The notes under the pieces were generated by a model that was given only the letters and a program-made list of their open reading frames with translations, was not told the origin of the DNA and made no database searches. Below are positions 1 through 25,265 of a DNA stretch of 25,265 bases, piece by piece. Both the position numbers and the translations under genes were made by a program. This DNA is from Clostridia bacterium (GTDB lineage Bacteria; Bacillota; Clostridia; HGM11514), in contig JAZURC010000156.1 of NCBI GenBank assembly GCA_045606005.1, forward strand, positions 1-25,265. The letters run 5' to 3'. The stretch's first letter is position 1; each line of letters opens with the position of its first letter.

Positions 1-1023
1 GTGGAGTTGGCGGAGGATAAGGTTTTTGCAAAACCCTTGGAAGGAGATACCATGGGCTATCCTTGGGGAGTGTATCATCTGCTCACCTTAAAACCTGAAT
101 TACAGCTTTCGGAGGGTGCAGATGCTTTGTTAACACAAGAAAAGGAAGGCGTCTTACTGGGAAGTGAAACTTATGACACCTTATATCTTTGCCGAAAGGA
201 AGGAGAAAAACAACCCCTTTCGGGTGAGGTTACCATTACAGGTTGGAACAAAAACAGTCTGACCCTTTTTGTAAAGAATACAGGCGGACCATGGCTATGC
301 TATAACGGTGCGGAAGAGCTGGAAGATTGTGTCAGACTTGTGGTTTGGGTTACCTCTGACGGCGCAGAAGAGCAGTTTCGAGTGGATTTGCCCCGAAATG
401 TATATGAGGGCGAAACCTTAGAATTGGAAATTCCCCTTACCTTAAAGGATGGTATTTCCCGTGTGCAAATCAGCCCTTGTGTTGATTTGTCCCAAGTGAT
501 TACATCATCTTGCACCCAGGTGACGGCAGAAAAGGGAAATATTCTAAATTTTGCACTTACACAACCTGAAGAAAAACAGTTTACTTTGCTGGATACAGAA
601 GGCTATCCCCGTCAAACCGAAGGAATGTTTCGTGGTTACAGCACAGGGCAAACGGTGTTTGATCATCTTGGATGGGATGTTTCCGGAAAAAGCTTGATTT
701 TATACTCCAAAGGACAGGCAAACAATGTATCAGTATCAGTAAATGGACAGGATCTTTCGTTAGAAAAAAGAGGAGGAAACTCCTATTGTTTTTCTCTTAA
801 CGGTATTACGGAAATTGACCAGATTACCGTCACAAGTGAAACAACCGTACCTGCCATCGTGGCAGGAGTGCCCGAAATTTTTGGATTTTTACGGGCAGAT
901 TCACCTTGCAAACCAATCTCTTTGTTTGTACGGGGAATGGATAAATTATTTGGACTTCGTTTGGATTTTTGTTCCTACGGAATATGGATTGACCGCATTA
1001 TGGTTGGGGAGGATCTGCAATAA
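1..1023 (+). CDS. 5'-truncated membrane/surface protein; C-terminal extracytoplasmic part, paralog of the next gene
   Basis: Open frame from base 1 to TAA at 1021-1023. Aligns by eye with the C-terminal ~45% of the 816-aa protein (LFVKNTGGPWLC vs ITLKNHGSPWLC; FLRADSPCKPI vs FLSLDSNVKPI; YGIWIDRIMV vs FGIRIEKIEV). The GTG at 1 is probably an internal codon. Confidence 0.8.
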   Translation: MELAEDKVFAKPLEGDTMGYPWGVYHLLTLKPELQLSEGADALLTQEKEGVLLGSETYDTLYLCRKEGEKQPLSGEVTITGWNKNSLTLFVKNTGGPWLCYNGAEELEDCVRLVVWVTSDGAEEQFRVDLPRNVYEGETLELEIPLTLKDGISRVQISPCVDLSQVITSSCTQVTAEKGNILNFALTQPEEKQFTLLDTEGYPRQTEGMFRGYSTGQTVFDHLGWDVSGKSLILYSKGQANNVSVSVNGQDLSLEKRGGNSYCFSLNGITEIDQITVTSETTVPAIVAGVPEIFGFLRADSPCKPISLFVRGMDKLFGLRLDFCSYGIWIDRIMVGEDLQ

Positions 1024-1038
1024 GGAGGAGAACGAAAA

Positions 1039-3489
1039 ATGGATAAAGGAATGAGAACGGATCGAATTGCAAAAGGGTTATTATTTTTCTCTTTTTTACT
1101 GTTTTTGGGATGGTTGAGTAAAGACGCAACAGTACCGCTTATCTATCCTGATGAGGCAGGATATATTGGCTGGGCAAAAATAATTGCCGGGAAAGCAGGC
1201 GACCACTTACACTATTCTCCGGGTTATAGCTTGTTGCTTGCTCCGATTTTTTTATTGACAGAGGACATACTGCAAGCATATCCTGTCATTATTAAGATAA
1301 ATGTTATCATAGGAGCCTTTATTCCTGTTTTTCTGTATCACCTGAGCGGATATTTCTGCAACGAAAAAGATGTAATCAAGAGAATGGGGATTGCAGTTTT
1401 GGCATCTCTTTATCCTACTGTTACTTCTTATGTACAGCTGGCACTTTCAGAAATTTGGTTTACCCTTTTGTTATTAGGCATAACCGGTTGTTTCTGCTCC
1501 TTGTGGAAGAACAGAAATCAGATAAGACTTTGGATATTATTACTTGTGTTATGTGTTTGGATTGTTTTCACTCATGCCAGAGGACTTGCTATAGGGATCG
1601 GTGCGTTGGTGACGGCTGTGGTTTTGTTTTGGGATAAAAAGAAGGAATTGCTGATAGGTGGTTTGATCGGTATATTGTTGATTGGTTGTACTGTTATGGT
1701 ATTATTGTCAGACAGAAATCATGTGGGAGCCGGCCATGTGCTGAACCAAATCAAACGCTTTTTCTCCATTCAAGGAATCGGTTCCTTTGTGACAACGATG
1801 ATTTCCCATTTTTGTTATTTATTTTGGGCTACTTTTGGTATGATTTCTGTTTCTATATATCGAGGGATAACGGCGATTTATAAACGGGAAAAAGGCTGGG
1901 GTGTTTGGGTTTTTATTTTAAGCAGCTTTTTTTTCATGTGGTGTCTTTCGGCGTTTTATATGAGCCATCATGAAAGACCCGTTCATATTTTATATGGACG
2001 TTATATTGATGTTGTGGTTCCGCTGTTACTGTTGGCTTTGTTTTCCGGCTGGGATAAAGTTCGGTTTCCCTGGTGGATTTGGATTCTTTCTTTCGGAAGT
2101 GTCATTGTCACCGGTATTTTATACAGCAACGCTACTCTTGGATTAGATGGCGGAATTATGAATTCAGTTGGAATGTTCTTATACCGAATGTGGTTGCATC
2201 ATTTTGAGTTTTGGTGGGTAGCTTTGTTTTTTGCTTTGATGACGGGACTCGTTTTCTTCATAGGGTATCGTCGCCGCAGTCTTTGCCTTTTTGCACTGGG
2301 AGCACTGTTTCTTTTTCAGGTGGGGTATATACAGAGTTCTTATTTTGAAAAGGAAGCTTCTGTGAAAAGACAAGTGCCCCAAGTGATTGCACATTTGCCG
2401 GAGAATGCAGCAGTATATGTATCTGATTTAGAAGGAGTGTTGCAATATACTTGGCAATACTATAACTATCCATTATACCGGCCGGATTTGAAACTAAGTA
2501 CCGAAGATACCGGTCAGCCTTATGTGCTTAGCCGGCAGTTAAAAGAATATGGAACATTAATTGCAATGGAAAAAGAAAATCCTGTTTATTTGTATCAAAG
2601 AGGGGTTGATGTACAGGGCTTGCAATATCCTGAAGAATTAAAGGAATACAAGGTTTCTTATTCTTGGAGACAAGCTTCGGACGGTATAGAGATAACGCTA
2701 AAAAACCATGGCTCCCCTTGGCTTTGCTTTGATGCTGTACGGGATTTAAAAAGTACGGTACGGTTAGGAGTAAGGTGTTTCAATGGAGAACAACACTTAA
2801 TATCAGATCAACGGTATGACTTTTTTAATAATCTGTACCAAGGGGATCAAGAACAATTTTATCTATCCGTTCCCTCCGAATGTTCAATGATAGAAATTCA
2901 GCCGGTACTGGAATTTACGGCATGGTTTTCGGAACGCGGCTGTGAACCCCTTTGGTTATGCCGGCGAGGAGATCAATGGCAGAAGATGGAGGAATTGGGA
3001 CCTGATTATAATCATGAATTCCGGAAAATAGAATTTTCTCATTTGCGGTATGTAGAGGAAATGGAGAATACGACTTATCAAAATACTTTAGTGAATTTTT
3101 ATTCTAACTATACAGGGACAGAGTCAAAAATCAAGAATATCAGAATGCCCTCAGGGGATTGGCTGATATTGCACACCGGAGAACCGGAACGGAGCGGGGT
3201 GAAAATATCTGTTAATGACCGTGCTCCTGTTCAGCCGGAACGGTACGACGACGGAGCCTATTATATTCCTTTAGAGGATACAATTACAACCATTACTTCT
3301 ATTGGGATAAGCTCAGATACGGTAAATCCGTTTGAGGAGAGTAAATTGCCCAAGGCTCTTTCTTTCTTATCTTTAGACAGTAATGTGAAACCCATTCAGT
3401 TTGCGGTGCACAGAATGGAAGATATTATGGGCAGAGATGTGAATCATCATGAATTTGGAATACGAATTGAAAAAATTGAGGTCAGATAG
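1039..3489 (+). CDS. Polytopic membrane protein, GT-C/ArnT/PMT-like glycosyltransferase candidate with large C-terminal extracellular region (816 aa)
   Basis: RBS AGGAGG upstream. Roughly a dozen hydrophobic segments in the first ~430 aa. YPDEAGY acidic motif after TM1 is typical of GT-C enzymes. C-terminal Ig-like segment (LKNHG...W...VRLG...WFSERG). Confidence 0.65.
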   Translation: MDKGMRTDRIAKGLLFFSFLLFLGWLSKDATVPLIYPDEAGYIGWAKIIAGKAGDHLHYSPGYSLLLAPIFLLTEDILQAYPVIIKINVIIGAFIPVFLYHLSGYFCNEKDVIKRMGIAVLASLYPTVTSYVQLALSEIWFTLLLLGITGCFCSLWKNRNQIRLWILLLVLCVWIVFTHARGLAIGIGALVTAVVLFWDKKKELLIGGLIGILLIGCTVMVLLSDRNHVGAGHVLNQIKRFFSIQGIGSFVTTMISHFCYLFWATFGMISVSIYRGITAIYKREKGWGVWVFILSSFFFMWCLSAFYMSHHERPVHILYGRYIDVVVPLLLLALFSGWDKVRFPWWIWILSFGSVIVTGILYSNATLGLDGGIMNSVGMFLYRMWLHHFEFWWVALFFALMTGLVFFIGYRRRSLCLFALGALFLFQVGYIQSSYFEKEASVKRQVPQVIAHLPENAAVYVSDLEGVLQYTWQYYNYPLYRPDLKLSTEDTGQPYVLSRQLKEYGTLIAMEKENPVYLYQRGVDVQGLQYPEELKEYKVSYSWRQASDGIEITLKNHGSPWLCFDAVRDLKSTVRLGVRCFNGEQHLISDQRYDFFNNLYQGDQEQFYLSVPSECSMIEIQPVLEFTAWFSERGCEPLWLCRRGDQWQKMEELGPDYNHEFRKIEFSHLRYVEEMENTTYQNTLVNFYSNYTGTESKIKNIRMPSGDWLILHTGEPERSGVKISVNDRAPVQPERYDDGAYYIPLEDTITTITSIGISSDTVNPFEESKLPKALSFLSLDSNVKPIQFAVHRMEDIMGRDVNHHEFGIRIEKIEVR

Positions 3490-3500
3490 GGAGGAATTAG

Positions 3501-5123
3501 ATGCATTTTCAGATACCGAAACAGCAATGGACCAAAATAGAAGAATATCTGCAAGGGTTGCCTCAAGAGGAAATGAAAGGCTTGCAAAAATCCGACTATC
3601 TTGACTTGATGGAACAGTTGCTTGGAGAATATGATTTGGAAAGGGTTTGTGACCCGAAGGAGGATTTACAAGCTTATTGCCGATTGATGTCTGTTTTAGC
3701 GGTTCTTCTTTCCAACGGAAGAAAGACAAACCTTCAAGCTCGGTTTTGTGAGATGTTGATCCGAGCTTGTGAAGAACTTTCTGAATATAGCGGCAATCCA
3801 ACATCGGATATTGCGACGAAGGAATTGAGATTGGTTCTTTTTCTGATAAAAGAAATCGACATGAATGGGGACTGGGCAAAAATGTTAAGTTCCAAAGAAG
3901 GAATTTGTGATACAACAGAATCCTGTAAAGAGTACCTGAGCCTGCAAGCCGCAAAGTCGGATGAAAACGGAATGGTTCAGAACAATGAAGGTTCGGAATA
4001 TTTTTCTGCATTTGATGACCTTTTTGTCCGTTTTCAGCTTCAGCTTACGGAACACTTCGGAGGGAGTTCCTTTGGTGAGGGGTTGCGACGTGCCGGGGTA
4101 TGGTCTCTTATGACCCAATCGGCAACAGGACAGCTTCCCTACGGAGGTCGGTCCAATCAAGCTTTCTTTCACGAAACCTTGCTTGCATCTGTTTTGGAAT
4201 ACGAGGCGGGAAAACAGGCAGAGGAAGGAAACTTCGTGCTGGCAGGAAGAATGCGTCGGGGAGCACGGCTGGCAGCAGAATCTGTGCAAAAAAGTTTAAA
4301 CTGTCACAACCTCAATCGGTATTCTGAAATCGGCTATCCTTATGAAAAAGACAGGATTTCTGCGGCGACATCTTTAATTGGTGCAGTTTTGTTTGCTCAT
4401 GAGGATTTGCCCGAGCACCCCGCTCCTTGCGAAAGGGGGGGATATATCCTTTCTTTTAGCTCGAAATTCCATCAGATTTTTGCCAATAGCTGTGGTTACA
4501 GTATCCAAATTGATGCAAATGGCGAATCGGACTGGGATGCAACGGGATTGGGAAGAATTCAGAAACAAGGAATTCCTGAAAACCTGGGGTTGTCTGTTCC
4601 CTTTGGGAAAGGGGCCGTGCCCGAAGGAGGAAAACCCTTCTCTGCTTCCATCGGTATCGGTTGGGATGACGGAGAGGGCGGCGTTCAATATCTGGCTGAT
4701 TTAACAGGAATCAAGTATGCATTATCCATTGTAGAAGAAAAAGAGGGGAAACTGAAATTTACCATTACCTATACGGGAAATTGCCTGAAAAATTGCGGCG
4801 GTATTATGGAAACCTATTCTTTAGACGAAAGCGGTTTGCGGTACAGTGCGAAATTGTTGGAGTCGGAGTGTAAAGCGGTGTATGCCCGAGTGCCTTTGTT
4901 TGTAACGGACGGAGCGCAGGGAAGTAACATGAAGCAAAAGGCAGGACAAACCAATGTATATCTTGATCAGTTTCGGTGGAGAATGACAACAAATGCCTCT
5001 TTGTCCCCCGATGAAGTCATGGCGGAAAACCGAAACGGAGCCTATAAAATTGTTACATTGGTTCGTCTGGAGCCGAAAATCAGACTGAATTTGTCATTAT
5101 GTCTGGAAAATGAGCGGGAATAA
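3501..5123 (+). CDS. Uncharacterised soluble protein (540 aa), helical N-terminal half and beta-rich C-terminal half; possible carbohydrate-active enzyme
   Basis: RBS GGAGG 11 nt after the previous stop; long ORF; no signal peptide or TM segment; ATGQLPYGGRSNQ motif. The function is inference only. Confidence 0.75.
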   Translation: MHFQIPKQQWTKIEEYLQGLPQEEMKGLQKSDYLDLMEQLLGEYDLERVCDPKEDLQAYCRLMSVLAVLLSNGRKTNLQARFCEMLIRACEELSEYSGNPTSDIATKELRLVLFLIKEIDMNGDWAKMLSSKEGICDTTESCKEYLSLQAAKSDENGMVQNNEGSEYFSAFDDLFVRFQLQLTEHFGGSSFGEGLRRAGVWSLMTQSATGQLPYGGRSNQAFFHETLLASVLEYEAGKQAEEGNFVLAGRMRRGARLAAESVQKSLNCHNLNRYSEIGYPYEKDRISAATSLIGAVLFAHEDLPEHPAPCERGGYILSFSSKFHQIFANSCGYSIQIDANGESDWDATGLGRIQKQGIPENLGLSVPFGKGAVPEGGKPFSASIGIGWDDGEGGVQYLADLTGIKYALSIVEEKEGKLKFTITYTGNCLKNCGGIMETYSLDESGLRYSAKLLESECKAVYARVPLFVTDGAQGSNMKQKAGQTNVYLDQFRWRMTTNASLSPDEVMAENRNGAYKIVTLVRLEPKIRLNLSLCLENERE

Positions 5124-5146
5124 TTGTAAATTTGTATTATTTATGA

Positions 5147-5175
5147 TTGAAAAACGAAAAAAATTGTGTTATAAT
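5147..5175 (+). promoter_or_regulatory. sigma-A promoter of glnS-trmB-glyA
   Basis: TTGAAA-17 nt-TATAAT with extended -10 TGn. Confidence 0.7.
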
Positions 5176-5221
5176 ATGATATAATAGGGCAAAATTCTAA
5201 TGAAACAGAGGAAGTGAATGT

Positions 5222-6880
5222 ATGGAAGAAAAGGTAATGCCATCTAATTTTATTCATAATATGATTGATCAGGATAACGAGAGCGGTTATTACGGAAACC
5301 GTGTACACACCCGTTTTCCGCCGGAGCCTAACGGCTATTTGCATATCGGTCATGCAAAATCCATTTGCTTAAATTTCGGTACTGCAAAAAAATACGGCGG
5401 AAAGTGTAATCTGCGTTTTGATGACACCAATCCTGTGAAGGAAGATACGGAATATGTAGATTCTATTATTGAGGATGTGGCATGGTTAGGATTTCAATGG
5501 GACGGTGAGGTACTGTTTGCCTCCTCCTATTTTGATACCATGTACGAATGTGCGGTAAAGCTGATTAAAAAGGGCAAGGCTTATGTGTGCGACCTGTCTG
5601 CTGAGGAAACCCGTGCCTATCGGGGCACCTTGACCGAACCGGGCAAAAAAAGTCCTTATGCCTCCAGAACGGTGGAAGAAAATCTGGACTTATTTGAACG
5701 GATGAAGGCAGGAGAATTTGCAGATGGAGAAAAGGTGCTTCGTGCCAATATTGACATGGCATCTCCCAATATGAATATGCGTGATCCGGTCATTTATCGG
5801 ATTGCTCATGCCTCTCACCATAAAACAGGGGATGCGTGGTGCATTTATCCCATGTATGATTTTGCTCATCCCATTGAAGACGCAGTGGAGGGAATTACCC
5901 ATTCTATTTGTACGCTGGAATTTGAGGATCACCGTCCTCTTTATGATTGGGTACTGCGGGAATGTGAATTTGAAACTCCTCCCAAGCAGATTGAGTTTGC
6001 AAGACTGGAGCTTACTAACAACGTAATGAGTAAGCGAAAGCTGAAAATGTTGGTGGATGAAAAAATTGTAGACGGATGGGACGACCCCCGTATGCCTACC
6101 GTATCGGGGCTCAGACGCAGAGGCTATACTCCTGAGGCGGTCAGAGCTTTTTGCGAAACCATTGGGGTTTCAAAGAGCAAGAGCAAGGTGGATTATGCCT
6201 TACTCGAGCATTGCGTCCGCGAAGATTTAAAATTAAAATATCCCCGTATTATGGCGGTGGAAAAACCCATTAAGCTGATTATTACCAATTACCCTGAAGG
6301 TCAGAGTGAGATGGTATCCATTGAAAACAATCAGGAAAACGAGGAGCTTGGAACCCGTCAGGTGAAATTTGAACGGGAAATGTATATTGACAGTAAGGAT
6401 TTCATGGAGGAGCCTCCGAAGAAATATTACCGTCTGTATCCCGGCAATGATGTCCGTCTGAAAGGTGCTTATGTGATTCATTGCGATGATTATAAGAAAA
6501 ACGATAAGGGCGAGATTGAAGAAATTTATTGTTCCTATTATCCAGGCACCAGATCCGGTCAGGAAAATGCGGATATGAAGGTGAAGGGGGTCATTCAGTG
6601 GGTTCCTGCCTCCGATGCGGTAGAAGCGGAATTCCGTTTATATGACCATTTATTCTTAGAACCCGAACAGGTCACAGAGGACAATCTTCTGGAAAAGGAC
6701 GGCTTGCTGTTAAACCGCTATTCTTTGGAAATCACCAGGGGCTATGTGGAAAAATATGCGGTAGAGGGTGAATTTGACCGATTCCAGTTTATCCGTAACG
6801 GCTATTTCTTCTTTGACAAAAAGGCAGAGGGATGTGTGTTTAACCGTATTGTTTCTCTGAAGAGCTCCTTTAAGATTTGA
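5222..6880 (+). CDS. glnS: Glutamine--tRNA ligase
   Basis: [14 protein letters not shown] (HIGH), [16 protein letters not shown] and VMSKR motifs; C-terminal anticodon-binding region ending FQFIRNGYF...FNRIVSLK; 552 aa. Confidence 0.96.
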
Positions 6881-6890
6881 GGGCAGACCT

Positions 6891-7523
6891 ATGAGAATGA
6901 GAAGAAAACGCCATCGCGAGGAACGAATGGAAGTCTGCGGTGCATTGATGATTACAGAGCTCCCTCAAGGGGGATGGACAGAGGTATTCGGAAATGAAAA
7001 CCCTGTGCATATTGAAATTGGTTGCGGAAAAGGAAAATTTGTAACAGAAATGGCTGAGCTTCACCCCCAAATCAATTTCATTGCGGTGGAAAAATGTCTG
7101 GATGTGCTTGTTCTGGCAATGGAACGGGTGAAAAGTGCAGAGCTGACCAATGTGCGGTTTGTGGGGGGCGATGTTCTTACATTGGCAGAATTGTTTCCCG
7201 AAGGAACGGGAGAACGGATTTATCTGAATTTCAGCGACCCCTGGCCGAAAAAGGGAACTGCAAAACGACGGTTGACGGCAGACGGATTTTTGAATCTGTA
7301 TCGTAAAATCCTGAAACGGTCGGGCGGAATCTGGATGAAGACGGATAACCGAAAATTGTTTGAGTTTTCGATTACCGGCTTTGAACAAAATGGCTTTTTA
7401 TTAAAAAATGTATGCTACGATCTGCATAGCAGCGATTTTCAAGGGAATGTAATGACGGAGTATGAAACCCGTTTTGCAGAACAGGGAATGCCGATTCATC
7501 GGCTGGAAGCATATATCAAATAA
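6891..7523 (+). CDS. trmB: tRNA (guanine-N7)-methyltransferase
   Basis: [11 protein letters not shown] motif, [13 protein letters not shown] and TEYETRF motifs; 210 aa. Confidence 0.96.
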
Positions 7524-7549
7524 ATGTTACAACAAAGGAGATAAAAACT

Positions 7550-8764
7550 ATGTATGAAGCAGTATTAAAATCCGATCCTCAGGTAGCACAGGCTATTCTG
7601 GCGGAAGAAAAAAGACAGCACAGTAAAATTGAATTGATTGCATCAGAAAATTTTGTCAGCGAAGCGGTTATGCAGGCAATGGGTTCTGTGTTGACCAATA
7701 AGTATGCAGAAGGATATCCCGGCAAGCGCTACTATGGCGGATGTGAATGTGTTGACGTAGTAGAAGATTTGGCTCGGGACAGAGCAAAAGAACTGTTTGG
7801 AGCAGAGCATGCCAATGTGCAGCCTCATTCCGGCGCACAGGCAAACATGGCAGTATTTTTTGGCTTTTTAAAGCCCGGAGATACGGTAATGGGCATGAGT
7901 CTGGCACACGGGGGTCACTTGACTCACGGAAGTCCTGTGAATATGTCCGGTAGTTATTTTAACATTGTTCCTTATGGCGTCAGCGATGACGACCATCGGA
8001 TTGATTATGACGAAGTAGAACGGATTGCTCTGGAATGCAAGCCTAAGCTGATTGTAGCAGGTGCCAGTGCATACCCCAGAATCATTGATTTTGAGCGGTT
8101 CGGTGCCATTGCCAAAAAGGTTGGCGCATACTTAATGGTAGATATGGCGCACATTGCGGGATTGGTTGCAACAGGATTGCATCCTTCTCCCGTACCCTAT
8201 GCGGATTTCGTTACCACTACCACTCATAAAACCCTCCGCGGTCCCAGAGGCGGTATGATTTTGTGCCGTGAGGAATATGCAAAGCAGATTGATAAAGCAA
8301 TCTTCCCCGGTATTCAGGGAGGTCCTCTGATGCACGTAATCGCAGCAAAAGCGGTTGCTTTGGGCGAAGCACTTTCTCCTGCCTTTAAGGAATATCAGAC
8401 ACAAATTCTAAAAAATGCCGCAGTACTGGCAGAAGAGCTGCAAAAGTATGGCTTTACTTTGGTTTCCGGCGGTACAGACAATCACCTGATGCTGGTAGAT
8501 GTAAGAAGCAAGAATGTAACCGGTAAGGAAGCAGAGCACATGCTGGATGAAATCGGTATTACTGCAAATAAGAATACCATTCCCAACGATCCTCAAAGCC
8601 CCTTTGTTACCAGCGGTTTGCGTCTGGGAACTCCTGCTGTTACCAGCCGCGGTATGAAAGAGGACGATATGAGAGAAATTGCGGCAATTATTGATTTGAC
8701 CTTGAGTAATTTTGAGCAGAACAAGGAAGAAGCGGCTAAGCGGGTACAAGCTCTTTGCCGATAA
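7550..8764 (+). CDS. glyA: Serine hydroxymethyltransferase
   Basis: [26 protein letters not shown] and [13 protein letters not shown] (PLP lysine) motifs; RBS AAGGAG. Confidence 0.97.
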
Positions 8765-8877
8765 TCAGGGTGTCGTCGGGGATGCAAAAAAGTCCAGACC
8801 GCAAAAAAGAAAGAAAAAGCAAATAAATACAAGAAATTGTAACGATATTTGGATTGTTTCTATTGAGAACAAGGAAG

Positions 8878-8902
8878 AAAAAACTTGAATTTCAAGTTTT
8901 TT
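8878..8902. repeat. Perfect 12-bp-arm palindrome
   Basis: AAAAAACTTGAA-T-TTCAAGTTTTTT. Could be an operator or a weak terminator. Confidence 0.6.
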
Positions 8903-8921
8903 CCCAATTTTAATCTTTTTT

Positions 8922-9013
8922 GCTATAAACAAACATCGCCTCTCGGCGTACCCCTGTACGCCTTCGGGTTTCCCAAAGCAAGGGAAAGCCTTGCTTTGGC
9001 TCAGTTTGTTCAT
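8922..9013 (-). repeat. Structured intergenic repeat, copy 1 (92 nt; candidate ncRNA or non-autonomous element)
   Basis: About 83% identical to 21297-21387. Stems GGCGTAC/GTACGCC (8945-8962) and CCAAAGCAAGG/CCTTGCTTTGG (8973-8999) are enclosed by ATAAACAAAC/GTTTGTTCAT. Strand inferred from G-U versus A-C asymmetry. Confidence 0.85.
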
Positions 9014-9165
9014 TCTGACTCTTTTTTCTATCCCCTAAAAATAGAGAGTGAAAAAATTTTTTACATTCTTAATGATCAGGTTGTTTATTCTGAACTATTT
9101 TTCGTCCACCCTAATAAAATATTCAGGGTGGGCGATTGTTTATATGAAAAAGGAGGTGTTGTCCC

Positions 9166-10449
9166 ATGGCGATGAGCCAGCCTTTGGCGGACAGATTAAG
9201 ACCCAAAACTCTGGACGATGTGGTGGGACAAGCCCACCTGTTGGGAGAAGGGAAAATTTTGCGGAGGCTGATTGAGTTGGGCAAAATTCCCAATATGATT
9301 TTTTACGGACCCTCCGGAACGGGAAAGACAACCCTTGCCAATATTATTGCAGGGATGACCAATAAAAAATTTTATCGGTTAAACGCCACCACAGCTTCCG
9401 TTTCGGATATTAAGGAGATTGTTTCCGAACTCGACACTTTCGAGGCAATGAACGGGGTGCTTTTGTACTTAGATGAAATTCAGAATTTCAACAAAAAGCA
9501 GCAGCAATCCCTTTTGGAGTTTATCGAAAACGGGAAAATCACCCTGATTTCCAGTACCACGGAAAATCCGTACTTCTATGTGTACAATGCGATTTTAAGT
9601 CGGTGCAGTGTGTTTGAATTTCAGATGGTTCCCCCTGAAGAGATTGCCCGTGCAGTGAACCGCGGGGTTTTGTTTCTGGCAGAAGAATTTCCTGAAAAAG
9701 AAGTGGTGTTTTCTCCTGAGGCGGTGGAGCATATTGCCCACAGTGCGGGAGGAGATGTGAGAAAGGCGTTAAATGCGACAGAGGTGTGTTTGTTTTCCGT
9801 GTTGGGAGCAGAGAAAAAGTGCGAGGTGACCTTAGAGGTTGCGGTAGAAGCCACTCAGAAAAAGGCAATGCGGTATGACCGTGACGGAGACAGCCATTAC
9901 GATATTTTAAGTGCCTTCCAGAAATCCTTAAGGGGAAGCGACCCTGATGCGGCGATTCATTATATGGCAAGACTGTTGGAGGCAGGAGATCTGCCCTCGG
10001 TGTGCCGTCGGATGCTGGTGACAGCAAGCGAGGATATCGGTCTTGGCTATCCCAATGCCATTGTGATAGCCAAAGCCTGTGTGGACGCGGCGTTGATGCT
10101 GGGGCTTCCCGAGGCTCGGATTCCCCTTGCAGAAGCGGTAATTTTGCTTGCAACGGCACCAAAATCCAATTCTGCCGTTTGTGCAGTGGATGAAGCCATG
10201 AATGATTTGAAAAGTCGGGATACAGGAGAAATCCCTTCTCATTTACGGGATTCTCATTACAGCGGTTCGGAAAAACTGGGGCACGGAAAAGGATATGTGT
10301 ATCCTCACAACTGTCCCAATCACTACTATCCTCAGCAGTATTTACCCGACGCCATTCGGGATCGGGTGTATTATCGTCCCGGACAAAATAAGTTTGAGGA
10401 CGGACTGGTAAATTATTGGGAACAAGTGAAACAAAAGAGAGAAAAATAA
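9166..10449 (+). CDS. rarA: Replication-associated recombination protein A (RarA/MgsA AAA+ ATPase)
   Basis: PLADRLRP start, Walker A GPSGTGKT, Walker B LDEI, TTENPYF, SAFQKSLRGSD and SEDIG motifs; RBS AAGGAGG. Confidence 0.95.
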   Translation: MAMSQPLADRLRPKTLDDVVGQAHLLGEGKILRRLIELGKIPNMIFYGPSGTGKTTLANIIAGMTNKKFYRLNATTASVSDIKEIVSELDTFEAMNGVLLYLDEIQNFNKKQQQSLLEFIENGKITLISSTTENPYFYVYNAILSRCSVFEFQMVPPEEIARAVNRGVLFLAEEFPEKEVVFSPEAVEHIAHSAGGDVRKALNATEVCLFSVLGAEKKCEVTLEVAVEATQKKAMRYDRDGDSHYDILSAFQKSLRGSDPDAAIHYMARLLEAGDLPSVCRRMLVTASEDIGLGYPNAIVIAKACVDAALMLGLPEARIPLAEAVILLATAPKSNSAVCAVDEAMNDLKSRDTGEIPSHLRDSHYSGSEKLGHGKGYVYPHNCPNHYYPQQYLPDAIRDRVYYRPGQNKFEDGLVNYWEQVKQKREK

Positions 10450-10484
10450 GAAGAAAAAATTTGCAGAAATCGGCAGATATGGTA

Positions 10485-10513
10485 TTGACAATTTGAAAAA
10501 AAAGAGATATAAT
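10485..10513 (+). promoter_or_regulatory. Perfect-consensus sigma-A promoter
   Basis: TTGACA-17 nt-TATAAT. Confidence 0.85.
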
Positions 10514-10555
10514 AAAGGGGACGTTAAAATACTTATTTAAAGAGGTGTAAGGAAA

Positions 10556-11158
10556 ATGAAGAAAGGTAAATTATTGAGTGCTGTTACGGTCATTATGGGT
10601 ATTATAATGATTCTTTACATAGCAACTCTATTTCTGCCTCACATGGAGTACAGTGCGGCAACACGTGTTCCTACCGGTGTAGGTGAAGAGACAAAATTGG
10701 AAGTAGAACAAAAGAGCATGAGTGTTCTATCCTTCTTGGCATTTCCTGATGCCAGCAAAGAATCTGCAATAAAAACTGGTATTCGGGAACAATTTGGCAG
10801 CAGTGATTATACGATTAACGGTGCCACAACAGGTCCGGTTTTGTTAATTCTGCTTGCAGTTTTAGGTGCGGTATGTGCATTTATGAAGAGTGAAAAATTT
10901 ATTGCATCCCTCTTGCCTTTGGCTTGGAGCATTTTCGGTTTGGTTGTTTGCTTTACGAATACATACATCAAACTGGGCACAGTTGATTACTGGCTGCAGT
11001 TGGCTATTTTGATTGTTGTGGGTATTCTGGCGGTGGTGCTGGGTGCTGTTCGTCTGCCTGATGTTATCGCAGAACGGAAGCAAATCAGAGAGGAAATCAG
11101 AATCACCAAAGAACATGAAAGAGGCATGCAGGAAGCAAGAAAAGCTGCCGGAAAATAA
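10556..11158 (+). CDS. Hypothetical 4-TM membrane protein (200 aa)
   Basis: RBS AGAGGTG/AAGGA; four hydrophobic segments, a long loop after TM1 and a charged C-terminal tail; has its own promoter and terminator. Confidence 0.85.
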   Translation: MKKGKLLSAVTVIMGIIMILYIATLFLPHMEYSAATRVPTGVGEETKLEVEQKSMSVLSFLAFPDASKESAIKTGIREQFGSSDYTINGATTGPVLLILLAVLGAVCAFMKSEKFIASLLPLAWSIFGLVVCFTNTYIKLGTVDYWLQLAILIVVGILAVVLGAVRLPDVIAERKQIREEIRITKEHERGMQEARKAAGK

Positions 11159-11170
11159 GAGAAAAGAACA

Positions 11171-11206
11171 AAGCGATGTACCGATGATCGGTGCATCGCT
11201 TTTTTT
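11171..11206 (+). terminator. Rho-independent terminator
   Basis: AGCGATGTACCGA/TCGGTGCATCGCT stem (one G-U pair) followed by a T run. Confidence 0.85.
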
Positions 11207-11223
11207 ACCCCATTTATTTCCGC

Positions 11224-11253
11224 TTGACGGTGGGGGGAACCATCAAGTATAAT
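11224..11253 (+). promoter_or_regulatory. sigma-A promoter of the M23 gene
   Basis: TTGACG-18 nt-TATAAT. Confidence 0.65.
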
Positions 11254-11289
11254 AATGAGAGGTCAGGTTTTCATCGAAAGGAGACAACT

Positions 11290-12459
11290 ATGAAAAAGGG
11301 CATCTCAATAGGGCTGATAGTTGCAGTTTTATGCATGAGCTTTATCGGGGTAAAAGCAGCAGAAAGCTGGCTTTGGCCAACGGGAAAGGCTTACGGATAC
11401 AGCTCTATTACTTCATCCTATGGGTATCGAACCTACAACAACAAAAATCACAACGGCATTGATTGTGCAGTTCCTCAAGGGACACAGATTTTGGCAAGCC
11501 GGAGCGGAAGAGTTTTGGAATCCTCGTCGGACAGCAGTCGGGGAAATTATATTGTTATCGACCACGGCGACGGATACCAAACGGTTTATATGCATCTGTC
11601 TCAACGAAATGTGTCCTCAGGAAGTCAGGTGCACAGGGGGCAGGTGATTGGTCTTGCAGGAAGGACAGGTTCTGCAAGCGGGGTGCATCTGCATTTTGAG
11701 ATTAAGTTTAACGGAAGTTATTTTAATCCAAATCCCGCTGATTATCCCATTCAAGGCTCTGTTGTAAACGGACAGAGAGGGACTGTTTTCTATGCCTTTG
11801 ACGTACAAGGAGGAATAGGAACGGTTGAATATTCAAAAAACGGCATAACCAACCCGAATCAAATTCTCCAAAAGGGAAGCAGGGGGGCAAGTGTCATGGA
11901 ATTACAATACAGCTTAAATCTATTGATGGGAACGGATTTGAACGTTGACGGAATATACGGAACCAAAACAGTGGATGCAGTAAAACAATTTCAATCTTAT
12001 TACGGACTGAAAGCAGACGGAATTGCCGGACAAAATACCAACAATAAAATCAATGAATTGCTGAAAGGAACCAAAAAAACAGTTATATTACAGATTGGGG
12101 TTCCTGTCATGTGGGTGGACGGTGTGAGTCAAGCAATGGAAGCTGTGCCAATCAAGGAAAACGGTAGAACATTGCTTCCCATTCGTGCGGTGATGGAGGC
12201 GTTTGATGCCTCTGTTCTATGGAACGGAGAGGAGGAATCAGTGACCATTACTCGAAAGGAAACAGAAGTGAAATTTTGGATTGGAAGTACTACCATATAC
12301 CGAAACGGTGAAAAGTATCTTTTGGATACAGCCCCCGTGATACGAAACGGAAGAAGCTATCTTCCTGTTCGTTTTGTGGCGGAAAGTGTGGGCCTTAGTG
12401 TTGATTGGAACGAGGCAACTCAGACCGTTATTATTGAAGGGGAGAGAATGAACGAATAA
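11290..12459 (+). CDS. Secreted M23 family metallopeptidase with peptidoglycan-binding and copper-amine-oxidase-N-terminal-like domains (389 aa)
   Basis: Start moved to ATG 11290 (RBS AAGGAG; signal peptide MKKGISIGLIVAVLC...VKA). Zn motifs HNGID and HLH. PG-binding LQKGSRG...VDGIYG...FQ...GLKADGIAG. C-terminal NGRTLLPIRAV and NGRSYLPVRFVAE repeats. Confidence 0.9.
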   Translation: MKKGISIGLIVAVLCMSFIGVKAAESWLWPTGKAYGYSSITSSYGYRTYNNKNHNGIDCAVPQGTQILASRSGRVLESSSDSSRGNYIVIDHGDGYQTVYMHLSQRNVSSGSQVHRGQVIGLAGRTGSASGVHLHFEIKFNGSYFNPNPADYPIQGSVVNGQRGTVFYAFDVQGGIGTVEYSKNGITNPNQILQKGSRGASVMELQYSLNLLMGTDLNVDGIYGTKTVDAVKQFQSYYGLKADGIAGQNTNNKINELLKGTKKTVILQIGVPVMWVDGVSQAMEAVPIKENGRTLLPIRAVMEAFDASVLWNGEEESVTITRKETEVKFWIGSTTIYRNGEKYLLDTAPVIRNGRSYLPVRFVAESVGLSVDWNEATQTVIIEGERMNE

Positions 12460-12462
12460 ACA

Positions 12463-12501
12463 AAGGGGATGATGCAAAAAATTATTTTGCACCATCCCCT
12501 T
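12463..12501 (-). terminator. Terminator between the convergent M23 gene and glgD
   Basis: AAGGGGATG-A-TGCAAAA/TTTTGCA-C-CATCCCCTT. The A-C mismatch is G-U on the minus strand, where a U-rich tail follows. Confidence 0.75.
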
Positions 12502-12511
12502 ACTCATGTGT

Positions 12512-13639
12512 CTAAATTGCCTGAAATAACGCTGTATCCTGCTTTTTTTCAATGACCGCAGGGAAATCGGGAGTGCCCGAAATGACGGTGCCGGGGTGGA
12601 CAACTGCCCCTTTTTCAATGATAGCATGGTTTAACCTTGCTCCTTCATGAATCACCGCCCCTTGCAATAGAATGCTGTTTTGCACCAAGGCATCGGGTGC
12701 CACGGTAACAAATCGGGACAAAATGCTGTGATGAACTGTTCCGGAAAGGAAACAGCCGTCTGCAGTCAGGCTGTCTGTGACTTGACTCTCCCCGTCATAA
12801 AGAGTGGGGGGAGCATCCTTGATTTTGGTATAAACAGGGCGTGCAGAATGAAACAACTCCCCTCTTACCCCGGGGGTTAACAGTTCCATGTTGGTTCGGT
12901 AATAAGAAGAAATGGAGTTGATACAGGATACGTATCCGTTATAACAAACCCCGCCTGTTCTGAAACGATGCAGATTTTTTATGAGAAATTCGCAAAAAGA
13001 GCAGGTTTCTCCCGTGCGTACCGCCTGATAAATCAGTTGGATTAAGGTTTCCCTTCTCATGATAAACAATTCCATGCAGATATTTGCATTGCTGTCTGCT
13101 CCGATGTTTTTGCTATGTCCGATTAGTGTTCCGCTTTCATCAAACTGCAAGGTATCGCAGTTTAAAAATTCCCGATATGCATGGCGGGTGGGATGATATA
13201 AAACGGTAATTTCATTACGGGACAAGCAATGAGAGTGTATGATTTTCTGTAAATCCATATTACAAATCATGTACGAGGAGGAAATGACCACATAATCCGC
13301 CTCACTTTTTTTTAGGAAACCCATGTTGTTTCCGAAAATTTTTGCATCGTAATTATGGTATCCGAGAAGGGGGTGGTCAAATACAAACAGACCGCTGTGT
13401 TTTAAATTCAAATCCCATGGTTTCCCTGCACTGATGTGGTCAGCAAGGGAACGGGTGCTTTTTTTTGAAAAAATCCCTACCTGACGGATTCCTGCATTCA
13501 CCAGATTGGAGAGCATAAAATCAATCACCCGATACCGTCCGGCAATGGGGACGGTAGCAATGGGACGAAATGCGGTTAAGCTTCTGATTTCCTGTTCCCG
13601 TTCTTCTAAATTTAAAATTGCCATTACATTGTATTTCAT
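12512..13639 (-). CDS. glgD: Glucose-1-phosphate adenylyltransferase subunit GlgD
   Basis: RPIATVPIAGRYRVIDFMLSN and GKPWDL motifs plus a C-terminal beta-helix. Lacks the GGxGSRL motif. Directly downstream of glgC. Confidence 0.92.
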   Translation of the reverse strand: MKYNVMAILNLEEREQEIRSLTAFRPIATVPIAGRYRVIDFMLSNLVNAGIRQVGIFSKKSTRSLADHISAGKPWDLNLKHSGLFVFDHPLLGYHNYDAKIFGNNMGFLKKSEADYVVISSSYMICNMDLQKIIHSHCLSRNEITVLYHPTRHAYREFLNCDTLQFDESGTLIGHSKNIGADSNANICMELFIMRRETLIQLIYQAVRTGETCSFCEFLIKNLHRFRTGGVCYNGYVSCINSISSYYRTNMELLTPGVRGELFHSARPVYTKIKDAPPTLYDGESQVTDSLTADGCFLSGTVHHSILSRFVTVAPDALVQNSILLQGAVIHEGARLNHAIIEKGAVVHPGTVISGTPDFPAVIEKKQDTALFQAI

Positions 13640-13650
13640 TGCGTCCTCCT

Positions 13651-14796
13651 TTATCCTGCAACAACCGATTCCTGATGGGTTTTCGTTTCGGGGCTGATGA
13701 TTTCAATCTCATTACTGTTTCCAATGAAGGTTCCCGGCGTTATGGTGACCTGTTCGCAAAGAATTGCCTTTTTTACATGAGCACCCGAGCAAATCCGACA
13801 GCCTGACATAATTACAGAATCCTCTACCACTGCATCTTTTTCCACTGTAACATTGGGGAATACAACGCACCTTCTTACTGTACCGTAAATCGAGCATCCC
13901 TGAGAAATCATGGATGTTTCCGCCACGGCACAGGAGGCAATATAATGGGGAGGCAGGTCGCTGGGGCGAGTGTAAATCTGCCAGTCCTTGTTATATAAAT
14001 CCAAAGGATTGTCAGGGGACAGCAAATCCAAGTTTGCCTGCCAGATGCTGTTTACAGTACCGATGTCCCGCCAATATCCTGTAAAAGGATAGGCATAAAG
14101 GGAGCTCCCTGATTCCAGCAAGGAAGGAATGATGTTTTTTCCAAAATCATGAGCGCTCCGTTCCTTTTCGTTATCCTCGGTGAGAGCTTGTTTTAATACC
14201 TCATAATTAAAAATATAAACGCCCATGGAAGCAAGGGTGCTTTTGGGATGACGGGGTTTTTCTTCAAAGTCCAGAATTCTTCGGTCGCCGTTGATATTTA
14301 AAATACCAAACCGTTTTGCTTCCTCTTGGGGAACATCTATGACTGCAATGGAAGCTTCCGCTTTCTTTTTTATGTGATGCTTCAGCATTTTGCTGTAGTC
14401 CATTTTATAAATATGGTCCCCCGACAAAATCAATACATATTCAGGATTGTATTGCTCTAAATATGCCAGATTTTGATATACCGCATTGGCGGTCCCCCGA
14501 TACCATTCTGCGGTGGTTTTTCTCATGTAGGGAGGGAGCAGACTGATTCCCCCCCGCCTTACATCCAGATCCCACGGAGCGCCGTTTCCGATATGGGCGT
14601 TTAAATCCAACGGCTTGTATTGGGTCAGCACACCAACCGTGTCCACCCCTGAATTGGTACAGTTGCTTAACACAAAATCAATCATTTTATATTTTCCCCC
14701 AAAGGGAACAGCAGGTTTGGCAACATGAGAGGTCAGTGCACCCAGCCGACTTCCCTGTCCTCCTGCCAGAATCATTGCCACCAGTTCTTTTTTCAT
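13651..14796 (-). CDS. glgC: Glucose-1-phosphate adenylyltransferase GlgC
   Basis: [43 protein letters not shown] and YWRDIGT motifs. Confidence 0.96.
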
Positions 14797-14833
14797 TTCT
14801 GTATCGCCTTTCTTTTTTATTTTGAACCTGTAT

Positions 14834-14862
14834 AATATATGCCATCATACAAAAAAATAGAA
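14834..14862 (-). promoter_or_regulatory. Putative sigma-E (mother-cell) promoter of glgCD
   Basis: Minus strand TTCTATT-14 nt-CATATATT resembles the sigma-E consensus (about TCATATT-14-CATACAAT). Confidence 0.5.
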
Positions 14863-14934
14863 CTGATTTCCTGGTTTACACATGATTCATAAGGCAGGGG
14901 GGTATTCTAAGGGATATGTTGAGCAAAATCCCTC

Positions 14935-14963
14935 TTGCAAAAAGAGTCATTTTATGGTATGAT
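14935..14963 (+). promoter_or_regulatory. sigma-A promoter of the lysA operon
   Basis: TTGCAA-17 nt-TATGAT with extended -10 TGn. Confidence 0.65.
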
Positions 14964-14999
14964 TAAATGTAGGTTAAATAAGTTAGAGGTGAGCAACAA

Positions 15000-16298
15000 A
15001 TGGTCCAAAGTGAAGCATTGAAAATAAATGAACAGGGGCATCTGGAAATAGGCGGTTGTGATACCGTTTCTCTGGCACGGGAATATCAGACCCCCCTTTA
15101 TGTGATGGATGAACAAGTGATTCGAGATAACTGCAGGCAGTACCGTCAGTCCATGGAAGAATTTTACGGTGGACGGGGCTTGGTTTTATACGCAAGTAAG
15201 GCATTTTCTTCCAAAGAAATGTACCGGATTGTGATGCAGGAGGGCTTAGGGGTAGATGTAGTATCCGGCGGCGAATTATATACCGCTCTGTCTGTCAATT
15301 TTCCGGCAGATAAAATCTGTTTTCATGGAAACAATAAAACAAAAGAAGAGCTTACCATGGCAGTAAAAGCAGGAGTAGGGTATATTGTGGTTGACAGCCG
15401 TGAAGAGCTTTTTCTGCTCAATACCATTGCAGGGGAGCTGGGTGTGAAGCAATCCATTTTGTTCCGCATCAAACCGGGAATTGATGCCCATACCCACAGC
15501 TTTGTTCAGACCGGTCACATTGACTGCAAGTTCGGAACCGTTTTGGAAAACGGGGATTCCCTGGAGTTTGCCAAGCTGGTGGCAACTCAGCAAAATATAG
15601 AGCTTTCAGGGATTCATTGTCATATCGGTTCTCAGATTTTTGACGAAAAGCCCTTCCTTCTGGCAGCAGAACGGATGATGGATTTTGTGGTACAGGTTCG
15701 GGACACCTTGGGAATTACCTTGAAAGTGCTGAACTTAGGTGGTGGCTTCGGTATTCGTTATACGGAAAATGACAAGCCTATCGCCTACCGTGACTATATG
15801 AAAAAAATTTCGGAAGCAATCAAGAGAATTGCAAAAGAAAAAGAGATTGAGCTTCCCAATATTTTTATGGAGCCCGGGCGTTCTATTGTGGGCGAAGCGG
15901 GAATTACATTGTACACCGTAGGTTCTGTGAAAGAAATTCCTGATGTCCGTACCTATGTGTCGGTGGACGGAGGTATGAGTGACAATCCTCGGTATATTTT
16001 ATATCAATCCGAGTACGAAATGCTCCTTGCCAACAAGGCAGCGGAGGAGAAAAGTGTTTGCGTAACCGTAGCGGGAAAATGCTGTGAATCGGGAGATTTG
16101 CTGGGTGAAAATGTGAAGCTTCAAAAGGCGGAGGCAGGAGATATTATGGCAGTGCTTTCCACCGGTGCTTATAACTATTCCATGGCAAGCCATTATAATC
16201 GGATTCCCAAAGCTGCGGTTGTAATGGTGAAGGACGGAACCTCCCGTGTGATTGTCCGTCGGGAAAGCTTTGAAGATTTGGTGCGCAATGACATATAA
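15000..16298 (+). CDS. lysA: Diaminopimelate decarboxylase
   Basis: YASKAF (PLP lysine), HCHIGSQI, LNLGGGFG, EPGRSIVG, CESGD and GAYNYSMAS motifs. Confidence 0.96.
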   Translation: MVQSEALKINEQGHLEIGGCDTVSLAREYQTPLYVMDEQVIRDNCRQYRQSMEEFYGGRGLVLYASKAFSSKEMYRIVMQEGLGVDVVSGGELYTALSVNFPADKICFHGNNKTKEELTMAVKAGVGYIVVDSREELFLLNTIAGELGVKQSILFRIKPGIDAHTHSFVQTGHIDCKFGTVLENGDSLEFAKLVATQQNIELSGIHCHIGSQIFDEKPFLLAAERMMDFVVQVRDTLGITLKVLNLGGGFGIRYTENDKPIAYRDYMKKISEAIKRIAKEKEIELPNIFMEPGRSIVGEAGITLYTVGSVKEIPDVRTYVSVDGGMSDNPRYILYQSEYEMLLANKAAEEKSVCVTVAGKCCESGDLLGENVKLQKAEAGDIMAVLSTGAYNYSMASHYNRIPKAAVVMVKDGTSRVIVRRESFEDLVRNDI

Positions 16299-16312
16299 GA
16301 AGGTGAAACAAA

Positions 16313-16960
16313 ATGCTGGAAAAAGGAATTGAACTTCTGATTTCCGTCATAGCGGTATTTGTTTGTATGACGGTGCACGAATGCAGTCATGGTCTGGTGT
16401 CTTATTGGTTGGGTGACCCTACGGCGAAAAAAATGGGAAGATTATCCCTAAACCCCCTTCATCATCTGGATTGGTTAGGGGCGATTTGTATGTTGGTGTT
16501 TCGGTTTGGTTGGGCAAAGCCTGTGCCCATTAACCCCAATTACTATAAAAATTTTCGAGTGGGAACGGTGTTGGTCAGCATTGCAGGACCTATCTCCAAT
16601 ATTGTACTGGCATTTTTGACTTTGCTGATTTACGGAATTGTTCAGATTTTTGTACCCATTCCTGAATTGGTATTGACCTTTATCTGGACAATGGTGTTTA
16701 TGAATTTAGGGTTGGCGGTGTTTAACTGTTTGCCTATCCCTCCTCTTGACGGGTCCAAAGTGGTGTTTGCTCTCCTTCCCGAAAAGGCATACCGAATCGT
16801 ATTGCAATATGAACGATATGGGTTTTTGCTTTTGATGGTATTGATTTATTTAAACGATACTTTTGACGGCTTGTTAAACAGAGGAGTGGACAATTTACTG
16901 CATGGATTGCTACATATTGTAAATTCAATTATTCTTTTGATTGTGAGGTTTACAGGATGA
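16313..16960 (+). CDS. Site-2 protease (M50) family intramembrane metalloprotease
   Basis: HECSH (HExxH), AGPISN and FNCLPIPPLDG motifs; multiple TM segments. Confidence 0.92.
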   Translation: MLEKGIELLISVIAVFVCMTVHECSHGLVSYWLGDPTAKKMGRLSLNPLHHLDWLGAICMLVFRFGWAKPVPINPNYYKNFRVGTVLVSIAGPISNIVLAFLTLLIYGIVQIFVPIPELVLTFIWTMVFMNLGLAVFNCLPIPPLDGSKVVFALLPEKAYRIVLQYERYGFLLLMVLIYLNDTFDGLLNRGVDNLLHGLLHIVNSIILLIVRFTG

Positions 16961-17712
16961 ACCAACAGTTATCCTATAGTCTGGAAGTGTTTGAAGGACC
17001 GCTGGATTTGCTGCTGTATCTGATTCAGCAGAATAAGGTCAGTATCTATGACATTCCCATTGCGGAAATATCCAAACAGTACATGGACTACTTAGAAAAA
17101 ATGAAGGAACTGAATCTAGAGATTACAAGTGAGTTTGTTGCCATGGCGGCACAGCTTTTGTATATCAAATCCCGTATGCTTCTGCCCGTGAATCCCATGG
17201 TGGAGGAGGCAGAGGACCCCAGAACGGAGCTTGTGGAAAAATTATTGGAGTATGCAAAGTACAAAGCCGCAAGCGCTTACTTAAAAGAACGGGAACCAAT
17301 CGGTAAATATATGTTTTGTAAAGAACCGGACCGGCTTCCAAAAGGAAAAATAGAAAATAATCTGGAAAATGTTACGGTGCACGATTTGCTTGAAATTGTA
17401 CAGGAATTACTGCAAAACCGCAAGGAGGAGGAATTGATTCCCCATCGTGCCTTCGGGGAAATTGTGGGTCGGGAAAAGGTGTCTGTTCAGTCAAAGATTG
17501 CCCAGCTTACGGAACTGTTGCGAGAAAAAAAGAGATGCCCCTTTCGTTGGTTGTTTCGTTCTCTTCCCTCAAAGGCACATGTGGTTGCCATGTTTTTAGG
17601 GATTTTGGAACTGTTAAAAGGCGGGCAGATTACCGTATTTTCAGACGGAGAGGTACAGATTGGATTAAAGGAGGGAGCAAAAAATGGAACAAATGACACA
17701 GCAGGAGCTTGA
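16957..17712 (+). CDS. scpA: Segregation and condensation protein A
   Basis: FEGPLDLLLYLI, IYDIPIAEI and LYIKSRMLLP motifs; ATGA overlap with the upstream gene. Confidence 0.95.
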   Translation: MNQQLSYSLEVFEGPLDLLLYLIQQNKVSIYDIPIAEISKQYMDYLEKMKELNLEITSEFVAMAAQLLYIKSRMLLPVNPMVEEAEDPRTELVEKLLEYAKYKAASAYLKEREPIGKYMFCKEPDRLPKGKIENNLENVTVHDLLEIVQELLQNRKEEELIPHRAFGEIVGREKVSVQSKIAQLTELLREKKRCPFRWLFRSLPSKAHVVAMFLGILELLKGGQITVFSDGEVQIGLKEGAKNGTNDTAGA

Positions 17713-18247
17713 TTCCATGTTGGAGGCCATGCTGTTTGCGGCAGGCGCCCCTGTTTCCGTTCAGCGGTTTGCTTGTGCCCTGGAGGAAGAACCTTTGAAA
17801 ATGCGAGAACTGTTGGACGGATTTATGAGTCGGTACAACTATAAGCACGGGGGGCTTCGTATCATCAAATTAGAGGATAGCTATCAGATTTGCACCCGCT
17901 CGGAGCATTTTGAATCCATTCAAGTGTTGTTAAACCCTGCCAAATCCCCCGATTTGTCCCGTGCGGCATTGGAGGTACTGTCCATTGTTGCTTATCATCA
18001 GCCGGTCATCAAATCGGTAATTGAGCAAGTAAGAGGTGTGGATTGTTCGGGTGTAATCAACAAGCTTTTGTCCCGTGATTTGATTGAAGAACGGGGACGG
18101 CATCCCTCCCCGGGCAAACCTATTTTGTATGGGACAACACAGGAATTTTTGCGTTGCTTCGGATTAAGCTCTTTGGAGGAGCTTCCCGGCATCGATTTAC
18201 TGGCGGGAATGGAGCAACTGACCATTGAGCAAATGAAACAGGAATAG
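17684..18247 (+). CDS. scpB: Segregation and condensation protein B
   Basis: LEAMLFAAG, LSRAALEVLSIVAYHQPV and YGTTQEFLRCFGL motifs. Confidence 0.95.
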   Translation: MEQMTQQELDSMLEAMLFAAGAPVSVQRFACALEEEPLKMRELLDGFMSRYNYKHGGLRIIKLEDSYQICTRSEHFESIQVLLNPAKSPDLSRAALEVLSIVAYHQPVIKSVIEQVRGVDCSGVINKLLSRDLIEERGRHPSPGKPILYGTTQEFLRCFGLSSLEELPGIDLLAGMEQLTIEQMKQE

Positions 18248-18258
18248 GAGAGGAACAG

Positions 18259-18816
18259 ATGGTAAAATATCTGATTGCTGTATTGCTGTTATTATTGTTA
18301 GGGTTACTGTTGACAAAAATTAAAGTTACTTTTGGTTATCGTGAAAAAGCCTCATTTGTTTCTGTTCGGATAGGGGGCTTTTTGCTGAAGAAAAAAAAGA
18401 AAGAGAAACAAACATCTTCCCAACCTCAGAATAAGTCGAATGGGTTTTTGCAGCAGGTAAAAAGCTTCAAAGCCTTTTATACTAAAAGCCGAAAATATCT
18501 AAAAAAAGCGTTACGGCGGGGTTCTAAAAAACTGCGAATTGAACGGCTGGAATTTTTATATGTAGGCGGTTTTGAGGATGCGGCGAAAACGGCGCTTGTG
18601 TATGGGACTGTTTCGGGAATTGTGTATGATATTTATGCCTTGCTTCAACATTTTATCGGAGTGGAGCAAACAAACATTCAGATTTTACCCGAATTCAACA
18701 AAGCCGGTGTCAAGATTGAAACAGAATGGCAGATTTCCTTCCGTATCTGGCATATTTTCCATATGGGCTGTGCTCTGTTTCCCTTGCTTTTTCTCAAAAA
18801 AGGCGATTTATTGTAA
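18259..18816 (+). CDS. DUF2953 (YtfI-like) domain protein
   Basis: N-terminal TM segment; DAAKTALVYG...I...P.F pattern; located after scpB, the usual context for this family in Clostridia. Confidence 0.7.
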   Translation: MVKYLIAVLLLLLLGLLLTKIKVTFGYREKASFVSVRIGGFLLKKKKKEKQTSSQPQNKSNGFLQQVKSFKAFYTKSRKYLKKALRRGSKKLRIERLEFLYVGGFEDAAKTALVYGTVSGIVYDIYALLQHFIGVEQTNIQILPEFNKAGVKIETEWQISFRIWHIFHMGCALFPLLFLKKGDLL

Positions 18817-18868
18817 CATTTGAACAAAAAATAGCATCTCGTATTGGTATATTTGTCAAAAAAATGTA

Positions 18869-18897
18869 TTGCAAAATTAAGAAAAGGGTGGTATAAT
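18869..18897 (+). promoter_or_regulatory. sigma-A promoter with no downstream sense ORF
   Basis: TTGCAA-17 nt-TATAAT with extended -10 TGn. Confidence 0.7.
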
Positions 18898-18903
18898 TAA
18901 CTT

Positions 18904-18991
18904 GTAACATTGTTAAATGTTTTTTCATTTTCCCTCCTTTTTTTATTTTATATTTGGAAAGCCGAATCCTGAATGGGTTCGGTCTTTTTTT
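18904..18991 (+). ncRNA. Candidate small regulatory RNA (~88 nt) with an anti-SD CCCUCC motif
   Basis: Bounded by a promoter (18869-18897) and an intrinsic terminator (18961-18991); no plausible sense ORF; UUCCCUCCUUUU in a pyrimidine-rich stretch. Confidence 0.5.
18961..18991 (+). terminator. Rho-independent terminator
   Basis: CCGAATCC-TGAAT-GGGTTCGG stem (one G-U pair) followed by TC and T7. Confidence 0.75.
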
Positions 18992-19020
18992 ACTAATTTG
19001 TGAAAGAAAGGCAATCCGTA

Positions 19021-19049
19021 TTGACGACATGGGGATTTTATGATATAAT
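19021..19049 (+). promoter_or_regulatory. sigma-A promoter of galTK
   Basis: TTGACG-17 nt-TATAAT with extended -10 TGn. Confidence 0.75.
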
Positions 19050-19079
19050 AAAAGAAGAATTTCAAAGGAGTTGAATCGA

Positions 19080-20054
19080 ATGGCTGAATTAAGATGGAAT
19101 CCTTTGACAAAGGATTGGAATATGATAGCGTCTCACCGTCAGAACAGACCCCAGATGCCAAAAGACTGGTGTCCTTTCTGTCCCGGGTCGGGAAAGGTGC
19201 CGGAGCATTATGATGTATATAAATACGATAATGATTTTCCTGCTCTGTCCCAAAATCCACCGGTGCCTGACGATGTAGAAACGGAATTTTATAAAACAGC
19301 ACCTTGTCACGGAAAGTGCGAGGTAATTCTGTACAGTCCCGAGCATACCGTCACCCTGCCTGAGCTTCCTGCAGAGCATATCAGGAAACTGGTTGATTTG
19401 TGGGCAGAGCGGTTTACGGCTCTTTCTTTGGACGAAAAAATCAAATATATTTTTATGTTTGAAAACCGAGGTGCGGTGGTTGGTGTTACCATGCCCCATC
19501 CTCACGGTCAGATTTACGGGTATCCTTATCTGCCAAAACGGCTGGAGTTGGAGCTTTCTGCATGCAAGGAATACAAGGAAGAAAAAGGAAACTGTATGCT
19601 GTGCGATATGCTTTCAGATGAGCAAAAAAGCGGCAGCCGTGTCATTATTGAAAACGAGGATTTTGTTAGCTTCCTGCCTTTCTTTTCCGAATACCCTTAC
19701 GGGATGTACATTATGAGTAAGCGTCATGTGCAGAATATTACTCAGCTTACCGAATCAGAGCGGGACAATCTGGCGAAAATCTTGCGTGAAACAGCAGGAA
19801 CACTGGATTCTTTGTTTGATTATGCCTTCCCTTATATGATGTGTATGTATCAGAATCCCGTCAATTCCGAGGATGTGTCAGATTATTATCATTTTCATAT
19901 TAAATTTTATCCTCCCATGCGGTCTGCCGATAAGCAGAAGTTTAATGCCTCCAGCGAAACAGGTGCGTGGGCACACTGTAATCCTACTGCTCCTGAAGAA
20001 AAGGCGGAGGAATTACGGGCAGCTTATCAAAAATTTATGAAAAAAGGAGAATAA
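19080..20054 (+). CDS. galT: Galactose-1-phosphate uridylyltransferase (HIT-type, class I)
   Basis: ELRWNPL, CPFCPG, NDFPAL, FENRG and HPHGQ catalytic motifs. Start moved to ATG 19080 to give proper spacing from RBS AAGGAG. Confidence 0.95.
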   Translation: MAELRWNPLTKDWNMIASHRQNRPQMPKDWCPFCPGSGKVPEHYDVYKYDNDFPALSQNPPVPDDVETEFYKTAPCHGKCEVILYSPEHTVTLPELPAEHIRKLVDLWAERFTALSLDEKIKYIFMFENRGAVVGVTMPHPHGQIYGYPYLPKRLELELSACKEYKEEKGNCMLCDMLSDEQKSGSRVIIENEDFVSFLPFFSEYPYGMYIMSKRHVQNITQLTESERDNLAKILRETAGTLDSLFDYAFPYMMCMYQNPVNSEDVSDYYHFHIKFYPPMRSADKQKFNASSETGAWAHCNPTAPEEKAEELRAAYQKFMKKGE

Positions 20055-20056
20055 GA

Positions 20057-21247
20057 ATGGAAATCAGACAGGTGATTGATTTATTTTTAAAACGCTACGG
20101 CGGTACGGAAGACGGAATCCGAGTGTTTGCATCTCCCGGTCGGGTTAATCTGGTTGGAGAGCATACCGATTATAATGGCGGATTGGTGTTCCCTGCAGCA
20201 ATTTCCATGCGTTCTCTGATTGTACTTCGTCCCAGAGAGGATGATGTGATTCGCCTTTCCGCTACGGATTTGGAGGTAGTGGTGGAAGCAGACATACATA
20301 AGCTCAATGATTACCGTGATTTAAAATGGGGCAACTATCAACTGGGTGTTGCCTATGAATTGCAGCAGGACGGTTATGATTTACAGGGTTGTGATATGTT
20401 ATATGACGATACGGTGCCCTTGGGCGGCGGACTTTCTTCCTCTGCAGCCATTCAGGTGGCAACTGCTCTTGCCCTTTCTACCATGGCAGATGAAAAGGCG
20501 GGAGTGAGCCGCAAGGCAGATATGGTGTACTTAGCAAAGGTCAGTCAGCGGAGTGAACATCATTATGTAGGAGTAAAATGCGGCATTATGGATCAGTTTG
20601 CTTCCGCTATGGGAAAGGCAAACAAGGCTATTTTCTTAAATTGTAAAACCCTTGACTATAAGCTTGTTCCGGTAAAAATGGACGGGTATAAAATTGTGCT
20701 GATGAATACCAACAAAAAACGAAGTCTGGCAGATTCCAAATACAATGAACGGCGGAGCGAATGTGAGCAAGGGCTATCGCAACTTCAAACAGTATTGCCT
20801 CATGCAGAGTGCCTCGGAGATATTTCAATGGCACAGTTTGAAGAATACAAGGAAGTGATTTCCGATCCTGTTGTCAGAAAACGTGTGGAACACGTGATTG
20901 CCGAGGATGACAGAGTTCTTCGCTCTGTAGAAGCACTGCAGAACAGTGATTTAGAGGAGTTCGGGAAACTGTTGATTGCCTCTCACAACTCTTTGCGTGA
21001 CTTGTATGAGGTAACGGGAATTGAGCTGGATACTCTGGCAGAAGAAGCCATAAAGGTAAAGGGCTGTATCGGTGCAAGAATGACGGGTGCAGGCTTTGGT
21101 GGATGTGCGGTCAGTATTGTCCGTGAGGATGCAGTAGAAGTCTTTACGGAACAGGTGGGAAAAATTTATACCGAAAAAATCGGATATGCTCCCAGCTTTT
21201 ATATCTCCGATATTGGAGATGGCGGCAGAGAGATAAAACAATTTTAA
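20057..21247 (+). CDS. galK: Galactokinase
   Basis: SPGRVNLVGEHTDYNGG, PLGGGLSSSAA, CGIMDQFAS and GARMTGAGFGGC motifs. Confidence 0.97.
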   Translation: MEIRQVIDLFLKRYGGTEDGIRVFASPGRVNLVGEHTDYNGGLVFPAAISMRSLIVLRPREDDVIRLSATDLEVVVEADIHKLNDYRDLKWGNYQLGVAYELQQDGYDLQGCDMLYDDTVPLGGGLSSSAAIQVATALALSTMADEKAGVSRKADMVYLAKVSQRSEHHYVGVKCGIMDQFASAMGKANKAIFLNCKTLDYKLVPVKMDGYKIVLMNTNKKRSLADSKYNERRSECEQGLSQLQTVLPHAECLGDISMAQFEEYKEVISDPVVRKRVEHVIAEDDRVLRSVEALQNSDLEEFGKLLIASHNSLRDLYEVTGIELDTLAEEAIKVKGCIGARMTGAGFGGCAVSIVREDAVEVFTEQVGKIYTEKIGYAPSFYISDIGDGGREIKQF

Positions 21248-21296
21248 AATGTAGAAATTTGTTTTGCAACAAATTTCATGGAATGAATTGCTTTAT

Positions 21297-21387
21297 GCTA
21301 TAAACAAACATCGCCTCTCACCGTATCCACATACGGCTTCGGGTAACCAAAAGCAAGCCAAAACTTGCTTTTGCTCAGTTTGTTTAT
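21297..21387 (-). repeat. Structured intergenic repeat, copy 2 (91 nt)
   Basis: Stems CCGTAT/ATACGG (21321-21336) and CAAAAGCAAG/CTTGCTTTTG (21348-21373) are enclosed by ATAAACAAAC/GTTTGTTTAT; homologous to 8922-9013. Confidence 0.85.
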
Positions 21388-21415
21388 TATGCACTATTTT
21401 TCTCTAACCTCAAGA

Positions 21416-21455
21416 AGGGGCAGTAGCAAAACAACTTTGCTACTGCCCCTCTTTT
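21416..21455. terminator. Probably bidirectional intrinsic terminator
   Basis: Perfect 15-bp stem AGGGGCAGTAGCAAA/TTTGCTACTGCCCCT with CTTTT (plus) and TCTT (minus) tails, between convergent genes. Confidence 0.85.
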
Positions 21456-21472
21456 GTTCCGTTTGGAACCGC

Positions 21473-21622
21473 TTATTTTTTGTTTTCATCAACAAATTCC
21501 TTTGCATCCTCCACATTCTCCTGAGAGGGAATTGCTACATTGGTTCGTTTATCCCTTTTGTAGGATTCGGAAAGAGCATAGGTGTCATAGGGTTGAACAT
21601 TTTTTCTTTTTTCCGGTTTCAA
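21473..21622 (-). CDS. Small spore-associated protein, DUF3787/CDIF630_02480-like (49 aa; absent from the ORF track)
   Basis: TTG start 6 nt after RBS GGGGTGA. Translation MKPEKRKNVQPYDTYALSESYKRDKRTNVAIPSQENVEDAKEFVDENKK, whose C-terminal V.IPS...V..AKE.VD.N.K pattern I recognise from this family. sigma-G-like promoter upstream, terminator downstream. Confidence 0.72.
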   Translation of the reverse strand: MKPEKRKNVQPYDTYALSESYKRDKRTNVAIPSQENVEDAKEFVDENKK

Positions 21623-21641
21623 GATTTATCACCCCGGAATA

Positions 21642-21672
21642 TAGTATGACCGACATTATTCGATTTTATTCA
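21642..21672 (-). promoter_or_regulatory. Putative sigma-G (forespore) promoter
   Basis: Minus strand TGAATA-18 nt-CATACTA. The -35 overlaps the MATE stop codon. Confidence 0.65.
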
Positions 21673-23036
21673 CGGTCACCCAACGGTGCAATCACTCGAT
21701 TGTACAAGGAACGGTATCCGATTGCACAAATGATGACAGCGGCAATTTCTGCAATGGGAAATGCCAACCATACCAGATTCACATTTCCTAACTTCGACAG
21801 TAAAAACGCACTGGGAACCAGGAAAATCAGCTGTCTTGCAAAGGAGATTATCATGCTGAATACACCGTTCCCCATTGCCTGAAAGACAGAAATCAAAATC
21901 ACACATACGCTGGCGAATATAAAGCACAGACTGATGGTTCTAAGAGCCGGAACGCCAATGGCAATCATTGCAGGGGATGCATCAAATAATTGTAATAAAA
22001 ATTCAGGGAATATTTGGAACAACAACAGTCCCGCAAGCATAATGCCTGCTGAATAAAAAATGCTGTAGCGAATGGTTTTTGTAATTCTTGATCTTTTTTG
22101 GGCACCATAGTTATAGGAAACGATAGGCACCATACCGTTGTTCAAACCAAATATAGGCATAAAGATAAAGCTTTGAAGCTTAAAGTAAATTCCGAACACC
22201 GCTACTGCCGTAGTGGAAAAAGCAACCAAAATTTTGTTCATGGAAAAAGTCATGACAGAGCCCATGGCTGACATCAGAGTAGAGGGAATTCCCACAGACA
22301 AAATTTTCTTTAAAATCGTTATGTCAGGAAGGAAGGAACGAAGGGATACTTTGATTTCTTGGTTGCATTTGAGATTGAAAATCAAAGCCAAAACGGCACC
22401 GGCAATCTGTCCTGCAACGGTTGCGGCAGCCGCCCCTGCGATTTCCATACGGGGAAACCCAAATAACCCGAAAATTAAAATGGGGTCCAACAGTATGTTG
22501 ACGACAGCACCGGTTCCTTGGGCAATCATGGTATAAATGGTTTTCCCTGTGGATTGTAAAAGCCGTTCCAGCATGACCTGAAGAAAGCAACCAAAGGAGA
22601 AAACACAGCAAATGGTCAGATAAGAAACACCGTATTCAATAATTTCCGTTTCGCCGGCTCCTGCCTGTGCCGTAAAAAAGGGTTTTATCGCCGTTAAGCC
22701 AAGAATCAGGAATAAAAGATAACTGATAAAGCTGACGAGAAGTCCGTTTCCCGCAGTTTTGTTGACGGATTGAAAATCCTTTTGCCCCAAGGATCGTGAC
22801 AGATTGGCATTGACACCAACTCCCATTCCCACCGCCAGAGAAATCATCAGATTTTGCATGGGGAATGCAAGGGAAACTGCGGTTAGTGCGTTCTCGCTTA
22901 TCTGCGCCACAAAGATAGAGTCCACCACATTGTACAATGCCTGTACCAACATGGAAATCATCATGGGAATGGACATGGACAGCAACAGCTTATTGACAGG
23001 CATAATACCCATTTTATTTTCTTTTGGTTTGTTCAT
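21666..23036 (-). CDS. MATE family efflux transporter (456 aa)
   Basis: LSIPMMISMLVQALYNVVDSIFV, LNILLDPILIFG, GAAAATVAGQ and YNYGA patterns; about 12 TM segments. Start moved to ATG 23036 (RBS AGGTGA). Confidence 0.93.
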   Translation of the reverse strand: MNKPKENKMGIMPVNKLLLSMSIPMMISMLVQALYNVVDSIFVAQISENALTAVSLAFPMQNLMISLAVGMGVGVNANLSRSLGQKDFQSVNKTAGNGLLVSFISYLLFLILGLTAIKPFFTAQAGAGETEIIEYGVSYLTICCVFSFGCFLQVMLERLLQSTGKTIYTMIAQGTGAVVNILLDPILIFGLFGFPRMEIAGAAAATVAGQIAGAVLALIFNLKCNQEIKVSLRSFLPDITILKKILSVGIPSTLMSAMGSVMTFSMNKILVAFSTTAVAVFGIYFKLQSFIFMPIFGLNNGMVPIVSYNYGAQKRSRITKTIRYSIFYSAGIMLAGLLLFQIFPEFLLQLFDASPAMIAIGVPALRTISLCFIFASVCVILISVFQAMGNGVFSMIISFARQLIFLVPSAFLLSKLGNVNLVWLAFPIAEIAAVIICAIGYRSLYNRVIAPLGDRE

Positions 23037-23075
23037 ATTTCTCACCTTTTGTCAAAAATTTATTCACACCATTTT

Positions 23076-23104
23076 ATTTTACCTGTTATTGCTGTTTTTG
23101 TCAA
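23076..23104 (-). promoter_or_regulatory. sigma-A promoter of the MATE gene
   Basis: Minus strand TTGACA-17 nt-TAAAAT. Confidence 0.7.
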
Positions 23105-23171
23105 TTCACAAAACAAACGATTTTTTCCAATAAAAGAAAGCACAAACAGGCAACTGTGACAAGAACCCCAC

Positions 23172-23200
23172 TTGCATTTTTATGGTTTATCTGTTATAAT
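23172..23200 (+). promoter_or_regulatory. sigma-A promoter of the DUF308-like gene
   Basis: TTGCAT-17 nt-TATAAT with extended -10 TGn. Confidence 0.65.
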
Positions 23201-23238
23201 GAATACAAAACAAGCCACTTAAAAGGAAGTGATTGAAT

Positions 23239-23772
23239 ATGATTCAAAAGGAACCCGTTTGCTGGAGTGCGGTTGTTGCCTCCTTGATTTATTTCGGATT
23301 AGGGTTAGTGCTGATTCTCCGTCCTCATGACAGCAGTCTGTTTTTATGTTATATCGTCGGGATTGCACTGACCGGATACGGACTTTTTCATTTGATTTCT
23401 TATTTTCGGAATGTCCGAAAAACAGGAGCGGTTCTGTTGATAGGGGTGCTGTCTACAGCCTTTGGAATTTATACCTTGTTTCGCCCTACCGCTATTCAGG
23501 GGATTTTGTTCATTACATTAGGAATTCTGATTGTGTTAAACAGTCTTTCCGCTCTGCGACAGGCGACCCTGTTAAAAGCCTTGTCTTTTCATTTTTGGTG
23601 GATTCCCGCCTTGTATTCTCTTTTCATAACTTTGCTTGGGTTTGTCATTATTTTCAATTATGAATGGTTTGGCGATTTTTTGATGTTTCTCACAGGAATG
23701 ATTATGATGCTGGAAGCGATTTCAAATTTTTGGCTGATGCATCGGATTCATTTGTTAGAGAAAAATAAATAA
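23239..23772 (+). CDS. HdeD/DUF308-like membrane protein (177 aa)
   Basis: About six short TM hairpins (LGLVLILRP...YIVGIAL...G; LSTAFGIYTLFRP...ITLGILIV). ATG 23239 is preferred over TTG 23233 on RBS spacing. Confidence 0.75.
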   Translation: MIQKEPVCWSAVVASLIYFGLGLVLILRPHDSSLFLCYIVGIALTGYGLFHLISYFRNVRKTGAVLLIGVLSTAFGIYTLFRPTAIQGILFITLGILIVLNSLSALRQATLLKALSFHFWWIPALYSLFITLLGFVIIFNYEWFGDFLMFLTGMIMMLEAISNFWLMHRIHLLEKNK

Positions 23773-23897
23773 CTGCAGAAAAACGGGGGTGTAAGAGGCG
23801 TACTCATAAGGAATTAGGATTATCCTAAATATGTCGGAAGATACTATATATCTTTCCTGCTTGTTACAGTGATGGACAAATTATTATCCTAAAAGTC

Positions 23898-23926
23898 TTG
23901 AAAAAAATATTTTTTTATGATATAAT
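23898..23926 (+). promoter_or_regulatory. sigma-A promoter of the R-M genes
   Basis: TTGAAA-17 nt-TATAAT with extended -10 TGn. Confidence 0.7.
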
Positions 23927-23958
23927 TTTATTATAAATTTAAAAAGAGAAGAGGTGTC

Positions 23959-24894
23959 ATGATGGAAGTACTTGATTATAAGTATGAATGTAAAAATGCA
24001 TTGGATTTTTGCAAGGAACTACCTTCTAAATCAATAAAACTTATTATAACATCTCCACCATATAATATTGGCAAAACTTATGAAACAAAAACTAGTATTG
24101 AACAGTATATTAAAAACCTTGAGCCTATGCTTATAGAATTTGAACGCATTCTCGCTGATGATGGAAGTTTATGTTGGCAAACAGGTAACTTCGTTGATAA
24201 TGGCGAAATCTATCCTTTAGATATCTATTTTTATCCGTTTTTCAAAAAACTTGGATTACACCTCCGTAATCGCATTATTTGGCATTTTGGTCATGGTTTA
24301 CACTGTTCAAAGCGTTTTAGTGGAAGATATGAAACTATTCTTTGGTTTACAAAAACTAATGAATATACGTTTAATCTGGATGACGTTAGAATACCATCAA
24401 AATACCCTGGAAAAAGACATTTTAAGGGTGAAAAAAAGGGGAAACTTAGCGGGAATCCAAAGGGAAAAAATCCAGAAGATGTATGGAATATGACTTTAGA
24501 AAGATTGTATGATGATTGGGATGCGCTTATTTGGGAAATTCCCAATGTAAAAAATAATCATCCGGAAAAGCTAAACCATCCGTGTCAATTTCCGGTAGAA
24601 TTGGTTGAAAGATGTGTTTTGGCGCTATCTAACGCAGGGGACATAGTGTACGATCCGTTTGCTGGTGTTGGTTCTTCATTGATTGCAGCGTTAAAAAATA
24701 ACAGAAAAGCTTACGGGACCGAATGGGAACAAGAATATGTTAATACAGGCCTACATAGGATTGAAAAATTGAGAAAAGATGAATTGAAAACCAGACCAAT
24801 TTATCAGAAAATATGGCAACCAAGCACAACAGATAAAATCGCACAAATTCCATTAGAATGGAGAGATATAAATGAAAATAGCCAATCTATATAG
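23959..24894 (+). CDS. Site-specific DNA methyltransferase, N4-C/N6-A family (beta order), type II R-M
   Basis: Catalytic motif IV TSPPY near the N-terminus, HPCQFP, and SAM motif I DPFAGVGS near the C-terminus; 311 aa. Confidence 0.92.
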   Translation: MMEVLDYKYECKNALDFCKELPSKSIKLIITSPPYNIGKTYETKTSIEQYIKNLEPMLIEFERILADDGSLCWQTGNFVDNGEIYPLDIYFYPFFKKLGLHLRNRIIWHFGHGLHCSKRFSGRYETILWFTKTNEYTFNLDDVRIPSKYPGKRHFKGEKKGKLSGNPKGKNPEDVWNMTLERLYDDWDALIWEIPNVKNNHPEKLNHPCQFPVELVERCVLALSNAGDIVYDPFAGVGSSLIAALKNNRKAYGTEWEQEYVNTGLHRIEKLRKDELKTRPIYQKIWQPSTTDKIAQIPLEWRDINENSQSI

Positions 24895-25093
24895 TCATTT
24901 AAATGGTTATGAATATATGCTTGTTCATCGCAGTGACTTATGGGATGAAATTGTATCTGCTATTACGTCTATTGAGGCTAATGATTATACAAAAATTAGT
25001 CGTGCAAAACCTTCATTAGGGAAAACAATGTATGATCAGAAAGCAATAAATAAGCGATTTGAGGAAATTCTGTTTCCTCAAAATTGGGAATCT
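24872..25093 (+). CDS. Restriction endonuclease, BglII/BstYI-like family; N-terminal 74 codons only (remainder not in the assembly)
   Basis: MKIANLYSHLNGYEYM...W.EI...I...TKIS..K...G..MY....IN..F.......W.ES N-terminus recalled for this family; overlaps the MTase stop by 23 nt; genuine sequence ends where the adapter begins. Confidence 0.7.
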
Positions 25094-25177
25094 AAGTCGG
25101 AGGCCAAGCGGTCTTAGGAAGACAAGGCACTTCCACAACTCCTTGGCTCACAGAACGACATGGCTACGATCCGACTT
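25094..25177 (+). other. MGI/BGI DNBSEQ library adapter-barcode-adapter (artefact)
   Basis: 25094-25125 = AAGTCGGAGGCCAAGCGGTCTTAGGAAGACAA; 25126-25135 = 10-nt index GGCACTTCCA; 25136-25177 = reverse complement of AAGTCGGATCGTAGCCATGTCGTTCTGTGAGCCAAGGAGTTG. Confidence 0.95.
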
Positions 25178-25265
25178 AAAACCTTCATTAGGGAAAACAA
25201 TGTATGATCAGAAAGCAATAAATAAGCGATTTGAGGAAATTCTGTTTCCTCAAAATTGGGAATCT
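25178..25265 (+). repeat. Exact 88-bp copy of 25006-25093 (re-read of a short library insert; artefact)
   Basis: Base-for-base identity, separated only by the adapter cassette. Confidence 0.93.

Follow-up and report, generated by a model that had tools for sequence, protein, structure and literature searches.

Why should two intergenic stretches of about 91 nt in a single contig of a Clostridia bacterium differ in sequence and keep the same base pairs? The preliminary description of this contig (25,265 nt, hereafter the window) aligned the stretches at 8922-9013 (copy A) and 21297-21387 (copy B), counted 15 substitutions and one indel between them, and proposed that selection acts on the fold of either a novel structured RNA or a non-autonomous mobile element. 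Our alignment reproduces these counts (82.6% identity), and the compensated base pairs are genuine. Stem A, stem B and a closing helix are found in both copies, the last being somewhat longer (about 11 pairs in the alignment) than the 10 bp originally given. The ends, on the other hand, had been drawn too tightly, as conservation runs about 10 nt further to the left and about 30 nt further to the right. As for the two interpretations offered, the mobile one is supported by our results, whereas an RNA gene has neither promoter nor Rfam support. We consider that the 91-nt stretch represents the folded core of a gene-less MITE of the hairpin-targeting IS1182 group in gut Clostridia, and would put the probability of this reading at roughly 0.7. 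The components of this reading are not equally firm: the element is very probably a mobile non-autonomous repeat, while its link to IS1182 is only somewhat better than an even bet. We favor a mobile element because of the multicopy, patchy spread, the existence of filled and empty sites, the inverted arms, and a sister family that combines an IS1182-family end with the duplication of hairpins.

The expectation that many more copies would exist genome-wide proved right. The genome to which the window belongs (G000), a 1.35-Mb MAG in 180 contigs that is 87% complete, contains 11 copies of the element and one degenerate copy. With about 12 copies in this genome and more than 100 elsewhere, the likeness between copies A and B is far above chance. 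Among 41 relatives, the element was found in 12, patchily distributed over several families of the class. The number of matches per genome reaches 22 with the core alone as the query and 35-39 with longer queries, and congeners have up to about 35 copies. Two of the congeners, G003 and G005, have no match to the 106-nt core query and only single weak matches with longer queries. A wider survey, in which a pattern derived from stem A and its flanks was run on one-genome-per-species data, yielded at least 120 loci. Nearly all of them are in MAGs of gut Clostridia from ruminants, horses and humans, labeled as Oscillospiraceae, Acutalibacteraceae, Congzhengia, Candidatus Fimenecus, Candidatus Coliplasma and similar. 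The element was not matched in plasmid and phage collections, and only two contigs match it in IMG/VR. In metagenome DNA runs, related strains carry copy A, and head-to-tail junctions of units exist. In four metagenome runs, the contig word depth over the core (window 8916-9003) was 15-50 times that of the flanks, a measure of how abundant the core is across the organisms of those gut samples.

The full unit, 130-310 nt in length, has a modular architecture consisting of an upstream hairpin (H1), the core and a T-rich right arm (D), with a left arm (U) present in 22 of 98 copies (Table 1). H1 occurs in every copy about 25 nt upstream of the core, and its sequence differs from copy to copy; the D arm is conserved in all 96 aligned copies. 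The U arm, 30 nt long, precedes the core by 40-116 nt (mostly 90-116) and forms an inverted repeat with the combined 3' strand of the closing helix (P1) and D arm; the reverse-complement control for this arm gave 0. In a hand alignment of consensus sequences, about 26 of 31 positions agree between the U module and the reverse complement of the D arm. The terminal inverted repeats comprise the P1 arms in all copies and the outer U/D arms of about 30 nt in 22/98. Copy A is a U-type unit that spans 8778 to about 9038. Across its entire length, copy B has 88% identity with another copy of the same genome (G000:C104:2635-2839), and its terminator hairpin H2 is called as a terminator on the plus strand. 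Hairpins of the H2 type are conserved (GGRGCTGTAGCAAAA ... TTTTGCTACAGCYCC) across distant genomes (window 21416-21450; loci L076, L084, L101, L123 and L138). Such a hairpin looks like the outer halves of both arms put together, and may be either a minimal derivative of the element or a favored target. The U arm directly follows the D arm in at least seven loci, and also in metagenome contigs. One copy (L027, G013:C5, about 1483-1770 of the locus) has some 170 extra bases at stem A, which suggests a nested insertion into the element's own hairpin. A coding reading was dropped, as the sole ORF over the element (8765-9013, minus strand) lacks an ATG and is frame-broken in copy B and others.

Table 1. 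Positions of the element's parts and of related features. Coordinates are those of the window, except for the sister-family copies, which are given as contig:position in G000.
Feature	Position	Strand	Details
U module, copy A	8778..8809	+	GGGGATGC, A-run, GTCCAGACCGC, A-run
H1, copy A	8875..8905	undirected	bidirectional-terminator shape; terminator-like call on the minus strand
Core, copy A	8922..9014	- (folds better there)	closing helix P1, 8924-8934 with 9004-9014
Core interior, copy A	stem A 8945-8962; optional stem B 8973-8999		inner helix with tandem mismatch
Stem A, copy A	8945-8951/8956-8962
Stem A, copy B	21320-21326/21331-21337
Stem B, copy A	8973-8983/8989-8999
Stem B, copy B	21347-21357/21364-21373
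D module, copy A	9012..9038	+	CATTCTG..T-run..TATCCCC
Insertion, copy A	8770..9080	+	311 nt, ATCAGG at both borders
Older remnant	9080..9135	+	right half: P1 3' strand and D-like arm, then a hairpin
Remnant hairpin	9103-9111 with 9127-9135		no T-run; immediately precedes the ribosome-binding site of the rarA-like gene
Copy B, long form	21248..21453	+	205 nt, starting one base past the galK stop codon
Copy B, parts	H1 21254-21277; core 21297-21387; D arm 21386-21412; H2 21416-21450		H2, terminator hairpin
Sister-family copies in G000	C9:151, C26:5155, C38:1467, C62:3064, C82:151, C123:3902, C128:16043, C167:13596

The position of the copies relative to genes is strongly biased. Among the 93 copies preceded by a gene at no more than 400 nt, 82 have the orientation of that gene. 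When genes are present within 400 nt on both sides (68 copies), the element is found between convergent genes in 32 cases and between divergent genes in one; the downstream neighbor is convergent in 59 of 97 copies. The genes next to different copies are mutually unrelated. A riboswitch or a leader was rejected on both grounds, namely, the location downstream of genes and the lack of relationship between neighbors.

A comparison of filled and empty sites had been proposed at the outset, and orthologous sites devoid of the element were indeed found in congeners. None of the six congeners has the element at the site of copy A, between a 404-aa ORF and a rarA-like gene. G001 and G006 have the right-half remnant at 9080-9135 at their 'empty' sites too, and the remnant is therefore older than the new insertion of copy A. 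At another site, some 300 nt of the element (G000:C85) correspond in G006 to a 30-nt bidirectional terminator between two stop codons, and the site of copy B is occupied in G006 by an unrelated simple terminator. The site orthologous to G000:C152 has two tandem units in G001 and one in both G000 and G006. The flanks of the congeners' copies were also compared with G000 for further empty sites, most of which were taken by contig breaks. A clean target duplication was not found in the core family; the only candidates are ATCAGG at copy A and a 17-nt repeat in a foreign locus (L178), and at other sites the terminator has been replaced.

Clues to the origin of the element come from a second repeat, found at 9-16 places in G000, which has the stem A hairpin and the overall layout in common with the core family. 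Elements of this sister family are about 245 nt long and lie between direct duplicates of the host terminator hairpin (about 20-25 nt). In one clean filled/empty pair, the single terminator of G006 corresponds in G000 to a 245-nt element bordered on each side by the complete 21-nt hairpin. The assembly is broken at sister-family copies, as these often sit about 150 nt from contig ends. The initial remark that no transposase is nearby holds for G000, but related transposase genes are present in congeners. Fragments of IS1182-family transposases were identified in G001, G002, G005 and G010 (NCBIfam), and G003 has a 45%-identical protein match. In G002 (C6), the left end of the IS directly follows a gene's terminator hairpin, and an identical run of 18 bases is found in this IS end and in the left end of the sister family. 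For the U arm of the core family, the correspondence with the IS left end consists of a common 12-mer (AAAAAGTCCAGA) and a looser 13/16 match, whereas arm and IS disagree at their outermost tips (GGGGATG and TCAGACTGTCG, respectively). A full-length IS1182-family IS with a 503-aa transposase is present in another family of the class (L257, G127:C128, about 1385-3035 of the locus), where a complete 29-nt hairpin is directly duplicated on its two sides. The core of the element is absent from 16 IS loci. We did not find an IS1182-family transposase in G000 (87% complete), G004 and G006, nor in G021, G022 and G037, which are 98-100% complete and have 8-21 copies. Since MAGs often lose IS copies, the missing transposase represents weak negative evidence.

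It would seem that the core family was derived from, and may be mobilized in trans by, a hairpin-targeting transposase of the IS1182 family (IS1272 group). Such a derivation is suggested by the resemblance of the left arm to an IS end, by the sister family that has both the same central hairpin and the IS end, and by the duplication of target hairpins in that family, just as in the full-length IS relative. The elements insert directly downstream of genes, in the terminator region, where they take the place of the native terminator hairpin or lie next to it, and they supply their own terminator-like hairpins. Their arms and internal hairpins would have to stay self-complementary, and compensatory changes would then arise in the absence of any dedicated encoded RNA. 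Self-complementarity may serve recognition or processing of the element as folded DNA, and may also keep transcription termination going after the loss of the native terminator.

The closest precedent is provided by IS1272 and TnSha1, members of the IS1182 family in staphylococci. Their targets are inverted repeats or terminator hairpins downstream of genes; the target hairpin is partly deleted or replaced on insertion, a fixed sequence preference is lacking, and IS1272 is reported to make no duplication (PMC4923244, PMC5678879). Terminator replacement such as that at copy B and G000:C85 is similar, and a related transposase and matching ends are present in congeners. However, the present element lacks a transposase and has a conserved folded core not found in the IS. 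Moreover, unlike IS1272, the related IS (L257) and the sister family duplicate the whole hairpin. Duplication of variable-length inverted repeats upon insertion is reported for IS1630, a member of the IS30 family in Mycoplasma; an IS30-family transposase was not found in five genomes of the genus.

The fold itself was assessed using an alignment of 96 distinct copies, in which a 28-pair structure was scored against shuffles and slid partners. On the plus strand, standard pairs account for 90.8% of the cells compared to 78.9% in shuffles. As many as 20 of the 28 pairs change on both sides (shuffle mean 15.4), so the covariation first noticed between two copies extends to the larger alignment. 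The covariation score is 0.258 versus 0.100 in shuffles, none of 500 being as high, and does not exceed 0.051 with slid partners. These values back the original proposal that selection acts on the fold. In the inner helix, two covarying pairs enclose a conserved tandem mismatch (T.C/C.T on the plus strand). Read from the minus strand, this mismatch is a tandem G.A in 87 of 95 copies, and in one lineage Watson-Crick pairs replace it. A box C/D-like motif had also been suggested; the G.A pairs are present, but the three-base bulge is not. We rejected a kink-turn or box C/D-like motif, as the tandem G.A is flanked by Watson-Crick pairs on both sides without a bulge and is fully paired in one lineage. 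The bases of the junction are invariant across bacterial families. Stem B, by contrast, varies freely in both sequence and length and is missing in about 15 of the 96 copies. Because of this, the three-way junction described for copies A and B is optional family-wide, and the minimal form of the core is one long hairpin with stem A at its cap.

Several observations point to the minus strand as the folded one. In plus-strand helices, there are 133 A.C oppositions versus 22 G.T, although the excess is concentrated at three alignment positions (elsewhere 24 vs 19) and many copies inherit the same state. Pairing cells amount to 95.3% on the minus strand, compared to 90.8% on the plus strand. According to RNAfold, the minus strand is favored in 92 of 96 cores (-33.3 vs -26.8 kcal/mol) and, when single hairpins are considered, in 53 of 63 independent stem B and 75 of 81 differing stem A sequences. 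We are therefore moderately confident that the minus strand is the folded one. RNA and folded single-stranded DNA would be alike in producing this strand asymmetry. The core also stands out in its identity between orthologous copies. One such copy in G000 and G006 is 96.5% identical (99% in the core), compared to 86-89% for the flanking genes, which suggests constraint beyond mobility. Between G000 and G001, the corresponding values are 90.7% for the core, 82-84% for the flanks and 81-82% for the remainder of the unit. Such core identity above that of the flanks could reflect constraint on the core, gene conversion or a small recent transfer.

Do these properties imply an RNA gene? The compensatory changes are genuine, yet they are expected of palindromic mobile elements. 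Covariation alone is not proof of RNA function because the paired arms of transposons co-vary for other reasons. At the same time, it is unusual for a MITE that the center is its most conserved part. One possibility would be that the closing helix, the tandem G.A and stem A with its invariant flanks form a selected, strand-specific folded module, either a minus-strand RNA or a single-stranded DNA structure read by the hairpin-seeking transposase or a host factor, that was captured by at least two miniature transposons and has stayed nearly unchanged across bacterial families. We regard this possibility as rather unlikely, and still more so the stronger version, in which the core would function as a structured RNA, be it a small-RNA family or a cis-acting module, made from the minus strand, ending at H1, and riding in or spread by a mobile element. 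The latter draws on the covariation, the better pairing and folding of the minus strand, the A.C excess, the tandem G.A, the invariant junction bases and the near-identity of the orthologous core, as well as on H1 of copy A, which scores as a minus-strand terminator. However, the A.C excess comes from three positions, and folded single-stranded DNA accounts for the asymmetry equally well. Stem B is dispensable, the unrelated neighbors do not fit a riboswitch or leader, and no promoter is conserved on either strand. The best -10 candidate on the minus strand is inconsistent between copies, a third of which lack its key T because this base co-varies within P1. Rfam gave no match at the gathering score for the whole window, and only chance-level matches for 8850-9170 with E-values up to 10, the best of which (0.072) was to an unrelated snoRNA model. 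Other candidates were considered and dropped: a TGCTATAAA promoter box, the final T of which is missing in all copies, and a sigma-H-like promoter match with wrong spacing; and, on the basis of sequence, hammerhead and other ribozyme cores, group II intron domain V, integron attC and attenuator pairing.

Two further explanations concern the way the element spreads. It could be a host-domesticated terminator cassette, similar to SPRITE or BOX, that is propagated by homologous recombination or gene conversion and kept for intergenic termination. Consistent with this idea, the element always resides in 3' regions, whole native terminators have been exchanged over the entire interval between two stop codons, a likeness to terminators is seen in H1, in H2 and in the core plus T-run, and new copies lie beside old remnants or form tandem units. 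We nevertheless find it improbable, as the sister family inserts with target duplication and has the end of a transposase-bearing IS, and the spread across bacterial families is patchy. In addition, the better-folding strand is antisense to the upstream gene, and for this reason termination of that gene fits poorly as the selected role. The least probable of the explanations, to which we give very little credence, is a hairpin repeat of the REP/REPIN type that a single-copy HUH (Y1) transposase would mobilize, a link that the preliminary description had raised together with RAYT and IS200/605. G000 does have one IS200-type Y1 transposase gene (C36:3142-3720), the central hairpin is the most conserved module and occurs in two repeat families, and G003, which has no match to the 106-nt core query, has no Y1 match either. 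But the IS200 copy of G000 has its own unrelated end hairpins with no element copy adjoining, and G002, the genome richest in copies, has only weak Y1 matches. Searches for TnpB, as well as IS110, found neither. Furthermore, the sister family makes target duplications, which HUH elements are not known to make. The Y1 gene of G000 sits between an RNase J-like gene and aroA.

The MITE interpretation places the element next to several well-known classes of bacterial repeats. Like Correia/CREE, RUP, ERIC and bcr1, it is small, non-coding, multicopy and intergenic, with inverted arms, long hairpins and variable presence. The differences are that here the center rather than the ends is most conserved, that the left arm, stem B and H2 are optional, and that the element is tied to terminators with no short fixed target duplication seen. 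With SPRITE and BOX of Streptococcus pneumoniae (PMC3049150) it shares the nature of modular terminator-like repeats located after genes, but the sequences are unrelated, and only here is there a link to an IS end and a folding bias on the strand antisense to the upstream gene. REP/BIME/REPIN elements with RAYT are similar in having a short conserved hairpin, a mosaic arrangement and strand-asymmetric mismatches; here, however, there is no RAYT flanked by copies, the units are larger, and target duplications occur in the sister family.

Taken as a whole, the element is an ordinary kind of bacterial repeat, present in dozens of copies behind genes, rather than a demonstrated new RNA gene. The result accounts for a class of intergenic regions, rich in helices, of uncultured gut Clostridia. 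Such regions could be taken for new RNA genes, since mobile hairpin repeats give rise to compensated changes as well. The hairpin-targeting IS1182 group, which has been little studied, would gain a non-autonomous branch. Elements of this kind remodel the terminators of ordinary genes and so affect the annotation of gene ends and operon prediction, as well as assembly, since contigs break at these repeats. What remains of particular interest is the conserved, minus-strand-biased core common to two element families. A separate observation concerns galK, the gene preceding copy B in the window. At locus L058 of G006 (C45), no more than some 30 bases from the end of galK are left beside the small-ORF/MATE region, immediately before the orthologue of window 21473-22400; galK appears to have been deleted there.
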